This document shows, one piece after another, positions 1 through 64,000 of a DNA stretch of 64,000 bases (position 1 is its first letter; every line of letters starts with the position of its first letter). The notes under the pieces are model-generated. The model was not told the DNA's origin and searched no databases. It saw nothing but the letters and a program-made list of their open reading frames with translations. Made by a program: the position numbers and the translations under genes. Origin of the DNA: Corallochytrium limacisporum Hawaii (taxonomy: Eukaryota; Protista; Pluriformea); assembly GCA_002811645.1 (NCBI GenBank), contig PDIP01000046.1, forward strand, positions 1 to 64,000. Direction: 5' to 3'.

Positions 1-18
1 TAACCCTAACCCTAACCC
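1..18. repeat. Telomeric repeat (TAACCC)3, TTAGGG type; chromosome end
   Basis: The window begins taaccctaaccctaaccc, with the C-rich strand at the 5' end as expected for a left telomere. Confidence 0.85.
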
Positions 19-223
19 TGAGGGTGCGGAGTAATTTCGGATGAGACGGAAATGCAGAACTGCGGTGGCTGGTGAGGTACCCAAAGGTACAAGTCGAGTC
101 CGGTTTTTAGTCGGGTTGATAGGAGAGCTCTTTTCGCCATGGTTCAATTATTGTGATAAGAGTTGGCTTGTCACTGCCGTATTGCATCTTACCGTTAGGT
201 TTGCAACGTATCCACAGTTTCAA

Positions 224-1186
224 ATGGAGGTACCAATAATAGACTTTGAGGAGTCTGATTCAAATAAGCTGGCCGAGGCCTGGGATGAAGCCATGTCGAA
301 AGTGGGCTTCGCTTGCATAGTAAATCATGGAGTGCCGCAGAAATCATTGGCGAACATAAGAACGCAAGCCCTTAAATTTTTTGAGGGCACCGACAGGGAA
401 ACGAAATTGAAATATCAATTTCACGAGAAATATGGCGGTCCATTGGGCGGATTTACGCCCTCTGGGCAGGAGGCTGTGGAGAGATCAAAGGGCGACACGT
501 CCGTCAGTGGTGGAAACCCTGTCGAAAGCTATGTTTTCAAAGTTGAAGATAAGGTAACTGGCATTGATAGACCAGAAATCCATGATGAGGATTTCGCAAG
601 GGCGGCTGATGCATATGTTGGGTATATTTCGGTATTGCTCGAACGTATCCATGAAGTCAGTTTATTAGCGTTGAATGCAAATGAAGAAGAAAGCGCTTTA
701 CTTAAGAAATCCTTCTCAAAGAACCCTCGCAATGCTCTACGACTGGCGTACTATCTACCATTGAGCGAAGGAAACGCGTGCTCCGCTCGGTACGGTGCGC
801 ACACGGACTACCAAGGATTCACCATTCTTCACCCAGACCCCATTGACCGAGAACGTGACTATGGATTGGAAGTCTTCATCAAGGATGAGGGCACAGAATC
901 TGGTACATGGTATCCAGTAAAATGTCCTGAAGGTGGCTTCATTGTAAACGCCGGCGATCTCTGGCCAATATGGGCTAGTGGAAAATGGAAGAGTCCCTTG
1001 CATAGGGTTACCGGGCCCTCGGATGGTCGCAAGGAACCCTCTCGTCTTTCTATTGTTTTCTTTACGGGACCTGAAGATGACATGCCAGTCGCTAGCCTCC
1101 CAGATACGGTCAACTCTGATGGTTCGGGTGTGTTAACTGCCGGAGAGCATCTCTTCAAGAAGCTTGGTATTAGCAATGTGAAATAA
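224..1186 (+). CDS. 2-oxoglutarate/Fe(II)-dependent dioxygenase, IPNS/DIOX-like
   Basis: DIOX_N-like start (VPIIDF...GFACIVNHGV), HTD...HRV iron ligands and RLS (RxS) 2OG-binding motif. The ORF opens at 41, but ATG 224 (caaATGG) is where homology begins. Confidence 0.9.
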   Translation: MEVPIIDFEESDSNKLAEAWDEAMSKVGFACIVNHGVPQKSLANIRTQALKFFEGTDRETKLKYQFHEKYGGPLGGFTPSGQEAVERSKGDTSVSGGNPVESYVFKVEDKVTGIDRPEIHDEDFARAADAYVGYISVLLERIHEVSLLALNANEEESALLKKSFSKNPRNALRLAYYLPLSEGNACSARYGAHTDYQGFTILHPDPIDRERDYGLEVFIKDEGTESGTWYPVKCPEGGFIVNAGDLWPIWASGKWKSPLHRVTGPSDGRKEPSRLSIVFFTGPEDDMPVASLPDTVNSDGSGVLTAGEHLFKKLGISNVK

Positions 1187-1279
1187 ATTCTGAGACATGC
1201 AACTCCCTATGTGATCTTTGCTGCACAATTTTAAGCACAATGGGTAGCCGTCAGATTTTAAAGAAAGCAAGATACTATA

Positions 1280-3064
1280 TCAGCGCATTAAAGATTCCAC
1301 CACGGCCGTAGTATTCAGTTTCCGCAGATCACTGTAGCGCTGGCCCACTCCGACAAAGATAACAGGCTGTCCAGTAATATGCGTCATACTTATTGCGGCA
1401 CCCACCTTGTCATCGATGGTGTCAAACTTGGTCAAAACAATACCATCGATAAGACGCGGTTCCTGACTGGAGCTCAAATTGCCAAGCGCCTGGTTGAACT
1501 TCACCAGCTGGTCAACAGCCTCGTTGCCGACAAGTGCCTCACCTACAAACAGAATCAAGTCCGGTTGGTTCATCTGCACTAGTTTGGCCAATGCCCGCAT
1601 CAGAGGCTCATTGTCTTGCATGCGCCCAGCGGTGTCTACCAGCACTACAGTGCGTTCTTCACGACGAGCTTGTTGAATAGCATCCCTGGCAACATTGGCA
1701 GCATCCTTTTCGTATCCCTGGTCGTACAATGCTACAATGTCTTCGTCTTCAAAGTTCTGGCAAAGATTCATTGTGTGTGTACGCAACTGTTCGATTGCAC
1801 CGGAACGGAAGGTATCTCCAGCGGCAATCATGATGCGGTGACCATTTCGAGCCAGCCAGAAGGCAATCTTTGCTAGATTGGTGCTCTTCCCGACGCCATT
1901 GACGCCGACCATGGTGATCACATACGGCTTCTTTGCTCGCTTTGCAGCTTCAATATCGCGCAGGATATTAATGCGACGCTTCGGTGTGAGAATTTGCTCA
2001 ATCTGATCCTTCAGCGCGTCCTTCACGGCAGCAGCGACAGAGCTGAAATTTGAGATCCGCGTCCCCTTAAGACTCTGTTCAATGCCTACGCAGATGTCCT
2101 CCGCCACATCACTGGCGACGTTCTTGGAAATTAGGTGGTCCCGGGTCTGGTTTACAACTTTCTGCAATTCAACCTCGTCAATCTGTGCGGTGCCACTTGC
2201 CAGGTTCTTGAAGTATCCAAGGAGACCACCGCTATTGGTCTGACTTGTACCGTCGTCAGCAACGAGATCATCTACTTCACCACTTAACTTCGCGGCGTTA
2301 GAGTCAAAAAGATGCTCTGCATTTGTACGCACTGATGTCTTGTCCGTGTCCGAGCTGAAATCCAGTTGAGTAACGTCATCCTCAGAAAGGGCATCGCCCC
2401 ACTGTCTGCCCTTCTTACCTCCACCGGCTGGTCCCTTTGACTTTCGAGGACTTTTGCTTCCAGATCTACTGCGAGTGCCACTTCCGCTATCATCCACTGA
2501 CTTTAAAAGTTCATGGGCCCCGTCTTCAGCCACTTCAGTCTCCGATTCACCCACGGTGACTGTTGGTGTCGGTGTTCTCTTAGGTTGTTGCCCTCGCTGC
2601 TGCAGTTCTCTCTGCTTCGTCTGGTAAAATTCAGTTATGATCTTCAACTCCCTCTCGCTTAGCGCCTGAGGCACAAACCCAGTCGCCAATGCTGCGTTGG
2701 CTTCACTTTGAGCTCCTCCTAGAGGTCTGAGGTATTGCAATGCGAATTCATGTACTGCCTCTAAAAGCTCTTCAATATGCTTGAGTGGATAACCCTTACG
2801 CTGAACAGCAACACACACTGTGTCAGACGGGGCATCTATATGCCACCGTACGACGTGCTGACCATTGCGAGAGTTGTGTAACTGTAGTTTACCCTGTCTG
2901 CCTTCCAAGAAGACTTGTTCCATGGCTTCATTCACAGCGGTGACGGCGGCACTCTCAGTTGAGGACCCGCTGCTGGCTGCAAGACTAGACAGACCGATGC
3001 CAGCTGTACGCTCATGCCACAGAGGCATGCCACCTCCTGTTAATACACTCACAAGCTCCAACAT
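1280..3064 (-). CDS. SRPRA: Signal recognition particle receptor alpha subunit
   Basis: Longin-type N-terminus (MLELVSVLTGGGMPLW) and SRP GTPase motifs GVNGVGKSTNLAK, DTFRSGA, DTAGRMQ, TKFDTIDDKVGAA. Confidence 0.97.
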   Translation of the reverse strand: MLELVSVLTGGGMPLWHERTAGIGLSSLAASSGSSTESAAVTAVNEAMEQVFLEGRQGKLQLHNSRNGQHVVRWHIDAPSDTVCVAVQRKGYPLKHIEELLEAVHEFALQYLRPLGGAQSEANAALATGFVPQALSERELKIITEFYQTKQRELQQRGQQPKRTPTPTVTVGESETEVAEDGAHELLKSVDDSGSGTRSRSGSKSPRKSKGPAGGGKKGRQWGDALSEDDVTQLDFSSDTDKTSVRTNAEHLFDSNAAKLSGEVDDLVADDGTSQTNSGGLLGYFKNLASGTAQIDEVELQKVVNQTRDHLISKNVASDVAEDICVGIEQSLKGTRISNFSSVAAAVKDALKDQIEQILTPKRRINILRDIEAAKRAKKPYVITMVGVNGVGKSTNLAKIAFWLARNGHRIMIAAGDTFRSGAIEQLRTHTMNLCQNFEDEDIVALYDQGYEKDAANVARDAIQQARREERTVVLVDTAGRMQDNEPLMRALAKLVQMNQPDLILFVGEALVGNEAVDQLVKFNQALGNLSSSQEPRLIDGIVLTKFDTIDDKVGAAISMTHITGQPVIFVGVGQRYSDLRKLNTTAVVESLMR

Positions 3065-3888
3065 TCTTGACTACGAATCAAGAGTGATTAGTTCTCACCG
3101 CTGGTCCCAGAAGCGGTCAAGTCTCTACTCCGTCGTGCTGCCTGGTTTGTTCGGATACAAGACTGTTCTCATAGATTGTCCCTTGATATATCTAAAACTC
3201 CGAGTCCAGAACGCAGAATGCCATTTCTAAGTCGGCTAAACCAGACATCATGCGCGGACTTGTTCATTGCTACAGTCACACAGTTCTCGACTCTTGGGCC
3301 AGCGTAAGGAATTTGCTCTCTCGCGACTGCTGGCAGGGACTGGTGGGTGAAAATTATACCAACCGAAGGGCAAGAGCCCTCACCAGGCAGAGAAGGGAGT
3401 CCAAACAAACCACAAATATTTCAATCAGTGAGCGATTTCCGAGAAAACATATTAACAGGCCGGTGTGAGCAAGCCGGGTGGACAGAGGCAGGTAACTTTA
3501 GCAAAAGCCAGGAGTGCCTCAAATCAGTGACGTCTGCACTCTGTTTGTCCCCGCTGGTAGTGCCGGTGAGGGGAAATTCTGTTCTGTTGCGTGTCAGTGA
3601 CTCGTCTTTTTTTGGAGTCGCATGCTTACCGCCGACGATGGGGTCATCACCTGGATTGGTGTTGAGTTTCCGATGGGCCTCTGTTTACGAGCGACAAGGT
3701 GTACACGGCACTGGGACGCTCTCTGAAGGTTTGCTCATCATCTCAATCCCCGAAAACTACCTTTACTGACAGAACGTAAAGGTATTTGGAGTGCAAACAG
3801 ATCTTAAGTCCTCTCACAGAAGATACCTACTAGCACACCCGGGATAGTTTCAGCACGTGTGTCTCTCAGAAGTGATCTACATCCAGTC

Positions 3889-4428
3889 ATGTTGCGCAAC
3901 AGTGTTCGCATTGTTGGCGTCGTTGGACGACCACTGGCCCGGGGTTTCATTCAAAACAGTAAGAGGGAACTCTTTTATGCTGCCGCTCGACCTGCCATGA
4001 ATGCGTCTACTTTGCAATTTATTCAAGCTAAGAACTTCCACAGCTCCCGTCCATCCTTCTCTGAGCTGGCGCCGGAACTGAAGGACCGGTTTGAGAAAGA
4101 AATCAAGGACAACAATGTGGTTCTGTACATGAAGGGTGTTCCGGAAGCCCCTATGTGTGGTTTCTCCAACGCTGTTGTCCGTGTGCTCGATCTGCACGGC
4201 TTGGCCCCCGGTAGTTACCACTCAGTAAATGTGCTCGAGGACGACGAGGTGCGTCAGGGTATAAAATTGTTCAGTGATTGGCAGACCATTCCTCAGTTGT
4301 ATCTAGGTGGTGAATTCATCGGCGGTGCTGATATTGTTATTCAGATGCACCAGAATGGAGAAATGGTCCAGGAGCTGGCCAATGTAGGAATTAAAAGTCC
4401 TCAGCCGGCTGATCCTCCCCAAGAGTAA
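3889..4428 (+). CDS. GLRX5: Mitochondrial monothiol glutaredoxin
   Basis: MKGVPEAPMCGFS active site, WQTIPQLY and GGADI motifs, Arg-rich presequence. First ATG is at 3889. Confidence 0.96.
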   Translation: MLRNSVRIVGVVGRPLARGFIQNSKRELFYAAARPAMNASTLQFIQAKNFHSSRPSFSELAPELKDRFEKEIKDNNVVLYMKGVPEAPMCGFSNAVVRVLDLHGLAPGSYHSVNVLEDDEVRQGIKLFSDWQTIPQLYLGGEFIGGADIVIQMHQNGEMVQELANVGIKSPQPADPPQE

Positions 4429-4517
4429 GGCTACTGCATCAGACCATGATCAAATATTGGTCACATAGTAATATACATGTATTTTTCGCCTCTAAACAGT
4501 TTTGCCTCTGTGTGTAC

Positions 4518-7500
4518 TCACAGCTTTGCCTGGTACTGTAAAGGCATTGCAATGACCTCGAGACAGTTTGGAACCTTCAGGTACTTTGTAGCTAGAGACT
4601 CTAGTACAGGTGTACCCAGAGCGCGATATCCCACTTCAATGCTCTGGGCCCACTCCCTGCGGAAAGGCATGGTCTGGGACGTACCAACTACGGAATCAAG
4701 CCAGAAGCTGTTCGAGTGCGTCATTGTAGCCAGATTCTTGACAATAGGGATGCGCGTCCGACGCACCCGCTCATCGTCGATGGATTCTGACAGATCCTTC
4801 ACACTTTCGTGAATGATCTCACGCATCTCACCAACATGCTGTGGCTTGCAGGTAAGATGCACCATTAGATAACCGAAATTTTGGAACGTCTCGGACATGA
4901 AAAAGTCAGCGCTCGGGGAGTAAGTGTCTCCTCGCTTATTTCGCACTTGCTCTTGCAGAATATCGTTGACCATTGAGTGCAAAAGGTAGAAACTGCGGAC
5001 CTCCTCCAGCGTCAACCCATCCGGGATGCGCCATCCGATCAGCAGACAAGCCTGGCTCGCCTGGGTGTTCACAAAAGTAGTGTGTGTACCGTATGGCATG
5101 GGTCGGGAGGGAACCATGAAATGACCAAGATCATTGCCCACCGTGCACGATTCACGATCCGGCATTGTTCCAAAGTACATGCTCGTTAGTTTGCGTGTTT
5201 GTTTGGGATCCAGATCGCCAACTATGCCAATTTCCATGGGAGCCGTAGCAAGAATTGGCTCCAGATAATCTCTGACTTGGTCAGCCGTGACCTTACGGAC
5301 ATCGTCAGCGGTGGGCGGACGGCGCTTCTCGTCGCTGTGGCCGGCCAACGTATGGAACAGATGGTAGGCTGCAGATGCCACGTCAGACTCCTGTGCTTCG
5401 AGGCTTGCGACGGCGTCCTGTTGTATACGGTCAAATAGGTTCATGCGCCAACCCGGATCCATGAACCCGGCGCGTACATACTGAATCAGTTTCTCCATGC
5501 TATCAGGTAGGCTCATACCATAAAACATCATCGAGCGTTCACCAAAGACCGGTCCTTCATAGCTGATCTTTGCACCGGCCATAATGTCTCGTAGAGACGT
5601 GATTGAGTGAGATCCCAGGCCCATACTGCCCAGGGCCATCATGCTCATCTCACGCACACCAGCAGGCGGCAAAGCATCTGGTCCTATATCTAAACTGACA
5701 GACAATTTGATATCGTTATCCTGCTCCTGTCGCCTTAAGATATTCACCAGGACGTTGTTACCATACCGAGTCTGCAGGATTTCTCGGGACTCACTAACTG
5801 TGTCGACTTCGGTAGCCTCTACTGACTTCAGATTCTTGCTGTCATCCTCGGGGGTTTTGGGAAGCTCGACATGGACAGACTGACTGCTGGCCACTTCATA
5901 GTGGAGCTCAGGGCGGTCTCCATAGGCCCACTGGAGGGAATTGCCAGATGAAGACACCTTACCATTCTCTACACTTTCATCGCCCGTCTCCACGAGGTCT
6001 GCGTGGGAGCGGTGGCGACTGCGGGCAGTACTCATCATATCCAGCAACATGTCATTGTCTAGGCCCGTCACTAAACCAGTTGTGGGCGACGCGGATGGTT
6101 GAGAAATACTCTCCTTTCCCATAAGCATAAGGACTCGTCGTCGTGGAGTGGTACCCTCAGCTTCTTCTTTTTGATGGCTCCGAAGAATGTCACCAATCGC
6201 TCCCTGGATGTCTTCGGGAGCTGTGTAGTCTGCTACCTCTCCGAAAAGTTCGCGGGTGGACTTGGCGGTGGTGTACACTACATTTTGTCTAAGATGAGCA
6301 ATCAACTCGTTCGCTACCTCAGCATTAGACTTTTGTGGCTCAAGCTGGACCATTTGCTCAAAGTAGCCCCTTATAGTTCGCAATTCCACAGCCAGTTCCT
6401 CCTCTGTCGGCCCATAATTAATGAGATTTTGAATTCCTGTGTACATGATTGTGAAGGCATCAGTCGCTCCCATGGCAGTTACCCCCTTCTTGAGCTGAGC
6501 GTGGATATGTCCGTTGCGGAATCCAAGACTGCTGTCAAGTCCCGCGGAAATGTTTACAATGTTCTGAACGGCTACCCGACCGTCAAAGCCATTCAGTTGT
6601 GGTATGGTGTCTGGCTCCTCAAACATGCGCTGGAAGCGTTTACGTAGTATCTGGATACCGATCCGTTCATGAAGCCGCACACGGCGCTCCTCAATGCTGT
6701 CTGGCACTGCTGGTCTATGGCTAACTGTGGCAAGCTCCAGCACGGTGGAATCCACATCAGGGTGCGCCATGGATTCCACGGACAGCGACGACGGCTGCAA
6801 AAGTCCAAGGTCCACCGAAGGTCTTACATCTGTCAAGGGTGCATTATTTTTCAGTTCACCAAACAATGATTCTACAAGTTTGATTGTCTCAACCGTATCC
6901 ACAGCGCCAACCACGATTAAGGACATATTGTTTGGGCGATACCATTGCTGATAGAAGGCTCGCAGGGCAGATGGGGTAAAGGATCCCACTGAAAGAGCAC
7001 TCCCGTCCGGAAAACGATGGGGTATTAAAGTACCACGGTAAAGTGTACCATAGGCGTACTTGCGAATGGCCATGTCGCCCGTATCGGTATCAGCCAGTTC
7101 GCTCTGTACCACGGTAGCTTCCCGTTTAACCTGATCCTCGTCAAACAAGCAACGGCCAGCAAAATCGGACAATATCTGCAACCCCTCGCTCACGTCCTTG
7201 GGTCCACCACTGGGAGGCAGGTCCAGGAAGTACATCGTATCCTCGAAGCCGGTTTGCGCGTTACTATGGTGCCCAAACTTGAGACCAAGGTTCTGAAGCG
7301 TGGTGTGAACGGATGTACCCGGATAATTCTCTGTCCCGCAGAAAGCCAGATGCTCCACAAAATGTGCCATGCCTAGTTCGCCGGCGTCCTCGTTCAATGA
7401 GCCTGCATGAACTAGCAAACGGAGGCTCACGGTCTGAGGATCTTTTGGATTTGCCTTAATGGCAAATCGGAACCCGTTCGACAGGCGACCATAGTTTACC

Positions 7501-7664
7501 CCTGGGTGAGGATCGATCTCTGACACGTCATGTGGCCAAGGTGCGGAGTACACCCGTTCTGACCATTGGTCGCTCTGATTTCTAAGGTACGTGGCTGTTG
7601 TAAATGATCGGACCAAGGGCACACCTAAGCCCCGACTTAGGTGAACCAGCTTTGGGACAATCAT
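4518..7664 (-). CDS. M16 zinc peptidase of the bacterial PqqL type, with presequence-like N-terminus and C-terminal AKL
   Basis: HFVEH inverted zinc motif, GLKFGHHSNAQTGFEDTMYFLDLP segment and RNKRGDTYSP motif; 1048-aa single chain. Confidence 0.9.
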   Translation of the reverse strand: MIVPKLVHLSRGLGVPLVRSFTTATYLRNQSDQWSERVYSAPWPHDVSEIDPHPGVNYGRLSNGFRFAIKANPKDPQTVSLRLLVHAGSLNEDAGELGMAHFVEHLAFCGTENYPGTSVHTTLQNLGLKFGHHSNAQTGFEDTMYFLDLPPSGGPKDVSEGLQILSDFAGRCLFDEDQVKREATVVQSELADTDTGDMAIRKYAYGTLYRGTLIPHRFPDGSALSVGSFTPSALRAFYQQWYRPNNMSLIVVGAVDTVETIKLVESLFGELKNNAPLTDVRPSVDLGLLQPSSLSVESMAHPDVDSTVLELATVSHRPAVPDSIEERRVRLHERIGIQILRKRFQRMFEEPDTIPQLNGFDGRVAVQNIVNISAGLDSSLGFRNGHIHAQLKKGVTAMGATDAFTIMYTGIQNLINYGPTEEELAVELRTIRGYFEQMVQLEPQKSNAEVANELIAHLRQNVVYTTAKSTRELFGEVADYTAPEDIQGAIGDILRSHQKEEAEGTTPRRRVLMLMGKESISQPSASPTTGLVTGLDNDMLLDMMSTARSRHRSHADLVETGDESVENGKVSSSGNSLQWAYGDRPELHYEVASSQSVHVELPKTPEDDSKNLKSVEATEVDTVSESREILQTRYGNNVLVNILRRQEQDNDIKLSVSLDIGPDALPPAGVREMSMMALGSMGLGSHSITSLRDIMAGAKISYEGPVFGERSMMFYGMSLPDSMEKLIQYVRAGFMDPGWRMNLFDRIQQDAVASLEAQESDVASAAYHLFHTLAGHSDEKRRPPTADDVRKVTADQVRDYLEPILATAPMEIGIVGDLDPKQTRKLTSMYFGTMPDRESCTVGNDLGHFMVPSRPMPYGTHTTFVNTQASQACLLIGWRIPDGLTLEEVRSFYLLHSMVNDILQEQVRNKRGDTYSPSADFFMSETFQNFGYLMVHLTCKPQHVGEMREIIHESVKDLSESIDDERVRRTRIPIVKNLATMTHSNSFWLDSVVGTSQTMPFRREWAQSIEVGYRALGTPVLESLATKYLKVPNCLEVIAMPLQYQAKL

Positions 7665-7666
7665 CG

Positions 7667-7701
7667 TCTATATCTACCTATCGATCTATCTATCTATCGA
7701 T
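7667..7701. repeat. Imperfect (TATC)n/GATA microsatellite directly upstream of the M16 start codon
   Basis: tctatatctacctatcgatctatctatctatcgat. Confidence 0.6.
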
Positions 7702-8251
7702 GATCAATGGGACTGTCATTCTATGTCATCAGGTACAAGCACTCCCACTAGAAGTAATCTCCGAATCCCATGAGACTCGATGCTGGCTGACCGTATGCTT
7801 GTGACACAACTCTTCTACATCAATTGAAATAGCAAAGCCGTCCTGAAGACCTAACCGGCCCTCTTCCTACTGCTTTCCATTTATCTCTCGGAAGTAACAA
7901 CCCGCAGGGCCAGAGGGGAGGGGAACGGGAGGTTTGTAATCTGCTTCGTGGTCCCCCTACCATTCTGGCCTCCCGCACCACCATTCTCAAGGGCAGAACT
8001 TGGAGGCCCGGATATGGACAGACCCTTAGCCCGTTAACCCCCCTCCCGGGCCGGTGGGTTGGGGGCCGCTTTCCTCAACATGGGTTTGCAACCCCATGGT
8101 CCGTCACACGTGCGGGTAAGACCTGAAACCCACCTTGGATTAGGAGGACTCAGAGGGCGCACGTACATAGAGGCAACCGCCATCCGAACCGAACTATGGC
8201 TTCTTTCTCCCCTTTTTATTAAGCAAGGGAGTATGCCTCAACATTCCAACC

Positions 8252-9136
8252 ATGGTTCTGTACTTTATCGGGCTCGGCCTGGGAAATGAGCAGGACATTA
8301 CTGTCCGGGGGTTGGAAATTGTGAAGTCAGCTGACAAGGTCTTCCTTGAAGCCTACACGTCCATCTTGGCTCGGGGTCCGGAGAATTTCTTGAACAAAAC
8401 TGTTACATTGTACGGAAGAGATGACATTGTAATCGCTGACCGTGAGCTAGTGGAACAGGCAGCAGAAACCATCCTGGACCCTGCAGAGGGTCAAGATACG
8501 AAGGTAGCCTTTCTCGTGGTTGGTGACCCCTACGGAGCCACCACCCACACTGATCTGGCTCTTCGTGCCCATGAGCGGAAAATCAAGGTCGTAAATATTC
8601 ACAATGCTAGCATCATGAATGCAGTTGCTGCCTGCGGGCTCCAACTGTACCGCTTCGGACAGAGCATCAGTCAGGTCTTCTGGACTGACGAGTGGCAGCC
8701 GGACTCTTATTATGACAAGATTGGTGACAACATGAGCATCGGGTTGCACACTTTGTGCCTTCTAGATATCAAAGTTAAAGAACAGACATGGGAGAATTTG
8801 GCCCGCGGTCGAAAGGTATACGAACCCCCTCGTTTTATGACCGTCACCGAGGCTCTTGAGCAGCTTTTGGCCTGCGAAGAGAGGCACGGAAGAGGTCTGG
8901 TTAAGGCGGACACTATTGTGATTGGTGTGGCCCGTCTTGGGCAAGATGACCAATTGATTGTCTCAGGCACCGTCTCTGAGCTCATGGAAGTAGACTTTGG
9001 CAAACCTCTGCACTCCCTGGTCATCGCTGGCGATGTGCACGAAACTGAGTTGGAGTGCGTGGCTATGCACGCCAAGAACAAGGATACTTTTGAGGCCATG
9101 CTCAAAGAGATTCGTTCGAAACTGGGGCCTCAGTGA
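8252..9136 (+). CDS. DPH5: Diphthine methyl ester synthase
   Basis: LYFIGLGLG, VFLEAYTS, GDPYGATTH, GLQLYRFG, GLHTLCLLDIKVKE and DFGKPLHSL motifs. Confidence 0.97.
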   Translation: MVLYFIGLGLGNEQDITVRGLEIVKSADKVFLEAYTSILARGPENFLNKTVTLYGRDDIVIADRELVEQAAETILDPAEGQDTKVAFLVVGDPYGATTHTDLALRAHERKIKVVNIHNASIMNAVAACGLQLYRFGQSISQVFWTDEWQPDSYYDKIGDNMSIGLHTLCLLDIKVKEQTWENLARGRKVYEPPRFMTVTEALEQLLACEERHGRGLVKADTIVIGVARLGQDDQLIVSGTVSELMEVDFGKPLHSLVIAGDVHETELECVAMHAKNKDTFEAMLKEIRSKLGPQ

Positions 9137-9651
9137 GAACACGAAACAAGTAAAAACATAGGGAGTAATATAACCATACATTGTATCGTAGGTGCAGATG
9201 AGAAAGAGATTTCTGAAAGGATCATCTAGAAATCCATTCTTGTTTAGAAGGGGGATTGGTGCTCTACTGTGTATATTGAGTGCTCACGGAGAGGGGTTTT
9301 AATTCATATAAACGAAATTGAAGAGCGATGAGGGGACTCAGCTAGAGCAATATTCCAAAATGGTTTAGGTTGTCGCCGTCGTGGATCGCGCCGCCCGGGA
9401 GGGACCATAGGGGGAGGCGGTGGTGGCGGGTATATAGATTCGGAATGACCCACGCAGCGCTCTGGAATGCGGGTCTTAGTATCAGAGCCGCCTTTGCTTG
9501 CGAATATCTAGTTATTGGGCAAATCCATTGCGCTTTCCATTGAGCACAAGAACCCTCACTTGTCTCCGTCTGCCACCGCCAGTATTCATCTTCAAAATGG
9601 CCACTTCCAGGCCGGATATAACATTCTTATAGATGCCTCTATCTCATCGCC

Positions 9652-11241
9652 ATGCGTGTAAGACATTTTCGTCTGTTCACACGCAGAGGCCGCGTCCTCT
9701 TTAGAAATGCAGTCGTAATCACTACCGTGGGCACAGCTGGTCTGGCTGCCTACAGTGAAACATTTAGAGAAGAACTGGGCGGAGTAGCCCAAGGATCCAT
9801 CCGGTCAGTGCACACTGCCGGTGTCATTAGCTATCTTGCGGCGCGGTATAAACTAAAGCTCCATGGGCTTTCGCGGGAGTCCGACGAGTACTTGTCCACA
9901 CTGAAGGAGTGTCACTTGTACTCGGCAAGGAAACTTGTGGATCTGGCCTCTTATCACAAGGGCATCTATGTGAAAGCGGGTCAACATGCAGCGTCCATGA
10001 ATACGGCCCTCCCCAAAGAGTTCACCCAGGTGCTTAGCGTATTGCAGGACCAGACTGACCCCATTCCATTCAAACAGGTACAGAAGGCATTTCGGAGGGA
10101 ATTCAAGGCGCCTCTGGAGGATTTCTTCATTGAGTTTGCAGAGAAACCTCTGGCTGCTGCCAGTCTTGCCCAGGTACACAAGGCCACCACACGAGATGGT
10201 CGTGAGGTTGCCGTAAAAGTGCAATATCCTTTCCTCGATCGGCTTTTTGGGAGCGACATGCGTACTATGCGCCTTGCAGCAACATTTGTTGAAATGGCGT
10301 TTCCGGGAATAGACCTACAGTGGCTGGTCGACGAATTGGAGGAAAATCTCGAGCAAGAGCTTGATTTCCGGCACGAAGGTGGCAATGCAGAGCGTGTTGC
10401 TCGTCTGTTTGCCAACAATATTGAAGTGGCAGTTCCTCGGATATACTGGGACCTGACTGGCAAGCGGATCCTAACGATGGAGTTTATTCATGCAGTAAAA
10501 ATCACAGATATTGAGGGAATTCTCGGTCTACAGACACGGACCCAGAACATTGCCCGAATCCTGGCCGAGGTCTTCGCGGAGATGATCTACTGTCATGGGT
10601 TCATGCATTCGGACCCCCATCCGGGCAATCTTCTGGTTCGCCGCCATCCAGAATTCGGAAATCCGCAGTTGGTGCTGCTTGATCATGGTCTCTACCGTGA
10701 ACTGGAGGAGAGCTTTCGGTATCATTACTGCCGGCTTTGGAAAGCGCTGATGACCATGGATGAAGACCTGCTCAAGGAATCTGCCACGCACCTGGGTGCG
10801 GGAGAGTACTATGACCTCTTCCCTTTGCTCCTGACATACAGACGCTGGGGTACCAAGGCGACGTTCGGGCAGAGCACTACGCAAGGCGACAAGCAAAAGA
10901 TCCGGTCGCGGTTCAAAAACATTCAGTTTAGCGATGTGCTGGAATTCCTAGAGACCTTGCCCAGGGATATGTTACTGGTGTTTAGGACCACTAATTTAAT
11001 TCGCAGTATCAACAAGGACTTGGGAATGCCCACCATCGATCGGTTCATCGTGTTCGCGAAGATGAGCGTCAAGGGCACCTACGGATACCGAAGGCGTGAC
11101 GAACCAATCCGTACCCGGAGAGAACGGCTGCGCCTGCTTTGGGAAATGATCAAGATTGATTTCCGCTTCATGGTAACAAAGATCTTGTTATACATCTATG
11201 TCTGGACCAATCCGAAGGCAACGATTCAAATGGCCGGGTAG
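9652..11241 (+). CDS. ABC1/UbiB atypical kinase, ADCK1/ADCK5-like, probably mitochondrial
   Basis: YVKAGQ, AAASLAQVH, VAVKVQYP, HSDPHPGN and LLDHGL motifs; Arg-rich N-terminus. Confidence 0.93.
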   Translation: MRVRHFRLFTRRGRVLFRNAVVITTVGTAGLAAYSETFREELGGVAQGSIRSVHTAGVISYLAARYKLKLHGLSRESDEYLSTLKECHLYSARKLVDLASYHKGIYVKAGQHAASMNTALPKEFTQVLSVLQDQTDPIPFKQVQKAFRREFKAPLEDFFIEFAEKPLAAASLAQVHKATTRDGREVAVKVQYPFLDRLFGSDMRTMRLAATFVEMAFPGIDLQWLVDELEENLEQELDFRHEGGNAERVARLFANNIEVAVPRIYWDLTGKRILTMEFIHAVKITDIEGILGLQTRTQNIARILAEVFAEMIYCHGFMHSDPHPGNLLVRRHPEFGNPQLVLLDHGLYRELEESFRYHYCRLWKALMTMDEDLLKESATHLGAGEYYDLFPLLLTYRRWGTKATFGQSTTQGDKQKIRSRFKNIQFSDVLEFLETLPRDMLLVFRTTNLIRSINKDLGMPTIDRFIVFAKMSVKGTYGYRRRDEPIRTRRERLRLLWEMIKIDFRFMVTKILLYIYVWTNPKATIQMAG

Positions 11242-11386
11242 AAACGCCCAAAAACAAAGTCACGTGTTAAGTCTTGGAAATTAGGTACTCGATATATATT
11301 CTTTAAGATGGTTATTTTTTGTTTTCCGGCCACAAACGACTAACTTGTTGTACAATGGTCGTTACGCATTACATTTTTAAAAGCAT

Positions 11387-11755
11387 TTAGTAGTCAGTCA
11401 TCCCTCCTCCCTGGGCACGAACGCGTTCTACTTCCTCCTGGAACAAACGATTAATGTTGCTCAGATCTTTCCGAAGCGAGTTGACCGACTGTTGAACAAC
11501 AGTTTCGGGCTCCTGTTCACCAGTGGTCTGTACCCGCAACACAAAACGGTGTTCCAAGGGATGAGGCATACGATAGCCGGCAAACTTGACGCTAGGTTGT
11601 TCCATAAGCTTGCCCTTCAGAATATTTCCCAGAGTGTGATCTTCTTTCTGTACATTGAAGACCATGGCGTGCGGCACTTTCTGGTCGCGCTCAATTTCTA
11701 CCTTCTTCTCGTCATCCGCAAGGATGAGATCTTCATGGCCTTCAGGGGCGTTCAT
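11387..11755 (-). CDS. POLR2J: RNA polymerase II subunit RPB11
   Basis: MNAP start, KEDHTLGN and FAGYRMPHPLEH motifs. Confidence 0.96.
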   Translation of the reverse strand: MNAPEGHEDLILADDEKKVEIERDQKVPHAMVFNVQKEDHTLGNILKGKLMEQPSVKFAGYRMPHPLEHRFVLRVQTTGEQEPETVVQQSVNSLRKDLSNINRLFQEEVERVRAQGGGMTDY

Positions 11756-12611
11756 TTTAAAAAATATATGAAATGCACTGGTTGACGCCTTGAGTTTTCA
11801 GCAAATCTGCTGCCCTATTCCGAGATTGACAAGTGGCACGGTCTTCTCGCTCCTAAATACTCTGAGCGGTACGAATATTGACTCATCAGGTCGAACGTAA
11901 TAGATCTGCTCTATGATTAAATTAAGCACGAAATTCTGCTTCTGTTTGTACCTTTATATCGATGATTTGTTTTTAGGTACTGACACAAACATCGTGTCCA
12001 GAAAGCATGTCGCGACAGTCATTCTCTGGTTTCTTTACTTTGTTGGCCTCCCGCTGCTGTTTCTTCCCTACAAACCGATGACCGACCGCACGTGTACATT
12101 AATGAATGTGTTGAACCGAAAACTTGAATCCATACTGAAATAACGGGGCCAGCGGGGGGGTTGCCATTTTCATAGTTTCCAACAGGGGCTAGAGCCGCTC
12201 CGCTTCGGGCCCCTATCGGCGTTTAAACCTTCTCCTCCCCATCGGGTGTTGGGCCGATCAGGGGCCTAAGTTTCGTGTATGGGCGCCAAACCTAACCCGT
12301 GAGAAATTAACCCGGGCCTGGTGGACTTTGACGGGCTCCCACTGAAGATTCAACCCGAGGTGGTGAAGGAGGCGGAGCAAAGGGATTCCGCTGGAATAGC
12401 AACGACATCACACAGATAGTACCAGACGAATAAAACTTTTACGACAAGACAATCGTCACCCAGGGCGCTCTTTGAGCATGGCCACCCGCAGCGGTGCATT
12501 TCTCCGACGTGGATGTGTATGAGGGTGTGTATATAAAGACGAAGTATGTAGACATGACATGTCCAACGCGTTGGCACTGCCTCCGCCGGACCGTCTTCCT
12601 GTCGATGTCGA

Positions 12612-15167
12612 TTAGTAGAACGGTCCGCTGTCGCCACCAAATTTGGTACCGCCGGCAGCTGCGGCAGCAAAAGGTGCGCGGTTTGCCTGGGTCGGCGCTG
12701 CAGCCAGAGCGGCCGGATCCGTAGCACCCGTTCCGGGTCCGCTTGCAGTTGCCGCTGCCGCTGCCGCCGCACTATTCACAGCGTCGCTGCTTTTGCGTGC
12801 GTATTCGACCCGAATGCCAGACCGTGGATCGTTTGGCTGCAAGAGGTAGCCCTGCAGTGTATGATAAGCTGATGTGGCCGTATCCACAGTCTCAAAGGCA
12901 GCAAAAGCAAACGTGCTACCGGCCCGATTCATGATCTGCAGCCGGCGGAACCCGGGACATTTGTTCAGAACGTTTCGCAGTTCCTCGTCTCGCTGTTTCT
13001 GGCCCGGATTGCTGGCGGAGCCAATGTTCCCGATGAACAGTGTGTTGCACGCAGGAACCCCAGATGCTCCTCCTTGCTGCTGAGGAGCCGTTCCGGCGTA
13101 GGACTGCACCATTGCCGACGACGGCGGTGCCGCGGAGTACGACGCGCGATTGCTGCGTGGTCCAGAACCGCCGCTTCCGTTGCTGCCCCGCGGCTGCTGC
13201 CATGCATTTTGCGGGGGTGGTCGCGACGCCAGGGCAGCCGAATACCGACCGTTGTCATTGCCAGCGTTGCCGCCACTATTGGCGCCAAAGAAACTGCCGG
13301 GCGAATGGTCGTGTTCGTCAGTCCTTTCCAATCCCATCATGTGCTGGGTCGGATCTGTAGATGACACAGCTGCAGCTGCGGTGGCGGCTGCCCCACTAAC
13401 ACCGTTGTTGTCCTTATTGGCAGAGCTACCGGCCGTGGTCCCCGCTGCAGCTGTTGCCCACGTTGACGGCTTGTTGTCTGTCGCATCCGTCACTGTGGTT
13501 GCTGCTGGATCCACTGTGTGCTCACCGTTGCCGTCTCCAAGATCGCCGTCGCTGGTGTGTCGACTACGGGCGGGAGCGCTGCTCCCAGCACCCAGCCCCT
13601 GCAGGGACTGCAGCACTGTGGGTGCTGTGTTGCCGTCGCTGGATTCGGACATGGGCCGACCAATGGCGGACAAGCGTCCTTGGCGATCGTTACCACCGCT
13701 GTCGGGGCCTGTGCCGTCACCTGTAGCGTCTGATGCGCTAGCATCGACGACATCGTCCGCGATTACCTCATCGGCTACTGGCTGCTGCTGCTGCTGTTGC
13801 TGCTGCGACTGCTGCGATTGTGTCTGTGGCTGCTGTTGTTGTTGCTGCGTCGCTGACAGTTGTTGCTGTTGGTGTTGTGGAGGGTACTGCTGTGATCCGT
13901 TCGCCATGTAATATCCCCCTGGGTGTCCCGCAAAATGGTGCGGGTGCCGCATGGATCCGCCGGATCCACCCATCGGCGGGGGTGGATGGCCGTGCGAAGG
14001 AGGTGGGGGCGGATGCCCGGGATAGTGACCCTGGGCCGCCGGATGGCTACCGTGCGGCGGTGGCGGTGGTGGGACCATCTGCGAAGGGTGCGCAGGGTGG
14101 CCAGGATGGTGGTGCCCGTGGTGCAGTGGCCCTCCCTGTGCTGGATGACCGCTCCCGTCGTTGGCACCGCCAGCTGTGGGTCTAAGTCCACTAGCAGAAT
14201 GCATGTTGTGTACCTGCTGCTGCAGCTGTGCCGGTGGTTGAGGTGACTGCTGTTGCTGTAGTCCTCGTGGTTGTTGGTGTTGGTGGTGTTGCTGCTGCTG
14301 CTGCGGCGGTGGCTGCTGCTGCTGCTGTTGCTGGTGATGGAGCTGTGTGTGCTGCTGATGCGCCGCGGCAGCGGCAGCGGCAGCGGCAGCAGCGGGATGA
14401 CCATGCGGCGGGGGAGGCGGCCCATGGCCGGGGTGATGGTGGCCGTGGTGGCCTGGGTGGTGGTGCGCTCCCGGATGATGGCCGTGGGGTGGCGGCAGGC
14501 CCATGGCCGCGGCCACCGCTGCGGCCTGCGCCTGCGGTGGGGGCGGTGGCATGCCGCCGCCGCCGCCCAACACTGTCCCACCGGCGGGAGTGCTTGTTGG
14601 ACCAGCAGCAGTTACACCTACCCCGCTGGCCGTGGGCGTCAAACCGTAGCGCCGGGTCTTGGTGTTGCTCTTTGCAAAATCAAGGCGCAGGGTCTGGTGC
14701 AGTTCTGGATCAAAGCGGACCCCTTGCAACGATTTCATTGCGTATTCTGCCTTGTTGCGACTACTGAATGCAGCAAATGCAACCGGTGTCTTGTTTGTCG
14801 TGCGCAGCGTGGCACCCTCGAAACCGTGGAAGGTGCGAAAGAGCAAGTACAACTCACGCTCTCTGACGTTAATGGGTAGGCCACTGACAAAGAGGGTCCG
14901 CACTTCTTCATTTTCGGGGGCCCCAGAAGTGCTCTGTGGAGACGAGCCCAAGCCTACACTGCTGCCGGCGCCGCTGCCGTCCACGGCCGTTCCCGAACCA
15001 TCTAAGTCGTCGGTGGCTTTGGGCTGTTCTGCAGTGTCGCTCGCATTGGAAGGCAAGGGCTCTGTCGGATTTGTTAGTTCTGTGTCGGCAATGCCCTCTG
15101 TGGCTGCCTTCAGTTGTGTTTGTATGGGGTTCTGATCGGGCTGTGTTGTCATGTTGGGCTCGGGCAT
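12612..15167 (-). CDS. Two-RRM RNA-binding protein of the RBPMS/couch potato/MEC-8 (Whi3/Scw1-related) family, with a long Q/H/P-rich linker
   Basis: RRM1 VRTLFVSGLP...RELYLLFR...GVRFDP...TLRLDFAKSNTK is the RBPMS/cpo signature. RRM2 is PACNTLFIGNI...IRVEYAR. PolyQ, polyA and His-Pro tracts lie between them. Confidence 0.9.
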   Translation of the reverse strand: MPEPNMTTQPDQNPIQTQLKAATEGIADTELTNPTEPLPSNASDTAEQPKATDDLDGSGTAVDGSGAGSSVGLGSSPQSTSGAPENEEVRTLFVSGLPINVRERELYLLFRTFHGFEGATLRTTNKTPVAFAAFSSRNKAEYAMKSLQGVRFDPELHQTLRLDFAKSNTKTRRYGLTPTASGVGVTAAGPTSTPAGGTVLGGGGGMPPPPPQAQAAAVAAAMGLPPPHGHHPGAHHHPGHHGHHHPGHGPPPPPHGHPAAAAAAAAAAAHQQHTQLHHQQQQQQQPPPQQQQQHHQHQQPRGLQQQQSPQPPAQLQQQVHNMHSASGLRPTAGGANDGSGHPAQGGPLHHGHHHPGHPAHPSQMVPPPPPPHGSHPAAQGHYPGHPPPPPSHGHPPPPMGGSGGSMRHPHHFAGHPGGYYMANGSQQYPPQHQQQQLSATQQQQQQPQTQSQQSQQQQQQQQPVADEVIADDVVDASASDATGDGTGPDSGGNDRQGRLSAIGRPMSESSDGNTAPTVLQSLQGLGAGSSAPARSRHTSDGDLGDGNGEHTVDPAATTVTDATDNKPSTWATAAAGTTAGSSANKDNNGVSGAAATAAAAVSSTDPTQHMMGLERTDEHDHSPGSFFGANSGGNAGNDNGRYSAALASRPPPQNAWQQPRGSNGSGGSGPRSNRASYSAAPPSSAMVQSYAGTAPQQQGGASGVPACNTLFIGNIGSASNPGQKQRDEELRNVLNKCPGFRRLQIMNRAGSTFAFAAFETVDTATSAYHTLQGYLLQPNDPRSGIRVEYARKSSDAVNSAAAAAAATASGPGTGATDPAALAAAPTQANRAPFAAAAAGGTKFGGDSGPFY

Positions 15168-15906
15168 GCTTCAGCGCGCCGCGGACGTGCTGAGGGACGT
15201 GGTTCCTGCTTTAAGTGTGCGTTTTTCTGCGGCTACTTGCGGTGGCGGGGTTGATTGCTCAGGTGTACCAAGTACAGAGAGTTCTCTTGCTCTCTCGTTG
15301 TTCCTTTGGGCACGCCTGTGGGGTATGTTGCCGCTGTCTGTGTGATGCTGGAAGAACCTAATGTCGATATGGAACTATGCTATGATATGCTAAAACGGGT
15401 TTCCCGGACCCACGTTACATTCTGGGATCTACAGTGTAGTACGAACAGTACTGTGTAACCGGTCGGTCTCTATCTTTTCATTCGCGGTGGTTGGCCCGTG
15501 GCCTTTGATCTATCCTGGTGCGTATTCGAGGAGACTAGACATTTTGCCCCTTCAGGAGGTCTCGGTGACTTTCACGGCTGAAATAACCCCACAGTCTCAT
15601 TCATTATCAGGCGCAGATCCGGGAAGGTGACAACACGTCAGGGGCGAGAAAGTGATTTGACAACAAACAAATGACATCCCCGTACTTGTCATCACAGGCC
15701 ATCCATCCTCCCAAGACACGCTCCTGCACATCTCCCACCCCAGTGTTTCGTGCAAACCTCTACTCTCCACCGGCCCAGCGGAAACGAAACCGTTCCAACC
15801 CATAACCCCCCCTCCCCCAAGCCCCACCGGGCATTGTTGCGCAATCGTAAAATCTCAATGTTTTCCCTTCCGTCCTTGACCCAATCTCTCTCGGTCTCTG
15901 TGGCTC

Positions 15907-15924
15907 TGTGTGTGTGTGTGTGTG

Positions 15925-15984
<60 letters not shown>
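15907..15984. repeat. Compound microsatellite (TG)9-CC-(TC)29
   Basis: Read directly from the sequence. Confidence 0.95.
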
Positions 15985-15986
<2 letters not shown>

Positions 15987-17298
15987 CTTGTTTCTTTCCC
16001 TTGCTCACCAACCCAACACCTACCAACTGGCTTAAGCAAAGGAAGGAGACACACAGGGTAAGTGAGACGAGAGAGTGTGTACTGAGGATGAGGGGGGCAG
16101 GGAGGGAGGGAGGGAAGGGGGCTAGGGTTGCGGAGAACGACACACACAAAAAAATATGAAAAAGAAATGAAACTGAACCAAAGAGCAAGAGAGAGAGAGA
16201 GGGATGGGGTCCCGCATCAATCAAGCGATCATAGGCAGCGAAAAGGAAAAATACAAACTAGAAATTAACTGTTGTCCCTTCCCCCATCCTTGAGAGGTGA
16301 AACTAAAATAAAAGAAGTTAAAGGACGAGAAAGGCAGATGAATAAAAAAGGGAAAATAACAATGAAAATTGCAAAAGGTTCAGTCGAAAACCTCTCACTC
16401 TATCTCTCGGTGCCAGTTTGCTGCTGCACCGATTCCAGCGCAGCCAGAAGGGCGATTAGCACTGGCCACATAAAAAATGGAGAAACATACGCACCACAAG
16501 AATAAAAAGGGAGGGGGAGAAGAGGGTAAAGGGGAGAGAGGAGTTAGAGAGGGTTGGTAGTTGCCGGTGATGATGATATCTTACGTCCGGACCCCAACCC
16601 TCCGGGAGGGGGGGGGGGAGAAACCAAGCGAAAACATTTTCTACCCCAACCCCGAAACAAAGAAAGAATTGTCACTCACTCACTCACACCCGCTTGGTGC
16701 TTGGCCTGTCCTCCTTTCCTTTTTGTTGTTGAAGTTTTTTCTACGGCCAACGCAGCGAGTAGCAAACCATTCTGTCCACTGCCACTTTGACACACGAACA
16801 CACGCACGCACGTTACACACGCACGTTCCCCGGAGAGTGGACGGCAGCGGGACCTGGCAATGGAGTGCGAGGGCGATTGGAGGAGGGTTTTGGAAAGAAA
16901 AGATGAAAACAGAACGAAAGAGTAAAACAAAAAAGAGAAAACAACACAACACCAACAGAAACCACGGCAGTAACTATGAGGACGTCAGCGTTAGGAACCG
17001 AGAATTACAAAATTGGGGGAAAGGCAGGCGGGGTTACGAAATGAAGAGAGAAAAAGAGAGAGCGGGGTAAGAGGGGGTTAACCCACCACTTCACTCGCAC
17101 AGACCAACCGCAGCAGACCTTTCTTTTGTTGGGGGAGAAGGGAGGCGCGGGGAAAGGGCCGGCCGAGGTTATCAAGGGAGGTAGTCGCAGTTTACCCCGC
17201 GTTGTTGGGTCTCATTTCCCTTGGCTGCGTAAGTTCGGTGGAGCCTTGATTCTATGAATAAAAAGAAAATATGGGACCCCGTTGTTGTCTCCTCCCCT

Positions 17299-17321
17299 CC
17301 CCCCCCCCCCGGGGGGGGGGG
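17299..17321. repeat. C12-G11 palindromic tract between the divergent RRM and CAMTA genes
   Basis: A run of 12 C is directly followed by 11 G. Confidence 0.9.
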
Positions 17322-17846
17322 TTAGTCAATGTTTTCTCTTTTTTTCCTGGCTAGTTTGATACTCTGTCCACCACGGGCCCTCCCTCCCTCCCTCCATGTC
17401 TGCCCTTTCCCCCGGGAAGGGACCCTCCGCCAGGAGAGGATACGCTTGAATTGCCTCTGCCACCGTCTTCGAGAGCAAGGGGTCGTTCCTTTCCAAACGG
17501 CGGGCAGTGAGTACTGTCTGTGTCCTTGCTTTCCTTTGCTCTGTGTTTGGCTGTTTTTAATGCCTCCCCCCCCCCCCCTTTTTATCTTTTCTTAGGGTGA
17601 CCCAAGGCCTTGTATTCAGTACTTTCAATACCCAGCGGCTGCGGTGGCTTTATTTTTTCATTTTTCCTTCCGCCTAGCCTGTCTCAATCTTTCCTTAGTT
17701 GAGTTATTTAATCTAAATTCTCTTTTGCTTTCCCTTGTTTTCCTGTGTACAGTTTTCTCCTTTCATTTCTTTGTATCTCCTTCTTAGGGAATTGGTGTGT
17801 CTGTGTCCCACTCCTGAGAATGTGGAACCGGCGTGTGCCGCCCCCT

Positions 17847-17875
17847 GGGGGGGGGGGGGGGGGGGGGGGGGGGGG
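17847..17875. repeat. G29 homopolymer, followed by further G-run clusters (G-quadruplex potential) to about 18090
   Basis: Read directly from the sequence; preceded by ccccct. Confidence 0.9.
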
Positions 17876-18750
17876 AAGGTGTGGGGTGTGGGAGACTGCC
17901 CGACCATTGGAGATATATAGGGTAAGCACATTTGCAATAATTCTTGGGGAGGGCGCGGGGCAGTAGTGGAGGGAAGGTATGGGGGCGGGGGGTGGAGGGG
18001 GAGGACGAAGTGCCAGTTGGGTAGAGAGTGAGTGAGAGTGGACGGGTGGTGGTGTTGTTGGGGTTGGGGGAGGTGGGGGTGTTTTGGGGATGACATATCA
18101 ATTTTTGCATACCCTGTTCTCTCCATAATCCACAACGAGAGCGGTGCTTTGGGAAAGGGAACCCCAGCCAGAGGCCTCCACCAGCCCGACCCGGCTGTGC
18201 GCTTGCTTTGCTCAAAAGGGGGGTGGTTGGTTAGGCGTACGGTGGCTTCTCTCCTGGGGAGTGGGTTCAGGCAGCGAAACGGTCCAACACTCGCCCCCCC
18301 CACACCGGCTCCTGAGCGCAGCGGTATAGGCCGTGGTGCCCGTGTTGCTCGTACAATAAAACGGTGACGTTCTATTTCGTCAGTTTTGCTCAGAGGAATT
18401 GAAAAGGTGAGATTAAGATGAAATGAAAAATTTCGGGGCGTGCGTTACGTTTCCATGGCCAAGTGATCTGCTATGACTTTGCACAATTGACAAATCAGAC
18501 TTAAGCTATAAAGTATTGGTGCGGAAATGAAAAGAAAACTGGCCGATACTAGATATGGAAGGTTTTCATCTGGGTACCCCGTACCAGCCTGCCAAGAAAC
18601 CGGAATCCATTGTTACTTAACGCACTCAATGGGTATTGGCCGAAGAATTTCACGAAGAAACTCTCGAAATCCGTCAGTTTTGATCAAAGGAGGAGTAACA
18701 TACGGCCGAGTTTTGACCAAACTGCTTGAACATAAATAAGAACAATCACC

Positions 18751-20994
18751 ATGCCGAAGGAAAAGCAAGCGGGATCTGCCGCCAGAAACAAGGAAGCGCT
18801 CACTATGAGCATGCAAGCCATGCACATAGCCGAACCACAAAATTCGGGAAGGGCAAACTTATCCGCTTCGCAGGACCAACTGAGCAGTGAGTACTTGCGG
18901 ACAAAGAATGAGATCTTCGGGCGGCTAAAGATCTCTAACGGCGGTGAACCCCATGTATTTCCCAAGGTACTGAATCGTTGGTTAAGCAATGAGGATCTTT
19001 GCCTCTACCTAATTGTAGCACAGAGGCATCCTGAGTGGATGAGTGACACAGTGGCACACCAGCCCCCGAGCGGCACGGCTGTACTGTACGACCGGTCACA
19101 GGTAAAGTTTCGGAAAGATGGACATAATTGGAAGAAGAGGAAGGACTCTCGGAATGTTCGTGAGGATCACATGAAGTTAAAGGTGAACGGAATTGAATTC
19201 ATCTATGGTTCGTATGCACATCACGAAGAATGGCAGAATTTCCATCGGAGGTGTTACTGGCTCCTGCACGAGCCTAACATCGTGCTGGTCCATTACCTGA
19301 ATGAGCCTCAGCAGACAAAACCTGTTCGTGATGTGTACGAGTTGTATGCGGGGGCTTCGACGCCAACCATGGAGTCAATATTGTCGTCCGACAACCCACC
19401 TCCCATTCACATTAAGGGGCAAAATCATCGGGCGACAGATTTTGACATTCCCACACATGGAAGGGATCCATTAGCATCTGCATCACACAACTCGCACGAG
19501 GATATGAGCATTCCACCAGGGAACTTGCCAGCGCCGATCGACATGTTGCATCCATCTCCGGCCATAGAGCGTTTCTTTAGTTTCGATGCGTCTGGCGCTG
19601 CAGATTTCGGTCAATTGAACGCTGCCTCCCACGTGGAATCGCAGTCATCACACACCAGTCGGACAGAACAGTCACAGACATCAGATGATTTAAAGGATAT
19701 CACTCTGAATCCCTTAGATATCGAAGGAAGTCTTGCTGGCATTTTGTTGGACCCCCATGATCGAGCACAACAGTCTGAACAGGAACTCAATGTCCAAATG
19801 GAGGATATGCTCATGGAGACTTCCATCAGTGATGTTGGCACATTGAACTTCCTTTTCGACAAGCCACCTCAGGAAGTTCGGGAATCCAAGCTGACATATG
19901 CACCTAATTGGGCATTTAATGATGTTACACAAAAGGTCCTCGTCGTGGGCGACTTCGGTTTGCAAAAGGGTGAAGAGATTCGGGTCAGAGTGAATGATAT
20001 TGAGGTGCTTGGTGATGCTGTCAATGCAAGCACACTTCGTTTCTGGACTGTGCCCTTTAAGCATGGTGGCGACTACCTCTACACCTTCTACCGTCGCAAC
20101 GGACAGCATATTGCGCACGTGACAATGGAAATCCATGAACACGATTGGCTAGCCCGCACATGGTTATCAAAGCACCCCAAAGAGCATATGATGTGCCTCG
20201 GCGCACGTATTGCTGCAATCATGAAAAATATGGGCGTGTTCGGGAACCGCGGACTGCATTTGCGGGGAAAGGAGCCCATGTACACAATCGTACAGCAATT
20301 CTTTGATCTCTATGAGCGTATTCCGCACACCTGGAGTGACATGGTCTACGCCAAGCGGTTGCTGGAATTGAGCAAAATGAATTTTATCATGCTGTGCGCA
20401 GCTATTGGTGAGCCAGAAATCTTTAAGCTGGCAGTTGCTCTTGGCCAGCAGCTCCCGGACAACCCAGAGTGCCGTCAGGACTTTGATATGTTGCATAGAG
20501 ATGTTCACGGCTGCAACACGCTACATTGGGCCTTCGCGATCAATAATGCTGATATTTTGCAGATTATTGCCAACATTGTGGGAACGAATGCCCCGGTGGT
20601 TTTGAAGTCGAAGAACCGATTTGGACTAGAAGTGCAGCATTGCAACTTCAATGTTGCCAACACTGGTCGTGTGACTGCCATGCCTTCTTTCCCTGTGCAG
20701 CTGGAAGTCACCCTGACTGCCGCCAGTTCTTTCCTGGAGAACCAAAGGCGACCGATGGAGGAGGGTGAGCAGGGAGATCAGGTCATGGATGATCACCAAC
20801 GGGCTGCTGCCATTCGAGCTGCAGAATTCCTTGTACGCACTTTCAAAGGTACTGGTGGCCATAGCATTCGTAGAGGGTCAAAGCCTGAGAGTAGGCACAT
20901 ACGGACTGGTTCTCATGGCAGTCGCATACAGAGGCCCAATTCTCAGCGTGGAATGAAGCCAAAGCAACGCATGCGCCAAGCATCTGACTTTTAG
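18751..20994 (+). CDS. CAMTA: Calmodulin-binding transcription activator (CG-1, TIG-like and ankyrin domains, degenerate IQ)
   Basis: CG-1 signature FRKDGHNWKKRKD...VREDHMKLKV...YAH...FHRRCYWLL...IVLVHYL; TIG-like YAPNWAF...KVLVVG; ankyrin DVHGCNTLHWA. Confidence 0.93.
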   Translation: MPKEKQAGSAARNKEALTMSMQAMHIAEPQNSGRANLSASQDQLSSEYLRTKNEIFGRLKISNGGEPHVFPKVLNRWLSNEDLCLYLIVAQRHPEWMSDTVAHQPPSGTAVLYDRSQVKFRKDGHNWKKRKDSRNVREDHMKLKVNGIEFIYGSYAHHEEWQNFHRRCYWLLHEPNIVLVHYLNEPQQTKPVRDVYELYAGASTPTMESILSSDNPPPIHIKGQNHRATDFDIPTHGRDPLASASHNSHEDMSIPPGNLPAPIDMLHPSPAIERFFSFDASGAADFGQLNAASHVESQSSHTSRTEQSQTSDDLKDITLNPLDIEGSLAGILLDPHDRAQQSEQELNVQMEDMLMETSISDVGTLNFLFDKPPQEVRESKLTYAPNWAFNDVTQKVLVVGDFGLQKGEEIRVRVNDIEVLGDAVNASTLRFWTVPFKHGGDYLYTFYRRNGQHIAHVTMEIHEHDWLARTWLSKHPKEHMMCLGARIAAIMKNMGVFGNRGLHLRGKEPMYTIVQQFFDLYERIPHTWSDMVYAKRLLELSKMNFIMLCAAIGEPEIFKLAVALGQQLPDNPECRQDFDMLHRDVHGCNTLHWAFAINNADILQIIANIVGTNAPVVLKSKNRFGLEVQHCNFNVANTGRVTAMPSFPVQLEVTLTAASSFLENQRRPMEEGEQGDQVMDDHQRAAAIRAAEFLVRTFKGTGGHSIRRGSKPESRHIRTGSHGSRIQRPNSQRGMKPKQRMRQASDF

Positions 20995-21100
20995 GAGAAC
21001 CTGCAATTCAAACAACCGGTGATATTATAGGTGTTGAACACTACTTATATATTTCTTATGTTATGGTCACAAATACGGTGATGCCTTCTAGCATCCATCG

Positions 21101-24100
21101 CTAATTCGTCTTCTGTTGATTCAGGCGCATGTTGACGAGTGGCGCGATGGTCCGCAAGCGATGCCGTGTCTCCTTTCTGCCTACGAAACCGGTCACCATG
21201 TCGTCGTCTGTATTCGCAAAGAATGACAACGGATGTCTGTGCAGGCTTGTGAAGGGAACATAAATGGACGTGGTCAGCAGCAGCATGTCATGTAGGCCTG
21301 GGGTATACCAAACAGGCAGGCCTTTGGCAGGCATCGTCTTCGTCCACGAACACATCTCGTAGAGCTCCACACTGCCCTCCTCTTTGCTCTCCTCTGCAAT
21401 ATTGTTAGAATATTTCTGAACAAGACACTTGTAGGGTCCCTTGATGGCAATTCTACGCAGTTCATCCATACTGTGAATAGCACAAAGAGCTTTCTTGACG
21501 TTGCTTTCTGTGAGTGACATCTTGGCAACCATGCCTCCAGCCAACTTCCACAGTGCCCAGCGACGAAGGTCTGGGCTGCGGACCGCAGTGTTGAAAGCCG
21601 GTTCAACCCACGCCGTAGGTGTTCCTTGATCTTCAAGGTCTATGAGATACTGTTTGCCGAGCTTCTGCAAGGCAAACGCGAGCACCATGGCAAGGACAAA
21701 ATGGCTAAATGTCTCTGGGGTCTCCATCATGAATCTGTCAACTATTTGGTGATTCTTGATCTTGGCGTTGAAGTCGCAGGCGCGTACAAAATTTTTACGT
21801 TGCGCAGAATGGCTGACAAGTCCTGAAAGGGCACCGGGCCATCCATAGTTTATCAAACCCTCCATAACAAGCGTAATGGCAGCAGCCCGCTGTCCATCAT
21901 CTTTGAGCATGATCTGTTTGAAAGCCTGCAGCACATCAGCGGTCTGGGGCATGTCCGCGTCCGTCATCGGCCCAAATTCTTGGGTCTCGTAAGGCTTGTC
22001 ATCCTCGTCGTCATACTGGTGCATAATGATACATTCTAGAGTACAATCTAGAGGCTGTTCCCGCACGATAGTTTCTGTGCGGAGGACGATTCGCTCTTTG
22101 GTCGCTGCGGTCCTTCGAACATCACTTGCAAGCATATCTGTGTGGTCGGCGAGTTCCTTAACCTGCTTCCTCAGAATGCGCTTGAAGTCGTGAGGCTGCA
22201 TTTCTGTCTTCTTACTCTTTCCACTTTGCTTGCGTGGCTTTGGTGGTTCCTTTCGAGGAGCGGTATCGTCCTGCAGCTTAGATGCATGCCACGCACGACT
22301 GACTTTAGCACATAGTGGGGCAGCCTTATCGTCAGACAAAAGATCATCAAAGTTGTTCATTCCGTATTTCAGAGTCAGATCGATAAGAACATGATTGTCG
22401 TGTGCTACCCAATCTTCAGGAATGCCTTTGGCGCGACCGCTAAAGCAATTAGCTACCCGGAGCCGCAGATCTTCGTCAGCAGCAAGAGACTCACGGAACT
22501 TCAGGTCATCGGAGACAGCGAGCAGCATACTTCTGAACTGCATCGTGGCTTGCCATGATGATTCCAGAGCCTCGTATGCTCTCCGCAGTCCGTCTTTCAT
22601 CATCAGATATGTGGGTTCATCCTCAACCTTAACGTCACCGATTTGATTGTAGATGCCCTCCCATGCAGCCTTGAGATCAGGTTTGTCACTGTCCGGACCG
22701 CACTTGTCGCGCCACTGGTGAATGAGTGCCTTTGTTAAGGGAGCCAAAAGTGCGGGGGTCAATTCTGGGTGCTGTATCAACTGGCACTGCTTTTCAAGCT
22801 CACATCCTTGATATCTCTTGATGGACTCCAGCATACTCTTGACCTGCTTCTTCGTCCATTCCGTGGCCAACCGTTTGGGCCGTTTGGGATCCCGAAAGTC
22901 ACCATCATCTTCCTTTTCATCGTCATCTTCCTCATCATCGATCTCCTGAATGGCTTCAGTGTTGGTACTAGACGCCAACTTACGGCGACGCCTGGAAGTT
23001 GCGTCTGATGCATCAGTACCAATGCTTGCGCTCTCACCGGTAAGGAGAGCTAGCGCCTTCTCATCTTTGACTTTTCTCTTCGCTTTAGTGGCCCACTGGT
23101 TCCAGAAGTCTTCACCTTCTAGTTCCACGAACGCATCGTCGTTCTCGGCATCGGCTCCAAAGCTGATCTTTGAGAACATGCCACCAGCAACAGCTTTCCG
23201 ACGCTCTTCCTCATCTTCAGCAGTATTGATCGTCACAGTACGACGCGCTAATATTGTGTTAATGTCCTCGTCGGCGAACTTGGCAGCCTCACCTGACTCG
23301 TCTTCTAAAGCTGCGTAGGCACCTTCGCGCAGCAGCCTCTCCAATTCTTGCGCGGAGGGTTTGTTGTCTATGGCATCGGCACTGCCTTTGACACCATCCG
23401 TTAGGATTGCGCGATCCAGACCAAGCTTTTTTGAGGCCACGTCAAACATCTTTCTCTCATAGCTGTTCTTGACGAGGAGCCGGAACACTTTCACACTCTT
23501 TGTTTGACCAATGCGATGACAACGGGCCATGGCTTGGATATCGTTTTGCGGATTCCAATCACTATCGTAGATGACCACGGTGTCTGCGGCCACTAGATTG
23601 ATGCCAACACCCCCTGCTTTGGTACAGAGCAGAAACACCGGGATTTCGCTCTTCTCATCGTTTGTAAACGTATCGATAGCGGTTTGACGCTGCTTGCCGG
23701 TAACTGATCCATCAAGACGCACGTATCCCACCTCTTCACCCAGCAAGAAGTCCTCGAGAATATCCAGGACCCTTGCCATTTGCGAAAAAATGAGGACCTT
23801 GTGTCCGTCCTTGATCAGCTGCGGAAGAAGCTTGCCCAGGAGGACCATCTTACCACTGACTTTTGTCAACATGTCGTGTGGATCAGGGTTGTAAGGCTCA
23901 ACTCCTTCGGCGAGTCTTCGTTCTCTTTCCTGATCAAGGATGCGAGTTTCCATGTCCGTAATCAAATAGGGATGGTTGCAAACCTTTCGGAGTTCCATGT
24001 GAAGATTTGTCAATCGGGGACCACGCAGTCCCTTCTCATTACTAGACAGAATTGCGGTATCTCGCTCAAAGAGGGCGCGGTAGATACGCCGTTGGAGGAC

Positions 24101-25807
24101 GCCCATTTCGACCTCGATAATGACCTCCTCCTTGACAGCCAGCTCTTGGACCACGTCCTCCTTCATGCGCCGTAGGAGAATGGGCATCAAGAGCTTCTTC
24201 AGAGCCTCAACCTGTCCGACGTCTTGTACATTTCCGTAGTTCTCGTCAAAGACCTCAGCACTCAGATGGCGACCAGGTTCCATGAAGTCCAGAAGCGTGT
24301 GCAGTTCTGCGGTGTCGTTTTGCAACGGCGTGCCTGTCAAAAGAACACGGTGACTGCTTCGGAGAGTCGAGAGATCCGTGAAGGTCTTCGACGTTCGGCT
24401 CTTTAATCTATGGGCTTCGTCAACGATAATAACTTCCCACTCAACGTTCCTGAAGAAGGATAACTCTCTCATTACCGTCTCATACGTGACGAGAACAAGC
24501 TCTGGTTTCATAGTTTGTTTGTGTTTGTCCCAGATCTCGTATCTCTCGATGATTCGTCGATCTTGAGCATCTCCTTGCACAACCACGCAATCAAAGGTGG
24601 TCCACAGTTTGGCCTCCCGTTGCCAATTTAGGATCACCGATAACGGCACTACAATCAAGAATGGGCCCCGTCGATGAGCAAACTTCTGCATCCACTGAAG
24701 GAACATCAAGGCTTGAATAGTCTTCCCCAATCCCATTTCGTCAGCCAAGATGCAGCCTCTGCCCTTTGCCCAACAATTGGCCATCCACAAAACACCTTCC
24801 TGCTGATGCGGTCGGAGGGCGAGTAAGGACTCTGGGTCTACGAGTTGGTTGTCCACTTCATCCTTCCGAGGCTTTACCCGAACATTTTGACCTACTATGC
24901 GGGCGTTTCTCTTGATGGCAATGGGTACCTTGTGCTTAGTTCGATTGGAGAATTCCTCTATGTTTTCGAAACCAATGCCTGGCTCAGCTTCCCATGTACA
25001 TGCTTTGTACGGAAGGTCGTCCCACTTCACCAAATAAAAGGCTGTGTCATCATTGCCTCTTCGTCGTGCCACTACCCTTTCAATGTGGTCCCATCTGGGG
25101 TCATAGAAAGGTTCTTTGTCCTTTCTGTTCGCTGTCTTATTAAAGTGCATAGTTAGCGTGGATGTGCGGACATCAAACTGTTTCTGACACTCGGTCCCAG
25201 TGTACCATACGCAATCACGGTACGCCCTGTTCTTGAATTTCACAAGAAACAAGGCCTTCGTCCAATTAGTAGCTTTTGCATGAGCGTATGGATCGACCCC
25301 ATTGGGATCTTCCTTATCTTCACCAGGACGTAGTGCTGGACGCCAGCAAACGAGTCGCTCAAACTCCCTTAAAGTTGGGAGCGGAATGTCCCCACTGACT
25401 GCCGTAGAAATGCTTTTTGCTGAGGACTTGGACGAGGGTTTTTTCTTGGCCACGACAAGTGCTTTACCGCTCCTCTTTGTATTGAAATCACTGTCATCTG
25501 AGTCAGGATCAAACTCAGTGTCGCTCTGGCTTTCAAGGGAGTCACTGTCGGAATCCGATGAGTAGGCTCTATCCTTCGTAACAGGAAGTGATTCAGAGCT
25601 GCGGAAGTCAACGTCAGACGCATTGCTCATATCTGGAGCGTCCATGTCCTCCTTGTAAGAGACAACCTTTCGAGCCCTCCGCTGACCTCGCCGTCGGCCT
25701 TCGCCGGATCCAAAAATGTCCATGGATTTCTCGTTACTTCCAAGCTCCTTAAGGGGACGCCGTGACCCTCTTGGCCACGGACTGTCATCTTGTTCCATGG
25801 GCCCCAT
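21101..25807 (-). CDS. Chromodomain helicase DNA-binding remodeller, CHD6-9/Kismet-like
   Basis: Two chromodomains (FLVKFKNRAY; YLVKWDDLPY..CTWE), SNF2 motifs ILADEMGLGKT, DEAH and DSDWNPQND.QAMARCHRIGQ, and C-terminal LPVWYTPGLHDMLLL resembling the CHD6-9 LPxWW...HDxxLL block. Confidence 0.92.
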   Translation of the reverse strand: MGPMEQDDSPWPRGSRRPLKELGSNEKSMDIFGSGEGRRRGQRRARKVVSYKEDMDAPDMSNASDVDFRSSESLPVTKDRAYSSDSDSDSLESQSDTEFDPDSDDSDFNTKRSGKALVVAKKKPSSKSSAKSISTAVSGDIPLPTLREFERLVCWRPALRPGEDKEDPNGVDPYAHAKATNWTKALFLVKFKNRAYRDCVWYTGTECQKQFDVRTSTLTMHFNKTANRKDKEPFYDPRWDHIERVVARRRGNDDTAFYLVKWDDLPYKACTWEAEPGIGFENIEEFSNRTKHKVPIAIKRNARIVGQNVRVKPRKDEVDNQLVDPESLLALRPHQQEGVLWMANCWAKGRGCILADEMGLGKTIQALMFLQWMQKFAHRRGPFLIVVPLSVILNWQREAKLWTTFDCVVVQGDAQDRRIIERYEIWDKHKQTMKPELVLVTYETVMRELSFFRNVEWEVIIVDEAHRLKSRTSKTFTDLSTLRSSHRVLLTGTPLQNDTAELHTLLDFMEPGRHLSAEVFDENYGNVQDVGQVEALKKLLMPILLRRMKEDVVQELAVKEEVIIEVEMGVLQRRIYRALFERDTAILSSNEKGLRGPRLTNLHMELRKVCNHPYLITDMETRILDQERERRLAEGVEPYNPDPHDMLTKVSGKMVLLGKLLPQLIKDGHKVLIFSQMARVLDILEDFLLGEEVGYVRLDGSVTGKQRQTAIDTFTNDEKSEIPVFLLCTKAGGVGINLVAADTVVIYDSDWNPQNDIQAMARCHRIGQTKSVKVFRLLVKNSYERKMFDVASKKLGLDRAILTDGVKGSADAIDNKPSAQELERLLREGAYAALEDESGEAAKFADEDINTILARRTVTINTAEDEEERRKAVAGGMFSKISFGADAENDDAFVELEGEDFWNQWATKAKRKVKDEKALALLTGESASIGTDASDATSRRRRKLASSTNTEAIQEIDDEEDDDEKEDDGDFRDPKRPKRLATEWTKKQVKSMLESIKRYQGCELEKQCQLIQHPELTPALLAPLTKALIHQWRDKCGPDSDKPDLKAAWEGIYNQIGDVKVEDEPTYLMMKDGLRRAYEALESSWQATMQFRSMLLAVSDDLKFRESLAADEDLRLRVANCFSGRAKGIPEDWVAHDNHVLIDLTLKYGMNNFDDLLSDDKAAPLCAKVSRAWHASKLQDDTAPRKEPPKPRKQSGKSKKTEMQPHDFKRILRKQVKELADHTDMLASDVRRTAATKERIVLRTETIVREQPLDCTLECIIMHQYDDEDDKPYETQEFGPMTDADMPQTADVLQAFKQIMLKDDGQRAAAITLVMEGLINYGWPGALSGLVSHSAQRKNFVRACDFNAKIKNHQIVDRFMMETPETFSHFVLAMVLAFALQKLGKQYLIDLEDQGTPTAWVEPAFNTAVRSPDLRRWALWKLAGGMVAKMSLTESNVKKALCAIHSMDELRRIAIKGPYKCLVQKYSNNIAEESKEEGSVELYEMCSWTKTMPAKGLPVWYTPGLHDMLLLTTSIYVPFTSLHRHPLSFFANTDDDMVTGFVGRKETRHRLRTIAPLVNMRLNQQKTN

Positions 25808-26034
25808 GCTGGCCCAATCACGGCGATGAACCCGCTGTTACATTAGGTCAAATAAAAACACAGCGTGAAGAAGCCCAGCTCTTTGAATAAATACTCTGTA
25901 GCACCCGAACTACCTGTGCAATCATAAATTGAGACCTCCTTCCCGCCAGACAGCAAAGCAAAGGTTGCCACAAATCGGTCATGGCTATTAGCAATCCCCC
26001 CTTCCTTCTCCCTTTCAGACACAAAAATCTGAAC

Positions 26035-26046
26035 TTTTCGCGCGAA
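26035..26046. promoter_or_regulatory. Candidate palindromic E2F site upstream of the CHD gene
   Basis: TTTTCGCGCGAA matches TTTSSCGC on one strand and nearly on the other; it lies about 230 bp upstream of the ATG, beside a C/G tract. Confidence 0.4.
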
Positions 26047-26304
26047 CTGACTGACTGCCCGAGAGGCACGACGAGGATAACCGCCTCCCCTTCCCCACCC
26101 CCCGCCCGGGGGGGGGGGCCGGGTTTTAGGAGGCAAAGTGAGGTGAGCTCTACCCTAGATTCCTTTGATGCGAAGTTTGGCAGCTGCCGTGTGACTTTGT
26201 GGCATCCGCGGTAGATGGAAGCTAGAGAATGGCAAGACGCAGAATCATGAAAACAAGAGATCCAGATTTCTATGTTTGGGCTAACGAAATTATTTATGTT
26301 TTCC

Positions 26305-27867
26305 TCACTTGACTGCCTGCGGCTTGGACGGGCTGCTGGATTTGGATCCCCCAAACATACGCTTGAGGATGCCCTTCTTCGGCCGCATGCTCTTTAGAAT
26401 GCCACCTTTCTTTTTCTTGCCGCCCTTCTTCTTCTTCTCTTCATCAACCAGCCTGTGACCGGTAACGTGACCATCTTCGTCCACTTCGATGTTTTCAGGT
26501 TTACCAGTAAACGATACAGCCCGGCTAAGATTGTCACCACCGCTGGTAGCATCGTCGCCGGCTTCCTCCTTTTCCTCGGAGTGTGGTAATGGCTTGTCGA
26601 CCTTGGCCAAACTAAGCCGAGATTGGCTCATTTCAACGTCTTCATTATCTCCGGTTGCTAGAATCTCCCTCGGCGGTGCTGGTGGCTCGTTTGGGATCTC
26701 GTCTTCCGCACCGAATTGCACACTACGCTGACTACCGTGAGGACTTACAGAGCGCTGCCGTTGCAAAGGTGCTTCTGGAGTGTGCCTCTCGACTTTGGCG
26801 TCTGGTTCTTCGCTGTGGAAAACTTTGTCGATTTTTGCAGCACTAAGGCGCCGGTTCGACTCGCTGGATAGGGAATCATCGATTTCATCCTCAGCTGGTG
26901 TCCCACTGCGCTGCGAGGACGCCTCGGAAGGCCCCTTTGAAGTACCCAGACCCTCATCAGTATCCTCTTCTCCGTTCTTTCCGCTTGGAGCAAGGATGAC
27001 TGGGACTACATCATGCACTGCTGTAGCACTTCCATGCTTTGGCACATCTCCCATGGGCTTATCCACTTTCGCAAATTCAAACTTGCTATGATAAATCTTC
27101 TCAGACTCCCCAAAAGAAACCTTACGATTGCCAGATCTGGTCGATGATGAGCGTGACAGCGGTGCATCCCCTTCTTCCTCTTCCTGTGAGACGAATTCCA
27201 CGCTAGTGGTGGCATCGAAGGAAACTCTGCGTTCGCGAGGAGTCAGCTGTTCCTTTGTCGGAGGAGCCTCCGGCCCATCATTAACGGCAATATCGATGTT
27301 GGTTTGACTATTGCTGTGCGTGTTATTAAGAACTTCGAGTTCCTCAATGCTCATTTCCTCAGATTCCGGAGCAAGTCCATCGGTAATTGCCGCTCCTACG
27401 GTATCACTGACTGGGAGTGTATGATCTTCACCACTAGAGAAAGTCTTGTCAATGGAGGCATGGGAAAGTTTTTCCGATATGCAAGTCTCGTCAAATTCTT
27501 TCTCTTCTCCTTCATTAGCTTCGCTGGCACCATTCGAAATATCCCTAAACGACACCGACTTTGCCACATTGCGCTTGCTCTCCAGGTCTGCAGTCTCTGT
27601 CTCAATTATCTTCTTGGCTTCGTCCAGGTACACCTCCTCGTTTCCTTCATGATGCGCGTGGTGACCACTAAGAGCCTTGGAGGCACCATCAACTCCGGCG
27701 ACACTCAGAGGAGTTACCACTTCCTTCATGTTGTCTGTGTCCGGTGGTACAGGGACGTCACTGCTCTTTTCCAGCATCTCTTTGCCTCCGTCATTGCCAA
27801 TGGCGTCAGTCTCACCAAACGAGACGTGAGAGTCATTCTTTCCGACAGATGTGCCGTGCGCTGACAT
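26305..27867 (-). CDS. Orphan acidic disordered protein with repeated RVxF and SILK-type PP1-docking motifs
   Basis: 520-aa ATG-initiated ORF (accATG) with protein-like composition and internal peptide repeats; no recognisable globular domain. Confidence 0.85.
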   Translation of the reverse strand: MSAHGTSVGKNDSHVSFGETDAIGNDGGKEMLEKSSDVPVPPDTDNMKEVVTPLSVAGVDGASKALSGHHAHHEGNEEVYLDEAKKIIETETADLESKRNVAKSVSFRDISNGASEANEGEEKEFDETCISEKLSHASIDKTFSSGEDHTLPVSDTVGAAITDGLAPESEEMSIEELEVLNNTHSNSQTNIDIAVNDGPEAPPTKEQLTPRERRVSFDATTSVEFVSQEEEEGDAPLSRSSSTRSGNRKVSFGESEKIYHSKFEFAKVDKPMGDVPKHGSATAVHDVVPVILAPSGKNGEEDTDEGLGTSKGPSEASSQRSGTPAEDEIDDSLSSESNRRLSAAKIDKVFHSEEPDAKVERHTPEAPLQRQRSVSPHGSQRSVQFGAEDEIPNEPPAPPREILATGDNEDVEMSQSRLSLAKVDKPLPHSEEKEEAGDDATSGGDNLSRAVSFTGKPENIEVDEDGHVTGHRLVDEEKKKKGGKKKKGGILKSMRPKKGILKRMFGGSKSSSPSKPQAVK

Positions 27868-29969
27868 GGTTTACCAACGCAAGTTCCTCAAATTGTTTAC
27901 TATATAAAATTTCCTTACCCAAGCATCTGCACGCTGTAAACTACAATATGTACGATTCGAGTTGTGTTGAAACAGCGTCTTCGTTTTTACTACTTCTTAA
28001 TTTTCTGGCTTATTTGCCAGTAATCCTTCACTCGCGGTATAGGTGCCTTTCGATCACTTAGACACCTGCTTTGTTGCCAGCACACCGCAGAAAGTCTATA
28101 CTTACAAAGAGCCATAAAAAACATACTGCCACATTTAGTCCTGCAATTTATGCGCCACCAACACGGCCACTGTTTGTCATTTGCCATAGAAGTCCCCCGC
28201 ACTGCTCTCGAGGGATGGGCCTCAGCGGGGTGGGGTTGGGTTTGCCCTCGACCTGGTTCGTTCATACCTCAATGCCTGTCGCTCTAGGGCCCCTTGCCTT
28301 ATCCTCCTCCGCTACTATTTGCACTGTTATCGAGTGCGCTCTCCAGTGTTCTGTACGTGTTGAGCAAGCGGTATTATATTCGCCCATTCTCGGCAGTCGA
28401 TTCTTTCGCCCCCATTTTCTCTCAGCTTCTTCAGGGATTTTGTTGTCCCCCATACTGAAAGTATTGGAGGAGCTCACAATCCCATTCTCTGGCTCCCTGA
28501 TTCTGCTGATGGGTGTCAGGATAACGTGTGGTAAAAACGCTCCAGATTCGTAATACCGAGCAGAAGAGAAGGTGAAATGGCTTCTGCGGGAAAGCTTTTT
28601 TTTTTCAGCAGCCCGAGTTGGGCTCAATCTGCTTCTCCCCGGCTCCCATGGAACGGTGTCGAACAGTCACACCTCTGCGGCCATCCGTACGCGCACTCCG
28701 GAACTTCCGCACTTGGTCATCTTGTCAGTGCGTTCATACTTGCTGCATTTTGAGCTTGGTACAAATCTAATGTCGATCTTTCGGCTCATCTTGGTCCTCG
28801 TGTGGATGAAGATGGCGCGTTGGCTCTTCCTATGTTACTGCCGCTGTTTGAAAACGCGGCCCGCTGCCGTTTAAGTCGAGGGGACGCTAATGACCGTTAC
28901 CTCAGACCGCATAGTGTGTCACAGCGCCAGGCAGGGCCCTCCCCTCCAACCCCAAACCGCCCGCTGGGAGCGTCAGTAGCCCACACCACAGACGAACCCA
29001 AGTAACCCGCAGTCATTCACTATGAAAAGTGACGTAAATTAGATACGCAACAGGGTTACAGGCCGATGCAGCATGTTTGCATGGCACCCTCTTCCAGCAG
29101 CCCCCCCCCCCCACTTCATCTTCGCAAAGCGAAAGTACCCGGGAGTATCTTGCGTCTGCAGCAATTTTGCAGCCGCGGTAGTGAACTAAGTAGTTGGGAG
29201 GAGGGTTGGTGATGGACCCCCCGGGTGGGGGGGGGAACGGGACACGGGGTTATGTATTTCTATTCACGAATTTTCTCGCACCAAAAGCACGAGCGGTCAC
29301 ACTGCTGTATAAATGCTGTCATTTTTCCGCTACACTGTGTCTACCCCGTGATTGTTTGGCCTATACCTTCGGCTTCATGCCGAACCGAGCAACAAAACTT
29401 CATTGGGAGGAGGAATAGGTGACAACTGCAGCCGAAAAAAACAAACCCCCCACCCCTCCCTAATCAAAAAAAAACTTGGGCCATTTTGTTCCGGCTTGAG
29501 AATTTTTTCACCGTCTCGTCACTCGTTGCGGGAAATAAAGCGGAGAAATACACTGCGGAGGGGAGCTCGGTGAGAAATTTTGACTGCTCGGAAAGATACT
29601 GGTACTTTCAGTATTCCCATGATGGTTGCGGAGGATGGCTATAATTCTAGGGCACACACAGCTGCGTTTGTAGTGGTGGATGGATAAACCACCAACAGTA
29701 CTGGCGCTCCACCAAATCTCTACGGATTGACTTGCCAGGGTTATCAATTCAAAACACCACCGATGGGTCAGATTGTAATCATTCGGTTTCACAAAAAGGT
29801 TGCACCCACTCTACGCACCGTGCCCAGCCAGGGTGCCAATTTCTTATGTTTTCAACGGCCACACCTCTCTCGCACTTTGGCTCTTTCACCTGGGGAGTAC
29901 GTTGGATGGTGTATTTTGATTCTAAGTACTAAAACTACTATCTAACTGACAAATATGTCCTTTCAATCC

Positions 29970-30005
29970 AATTATATAATTAATCAAATTGATTTAAATC
30001 AATTT
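29970..30005. repeat. Two adjacent perfect AT-rich palindromes
   Basis: aattatataatt (29970-29981) and aaattgatttaaatcaattt (29986-30005). Confidence 0.85.
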
Positions 30006-32655
30006 AGATCATTCCTTTGATTCGGAGCCATGCTTCCTCTGTTTCCTCAACTTCCACGCAATCTGAGAGGAGGGCCGCCCTTCTTCTTGCAGGTGCGCTC
30101 CGATTCGTCCACATTGCGCAATGCAGGCCAGAGCAGTGCTTCTTTCCGAAAGCGTGTAAGGACAACCATTGACCTCTCGGTCAATGAATGGAAAGTGTAA
30201 TCCATTCACATCTACCGGACCGCTTACTGCAGTTGGGATTCGAAGGCTATTGGAGGATTTTCACAACCTTGCGTGATGTATTCACGATGTGACAGATCTC
30301 TGTCTCCTGTAGATGGCGCCGTTCATTTCTTTCCTTCGGAGGATTTCTCACGGGCCGATTTACACCTCGCGATCCATCACCGCCGTTTCGTAGAACAATT
30401 AGTAGGGGCACATCGGAGATTGGCTGCATCGAACACCAGTACCTTCCGGGGAACGTGCTCGGCTTTCTTATGAAGCGATGGATGTGAGTCGTGCGCCCAG
30501 TCTGTATTTTATTGTGCGGTTCTGCGGCACCAGGTGGTAAAGCTTGGTGGGGCAATTTCTCAAAATCTTGGTGGGTGATTCCGCCTTCAAAGCAGGTCGT
30601 CTGAGTCCATCTGGGACCCGGGAAGGGTGCCGCTGACGAAACTCTGAACAGTCTTAGAATAGTCCGCGAATGGAGCTCGCGATGCAGCGGGACCACTGCG
30701 CCGTATTGTGCTTTCAGTGGGCGAGGAATTCCGCAGTGAAAGGCACGGAGGTCAAGGGACGACTTCGAAAGATACTCTCCGAGCCCGTGCTAAATGCATC
30801 CAAGACGCATGCAACATATCTCCTCCCACACAACTACCGGAAAGCCGAGATCTGTTGTGTTGCTGTATGGGATTGAGAGCTGTTGGGGACTCTTTGCCTC
30901 ACTTGGACATAATTTGTTTCCGATTGCGTTAATCTCTGTCCATGTTTTGTGGGTACCAGCGATTCTGTACGAATGGTTCATCGAAGCCTTCCAAACTATG
31001 CAACCCGCCTTAAGAATCTTTAAACCCCGAAGCCGTCAAATAGTTGAGCAAGCAGTGAGCAATGGACGACGCAAAGGACCCTCCCCCGTGGTATAGACAG
31101 CACTGCACCAAATCACTGATCCAAATTAAACAACATGTCACGTCGCCAGAGAGAATGCATTTGGATGAACTAACCCTACCACAACAGAGCTGCCAAAGGG
31201 GCAAGTCCCCGTGCGTTCAACGAACTACAGGGGTGTCGCACCAAGTCTGCTGCATGTTTCATATCCCTGTTTGTGTTTGGGGCGTAGTTGAAGTATACTC
31301 AACTGCACGTTACCAGTCTGACTAGAAGGACTAGCGAATCCAACCCCTCGCGCTCCCCGAGCTGCGAGGGGGGGCCTTCATTCACGGAACTGGTGAGAAT
31401 ATTCCGAAGGGTGTCGGGACCCTCCCCTCACAGCAGTTTCAGTGTTGACTCCGCTGAAGTTGGAAACGGATCTTCAACGTAGCTTTTGATGGAACAGTGA
31501 CAGCTTCCGACAAGCGCCGAGCTATCTCGAGGGAGGTTATGCTCGCTGGTGGCAGTCGTCTCGTCACATGTCGTTGACGGGCGCCTGGTCCCTCACCCTA
31601 GCATTTGCAAACGCCTGGCACGGCCCATGTAACTCTGTAGTGGATTCTTCCAATCTAACACACCTGGACCTTCTGCATTCTTCCTCGTTCTTACGTTCTT
31701 CCCCGTGTTCGTTTGTGGTATCGTACTTTACCATACCCGATAGTTGAGAAGAATTAGTCAGGCCGCCCTCCCGGTGCGTCAATATCTTATACCCAATGGT
31801 CAATAGGGTCAATGGGCTGCTGTGGTGACAGGGGCCCCTTGATGAAGGGAGCCTTGACTACTTTGGCACACTGACCATCCTTCGAATAAATTTTATATCC
31901 GGAATATTATTATTATTAGGAGACTGGATTGAACTACGCATGGGACATGAATATGCACACCTTTAAGTAAATCATGATTTAGTGGAGTCTGGCTTCAGAG
32001 TCCAGGCGAACGAACCTCTGGAGCTTCAACTCCCCATTTCCTTCCGTCCAGCGAAGATCTGTATCAGAGGACCATTCTCTGTTTGGGTCGCCATCACATG
32101 AGAAACTGAATATCAATGATTCTCCTTCCCACTTCCTCAGGTGCCGTGGGTCTGGAGCATTTCTTAGGCGCCCCGCAGTTAATTCTCTATACCATTGTAA
32201 TTTTGTAACGGGGAGGGTCCTTTTGTGAGTTCAAGTCTTTGCATTTCACAGACGTAATTTCCTTTATATCGTGATGGTCAGTCGCGAGAAGATCGAGCTT
32301 GACGAGGAGCGTCAATAGGTCAGTCCACCTCCCCCCACACCGCAGGTGCCTGAGTTTCCATCCCACCCAGTCTTAAGTGGGCTTATTGCTGACGAATGCA
32401 CGATGACAAATTTGTAGACGAAAGCGCAGGCAAAGGCTCCACGGAGTGAGAGAGAAAATGGCAGTTCGCCGCGTAAGGGGAGGGCCAACGTTGGTTTCCT
32501 TGCATCCCACGGGCGGCTCATTTTCTCCTTCCTCGGCAGGGAAACAGGGCCAGGCTACCTAATGTGCTAGGTCCAGAGAGACCAATACGAGCAGTCCGAC
32601 TGCTGTAGTCGTCACAAGAGCAACATGCTCATGGAACGGAGTACTAAGGTCCATG

Positions 32656-33993
32656 TTACATTCTAGGGGGTTTTGAGTTCGGAGGATTCGACGGCGCGCC
32701 TTGTGCATGATCAGGCGGTGCTTGTGATTGGCCAGTGCAAGCATGTTGGGAGGGCCCGGGACCCATTTGTGGGGTGGCATGGCATCTATGTCCTTGCGGG
32801 ACCTGTGATCTGGTCTGATCAGCATACGTGGTGTTCGACAGAATCCACTGTTGCGGTACTGCTTCACTGCGAGGCGAGTGAACATACTGCATAGGAGCAG
32901 GGGCTGTATACGCAGGTTGCTGGGGAACAACTGTGTACATCATGTTGCCATGCATGTAAATGGGGAATCCCTGTGGGCTTACAAGTTGATAGGCCGTGGT
33001 CATGGGAGCAATTCCTTGTTCATTGGCCATGGGGATACCCTGTGGATGAATGGCCACGGGAGGTCCGGCTGGCATGCTGTGAGTTGTATGGTACCACGGT
33101 GCCTGAGGTGCAAATGCCGTCTGATTGTGCTGGACAGGGTTGTTTCCGTGATGCGGTATCAGCATCACTGGCGGTACTTGACTTGGTTCTCGTCCGTACG
33201 CTGGCTGGCTTGGGGCAGATGAAAGGTGCGTGTTATACTGTGCAGGTGTGGCGCCATTGTTCGTAGCGTGCAACTGCTGAGGTGTGCTTTCCGAAATCGC
33301 GGACTGCGTAGGTGCTTTGCTGCCAGATTTGACGTTGCTGTCCCTCTTGCCCGTCTGTACCGGAGAGTCATCGTTGCTCTTGTAAGAGTCGCTGTCATTG
33401 TCATCCGCGACAGTCAATTGCATATCTCGTATGGACTTCAGACTACCAGAAATACGCCGCCTGATTCTTGACGCTAGTGATTTGTGAGACCGTCTGAATA
33501 GCGGATGGCTGAACGCAAGAATCTTGCGCCACGTGTGAATAGTAGCCTTGCTGTTATTCGACGAGCGTAGACTTATATGACCACGTTCTAGTGCGCTCAG
33601 GACTTCCGCTTGACTGAATCTGTGGAAGCCATACAGGTTTAGCTGCCGGATGAAACTACTGATCCGATTGTGTTTGAAGTACCGGGGAATGATTTCTGCA
33701 GCAAACTTGTCACGATTGTACACGACCAGAGATTTTCCATCCTGAGTCCACTTGATCATTTCACCATCCTTGTCGTCCTCTACGATTTTCAAAAGTTGAT
33801 TAATGAACCCATGGCCGACAACACGATTGTCATCGTCTTCTTCGGGATTCCTTTCATCACTGCCGCTACTTTCATCACTACTACGGCCTTTCATTCTCGC
33901 CTCAGAGGGTGTCCCAGTTGCAGGTGCTGTTTGTGACTGATTGTCTGCGGTACTAGAGCCTATTCCACTGAGCTCAGTCTGTTTCCCCGACAT
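32656..33993 (-). CDS. HSF-type DNA-binding domain transcription factor (paralog A)
   Basis: FINQLLKIV...IKWTQDGKSLVV...F...IIPRYFKHNRISSFIRQLNLYGFHR...FSHPLF...IRRR, followed by a P/Q-rich tail. Confidence 0.93.
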   Translation of the reverse strand: MSGKQTELSGIGSSTADNQSQTAPATGTPSEARMKGRSSDESSGSDERNPEEDDDNRVVGHGFINQLLKIVEDDKDGEMIKWTQDGKSLVVYNRDKFAAEIIPRYFKHNRISSFIRQLNLYGFHRFSQAEVLSALERGHISLRSSNNSKATIHTWRKILAFSHPLFRRSHKSLASRIRRRISGSLKSIRDMQLTVADDNDSDSYKSNDDSPVQTGKRDSNVKSGSKAPTQSAISESTPQQLHATNNGATPAQYNTHLSSAPSQPAYGREPSQVPPVMLIPHHGNNPVQHNQTAFAPQAPWYHTTHSMPAGPPVAIHPQGIPMANEQGIAPMTTAYQLVSPQGFPIYMHGNMMYTVVPQQPAYTAPAPMQYVHSPRSEAVPQQWILSNTTYADQTRSQVPQGHRCHATPQMGPGPSQHACTGQSQAPPDHAQGAPSNPPNSKPPRM

Positions 33994-36900
33994 GTTATCT
34001 TGAAAACTTGACTCACCCTGGGAAGAAGACCCTTCCTGTCATGTGTTTGTGACTGCGTTGGATGCTTTGTGTCTTGGATCAGACTAAGCCGTACTTTTCT
34101 GCACACTTCTTGAGCCTTTGTTCTTGTTCTTACGTTTGACTTGTTGAGGTTTTGATCTTTTCCGTAGCCATTGTGTGGTTCGTGACTGGAACAAGTGAAA
34201 CGGCCAGTATACTGAACGACCTGATTGCTGTGGTTTCAGTTGAGGCTAGGATCACCAGAGCGAGTATTATTGTTTGGGTCTTCGCTAACATTTGTGCCAC
34301 TCCGCAGCTTAATATCGGCGTCCTTAAAGTTCGCTAAGTTCTCGAGTCTCGTTTTGTTCAAACCATGGTTGTGTAAACTCTTTAGTCGTTGATTCCATTC
34401 CCATTGTTCGGAACAGTAACTGATAGGGTAAGGACAACGCCGACTATCTCGTTACTGATGGGTGGTCAAATTCATGTACCTTCAAAAGGTGCAGTGTCTT
34501 GCTGTCTTGAAGTTTACATTCCAAAAGTGGTCGTCTTTGGCAGTACACTCATCTATTCACAAGGTGGCTCGAGAGACAGCTCTGCATACCACCTACCTGC
34601 GTACAGTAGGTTTTCCCTGTTGGGGAGGGTCCGTTCGTGTGGTTGGGGCTCATGGATTTTGAGTCCGCTTCCAGTAGGAGACTTGTCCCACCCTCAGAGC
34701 TGTCGCGCACGCAGCTGGTGTTGAGGGGCCCGATGGATGTTCTGTACCTCCTTTTCATTACTTCTCGGCCACCGTTTGTGTTCCTCGTAATTGGGATTCT
34801 CCTCTATTATCACCCACGCACAAGAAATGGGAACATGCTTGGAAGTCATATGATGCTAGGAGGTGTTTTGCCGCGCTTTCGATTTGAGGGAGATGGTATT
34901 GCAAGAAGCTCTGTTGTTCCTAAATTCATCGGTGTACCCAAGCACACCACACGCTTTGTCTGTGTGACATAGGGGACTCCCCGTGCCTTGTGGTGCACGT
35001 CAGCATTGATTTCCAAGGGAACCACATATTTTGGTGATATTTCGAATGGAAGTGCAGCAACGGGCTACGGCTGTGTCATTTCTTCCTTGCGAGCGGGTCC
35101 TACGAGAAAACCCACAAAGTTCCGTTCCCAATAAATTAACCCATTCTTCGCTCATTTACCGAGACTGGCCCTCTGACCTAAAGTTTCCGGTGGGCTTTCA
35201 CCGGCTTCCGCAATATTAGGGCACACTATGCAGCCCTCTGTTCTACACACTACGTGTGAATGCACGCAAAGGCGTATCTCGCCATCACAGCCGTCCGGTC
35301 ATTTGGTGTGGGAAGTGTGCCTCCGGGCGTGCAGCGCGAGAACTGTCGGAAAGGCGCACCGGGAGGATCGCTCTGACAGGGTGTGTGTGACTTAGTTTAC
35401 AACCATTTGTAAACATTTCTGAGTGGCATTACAGACCCCCTGTGCGGCGCAGGGGAGGGGCCCTTGCAGCATGGACCTTCTGGGACCTGTGAAGTGGAAA
35501 AAAGTTGTCAATGGTGAATGAATCTATAGATCATACCGTTTGACCAATTCGAGAAGATATTCTATAGTTTGGGCAATCCACTCACTGCGCATAGCATCCG
35601 ATCGCAAAATGATCAAACCCCTGCTGTACGCTTCTTCCATTGTTTGATTCACATCCACATTTCTCAAGTGCCGCAAGTTGATAGCGAAACCGGTACACAG
35701 CACACAGGTTCCCCACTTCGTCCATCACTCCGAGGTCGAACGCGAAGGGAGACGAAAAGCTAGGCTGTGCAAACCCTGGAGATTTCCAGCAACAGAGTGT
35801 GGCTCAACACCTTTGTCCAAGCAGTTTGGTGCAGGTTGCCGCATCAGCGAAGTCTCTTCATGTTTGCGCTTCTGTAAATGGCTACTGAGCCACCATGTGC
35901 GTACACAGCAAACTGATGAAGTATGCCCCAACCGCAATTTTTGTACTCATACCTTTACAAGGTAAGGACCCTTGCGGTAGCGACCGGACCCTCCCAGCGA
36001 TGGTGGGGCGGAATTTGCCACCCGGGGATCTCACACGTCGCTTCCCGACGATTGACTGTCCCCGCAAGTAAAGACGAAAAGAAATTTGCAATGAATCAGG
36101 CTGGAAGACCCTCCCCGGCGGTTGCGCGGCGAAATTTTCCCCACGTAAACGGCTGGGAGGATAGGAAAATGTGGACATGCTCCAGCATTCTGCGCTGTGA
36201 CAGTATGTTCCATTCTGGTCAGGCATACTGGAATGTCTCGCCAGCCGCAAAAGAAGCAACATGGGCATGGACCGGAGCGACTACTCAAGAGCCATTAGGT
36301 TGGTCCATGAAGGAATTGAGTGACCACGGCGATGATGGGGAAGCTCTGGTGTCCCCCTCCTCCCAGCAGTTGCGTTACAAATGGGTGCGCGCTGCTAAGA
36401 TCCAATCTGAGGCAGAGAGGGCAGGGGACCCTCCCTCCATATGACACGCTCGCTGGCCCTGCCCTTTCTCATCTCGCAGCCCCGGGCGGCAGCAGTGTTG
36501 GGGCTGAAAATTACCAACCCCTCCTCCTGTTCCTCCCCCTCCCACTCTGTGTCCCTTTATTTCTGTTGGGGCGAAGCCCCGTGTGTCAGTATCTTGGCCG
36601 GCCCGAAGCTGGAATTCATACCGACGTCACTATTTGCAAGAAAAGGGGTACCAATTGCATTTGGATCTTTGGCAATTATTGCCTTTCCATTGGACCTTAA
36701 CGGAGAACACTTCCTGTCCCATTACACCCGCTTTGGAGTTTGCTAAGGAAGTGTGATGTTCCTGCCAATTTTACATCAAATACCCAAGTATGTGGAGAGG
36801 TCAAGTTCAAACAAACTTTTAGTTCGGAGTACTATACATGCCTGTTTCCCATTGGCAGCCGTAACCTTTGCAACCTCTGGGCTAATGGAACAGGCCTTCC

Positions 36901-37899
36901 CTGCAATATGTCAACGCAACAAACTTAGTGAAGGAGACAAACAATTGAGGCACCGTATGTTCTGCTCTCCACTGATTTGCAATATGAAACTTGTGATTAA
37001 TTACATCTATGATTATGATTGATACCATTAAATTGATATACTTTTTATTGGAAATGGGGCCTTAACCGCGACTTTCTAGTACCCACCATTCGAACGTGTC
37101 CGTAACTGAAAGACAAGAAAGAACCCAAACCAAACCAAAACCGGTGTTTAAATTGGTGGTCAGTCATTTCATCACCCGCTGTCCCATTTGGGAGGAAGTA
37201 AATTTTGTCCCGGGGGGACCCGACAGGCACTAGTGCCATGCAAATAGCATGAACAAATATGATCCAGTATCTAGCCATTGCGTGCAGCCAATCTTTTGGA
37301 CAGAGTTATTCGGATTATTTCGGTGGTCTCGGGTGGAAGCTGGAGATACAGAGAGCCGGGAATTCTATACATTGGGATTGGTACAGACGAGAGGTCATTT
37401 GGGAGTGGATGTGGCCTTTACCTCTTTCTGAAGCCAATTGCGACCAATTTTCCATTTTCATCTGTCGTGCGTCCAATCCTGAACCCGTGCAAGGTTCAGC
37501 AAACGTGATTCTCCAGCCTTGAACACTACCTCACGAGACCATTGCCGTGGGCATCGCCATGGAACTCAAGTAGTATTGTTGGACACAATTGTGCACCTTT
37601 TCACGGATCGAAAACGTCACGAATGCATCGAAGTGAAAAATACCTATGTACTACATGCTGATGATGTGCCCTATAAAATCAAGTTGTCTGCCGCAGGTGT
37701 CGTGTTCACAATTTAAGTGTCAACCGTTTTGGTTTCCACCAGGGAATCGATTCGATCCATCACGTTGCTGTCCTCTGTATGGCTGCTGTCGTTGATGAGG
37801 TTGCAGAGGAGGATACTGTCGCTGTTCCTGGTGTTGCTGTTGTGGCAGTTGGTGGCCCCCATCGGCTACATAGTGACCAATTCCATGAGCATGTTGATG

Positions 37900-39339
37900 T
37901 TAAGCAGGAAATTGACCGGTCTGTTGGTGATGCTGCATGTGATGTGGATGTTGCATACTGTACTGGTGTTGGTGTTGTTGTTGCACAGGCTGCGCGGCAG
38001 GGTGCTGGGCATGCTGACGGTGTGCGGGATGGTCCGGCATGTTTGACTGTACGGAGTGGGCCTGGTAGAGATGATTAGATCCTGCAGGACTGTGGACATA
38101 GTACATGGAGCCTGGCAATTGGCCATGCTGAGGCATTATTGCAACAAGCATGGGCTGTGGTTGCACCTGTCCCGGCATAACGGCCTGCACCTGTTGAAAA
38201 TGAGGAAATTGCATGAACATGGTCGGGTTCACCGGTTGCATGACCTGTTGATTGTTCACCTGCTGCTGGGGAGGCAGAGACAGAAACTGCTGGTTCATAT
38301 TCGACGGTATATGCTGTTCCTGCTGTGTGACTGCCAGAACATGATGCGACTTAGCCTCACTCAGCTTTCGCGGTACAGACGATGACGGTGTGGACCAAGT
38401 ACCCGCCTTTCCTCCCTCTCCGCTCGCATTCCCTTGTCCATCGTTGTCGGAAGTTATCCGGTTAGCAGTTCCAGACTTTGGTGGTTTCTTTCGCTGTTTG
38501 CGTTTGATTTTGGTTGCGAGTTGGGGATTGCCCTTGATAAAGTTTTCGTGTTGAAAAACAAGCAATTTCGCCCATGATGTGAAACTTGGATTGCTTGTTC
38601 GAATGTTAATGTTCTCCCTTTCCAGAGCCCGAAGGATCTCTGGTGAAGAGAACTTATGGAAGCCATACAGATTTAGCTGCCGGATGAAGGATGCCATTCG
38701 GCGGTGCCGGAAGTGAGTCGGTAGGAAGTCTTGAACGAAGCGGTTCTGGTCATATATGACCACCGATTTACCATCCTTGGCCCAGCAAATAAGGTCGTCC
38801 AATTGAGGGTCGTTGACAAGCTTAAAGATGTTCTGCACAAACGTGGGGATCATGAGCGCAACAGCTTCTTCTTCCTCCTCCTCTTCTTCCTCTTTTTGCT
38901 CAGCGTCTTGAGCAGTAGCCTCTTCGAAGTCATTATTCATTTCGCTGGCATCATGCCCACTAGTGCTTCGAAAGTTTTGATCACTTGTTGACATGTTCCT
39001 GGAGCTCGAAGTTGCCGGCTTCGCTTCACTTCTACGCTTGGCATCAGCTGTCTGTGGGTCGGATTTCGAGCGTGCTCGAGATTCATCCTCGTCGGCCCTA
39101 TCTTTACTTTTTATCGTAGTCGTCCGAGTTCGACTGGCGGTAGTCTCACGGCTACCACCAGATCCTTCATGAGTTTTCGAGGACGGAGCTGGTGAACGTC
39201 TTGAGTTTGTGTCACTTCGCTGTAGGTGCTCAGAATCTTGTTTCGCCTCGTATGTGTGGCACGAGGTTTCCGAAGACTCCATATTTTCCGAGTCTCCTTC
39301 ATCAACTCTACTGAGGTCTTCGGCCCCGATTCGTGACAT
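37900..39339 (-). CDS. HSF-type DNA-binding domain transcription factor (paralog B), possibly extended to 37720
   Basis: IPTFVQNIFKLVND...ICWAKDGKS...LPTHFRHRRMASFIRQLNLYGFHK...FQHENFIKG...IKRK, followed by a Q/H/P-rich tail. Confidence 0.93.
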   Translation of the reverse strand: MSRIGAEDLSRVDEGDSENMESSETSCHTYEAKQDSEHLQRSDTNSRRSPAPSSKTHEGSGGSRETTASRTRTTTIKSKDRADEDESRARSKSDPQTADAKRRSEAKPATSSSRNMSTSDQNFRSTSGHDASEMNNDFEEATAQDAEQKEEEEEEEEEAVALMIPTFVQNIFKLVNDPQLDDLICWAKDGKSVVIYDQNRFVQDFLPTHFRHRRMASFIRQLNLYGFHKFSSPEILRALERENINIRTSNPSFTSWAKLLVFQHENFIKGNPQLATKIKRKQRKKPPKSGTANRITSDNDGQGNASGEGGKAGTWSTPSSSVPRKLSEAKSHHVLAVTQQEQHIPSNMNQQFLSLPPQQQVNNQQVMQPVNPTMFMQFPHFQQVQAVMPGQVQPQPMLVAIMPQHGQLPGSMYYVHSPAGSNHLYQAHSVQSNMPDHPAHRQHAQHPAAQPVQQQHQHQYSMQHPHHMQHHQQTGQFPA

Positions 39340-40532
39340 GCTTAGAGCTTCTTATACTTTAACACTGCCTGGCTACATGGTTCTTGTTCTTGTGGCGAGA
39401 CCTCGGTCCCGTACATCATTGTGTTCCTTGGAGGGAGGTAAGTACAATTATCTGCCTGAGATTGAAGAGTCGACTGCAAAATAGCCTTCTTGCGGACACA
39501 AACATCACAGAACTATTACCTTGGTCGTAATAACTTAGCTACAGCATAATCTTCAACATAGCAGAGTTACTTTTCTCCCAATAAAGGAACGTTGGTGCAG
39601 TTCGTATGACCCAGCCCCAATTTAGACCCTCCCCAAGTCTTTCCGGGCTGCAGACCCTCCCTATGGGTAACATTCGGTGAACAGAAGGTCAGTCCAGGCT
39701 CACGATAGAGAAGAGCTGCCGAGTGCGCAACATCCGAGCCCATTTTCGATGGTAAGAGCACTTTCCTGCTGGTTCTTGAATGCTTGGCAGCACTCAATTG
39801 CCCACAGCACCGAGGAGTGATAGTTCTTGGATGTCTCGAAAGTGGTTCACCCGGGGCTGTGTGAGATAGTCGAAACAGGGCCGTAACCCCGGGCGCAGCT
39901 GCCGCATTGTTTCTCCGTGTTCGTCGCTTCTCCTGGTAATATGTATTCCTATGTATTCCTGGGGGATATTTCGTTTAGTATTGAGAGTACACAGTAGTCC
40001 ACAGTGGTCGGTCGCACTCGGAACATGGGTGTGTGGCCGGCCATCCATGCTTAAATCCTATCTCCCACCGGCAGAAGAAGGACGAAGGATGTTTACGTCC
40101 ACTACCCTGTCAGATCTGACAGGCAAAGGAATTCGTATCTTTGCGTATTGTTCGCATTCTGGAAACCAGCACAGGCTCTTATTAGAACATGATATGTTTT
40201 TCAAGAACGGTTCCTGGACTTCTTGCCCTTCCTTCCCAAGTGACGGCTATGCAAAAGGGGGGGGGAGGAGAAAATTTTGATTAAAATCATTATCTCAATA
40301 TGAAAATTTTGAAACAATCAAAAATCACAAATCTTGCAAAGATCGCTGAAACTTTGGACATCAGTAGGGGGGCTGTCCTCCGGAAGGATCCCTCGCACAC
40401 GCGAGTTCATTAAATCCCTACGTGCACCATGTCAGGGTATTCGAGAATGATGAGTATCAGTAATTGCGCTTGTGGTTGGCGCTCGCAGATCATGGATGTG
40501 CTATTGGAACTTCACGGGTCCGGGATACAATT

Positions 40533-41117
40533 ATGGCTAACTCTGTGAGGAGAACCCTCACCTTTGTGACGGGCAACAAGAAAAAGCTTGAAGAAGTTGT
40601 GCACATCCTCAATAGCAACCCGTCTGTTCATTTTGACATTGACAACAAGAAGATCGACCTTCCAGAACTGCAGGGTGAACCGGAAGAAATCGCACGGAAG
40701 AAGTGCCAGCTGGCGGCCCAGGACATTAAGGGACCAGTGATCACAGAAGACACCTGCCTGTGCTTCAATGCCCTGAGTGGCCTACCGGGACCGTACATCA
40801 AGTGGTTCCTCGAAAAGGTGGGGCATGATGGGCTGAACCGAATGCTCCACGGTTTCGAAGACAAGACAGCGTACGCGCTATGCACTTTTGCCTTCACGGA
40901 AGGACCGGGTGAGGAAATATTTGTCTTTGAGGGCCGGACGGATGGGCGCATTGTACCGTCACGTGGTGACAACAACTTTGGATGGGATCCTATTTTTGAA
41001 CCTGAGGGATTCGCACAAACATATGCTGAGATGGACAAAGATGTAAAGCACACCATCAGCCATCGTCGCCGGGCACTGGATGCCATGCGCGTGCACTTCG
41101 AAAAGGAAGGTCAATAA
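40533..41117 (+). CDS. ITPA: Inosine triphosphate pyrophosphatase (Ham1 family)
   Basis: [45 protein letters not shown] and ISHR motifs. First ATG is at 40533. Confidence 0.97.
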
Positions 41118-41144
41118 TTATAGATTACACTGTTGTATTTGTAC

Positions 41145-42875
41145 CTAGAGCATGAAGAGTCCATTCTTGGTCGACTTGAACCGTACACCACGATTCCTTT
41201 TCACGTTCCTGCTCGCAAACTTCTTGCCCATTTTCTTGTGGTGAAGATCCTGACTCGGATGGTTTGGTGTTGCCTCGTTTGCTGCCCGCTTTCTGGCAAG
41301 ACTCTCCGCTTTGTACTCTCTCCAAGTCTTTCCGTACTTGTCCCGGGCATATTTCATCGGGGAGACGTTGATATGTTTGCTCAGCAAACCTTTAGAACCT
41401 AAGGCAAGCAAATCCAAGTGCTGGCCAGCCAAGCACGCTTTCCTGGACTGTTCAAGTTTCCGGGACACCTCGGACTCTAGCAGTCTACTGACTATTCTGG
41501 TTACATTGTAGTTGCCATCCACGGGATCTTCACAGTGCAGTCCGACTCCGAAGGGATAGCATCTTCGGAGAATGGCTGGAATGCCTGATGTCGACATGGC
41601 CACAGGTTGACCTGCCCTGACACTGATCATGTGATCGGCATACGGGAATTGGGAGTAGTAGTGGAAGAATCCAGTAAGCATGGACGCGTAGTTACATTCA
41701 TTTGTGGTATCTCTGAACCCCAATCTGCGGCTTCGCTTTGCTTTCTTATCCCATTCATCCTGGCTGGTTTCTGACCACCATGCCGATGGTTTGCCCACGG
41801 CTTCCACTGCATGTAGTGATGGCATCATTTGGGGCTTCACACCCGCTTGGAGGTACTGCAAAACCATCAATGACAATCCAAAGCTATTGAAGGCATATCT
41901 TCCACCGAGAAGGCCAGCTTGCCGGGCCCAGTGTTTAACAATGTGTACCATGTCTCTGTACATTGGATTCAAATCCACATACGCTCGCAGCAATTCAGTA
42001 TTCTGAAGCCCAGTCGGGCCATACCCGCTCACATCACACGCTACATTTGTTTCTCTATCCACAAACTTGAGCAGTGGCACTCTTGCTCGCGGAATCCACT
42101 CCATATCCTTGTAGCGTCTCCTTTCTGTCCCCTGTAGTATGAATTTTGCCTCACTCAATGCTTGACGATTCACTTCCCTGAGGCTTTGGCCCGAGAGTTT
42201 CGCAACGTCCCCAAATACAAGTTCCGAACTAAGGTGATTCGGATATAACTGAATGTCTATATCACTACCCTTTGTACTAAGTCCATTTCCAGCGCTTCCG
42301 AATGTGGAAATGCACCAGTCCTCTCTCGGGAATATAGCACGCAAGTGCTCCATGGTAGCGTTTCGCCTATCTAGCTCCTCTTCTGCTGGAAGAATTGTGT
42401 TCTGCAACCAGCTACGCAGCACTAAGTCAACGTACCGCAGGTGGTCTGTTGATTCCTGTACAAAATCTGAAGCCTGTCCTTTGACCAAGAGAATTCCTTC
42501 GTTAATAGAAGCTGTATCCGTTTGGGAATTACGAGCGGATTCCATGTAACTTTCGAACATGACTCGGTCTGGCGAAGGCATTTCAGGGAAACCGATTCCT
42601 TCTGGAGGCCCTGTAATATCATCCCGTGATCCTCTTACAATGCTTCCCCGTTCTCTATGTTGCTGTTGCTTCCTTTTTTTGCGCACAGTCTGAGACTTTG
42701 GCACTGGCGGCTCAACTGGAGCCATCTCCACGCCGAAATCTATCCAATCGTCCTCCGTGGAACCATTCTGAGGCGTGGATTCTGTTTTCTTGTGTCTTAT
42801 AAATGGTATGGCCCGTGACGGATGTGATCCCAGCTTGCCAACTGAACCTACAGCTCGGTGGCGTAAGGTAAACAT
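41145..42875 (-). CDS. Non-canonical poly(A)/poly(U) polymerase (Cid1/TUT/mtPAP-like) with presequence-like N-terminus
   Basis: FGS...SDID and CDVS catalytic Asp triad, ARVPLLKF, VKHWA, and PAP-associated domain FFHYYSQF...EDPVDGNYNV. Confidence 0.9.
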   Translation of the reverse strand: MFTLRHRAVGSVGKLGSHPSRAIPFIRHKKTESTPQNGSTEDDWIDFGVEMAPVEPPVPKSQTVRKKRKQQQHRERGSIVRGSRDDITGPPEGIGFPEMPSPDRVMFESYMESARNSQTDTASINEGILLVKGQASDFVQESTDHLRYVDLVLRSWLQNTILPAEEELDRRNATMEHLRAIFPREDWCISTFGSAGNGLSTKGSDIDIQLYPNHLSSELVFGDVAKLSGQSLREVNRQALSEAKFILQGTERRRYKDMEWIPRARVPLLKFVDRETNVACDVSGYGPTGLQNTELLRAYVDLNPMYRDMVHIVKHWARQAGLLGGRYAFNSFGLSLMVLQYLQAGVKPQMMPSLHAVEAVGKPSAWWSETSQDEWDKKAKRSRRLGFRDTTNECNYASMLTGFFHYYSQFPYADHMISVRAGQPVAMSTSGIPAILRRCYPFGVGLHCEDPVDGNYNVTRIVSRLLESEVSRKLEQSRKACLAGQHLDLLALGSKGLLSKHINVSPMKYARDKYGKTWREYKAESLARKRAANEATPNHPSQDLHHKKMGKKFASRNVKRNRGVRFKSTKNGLFML

Positions 42876-43336
42876 GTTATGTCATGTGTGAGTGGTTGTC
42901 AGCAGCCCGTCTCTGCCCATCTTGTATTATCATAGAGCCAGAAAAGCCCGAATCGTGGAGCGTTATGTCTATTAGCGCAGGTTTAATTATGCCAAGGATA
43001 CCTACTCCATCATGAAATAGGGAATCTGAAACTTCTTTGTCAAGAGAAACCGGTGTTACTTGAGTACCTTCGCCTTCGTCTCCTGCTCGAAGCCTGAAGC
43101 CTGTGCGCAAGAATTGGCACGGAGGGGTGGGGGAGGGAGGTGCGGAGAGAGGGGTGCGGAGGGAAGGGCGCGGCGGGTACCGTGGTACCAGTTTGCGGGG
43201 CCATAAGGAACAGGGACCAGATGGGAGATCGTGAGCCTTGGTCAGCTAACACCATCAGCACTTGAGACCAGCATCTGTGACCACAGCTGGGGCTTGACCA
43301 TTGCACACTATACTGTTCAGTAATCTTTTCGATTTT

Positions 43337-44371
43337 TCATGACCGCTTCTTCGGCTGCTGATCTTTCAGTTGCTGCTGTCGCTGCTTCATGCGCCGTTCA
43401 GCGGCAGCGGCAGCGGCTTTCCTGGCGGAGCTAAGGCCCTTGCCAGTACCTTTGGGGTCTGCCAGCAGCAGATTGTTCCGGCTGGTCTGTTCGACCACGT
43501 TAGGTAGATCGTCTGTGGTGTCTAGAGGGTCATCTATTCCTCCACCAACCGCTGTTCCTAATGGACGAGGATTGAATACATCAGAATTTGTTGATGTCGC
43601 ATTGGATCCCAACACGTGCCCTGTAGACTTGGTCCAGTCCAGCTGATCTGCCTCCTTTGTCAGTTCACTATTGAGTTTCTTGAAATCATCGTCGTGGTCA
43701 TTATACACCATATGCGTCAATTCGTGGATCAGCACCTTTTTGATAGTCTCGTAGTAGCGGAAGCCCGACAGATCATCGGTCCGCAATCGCAGCGCTATCT
43801 CCATACCTTTGCCTTTATTGTATCCCAAAATGCATACTTCACTTACGCCTACCTTACCTTCTGGCTCCATTTCGTGCAATTTACCCACAAGCCACTTCCT
43901 TTTCTTCATGACGGCTCTGATGCCGGGATCACTGTTTAGCCGCTCAAGCAAGGCCATGGCTGCATACGGAGGCGGGCTCCTGAATTTATGTAATACTTCC
44001 ATTGTCTTGAAGCCATACGTCTTCCCCCACTCTAGATCTCTATCCCGCACAGCGGAATAGATAGTTGCAGAAGCATGCGTGCGATCATAGATGTGTTGTG
44101 CTGCTTTCAGCTTAGCCTCCTTCTGTAACGTATCCTGCAGCGTACTCTGCTCGGTTGCGAATAGGCGTATCAGTCCACCATTTGCGATAACCTTTATATC
44201 ACTGATACGCTCTTCATCATGCACCTTAACACTGCCTGGAAATGCAAGCTTCACTGTTTCTACTGCTAGACTGAACTGCTCCACTAGAATCTTCTTGAAC
44301 TCGCCATATGTACATTCGCATGATACTGTCACTGAGCGTACGCTACCCTTCCAGCTAATCTTCACCTCCAT
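43337..44371 (-). CDS. Ubiquitin-like + WLM metalloprotease (Wss1-like DNA-protein crosslink protease family)
   Basis: N-terminal UBL-like segment and WLM motifs VMKKRKWLVGKLHEM, ILGYN, IALRLRTDD, HELTH, HDDDF. Confidence 0.92.
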   Translation of the reverse strand: MEVKISWKGSVRSVTVSCECTYGEFKKILVEQFSLAVETVKLAFPGSVKVHDEERISDIKVIANGGLIRLFATEQSTLQDTLQKEAKLKAAQHIYDRTHASATIYSAVRDRDLEWGKTYGFKTMEVLHKFRSPPPYAAMALLERLNSDPGIRAVMKKRKWLVGKLHEMEPEGKVGVSEVCILGYNKGKGMEIALRLRTDDLSGFRYYETIKKVLIHELTHMVYNDHDDDFKKLNSELTKEADQLDWTKSTGHVLGSNATSTNSDVFNPRPLGTAVGGGIDDPLDTTDDLPNVVEQTSRNNLLLADPKGTGKGLSSARKAAAAAAERRMKQRQQQLKDQQPKKRS

Positions 44372-45084
44372 GGTACGGGAATTCCAATAATTCTTTTAAA
44401 CCTCGCAGGGTTGAAACTACATGCGACGAGATTCCCAAACAGCACTGTTCAAACGCATTTATACCACCTCAGAATGGGCATGCAAGAAACCATCATTTAA
44501 CATCGACAGGTATGGCCTGACCGAATTCCACCTTCCGGAACATACCCTCCCACCTTCCAGGCCTAATCCTTCCGGTTTCCCCCTTTCCGGCCCGATATCC
44601 CAGAGGCTGCGGGTGGCCTAAAAGGAGACTGAAAGTCGGTGGGCACGATCAGTACTGCGCCAGAACAGGGAGAACCGTTCGAGAGGGGAAGGGGGAAGGG
44701 GGAGAAATTGCAATTGCAATATATGGGACCCGTGCAACCCCCGATCCACCAAGGTTCATCAGGACAAACAAGTCTACGCAGGGTGATCTATTGGAAGCAA
44801 GTGAAAAAGAGGAGGTACACCCGGCGGGGGCGGGGGAGGGAAAGGTGGTGGTGAAGTCTATGTGTGTCGAAGGGATGTTCGGACGGCGCGTTTTGACCAT
44901 TTGATTCGATGCTTGATCATTGCTGAAGATGAGATAGCCACAGACAAGCATGAGATGGTAAAGCACATTTGTCATGAAAAACTTTTGTGTACACTGAATC
45001 GGATATATTCTGCATTAAAGGATACTTTTGGCCAAAGGGAACGTGCTACAGTCTCCCCCCGTGAGACTGAGACGATTCCGCTAG

Positions 45085-45507
45085 TCACAAAGCCGCGATC
45101 TTCTTCTTGAGCTCGTCAGCGACAGGTCCCAGGCTAGGAGGATCCACGGACTTGGCAGGCCAGCCAATGCCGAGGCCTTCCTCACCGTTCGGCTTAGGGA
45201 TGATGTGGAAATGAACATGCATCACCTCCTGGTGAGCCAACCGACCATTATTCTGCAGAATGTTGTAGTTCTCAGCTCCCAGAACCTTGGCGATCTTACT
45301 GGCAGCGGGCATGCACTCCGCAAGATATTCGTCCGGTATGTCGGTTAGTTTTTCGCCACAGAACTTAGGAATCACCAAAGCGTGTCCCTTGGACAGCGGA
45401 TTGATGTCGAGAAAGGCAAATACCTTAGGAGTATCGATGAGTTTCGCTGAAGGGATTTCGCCCCGGATAATCTTGCAGAACAGGCAACTTGCGGAGAGTC
45501 CGGACAT
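45085..45507 (-). CDS. HINT1: Histidine triad nucleotide-binding protein (HINT1/Hnt1-like); the stop is UGA-CUAG
   Basis: CLFCKII, AFLDINP, GHALVIPK, QNNG..AHQ and HVHFH motifs. The best start is accATG at 45507; an alternative ATG is at 45519. Confidence 0.95.
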   Translation of the reverse strand: MSGLSASCLFCKIIRGEIPSAKLIDTPKVFAFLDINPLSKGHALVIPKFCGEKLTDIPDEYLAECMPAASKIAKVLGAENYNILQNNGRLAHQEVMHVHFHIIPKPNGEEGLGIGWPAKSVDPPSLGPVADELKKKIAAL

Positions 45508-45920
45508 GGTTCTTGACATAAACGTTCCTGGGTGCACAGTAGGAAACAATCAGTTGAGCGGTCGCAAGGATCTCGGCTCGCCTACCATGGAGCTCGAATA
45601 CCTCCAACAACCCAGGAAGCGGACCCATCCAAACGTGTCATCTCTGTACACAGCAATCCACAGGGTTGACAAACCTGCAAGCCACCAACTCTCGCACCCC
45701 TACACGTACCGTGACCTTCTTCCGAAACACAACCCTTCTGTGCGACCCTTCCTGACCAAACGTATCGGGGCTGGCTTATTTCCACGGTTGTGTACCCGCA
45801 GGGCAACAACAAACCTCCAAAAAGGAAACCCTGTCCTTGTCGACCCAAAACCGGACCCCTTCGTTTATAAAATTAAAAATTCATTTATAGAAATTAACAG
45901 TTTCGGCAGTCGAGAGAGTT

Positions 45921-46118
45921 GCAGCCAATCATAGATTCGCATTAGCTCGCGGGCCAATCATCGGTTTCCGTAGTTCCGACAGCCCCGCAGTGGTGTGCTC
46001 CGCCGGGTCCGGCTTTCTCTTCCACCGCCCCATTGTTGTGTTTTTCTGCTCTCGGGGAATTTCCATACATTTTGTACGACTCTGGACCGGGACTTGGTAA
46101 AATATTTCGGCGGGAAAA
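45921..46118 (+). promoter_or_regulatory. Tandem CCAAT (NF-Y-type) boxes plus an E2F-like site
   Basis: agCCAATca (CCAAT at 45925) and ggCCAATca (45954), 29 bp apart; GGCGGGAAA at 46109-46117. Confidence 0.5.
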
Positions 46119-49100
46119 TTTCCCTCCGGCCGGCAACCAAAATCACCGAGAGAGGGCAGAACACGGAGGAGCGACTTCGAAAAACAAAAGAAAGACACGA
46201 GGAAAGCAAAAAGGCACAGAGAACCCTCCCGCGGAGGGGGCCGGGGAGAGAAGCAGAGCGGACAGAGAGGTGTGCGAAGAGCAGAAGGGCAGTGTTCCAA
46301 GGCGCACGACACCTGAGGCGAATCGAACAGTAGTGAACCGCGCAGGGGCTCCGTGAGGGAAGAGAGAGGCAGAGCCTCCTCTACCACACTGTGTATTTTT
46401 CCGGCCAGTTCCAGTTCCGTATCAAGCGGTGGTTTCATCGCTTTTCATTGTTTTCTTTTATATTTTACGTGAAGGAAAATGAAAAAAGATGTGAATGCAA
46501 ATGTACAGGAAGATAACTTACCGTCGCACAAACACCCACACAGAACGTGAAAGATACATTGCCTTGGGCACCAATGAAAGGAGAAAAAAGTATCGTGAAC
46601 AAAACTATCACCAACCAAGAGAACCCACAGTAAAACAACAAAAACAGGAAGAAAGAATCAAACAGTATACTGAAAACACAGAGCAGAACCAACGCCCGCA
46701 GAACCCCGAACAAAGTATACAACTCAGAAATGGAGGATGGAGAGACAGAAAAATCTACAGGCGTCCGAAGGAACCTGTGCGGTGGGTCTTCCACGGTGCG
46801 GCACCTAGACACCCGGTTCCGTTCGGTCGAAGGGCGCGCGCCAAATGTCGTGCTTTCCGGGCAGCGTCTGCTTCTCGAAACTGATGATATGTTTCTTGCT
46901 CCTGTGGCACAGCATACTGCTGCGGCACGGCCCAACATCATCCATACCCACCAAATTGTGTTTGAGAAAGTGATTCTACCACCATGCTGGGCTGGTCCTC
47001 TTGGGGGGGGGCAACACGGTGCGCACAAAACTTGGAGGAACGAGGTTTACGCGTAGGGACCTCTCGAGAGATAATCGATCATTGTACGCAAGAGCAAAGA
47101 AACAAAGAAACGGAGGAAAAAGAAAAGGGGAGGGTCGCATACTAAAATAAAGAAACTGGGCTGACAAACCAGCCGAAGAAGTAAAGCGCAGGATAAGGAG
47201 GCTAGCCACTTTCCAGGGCGAAACAGAAAACAAAAAGGGAAGGGATTAAAATGTATTTCAAAATAGAAATCCGGAAATGGCACGCGACAGAGGTTAGACG
47301 AGGGGCCCTCGCAAGCGCGCCCTATGGTCTCTCAGTGCTGACATAATGGAATTCGGTGATGAGACGTCTTTGTTGGGCTGAACTCGTGCCTTCTCTGTTC
47401 TGCGTCCGGACAGGTTCAGCCTCAAAATCGATGGAGCCGACCTGGTCGTCCAAATTTACGTCTCTCTCTTGTCCATTTCGATTATTCTAATTCATCCTTA
47501 TCATCCGTCTCTTGTCACAATTCCATCTCCATATTAAATATACTTCGATTCTCCCTCCAAGATACGTCCTTCGTCATGTTTTCCCTTTTCATTTTTTTCT
47601 GTTTTAGTTTTCTTGCCGGGGCCACAGGGTAACTGACAGGAAAGAGAGAGGGAGCCGGGTACTGCACGCGTTTCGCGCGCGCGCTTCTCCCGTATTTTTT
47701 TCTTTGTTTGTGTTCGCTGCCATAGCGAACCGCTGCTGATACCAAACCGTATTGCGTGTGCCCAGGTTTGGCCCTTCCCGTGAAGGAGGCGAATCTTTTC
47801 CAGAAAGTTAATCGACGATGGGCGACGCACCGAAGAAACAAAAATTAAAAGGAAAGCCCTGCAGCAGACCCGAGAAACAACCTCCCCCCCTTCGATTCCC
47901 TCACCCCCGGGGGGAGGGGGGGTTGTTGGCCCAGAGAGAGAGTGAGAGAACGCGAGAGAGAGGCTGGAGGGACAGACACGGACACAGCGCACACCCGAGA
48001 ATCCTTGCGAGAAGGGGGGGTTCTCGTCCACCCACACGGCGGGCTCTCTCGTGTGTGTGTGTGTGTTGCTTTTCTTTTTTGTTTTCTGTTTTTTTTTTTG
48101 GTTTCTTGAAGAACCGAGAACAAAAGGTTTTTTTTATTTCGAAGGACCGTGGCGCCTCCAAGCCCTCTATGGCATCGCTCCCTAGGCGTATGCCGTCCTT
48201 CCCTCCAACGTTCGAATGCCTCTCCAATTTTTCTCTCTTTTTTTTTTCTGTTTGTTTCCGTCTGTTTGTAGTATCTGTTTTCCGTTGGCTCCGCAAGTTT
48301 TGTGATGGAGCGCATGGTGGGCGTTGCTTTGCGTTGCGGCGTGCAGTACTTAAAATATTGGACCGCGGTTGCGCGCGCAAAATGGGGCTGAGCCTGAGGA
48401 ATGACTAAAGGCACGCCCACTTCGCCGTTCCTTTACAAGTGAGAGACACGGGCGCAAATCGCAAAACTACGGATGTGTTATTCCAAGCACACACGCCACC
48501 CACAGAACCGATACCAACACCATTGCAAACTGCACGTTTATCTGGACCTTTCCATGGCGGTACAACGGCACACAGCAGGTGTCCGCTGCTCGCAACTGAG
48601 CATCCGCTCCATGCTTGAAACAGAAGAGCTCAGGTGCTGATCACCTGCGCTTCTCTCCCGGGTGGGCTCGGTTGGTGCTGCCCGTGTGGAGTTTTCTGGG
48701 CATGGATGATGGTGGCTTTTGTTGTTTCTTCCAGGCCATAAGGGATTCCATGCGACGGAGCCGCAACTTGCCGCACCATTCCATGGCATCAATCTTTACA
48801 TTCGAATGCGCCAGTGTCTTGGATTCACCTTCGGAGCAGTAGCAACAAATTTGCTCCCCAACGAAAAAGAACTGCCTACGTTGCGAATGCCTAGCGAATG
48901 CTTTGTGGTGAGCTCGGGGGCTGCAAAAGCTTTTGGTTGACGCAGAAGGATTCAGGTTGCGGGCTTTATGTTGTGTTTTCCCAGTCTTCTAAGTGGTCAA
49001 TGTTCGAGAAAGCCAGTACTCCAATCTACCGTCAAGGATCTTCCTTTTCGTTCATTCGACACTCATAGTGGCTAGGATCGCGTACATTGGCGCCGTGTTT

Positions 49101-49301
49101 GGCGTTCACAGTGGTTTCCACTTGGCGAACCAAACAGTAAGGATTTGAGTTTGCTTGGTGCCTAGTGACACATTAACATGCTAGACACATCTTATGCACC
49201 CGACTGGCTACTTGAAGGGGGCAAGAGAGCAATGAAGTAGAACGATGGACAGTAGACGGTAAATTCATCTGAGTGGTATCTCGGTTTGTAATACTAAATA
49301 A

Positions 49302-50124
<823 letters not shown>

Positions 50125-50512
50125 GTGATCCGGGTTTTGCTGTATGAAACTGCATGACCGGTCAGCAGAGATGAGGCAAGTGGAGCACTGTATCGCCATG
50201 GCAGAATCACTGCTGCATGTGGTGTGTGGCTGACGTAGACCTTGGTTTGCTAGGTTAGCCTTGGCAATCCATGTTCCATATCGCCACCAGTGAACTGTCG
50301 CCCCTCACTCTGTTGCGTCCGTTGTGTGAAGCATGCAGTTTTGATCTATAAAACCTGACAAATCTTAAGAAAGCAAACATCGACTTGCACCCCAACTCTA
50401 TAGCTCATTTTCTGTGTTTGTGTTTATGTTTCTATTGCTATTGGTACAGTTGCCATAGTATTCTAAAGGCAGTACCCTTTGCAGTGTTTTCTTTTTACAC
50501 TGGTGTGCACCT

Positions 50513-53500
50513 TTACACCCACGGTTCCCAGCCTGGCCATGTCCGGCCGAGAATACCACTATCCGTTGCTAGTGTAATGAGGCAGTCCAATTGCTTCACT
50601 GGTCCCAGGAAGTTTTCCGACTTGCCCTCGCGCTTCATCTGAGTCAGAAGCTCATCCAGCGGCCGGCGGACGTGATCAAAATGTTCTGCAGCATGAACAT
50701 TCTGTTTGACGAGCATCCGCGCCATACGCATTGGATGGTAGCCTTGCATCTTAAGCCTGGGCGCATCGAATCGCATTCGAACATCTTCGCTTATGGTTTC
50801 CTCGAATATCACCGTCGTGTCGTGGACCCTGGGCTCAGTGTCATTCAGCACATCGTTCGCACGGACAAGTCCCCCGTTCTGCTGTTGTCCATTGTCCGTA
50901 CTAGTCTCACTGAGACTTAAATCCTGAGCAACTCGCTTTCGGTGCCGGCCAGTGTTCTTGAAGAGAGGATCACTCGCGTACAAATCCATAATGGATAACA
51001 CGACTGTGGGATCCCGGCGGAACACTTCCAGAGTGTGACACATGGCGGGCACCAGGTATGCTTCCCGCGTTAGAGGGGCGTTCATGTGCTCAATTTGATC
51101 GGTGAACCTGAAGGGCATGAGTTCCGGCACGCCCAGATTCACTATGGCCGAGTCAAACGCGTGCCCAAAGTCAATACCAATCATGCGGCCGTCAATTTTA
51201 GACACCATCGTGTTTCCCAAATGACGATCGCCAATGCCAAGCAAGTAGTGAGCAATACACATTGTTGCATAGGAACGGCTCATCACAGAGGCTGTCATTA
51301 CGTAGGCCTCTGGACATGTCACTCCACGCCGCAGCGCACGGCGCAATAGGTTCCTTGGCATACGCTTGGTCAGGTTTTCCTGCAGGCTACGAACATCCTC
51401 ATCTGTCCGCTCCACGTAGTTGAAGAGAACGTGTTTGTTGTTCTTTCGGTGGCCCATAAAGGCTGTGTGAGCCCTCTGCGGCAGTTCTCGAGTGGCAACC
51501 TTGTGTTCCTCCTCGGTACAGTCGCTAAGAATAAAAGGCTTCAACTCCTGCACCTTGTCGATAAACTCAATGAGACCAATTTGGCTGCTGAGGGGATGTA
51601 CGGCGTAAGTTTTCAGCGTTAATCCACGCTCCCTACACAGCTGGCTGTCCTTCAGACGACTGTCCATGATCCTCAAAAGCTGCAGAATGCGCTCGTCAAT
51701 CCGCATGTCTTCACCAGCCTTGAGCAGAAAGTTATATTCCCTTTCGTCACTGCCCACAATTCCAAACTTGAAAGGTCGCATCAGACTCGGCATGAATCGC
51801 AGTCTTGTGTCAAAGCGATGTACCGTGACTATGGACCGAGGGTCGGGAACCCCAGAGGAGTGGTACTGGCCCGGGATATCAATCTTGGCTGCGAATGGGT
51901 CTGAGCCGTCGTAATTGAAGAAGCCACTCAATTGTCGCAACGAAACTGGGTCTTCCAAGCGGGCGGACCAATCCCGCAGTGCACCCAAGGCTCTAACAGC
52001 ACTGCGGAACTCCATGCCTCCTTCGATTGTGGAGGAAGGCAGTGCCGTATTGACTTGTTGCCATATCTTCTCAATGGTATCTTCCCAGAACTTAGTCTCC
52101 TGAGGGCTGACAGAGGCGGTTTTGTCTACAGTAAGCGACTCCTCAAGTTCCCACAATAGCCCCCGAAGCAGATCGAAGGGTACCCGCGCGCTCCATCGGG
52201 CCTCTCCTGTCACGCCACAATTCTTTCGGAAGTTCAACAAGGCTTCTTGCACGTGGTCCAGCCATATGCGGAAGCGATGACGTGGTCCAGAAGATCGCAA
52301 AAGCGCATGGTGGAACTGGCGAAGAATTGGGTAGATGTCAAGCTTCTCCTCGATTTCCACTAGATGCTCATCTCGATGTGGTTCACGGTTCCCTCCCTCT
52401 CCTTGGCTCCATGTCGCTTTGAAGGGGAAGAACACAGCCTGCGGATACTGCACCGCGAGGACTTTCACAACTTGGCTTACAATGTCTCTCATAAGCGGAT
52501 TTCCCAAGAGAACTATGAGTTGTGGTATCCAATCAAGGAAACGATAGGCGGGCACTTGTCGCCATTCATCAGCAAAGATCTTTCGAGACTTGGACGACTT
52601 CATGCATGTCTTCAAAAGCAAAGGGATAAATTCGTACGGAGCAACACTCTGTACACACTGACCACGTCCATGACGAGACACGCCTCCCCATTCGCCATCA
52701 CTGAACAAGGCAATGGACTTCAAGATATGGGATATCACAACCGGACCAATGTCGGCATCCTTCAGCTCGTCACTCCGGCCCTTTGTTCGACTCAGTTTGT
52801 ACCAGAAAAGGGCATACTCCATGTGAACGTCGAAGAGACTAGTTTCTACACCACCATCAACCCCGTCCATTCTGTCCTCGCCGCTCTCGCAGAGTTGCAT
52901 GCAGCGATGCCATTCGGATTTGACATGGTCAGACCAACCGGGCGACGTTAAGTTCACATCTGGGAATGTTTGATTGGCAAAAATTTTCAATGCCGCGACC
53001 TCTGGATTGATAGCAAGCGTGTTCAAGATCTTCAGAGCACTAAACAAATCATCAGCATGATCCAGTTCGCCCAGTGAGGGATATGAAACAGCTTCCAAAA
53101 GCCGACGGTAGGAGAGCTTCAAGTCATCAACAACCGCCGCGTCAACACTTACTGCACTGACAAGTGTTTGAATAAACATCAGGCCAACTCGCATTCGCGA
53201 TTGCGGTTGTGACAGTAGAAGATCCTGGTTCTGCTTGAGGATGAGTGTAACCTTGTGTACATCGGATTCCTGCGCCGCGTTCCTCATGAGAGACAAACCC
53301 AGCGCATGCTGATCCACCATAGGAAACGCTCGTTGCAGAGACTGCAGTATAAAGAGATGTCGAGCACCTAACACCTCTAAGTCCTCCTCGGATAATCCAT
53401 CTTCCTGTGTCGCCGCAACGCGAGATAAAATACCCTTGAGGACTGTGAAGCGGCGTAGCTGGTGTTGCAGTGGAAAATTTTGGTCTCTAGCATTCGCTAA

Positions 53501-56500
53501 GAAATCGAAGAAGTCAGGGGGTACTTGACGTCCACTTGACAGGCGAAACGCTTGTGTGATCATACTGGTGACATCCTCGCTCAGTTGTAAATCCATTAAA
53601 AGATGCGCTCGCTGCATCATCATGTGTGGGTGAAGACTGGTCCAAGTCTGCTGAATTCTAAGTTGATGAGTTTGGGCATGAACCTGGGCCATGCTGAAAT
53701 TCAATTTGCTCAAGTCCAACAACATCAGCTGTTCAGCAATCTCGCTTTCAGTGTAGTGCCATTGGTCAGATCGCTGGTAGGCCTCAAGAATCTTTTGGAC
53801 AGATTCCAAAACTCTTGTGTTCTTGCCACCCATGAGGCGGTACATTGCGCCAACGTAGGTGAAATCTGGAAGCAGCTCAGGTCTGTCAAAGATATGTTTC
53901 TCTGGATCTGCCTGATTTGCCAAATACTTTGTGAGCTGGAACCACTCACCAAGATCCTTCATACCAGAGAGCACCTTGTCTTCGATGTAGTCGATTTCTG
54001 CTGTCAAGAACGTTGTGTCAGATTCGGCCTTGTTTAAAGCTTCTACCCATTTGTTGTGAGCCTTGCACAAATGATTTCGATTCTCAAATCCAATGGCATC
54101 TTTCGTGGCCTGGTGTGTAGTCGCATCCTGAACATGAAACAGGCTTTGGACAACGTCAACTTCGTCCACATGTTGATAAAACGCAGCAAGCTGGACGTAC
54201 TTATCAGCTACGTGTGACAGCGATTCCTCCTTTTTGCGACGTTTTGGTTCAGGCTTGTCAGTCGGAGACTGCTGTAAAAGGCTTTCTTCAAGAGCAAGGA
54301 TACATGAGGCTCTGCTTCCTGCATTATTGGCATGACTAAACTGCAGATCACCGCGGATAAACTTCGGATAGTCAGCCGCAAGTTGAGCCATAGGACCTGG
54401 AACAATCTGATCAGTCGAGTGAACTGTTGATAGGACGTCCTTGATGGTACGGGCCAGTTCAAGAGCTCTTCCATTCAGTACACTGCCATCATTCTCACCA
54501 GCCTTCAAAACAGCTTTGCAAATTTCAACAAACAAGATTTGCGCGATTACTGGATCTTGTTGACAAAGACTTTGCAAAGGTGCGATCATGTTCCGATGAG
54601 GAATGGACTCATCCGGAAAGTTTCCGGCTGAGTAGTCACCGAACACTGTGATCCGGTTGTGTTCACCACGTTTCATTGCCAGACGCAACAAGATTCGCTG
54701 GTTTCGTCGTCTTATTGCTAGTCTAGAATGTAGTCTACTGTCGTGGTCGCGCTTTGAAGTCTTCACCAGGTCGCCCTCCCCATCAAGGTTCATATCATTC
54801 TTGTGCGAAAAGGTGTTCGAGTAAATGGATCGCAATCGATCGCTCCCAAGACTTCGGCTGAGTACGTCTTCCCTCTGGTTTGAGTTTGAGGCCCCGCCGA
54901 TATTCCCAAGACTTACATTTGTCATGGAACCAAAGATTCCAAACGAACCCGTCGCTGTGTTTAGGGATGGTGTGTTCGGAAGCAGCGGCACCATCTTCAG
55001 GGTATTTTGTTGGCTAAATTGCTGTGACATTCCAAAAGGAGCGAAACTATTCAGAAGTGTTCCGTTGTGTACGTCATGCAAGGACCTCATGGCGCGCCCA
55101 TGCTCGCTGTGTGAGTCCATGATGCCATCTGCGATGGCTTTTGCATACTTGCTGCTGTGCTGGCATACTGCCAATGCTTCGTTGATCACACTTGCTATAT
55201 ACGTGTCGCTCATCGAAGGCAAGTAAAAGGTACTCATACTAGTCTGCAATCTGTGGGGAAGGGTCTTCGGGAGTTGTCTATGAAACCATTCATAGGCATC
55301 AAACCTTACATCAGTGTCGTCGTCACGGAAGCTTTGAAGCAAGTCCTGCCAAATGACGGCCTTGATGCCAAGGCAAGTATCGTAGAGTGTCTGCAGAATC
55401 TGATAATGCAACTGTCGGCATCTCTGTGATGGGTGCTTCGGAAACGTGGTTCTCATGATCTTCAGCAGTTCGGGTAGGGACGGCCATGCACCAAGTGGAC
55501 TCACTCTAGCTGAGTCTTCGTCATCCATCATGTCCTCGTTATCGACTGGTGGCTGAGCAGCGCGCTTGAAGAAGACAAGTAGGGCGTGTTGCATTCCATC
55601 GTTCTTGATCTCCAGAACTTTCAGTAAACCTTTAAGACGAACAGTTTCCAAGACCGGCTCTCGATCAAAGCAATTGGAGAAAATGAGAACTGCCTTCTCT
55701 CGACCCCCGCTGCTGGCAATCTTTGAGTAGCTTTCGTCCACGAGTACAAAGAGGTTGTGGGTCACCATCTTTGGAATACGCTTGGACATAAGGTGCACGA
55801 TCTCGACAAAGCGGTCTGGATCCTGAATGTAACGTGGGGTGGGACGTCCGGTCTGCCAAGATGCTGTGAACCTCGTAATCAACTCCAGCGCAATACCCCA
55901 TCGATCTGTGTCGTCGAGCATGCGGAGGAAGGCTCCACAGGCTTCTGCCGCAGCCTTGTATACGACTTTTGAAGATGCCAAGAGTTCATCAAAAGTTTTC
56001 ATAAGGCTACTTAGGATTTCTTCCAGACTGACAACATGGAAACATTGATTGGTGAAGAAGCAGTCTAGAACATTCAATGCAGCCACGTTTTCAAGCTTTG
56101 TCTGCGGCTTGTCTGGCTTGAAATTGTCCTTGACGTCAGCCCACGTTACTCGGACACGTCCTCCCCAACGTTCCATTACTGCACGCAAGGTTTCCAGTCG
56201 TTGCGATAGAAGCCTTTGGTTATTGATGAAAAAGTTTCGACTGTAGTATCTCACCACATCCTGCGCAACATGATCTTCCGGCACATAGCCCCAATCGAGA
56301 AGTATCAAGAGCAAGTCCATTGCTAGCAATGACAGTGAAAGCGGCAAGAGTTTCGACCGTAACAAGAACTGACTAATACGTTCACCCCACTGAGAACTAT
56401 GTGACCGAAAGTACGAGCTTCTGTGGCGAACCAATTTCGCAATATAAAACATGGCCGGGGAGTCCTGATTCAAAGCCAAGTCAAAGGCCTCAAGCAATTT

Positions 56501-59500
56501 CTCTATCCAACCAGATTGCTCGCTCTTAGGGTCCAGCTCATTCAAGAAGTCCAAAGTGTCCAAAAGCTTGGGTAGGACTTCGTTATTGTCGATGAAGTCG
56601 TCATCGGCATCTTCAATCACCATCTTCAGCCTGTGGTTCAACTTTGGTGGTGATTGCTCGTTTTCGAGGTATACAAGCCCGCCCACATCGAATGTCGCAG
56701 CTGACGCTATACTCTTTGATGCCAGTGACTTGTTCAACTTCAAAAACCCGGATCTGTTTGCAAGACTGCCGTCGTTCAGATAAGAAGACGACATATAATC
56801 TTCCGTTGCCGTAGGATCTGTCCCGCCCTCTGCGCCCGAGTTGACGCGGGGCCCCAGAGGCAATGTTATCTCTACAGCCGGCCCGAGAGCGCCTTCCAGG
56901 AGTTTCAACACCGCCTTGCCATCTCCTCCTATTAGGAGAGATGCAGGCACCTTTGGTCTGCTCTGAGTCTTTAAGAGAACTGAACAGAGGGCACGATAGG
57001 CACGTTGTTTGTACTTCAGAACCAGAAGATAGACATCCCTTCCTTCTTCATTCATTTCAGGCAACGGCTTGTCCTTGGAAGGGGTTAGCTCCTTAACTAA
57101 AGTTTTGGTTAATTCGGTCCCATCTCGTTGCTGTGTGCCCAGCATGGTGGCTGCAATTTCACTATGTCCACCGGCCAGATCTTCCTTCGGAAGACAATCG
57201 TATGCCACTTCGAGGAGCGTACACGTTGCTACAGCAATTTGAAGTGAAGGTGAATTTGTGTTGCTGATCGGTCTCAGGAAGCGGAGCAGTTGATGGCCCG
57301 CGCGGACAAAAAATTGGCGTAAAACTTCCACACTTACCAGCTGTGCAGCACTCAACAGGAGATTGCTAGCATACTGACGCATGATCACCGAAGTCTTGGT
57401 TTCCCTGAGTAGACCAAAGAGGGAGTCAAGAAGTTCCCCTTGCTTCTTTGGTGACATGAAAGGCACGCCTACTTTTGCTCGTGCTAACATATTGTTGTTC
57501 AGGTCCTCATTAGCCGCACGGAAGAAAGAAATGAAGTATGCGTTGAGGTTTTCTTGCTGGGGAGACACGAGCACAAAGTCTGTAAAGCCCGTGAAAGTCT
57601 TGATCAGCAATTGCTGGTCGTGATAACGCCATTCTCGGCTATTTGAAGGGATGTGTTGGGCTGCAAATCGTCGCATGCAACCAGAGAGTGATTCAATAAC
57701 ATGCTGGGTCCATGCCAGATCATGAATGCGATCGATGCATTCTCCGAGAGCTTTCAGACAGGGCAGAAGCTTTACTTTATCACTCAACGGTACCCTGTCA
57801 CTCGAAGCCTCCATGGCATTGATCAGCACGTCCAGAATCTCATTTCTTCCCTCTGATTTAATGATTGTGAGACTCACAGGATTCCACACAATGAAGCAGA
57901 TTTCGCAGAATAGCTCAAGAAGCTCAGTCACAACGTTAGTTGTGGCATGGTCCTCGGTGGCATGACTGATAGACTGCATGGTCACATTCGGTTTACTTCC
58001 AAGATGACTGAGGAACGAAGCCGCTCCAGGCCCCACAGTCTGTGCAGCATTGGCAATGCGAAGCACAACGGTCATGAACTCAGCGACGTGACCTGTGTCA
58101 TTGGAACTCCATAGACCGTTCATCATTGCGTCTGAGTTGTGCAAGACAAACTTTGCAATCGGGCGCCCGTGTCTTTGCATGACACTGTGGCCCCATGTCT
58201 GCCAGTTCTGCACAAAGGGTGTGATGATTGTGAGTGCGTGCATGTCAGCTCCAGACAAACAAATTTCAACCATATCTGTCAGGGATGCACGTTTCAGTGG
58301 CGATTGGTCGCTAGCACAGAGAGACCAAAGAGTTCCGAACTCTTCAATTGGTATGACCTCATTCGAGTCTTGCGCAGAGTGATCTGCGCTCCGCAGAAAG
58401 CGATGACCCTGGATAGCATTGTCAATGGAGCTGATCAAGTGTTTGTCCCATTGCATCAGAATGTCTAGGAGAGATAGATTGTAAGTCGAGAGAATCTTCA
58501 TGATGGATTCATGATGGATTTCTTTGAGTCCTCTCTTATTATGTGAGTCCTCCATCCAGTGCAAAGCTTCCCTGAGCGACTTTTCAATCTGCTTTCGGTC
58601 TTCACCGAGGAAATCTCCTGGAAAGTGAAAGGCCATATACACAAGATTTACTCCCAGACCGCTGACCAAGTTGTTCAGGTTATGCTCCAGGACCTGAAAA
58701 TCATCTACACCATGGAGCTGAACGTACATATAAAATGCGAAGAGCGTGTAGCAGTCACATTGCATGCTTGGAGGTTCATCCGATGATCCATTCCGAATGA
58801 GGCCAGCTGAGTTCATTACATATCTATATGCACTTTGCAGGAATGCATCAACCTCTTCCTTAATGATCATGTGCAAGTCATCCATCTTTGTCCGTTGGCC
58901 TGTGGTCAACCAGAATAAGATATGACCAACACGTGAGAGATCACTCTCCACAATCTTCAAGATGCTGCGAAGAGCCTCCATGTTTTCATTATTGCTGCGT
59001 ACCCACGGAAGTACTGCTGGCTCTCTCTTCTCCACCAAAGCTGTAAATTCCTTGATGATATGCATAGCCTCGTACCGAACCTGAATGTCTTCGTCTCCAA
59101 CGTACCCAAAAAGCCATCTGATGCAGTCATTCGCCGTGGCTGGGAACCGTCTCGGTGCCCTACGTCCCTTCAAATACCTGGAATCGATCAAAGTGTTCCT
59201 GTACTTCTTTGCTAGCTTCTTCATGATCTTCAAATTCCGCTCATGTTCACTTCTATACTCATGTCTGATTTCGGCACCGCAAGGCAGGCGATATGAAGTG
59301 AATACAGCTTCAAGGACCTCAAAGAAATAGCGATTTAGCAGAATAGTGGACCTTGCTAGAATTCTCAACAGGTATCCCACTGCAATTGAGGCACCCAGGC
59401 GACGATAGGCCTGGCTGTGACCCAAATTGAACGTCAAGCGCTGGAATATGCTCAGTTCATTGTTCTTTCGTGGAGCCTCGTCAGCATGCTCTCCTTCATT

Positions 59501-62500
59501 ACCAACAACGCTCCAGCGGACGAATTCTGCAATGATTCGGGCACAATATATGCGCTTTCTTCCATTTGTGCGGTCCGCAAGACCCACGAAAGTGGCGTCC
59601 AAGAACGCAGCGAGATCTGGCTCCTCATAGCGCCCTTCGGTGGCCAAGTACCTAACTTGCTGCATGATGTACGGTCCAAGAATCTGCCGTGCGACCACCT
59701 CATGGCTACAAGTGATGCCAATCAGGTCAATTAGATATCTGCGGTACAGCTGTGCCATTTTTTCTCGACCACTGCTTGAGTGAGATCGGCGAATGTGGGC
59801 CAACACAAACACAGCATGAAGAACCTCGCAGGAAGCGATCCGGGCTTGTCGGCTACCGGAGTCCTTTGCAGCTCGGACCAAGTGCGGCAGAACATGATTC
59901 AGATCCAGATGAAGTTCATAGTCCTCCACGTCGAGAGGTAGTCTGTACGTGATTGGCTCAGTCAATGTAAACTCTAGCATTGGGATGCGATCAGCGCTAG
60001 CTTCCGCAATACCATAAACCAGAGTGCTCCTCGCCCCGGCAATGATTGACATGACGCGTCTTTGCAACTGGACACGCGGAGAATCGAACCGTGTCGATAT
60101 GACGGATCCGTCAAAATCTGCCTGTCCCTTCTTGCGGTTAAACACGGCTCGTCCGGGTAAATTGTCTTTCTGAATCGTTCCCTCATGCCTAGTATCTGCT
60201 CTAGAGTCCAGAAACTTGCCAAAGACTGGTGCAAGATGCTCCAACTCCTTTTCATAAACATCGGGAGGTAAAAAGTTCCTCCACTTTGCCAGTGCGTCAA
60301 GTGCTTCAAACCCAAAGCTGGGATCGTTAAGCCCATGATCAAGAGAAATACCTGCCGCGTAAAAAATTTGTCCGACGACGCCGTAAGCTGCTTTTTGGGG
60401 AATAGCAAGAAGCATGCGCATACAGTTGCGCATAAGCACGCCCTCATACAAGTTCAAATGCTGTAGAGCAATACTGATGCTGTCAACGACTAAGGACAGA
60501 TTCTCCTTCTTTTCAATCTCTGTTTTGGAGCACTCATTCGTAGCTGCCCTCAAGAAGATTTTCTCCAGCATATCGTAATATCCAGCAATGTGGGGCGTCT
60601 TCTGCATCATATTGATGCAGTGCTTGAGAATGTATGGCAACCATGAACGAAAGAGCTCGTCGTCAGAGTCCTTGATCATCGCGTTCGTGACCCAGACCAC
60701 GTTCTCAAAGACTGCAAAGTCGAGCGGGTTTTGCGGTCTCACTTCAAGCTCAAAGTCTAAAAAGTCCGAGGCCAGCACACGCACGGTGGCTGAGTCTTCG
60801 TCAGGCTCTTCATCATCTTTGGGTGGCGACACCCAGGTTTGTTGTTCTTCTCCATTCGGTGCTGCCTCTACATGGGCCTTCGGCTTCTCTTCGTGTTCTT
60901 CGTCCTTTCCGTGTTCATTCTTGATATCCAAAGTGAGATCTAAGTGCTCTAGAATCTCCATCAGATTCTCCATAAAGAATCCGAAGATACATGATGCAGT
61001 CTCTGGATGACTTTTCGATCTGACAACACGGTCCACGAAGTCCCTGTATACAATCTGTGAGGATGTCAGTCCACTGAGCGCGGCATCTGCCTGTGTTTGG
61101 TACCTCAAGTCTGCAATGTCTAGGGAAGCATTATCATTGTGATCACGGCAGACAATGTGGTAGACTGCTTGATAAGCAAGACTTCGAGCGTATGGCGCCA
61201 GATTCTGCCGAGGATGATTCAACATAGCATCAAACAATTCCTTGGCTGCAGCAGTGACCTGAGATCGCACAACTTGCTGCATTGATGTCAGATGGCTAAT
61301 TGTGAGTAAAGTGAACTCATTCAAGAATTGCAGACGTGAATGATCAACGGGCTCAAGTTCTTGGAACATTTTTGTCAGCGTCATTAGGAAAACGGGAGCT
61401 TCATCGAGGATCTCACTGTCTTGCAAGCGTCTCGACATGAACAACTTATTACAGTTTTCTTGAACGGCATCGTACAAATGCTTGAGGCTTCGCTGACCGG
61501 CGTGATGATGATAGGCTTTTGCAAAGTACCCAAACCCTTCGACCGCTATGATGCGCAATTGTTGGCTGAACGACTTCTCTGTTGTTTTCAAGAACATGGT
61601 CTTGAAATTTTGCAAGAAATACTCCACCATCTTGTTATAATCCTCATCAGTCATTGAATCAGGCCTTTCCTCTTGAGATAGAGTTTTCAGAAGCTCTGCC
61701 ACGGCATGCATAGTGATAATTTTCACTTCACGATTTACGGATGTCAACCACTGATGAAAGCAAGAAAACAAGGGATCATATTGCCCACAGAGGATGTCAT
61801 GGAAAATGCTCACATGATGAGAGATGAATGTCAGAACCGCTTTTGGTAGATGATACCTGGTATATACTCCAGGATCATGCTGCAAAACCCGCAGACATAC
61901 GGAAAAGATGGCGTCCTTCTCCTTTGGCCGCTGTTGTAGTACATGTGGAAAGCTAAAGCAGTAGTTTGTGAGTCCCTTGAACGATCCCGTGCATTCCTGC
62001 GATTCTTCACCCTTGATAATGTTCTTACCCTGCAGACCTTGAACTAAAATCGTGAGCAACCGATGTTCATTACCATCAGCCTGCTGTTGTACGAATTGCG
62101 GGGCGTACCTTGCGAAGATACCGAGCAGCTCTAGGATTGTGGCCCGGACACTTCCCTTAACTTTGCTGTCATAATAGGCTTCATACTGCTGAGCATACAA
62201 CTTGTCGAGGGATACCTCAGCCCCGAACTTGGAAAATTGACGCTGGTTGGTCAGAAACCACTCAATGCACTCTATGCACGCTACCCGTATAGTCGCTTGC
62301 TGCGACTTGTGGAACAATGTAAACACTGTGGTCTCAATCTCATACAGGTACACGCTTATTGTTCTTGGTCCCAGTGTCTGCATACAATGTAGAAGTGTGG
62401 TGAGGCCTTGACGCACGTTCATTATCCGTCCTTCACTGGCATTGCTGGAAGCAGCTTCGATGTATGTCAGAAGTCCCGTACTTGCATCGAACAGGGCTGT

Positions 62501-62668
62501 CGACAATGCATCTCCGTACGCTGAGCTAGCCGCTTGCTGCACGGCCTCATAGACAGTGTCCAGAAGGAGTTCAATTTCGTGGGCCGATTGGGGCAACAGT
62601 GAGCTGGTACCATTGTTAAGGTCTACAAGGGCTACTTGCAACTCCTGCACACTCTTCTCTAGTGCCAT
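50513..62668 (-). CDS. PRKDC: DNA-dependent protein kinase catalytic subunit, intronless
   Basis: About 4050 aa. PIKK kinase motifs KAGEDMRIDERI, GIGDRH and IGIDFGHAF; FATC ending ILGRTWPGWEPWV is diagnostic for DNA-PKcs. First ATG is at 62668 (the ORF track start at 62719 is GTG). Confidence 0.96.
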   Translation of the reverse strand: MALEKSVQELQVALVDLNNGTSSLLPQSAHEIELLLDTVYEAVQQAASSAYGDALSTALFDASTGLLTYIEAASSNASEGRIMNVRQGLTTLLHCMQTLGPRTISVYLYEIETTVFTLFHKSQQATIRVACIECIEWFLTNQRQFSKFGAEVSLDKLYAQQYEAYYDSKVKGSVRATILELLGIFARYAPQFVQQQADGNEHRLLTILVQGLQGKNIIKGEESQECTGSFKGLTNYCFSFPHVLQQRPKEKDAIFSVCLRVLQHDPGVYTRYHLPKAVLTFISHHVSIFHDILCGQYDPLFSCFHQWLTSVNREVKIITMHAVAELLKTLSQEERPDSMTDEDYNKMVEYFLQNFKTMFLKTTEKSFSQQLRIIAVEGFGYFAKAYHHHAGQRSLKHLYDAVQENCNKLFMSRRLQDSEILDEAPVFLMTLTKMFQELEPVDHSRLQFLNEFTLLTISHLTSMQQVVRSQVTAAAKELFDAMLNHPRQNLAPYARSLAYQAVYHIVCRDHNDNASLDIADLRYQTQADAALSGLTSSQIVYRDFVDRVVRSKSHPETASCIFGFFMENLMEILEHLDLTLDIKNEHGKDEEHEEKPKAHVEAAPNGEEQQTWVSPPKDDEEPDEDSATVRVLASDFLDFELEVRPQNPLDFAVFENVVWVTNAMIKDSDDELFRSWLPYILKHCINMMQKTPHIAGYYDMLEKIFLRAATNECSKTEIEKKENLSLVVDSISIALQHLNLYEGVLMRNCMRMLLAIPQKAAYGVVGQIFYAAGISLDHGLNDPSFGFEALDALAKWRNFLPPDVYEKELEHLAPVFGKFLDSRADTRHEGTIQKDNLPGRAVFNRKKGQADFDGSVISTRFDSPRVQLQRRVMSIIAGARSTLVYGIAEASADRIPMLEFTLTEPITYRLPLDVEDYELHLDLNHVLPHLVRAAKDSGSRQARIASCEVLHAVFVLAHIRRSHSSSGREKMAQLYRRYLIDLIGITCSHEVVARQILGPYIMQQVRYLATEGRYEEPDLAAFLDATFVGLADRTNGRKRIYCARIIAEFVRWSVVGNEGEHADEAPRKNNELSIFQRLTFNLGHSQAYRRLGASIAVGYLLRILARSTILLNRYFFEVLEAVFTSYRLPCGAEIRHEYRSEHERNLKIMKKLAKKYRNTLIDSRYLKGRRAPRRFPATANDCIRWLFGYVGDEDIQVRYEAMHIIKEFTALVEKREPAVLPWVRSNNENMEALRSILKIVESDLSRVGHILFWLTTGQRTKMDDLHMIIKEEVDAFLQSAYRYVMNSAGLIRNGSSDEPPSMQCDCYTLFAFYMYVQLHGVDDFQVLEHNLNNLVSGLGVNLVYMAFHFPGDFLGEDRKQIEKSLREALHWMEDSHNKRGLKEIHHESIMKILSTYNLSLLDILMQWDKHLISSIDNAIQGHRFLRSADHSAQDSNEVIPIEEFGTLWSLCASDQSPLKRASLTDMVEICLSGADMHALTIITPFVQNWQTWGHSVMQRHGRPIAKFVLHNSDAMMNGLWSSNDTGHVAEFMTVVLRIANAAQTVGPGAASFLSHLGSKPNVTMQSISHATEDHATTNVVTELLELFCEICFIVWNPVSLTIIKSEGRNEILDVLINAMEASSDRVPLSDKVKLLPCLKALGECIDRIHDLAWTQHVIESLSGCMRRFAAQHIPSNSREWRYHDQQLLIKTFTGFTDFVLVSPQQENLNAYFISFFRAANEDLNNNMLARAKVGVPFMSPKKQGELLDSLFGLLRETKTSVIMRQYASNLLLSAAQLVSVEVLRQFFVRAGHQLLRFLRPISNTNSPSLQIAVATCTLLEVAYDCLPKEDLAGGHSEIAATMLGTQQRDGTELTKTLVKELTPSKDKPLPEMNEEGRDVYLLVLKYKQRAYRALCSVLLKTQSRPKVPASLLIGGDGKAVLKLLEGALGPAVEITLPLGPRVNSGAEGGTDPTATEDYMSSSYLNDGSLANRSGFLKLNKSLASKSIASAATFDVGGLVYLENEQSPPKLNHRLKMVIEDADDDFIDNNEVLPKLLDTLDFLNELDPKSEQSGWIEKLLEAFDLALNQDSPAMFYIAKLVRHRSSYFRSHSSQWGERISQFLLRSKLLPLSLSLLAMDLLLILLDWGYVPEDHVAQDVVRYYSRNFFINNQRLLSQRLETLRAVMERWGGRVRVTWADVKDNFKPDKPQTKLENVAALNVLDCFFTNQCFHVVSLEEILSSLMKTFDELLASSKVVYKAAAEACGAFLRMLDDTDRWGIALELITRFTASWQTGRPTPRYIQDPDRFVEIVHLMSKRIPKMVTHNLFVLVDESYSKIASSGGREKAVLIFSNCFDREPVLETVRLKGLLKVLEIKNDGMQHALLVFFKRAAQPPVDNEDMMDDEDSARVSPLGAWPSLPELLKIMRTTFPKHPSQRCRQLHYQILQTLYDTCLGIKAVIWQDLLQSFRDDDTDVRFDAYEWFHRQLPKTLPHRLQTSMSTFYLPSMSDTYIASVINEALAVCQHSSKYAKAIADGIMDSHSEHGRAMRSLHDVHNGTLLNSFAPFGMSQQFSQQNTLKMVPLLPNTPSLNTATGSFGIFGSMTNVSLGNIGGASNSNQREDVLSRSLGSDRLRSIYSNTFSHKNDMNLDGEGDLVKTSKRDHDSRLHSRLAIRRRNQRILLRLAMKRGEHNRITVFGDYSAGNFPDESIPHRNMIAPLQSLCQQDPVIAQILFVEICKAVLKAGENDGSVLNGRALELARTIKDVLSTVHSTDQIVPGPMAQLAADYPKFIRGDLQFSHANNAGSRASCILALEESLLQQSPTDKPEPKRRKKEESLSHVADKYVQLAAFYQHVDEVDVVQSLFHVQDATTHQATKDAIGFENRNHLCKAHNKWVEALNKAESDTTFLTAEIDYIEDKVLSGMKDLGEWFQLTKYLANQADPEKHIFDRPELLPDFTYVGAMYRLMGGKNTRVLESVQKILEAYQRSDQWHYTESEIAEQLMLLDLSKLNFSMAQVHAQTHQLRIQQTWTSLHPHMMMQRAHLLMDLQLSEDVTSMITQAFRLSSGRQVPPDFFDFLANARDQNFPLQHQLRRFTVLKGILSRVAATQEDGLSEEDLEVLGARHLFILQSLQRAFPMVDQHALGLSLMRNAAQESDVHKVTLILKQNQDLLLSQPQSRMRVGLMFIQTLVSAVSVDAAVVDDLKLSYRRLLEAVSYPSLGELDHADDLFSALKILNTLAINPEVAALKIFANQTFPDVNLTSPGWSDHVKSEWHRCMQLCESGEDRMDGVDGGVETSLFDVHMEYALFWYKLSRTKGRSDELKDADIGPVVISHILKSIALFSDGEWGGVSRHGRGQCVQSVAPYEFIPLLLKTCMKSSKSRKIFADEWRQVPAYRFLDWIPQLIVLLGNPLMRDIVSQVVKVLAVQYPQAVFFPFKATWSQGEGGNREPHRDEHLVEIEEKLDIYPILRQFHHALLRSSGPRHRFRIWLDHVQEALLNFRKNCGVTGEARWSARVPFDLLRGLLWELEESLTVDKTASVSPQETKFWEDTIEKIWQQVNTALPSSTIEGGMEFRSAVRALGALRDWSARLEDPVSLRQLSGFFNYDGSDPFAAKIDIPGQYHSSGVPDPRSIVTVHRFDTRLRFMPSLMRPFKFGIVGSDEREYNFLLKAGEDMRIDERILQLLRIMDSRLKDSQLCRERGLTLKTYAVHPLSSQIGLIEFIDKVQELKPFILSDCTEEEHKVATRELPQRAHTAFMGHRKNNKHVLFNYVERTDEDVRSLQENLTKRMPRNLLRRALRRGVTCPEAYVMTASVMSRSYATMCIAHYLLGIGDRHLGNTMVSKIDGRMIGIDFGHAFDSAIVNLGVPELMPFRFTDQIEHMNAPLTREAYLVPAMCHTLEVFRRDPTVVLSIMDLYASDPLFKNTGRHRKRVAQDLSLSETSTDNGQQQNGGLVRANDVLNDTEPRVHDTTVIFEETISEDVRMRFDAPRLKMQGYHPMRMARMLVKQNVHAAEHFDHVRRPLDELLTQMKREGKSENFLGPVKQLDCLITLATDSGILGRTWPGWEPWV

Positions 62669-63297
62669 ACTGTCGGGGTTGAGATCTTGATCATCTCTGT
62701 CCAAGGTCTTTCTTCCCACCGGAGGGAGTCTGTTTCCGCCTACAAGTTTCGATTCGGGAGCGTACGCGCATCTACAAACTTGTCAGAGTTGCTGATATAG
62801 TGGTACACCGTCCTGAATCTCTTTGCGGACAAGAATACGAAGAAGTTGTCAATTCTGTTTCTATGGTCGTAAATTCGACCCGGCACTGATCGAACCAACC
62901 CCAATGTCATATAGCTCATCGCCACATACCTCTTCATTATCAATAAATGGTTGCACATCAACATCATAGACAGTCCCTCTAAGCCACCCCTAAGGATGTG
63001 ACCATCTCAATGTACATCAGCTTCACAAGAAGAGTCCGAACGGAATCTGCTCAGCACAAACAGCAGATAAAACCCCCCCTTCCCCCGGGGGGGGGTCCGG
63101 GTCACCCTGCGGTCATTCCTCATCCAACGACGAGTGTTCAGTGGAGATGACCGCGATCCATCCCTCTTTGCTGGGGCAAGCCACTGACTGGCCTGTCAGT
63201 TTGTTGACTCGGCCGGCAGGGTTAGATTTCGTACATTTACGAGCCATTCCTACAAACTTCTGCCGCACTCTCCCCCCTTTCGGAGCCCCCCTCCCCC

Positions 63298-63523
63298 NNN
63301 NNNNNNNNNNNNNNNNNNNNNNNNNNNNNNNNNNNNNNNNNNNNNNNNNNNNNNNNNNNNNNNNNNNNNNNNNNNNNNNNNNNNNNNNNNNNNNNNNNNN
63401 NNNNNNNNNNNNNNNNNNNNNNNNNNNNNNNNNNNNNNNNNNNNNNNNNNNNNNNNNNNNNNNNNNNNNNNNNNNNNNNNNNNNNNNNNNNNNNNNNNNN
63501 NNNNNNNNNNNNNNNNNNNNNNN
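63298..63523. other. Assembly gap (226 N) flanked by a C-run on the left and a G-run on the right
   Basis: Read directly from the sequence. Confidence 0.99.
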
Positions 63524-64000
63524 NGGGGGGGGGGGGGGAGGGGGAGGATTTGGGGAGGATTTTTCTGTGGGGAGACCGGGGATGGATTTTAGCCTCGACA
63601 CCCCGCTCGCCACTCGGAGATTTAGTTTTATCCTTTGGTGAACGCCTCGAACTCTCGGCCTTCCCTTCGTGACGGGCGGGGGTCGCGCTCATCGGCACGG
63701 AGTCATCCCAGAAGGGGTATCTCAAGACCCTGTTCCAACATGAAAGTGGTTGGTTTGATCCCTTTAGAGTTTACACGCCTTTCGCTAGAGCGGCCCATTT
63801 CAGAAACGATACCCCGATGGGACCGTGTAGAAATTTTTCAATGGCGTAAAAAGGAAGAAGGGATTCGCTAACACCAGGAGATCCAACGCGGTCGATTACT
63901 GGGGTTTGATAGTAGACCCTCCGATATTTCTCGCTCCTTCTCTCGATATCTCTGATCATTCTGCCCATCGTGACGGCATCCACCTGTCTCATTTATCGCT

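Follow-up and report, generated by a model that had tools for sequence, protein, structure and literature searches.

The locus and its transcript

The window analysed here is a stretch of 64,000 nucleotides from the Corallochytrium limacisporum contig PDIP01000046.1. On its minus strand, positions 26305–27867 hold an open reading frame (ORF) of 520 codons that begins with ATG and ends with a stop codon at 26305–26307. The ORF lies between a gene for a CHD-type remodeller and a 4.8-kb interval without long ORFs, the latter being upstream of the gene. The host genome comprises 24,109,830 bases in 286 contigs. The published assembly of this species is 24.1 Mb in size, with 7,535 genes and an intron density of 0.0 per kb of coding sequence (PMC5560861), and the long genes of the window are likewise uninterrupted ORFs.

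In order to look for transcripts, the contigs of two public sequencing runs from 2015 (X1 and X2), whose RNA nature is our guess, were compared with positions 25000–30900 of the window. X1 yields a contig of 1,728 nt on 26278–28005 and X2 a contig of 1,516 nt on 26424–27939, both colinear with the genome and without joints. Together they outline an unspliced transcript-like contig on the minus strand (26278–28005) that consists of a leader of about 138 nt, the ORF and a trailer of about 27 nt. An AATAA-like signal is located directly past the stop codon, and the start codon has an A at position −3. The leader also holds a three-codon upstream ORF, ATG CTT GGG TAA, at 27926–27937 (minus strand). 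Neither run has a contig over 25985–26181 or 28152–30900, the latter belonging to the ORF-less interval; a gap in coverage proves nothing by itself. Since the contigs end at gene borders, and amount to about 14 Mb for a 24-Mb genome, we infer that the runs fit a transcriptome.

Within the ORF, X2 differs from the window at 7 sites (~0.5%), 5 of them synonymous and 2 non-synonymous (T209A and S261N), none in the motif cores described below. Three further differences lie between 25552 and 25665, within the 5′ portion of the CHD gene next to it, which fits a second isolate of the same species as the origin of X2. The 5:2 ratio in the ORF gives P ~0.01 in a rough hand estimate that assumes one quarter of changes to be synonymous by chance, and the synonymous excess supports a translated and constrained reading frame. 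Judged from these sequence comparisons, the gene looks real, i.e. transcribed and coding.

Composition, predicted disorder and search for relatives

The encoded protein is acidic (net charge −37), rich in Ser and Glu and devoid of hydrophobic segments; by composition, its C-terminal tail (aa 477–520; 26308–26439, minus strand) is rich in Lys. The first-pass annotation of this DNA had described an orphan, disordered protein, and both attributes are supported. A single-sequence AlphaFold model has a mean pLDDT of 43.6 and one helix (aa 77–102; 27562–27639, minus strand). At all of the motifs the pLDDT is below 50, which for a single-sequence model is weak by itself. The chain is thus predicted to be intrinsically disordered.

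No relative was found in any of the searches. Pfam gives no match at E ≤ 1 and NCBIfam gives none. An exhaustive phmmer search of 1.84 billion representative proteins returns neither a relative nor a self-hit, and a word search, the PDB sequences, the ESM Atlas and a scan of metagenome contigs are equally blank; the organism's own genome contains no paralogue. The exact 520-residue sequence is absent from a public collection of 15 billion proteins while five neighbouring ORFs are present there (source eukprot), and the gene may therefore be missing from the published gene set.

Inventory of motifs

All of the motifs on which the first-pass annotation had built its reading of the ORF, namely docking motifs for protein phosphatase 1 (PP1) and an interleaved repeat, are found at the residues it had assigned to them. 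Scanned with the class pattern [RK]-x(0,1)-[VI]-{P}-[FW], the six proposed RVxF-type motifs resolve into five strict matches and one degenerate copy. As strict we count matches to the two strictest published consensuses, [HKR][ACHKMNQRSTV]V[CHKNQRST][FW] and [KRL][KRSTAMVHNQ][VI]{FIMYDP}[FW]. These are passed by KSVSF (aa 103–107; 27547–27561), which follows immediately after the only predicted helix, RRVSF (aa 213–217; 27217–27231), RKVSF (aa 248–252; 27112–27126), RSVQF (aa 381–385; 26713–26727) and RAVSF (aa 449–453; 26509–26523), all encoded on the minus strand. The sixth, SHVSF (aa 13–17; 27817–27831, minus strand), has no basic residue and fails at that position. Val and Phe are invariant in all six copies. 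A phosphorylatable Ser occupies the x position in five of the six, the exception being RSVQF, in which it is replaced by Gln. The flanks are basic on the N-terminal side and acidic on the C-terminal side. The hydrophobic pairs that had been proposed to lie 5–8 residues after several motifs hold up weakly: only IY (aa 258–259), at +6/+7 of RKVSF, is a consecutive pair, whereas VEF and IEV are of the form hydrophobic-x-hydrophobic. The RSVQF segment may resemble the part of NIPP1 that contains RVTF; with aa 372–401 as the query, phmmer finds nothing at E ≤ 10 among PDB chains, a library that possibly lacks the NIPP1 peptide chain.

Two SILK-type motifs are confirmed in the Lys-rich C-terminus, GILK at aa 489–492 (26392–26403) and GILK at aa 499–502 (26362–26373), both on the minus strand. 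Their contexts, GGILKS and KGILKR, match [GS]IL[KR] with no acidic residue directly after it. Both motifs are C-terminal to every RVxF copy and lie 36–46 residues past the last one, RAVSF; the order known from inhibitor-2 and KNL1, with SILK N-terminal to RVxF, is not seen in this protein.

Interleaved with these are the four claimed copies of A[KS][VI]DK, starting at aa 137, 266, 344 and 421. We refer to them as AKxDK units: LSHASIDKTF (aa 134–143; 27439–27468); FEFAKVDKPM (aa 263–272; 27052–27081), in which Glu replaces the Ser of the other copies; LSAAKIDKVF (aa 341–350; 26818–26847), preceded by RR; and LSLAKVDKPL (aa 418–427; 26587–26616), preceded by SR, each on the minus strand.

Statistical enrichment of PP1-type motifs

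Single RVxF matches include many false positives, and two null models were used to judge the counts. The first consists of 20,000 composition-preserving shuffles of the protein. Strict RVxF motifs occur at a mean of 0.10 per shuffle, and none of the 20,000 shuffles reaches 5; SILK motifs occur at a mean of 0.02, with P ~2e-4 for the observed 2; A[KS][VI]DK occurs at a mean of 0.005, and again 0 of 20,000 shuffles reach 4. For the second, 103 ORFs without mutual overlap (53,489 aa in total) were drawn from two sources in the same genome, the window and 200 kb of a different contig. Here the density of strict RVxF motifs is 0.093 per 1000 aa as compared to 9.6 in the 520-residue protein, a difference of about 100-fold. 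At the background rate 0.05 strict motifs are expected where 5 are observed (Poisson P(≥5) ~2e-9), and scaling to the published gene number predicts ~2e-5 proteins with such a count. None of the 103 background ORFs has more than 2 strict motifs. The runner-up in this sample is an ion-transport protein of 1,511 aa (PF00520; L017:4288–8820, i.e. G000:C242:114288–118820), with three loose RVxF matches, of which two are also strict.

The enrichment is specific to PP1-type motifs as well as strong. The docking motifs of other phosphatases (B56, PxIxIT and LxVP) number zero in the protein, and strict PKA, Aurora-like, CK2 and Pro-directed patterns show no enrichment (P 0.14–0.94). A mild enrichment is observed for a 14-3-3-type pattern (8 observed vs. 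2.5 expected, P 0.003) and for [RK]xx[ST]-hydrophobic (7 observed vs. 3.0 expected, P 0.03), whose matches fall mostly on the repeat units themselves. As described next, part of the RVxF count appears to come from the internal duplication of one unit, as opposed to six independent events.

Origin of the motif copies

A recent DNA tandem repeat can be ruled out as the origin of the motif count. No DNA-level repeat common to the motif copies was found, and their synonymous codons differ, with four Val, four Arg and three Ser codons in use. Both observations indicate that the copies are old and have been kept at the protein level.

At that level a diverged repeat can be detected: five non-redundant pairs of 14-residue windows score at least 34, vs. 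0.2 in shuffles. Among the four best internal pairs is NRKVSFGESEKIYH with NRRLSAAKIDKVFH, which joins the RVxF and AKxDK classes. When the six RVxF units are compared with the four AKxDK units in the register of this pair, the mean cross-class score is higher than in all of 5,000 draws of random positions, and the ten downstream columns by themselves yield P 0.0014; as the register was picked after viewing the sequence, this support is not decisive. The AKxDK motif had been proposed to bind a second partner independently of PP1. Its alignment in register with the RVxF units, better than at random positions, runs against that proposal; by sequence, it looks like a diverged copy of the RVxF repeat unit that has lost the Phe. 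The AKxDK units keep basic-L-S (F-E in one copy) and add their own conserved A-K-[VI]-D-K. The pattern LSxAK[VI]DK has no other occurrence in the whole host genome, and is thus not a widely used motif.

Taken together, the chain appears to consist of a short unit in about ten copies, all old and diverged. The unit reads: a basic residue, x, V or L, S, a hydrophobic residue and, after a few residues, an acidic and a hydrophobic one. In 3 of the 4 AKxDK units the nearest RVxF motif is 28–37 residues away from R-L-S, and in the fourth it is 18 residues away. Other identities were also considered for the AKxDK motif or the helix, and by eye none of AKAP-type helix, D-box, SUMO, LIR or ABBA fits.

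PP1 and inhibitor-2 in the host

The host genome has three PP1c-type loci. A PP1c ORF of 313 aa (L003:1477–2418) is near-identical to human PP1-gamma over residues 6–303 (298 aligned residues, E 2e-189). The C-terminal stretch that we place around the RVxF groove differs only conservatively from the human protein. Two of the loci, G000:C251:5934–6077(+) and 43814–43957(−) (L003 and L004), agree in profile score and in the length of their open frames. They lie in opposite orientation with ~38 kb between them, which suggests an inverted duplication of recent date. The third PP1-type gene, on contig C242, is more divergent and encodes 342 aa.

An inhibitor-2 gene (PF04979, E 3.6e-18) is found at L005:1315–1863 (G000:C233), on a contig other than that of the 520-codon ORF. 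Its product carries the motifs RGILKH, KTFRF, KIDEPKTPY and HYDE. As the listed ORF starts with TTG, translation probably begins at an internal ATG, the one immediately ahead of SSGGEK. The presence of a PP1-gamma-like catalytic subunit together with a motif-bearing inhibitor-2 implies that this organism makes use of the classical docking grooves. The second SILK-type motif of the 520-residue protein, in its context KGILK, agrees with the core of RGILK in the host inhibitor-2. Kinship between the two proteins was rejected (BLASTP E 2.6, no PF04979 match), and AK[VI]DKP has no measurable resemblance to the inhibitor-2 stretch KIDEP.

Comparison with known PP1 partners

PP1 acquires its specificity from partner proteins, each of which normally offers one RVxF site. 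Motif-based partners are already known, and what appears unusual in the present sequence is the number of strict sites.

KNL1/Spc105 has a disordered region in which a SILK-type motif and RVSF lie beside a basic patch, and the Ser of RVSF is a kinase-targeted off-switch for PP1 (PMC6715587). The 520-residue protein resembles it in these features. However, KNL1 is a large protein with MELT repeats and an RWD domain at its C-terminus, and it bears one motif of each kind at its N-terminus, SILK before RVSF, whereas the protein described here has five to six RVxF motifs, SILK last and no folded domain. Neither of the two hallmarks of the KNL1/Spc105 family, the MELT repeats and the C-terminal Spc7/RWD domain, is present: there is no Pfam match and no folded C-terminal domain is predicted.

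Rif1 likewise carries RVxF and SILK in a disordered stretch. In the yeast protein RVxF precedes SILK. The motif pair of budding-yeast Rif1 is written ‘RVxF/SILK’ (PMC8820739), an order that matches that of the present protein, and some Rif1 proteins contain more than one candidate PP1 motif (PMC5437018). Unlike Rif1, which is a large HEAT-repeat protein, the 520-residue protein lacks Rif1 similarity and has more docking motifs; the N-terminal HEAT-repeat domain is absent, as judged by the lack of a Pfam match and the single-helix model.

Inhibitor-2 (PPP1R2, PF04979) is comparable in being small, acidic and disordered, and in having a KGILK-type and an RVxF-like motif, but the protein described here lacks both the PF04979 match and the HYNE-type inhibitory helix. 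A further likeness is to substrates of docked dephosphorylation, in which an RVxF tether and the putative phosphosites are separated by tens of residues of flexible chain. The engineered system of this type has one tether and one site, whereas candidate tethers (RVxF) and candidate sites (R-L-S) alternate several times in our protein.

A candidate PP1-docking protein and the alternatives

We propose that the gene encodes a PP1-binding protein that is restricted to its lineage and combines several docking sites, a reading that we would give about an even chance of being correct. The earlier view of the protein as a PP1 scaffold is supported in part (orphan status, predicted disorder, motif enrichment and a PP1c in the host), while an independent role of the AKxDK repeat and, largely, the hydrophobic pairs are not supported; sponge or scaffold behaviour, graded phospho-control and anchoring by the basic tail are hypothetical. 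RVSF and SILK are known to bind PP1, and mutation to RVSA abolishes binding (PMC5437018). The Val and Phe side chains of the RVxF copies would seat in the RVxF groove of PP1, and the last of them, RAVSF, might combine with the GILK motifs into a two-part module of higher affinity. The invariance of Val and Phe, together with the exchange of Ser for Gln in RSVQF, argues for selection on the docking residues rather than on a phospho-acceptor. The candidate docking sites are spaced 35–130 residues apart along a flexible chain, so that one chain might bind several PP1 molecules simultaneously or, as an alternative, let a single PP1 hop along it.

Phosphorylation could regulate such docking. In KNL1, PP1 is blocked when Aurora B phosphorylates the RVSF and SILK motifs, and a phosphorylatable residue occurs in about half of the validated RVxF motifs (PMC6715587). 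A basophilic kinase acting on the Ser of RVSF, which is available in five of the six copies, would release PP1 in the same manner. Moreover, the four R-L-S elements of the AKxDK units (with Glu in one copy) might be phosphosites that are served by docked PP1. In an engineered system an RVxF tether speeds dephosphorylation most when it is 20–30 residues from the phosphosite (bioRxiv 10.64898/2026.09.09.750541), and the distances to the nearest RVxF given above are close to this optimum, which is why we consider such a role for the R-L-S units.

The mild enrichment of basophilic patterns bears on a different explanation, in which the protein is a multi-site substrate of kinases of the PKA, AGC, CaMK or Aurora type, perhaps a 14-3-3 client, and its RVxF likeness is a by-product of R-x-x-S-hydrophobic. 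In RRVSF, RKVSF, RRLSA, SRLSL and RAVSF alike, position −2 or −3 is basic and position +1 hydrophobic, the 14-3-3-type and [RK]xx[ST]-hydrophobic patterns exceed their shuffled expectation, and Glu takes the place of Ser in one copy, as a phosphomimic would. Generic kinase patterns are, however, much less enriched than V-x-F, RSVQF retains Val and Phe without an acceptor, and the Val at −1 is invariant although kinase consensus motifs do not demand it. We regard this explanation as unlikely; being a kinase substrate is also compatible with PP1 docking, as KNL1-type motifs are both.

A role that does not involve PP1 at all, either through another partner or a physical one (condensate formation, a hydrophilin or stress function, or binding of nucleic acid or membrane via the Lys-rich tail), would suit an orphan whose disordered chain is extremely acidic and whose tail is polybasic, which matches no known family and whose LSxAK[VI]DK pattern is confined to it within the genome. 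It would leave unexplained the five matches to the strictest PP1 consensuses and the two SILK motifs in the tail, and we regard it as unlikely. A young or fast-evolving gene without selected function, whose motifs are relics of internal duplication, would account for the lack of any relative in the searches and for the absence of the exact sequence from a public protein collection that holds its neighbours, but is quite unlikely given that transcript-like contigs match the ORF, that changes between isolates are 5:2 in favour of synonymous ones (P ~0.01 by the same rough estimate), and that the copies of the motif retain their residues despite synonymous divergence.

The PP1-docking reading also has a more elaborate form, in which the protein would be a sponge or scaffold that holds at least four PP1c at once and releases them stepwise upon RVSF phosphorylation, with the interleaved R-L-S units acting as substrates or timers. 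We know of no described PP1 regulator of this design, and the complete scheme, drawn from the arrangement of the motifs, is in our view doubtful and quite unlikely to apply in full.

Implications

With five strict RVxF and two SILK motifs in 520 disordered residues, the protein, if it binds PP1, offers a ready-made test case for multi-site docking. It could show in what way a chain with many docking sites buffers PP1, concentrates it or hands it over, and how phosphorylation of RVSF grades this behaviour. Should PP1 not bind, the protein would instead serve as a warning against inferring function from motif counts. The host is a unicellular relative of animals, and a PP1-binding function in this lineage, if true, would show the speed at which PP1 partners originate from short motifs.
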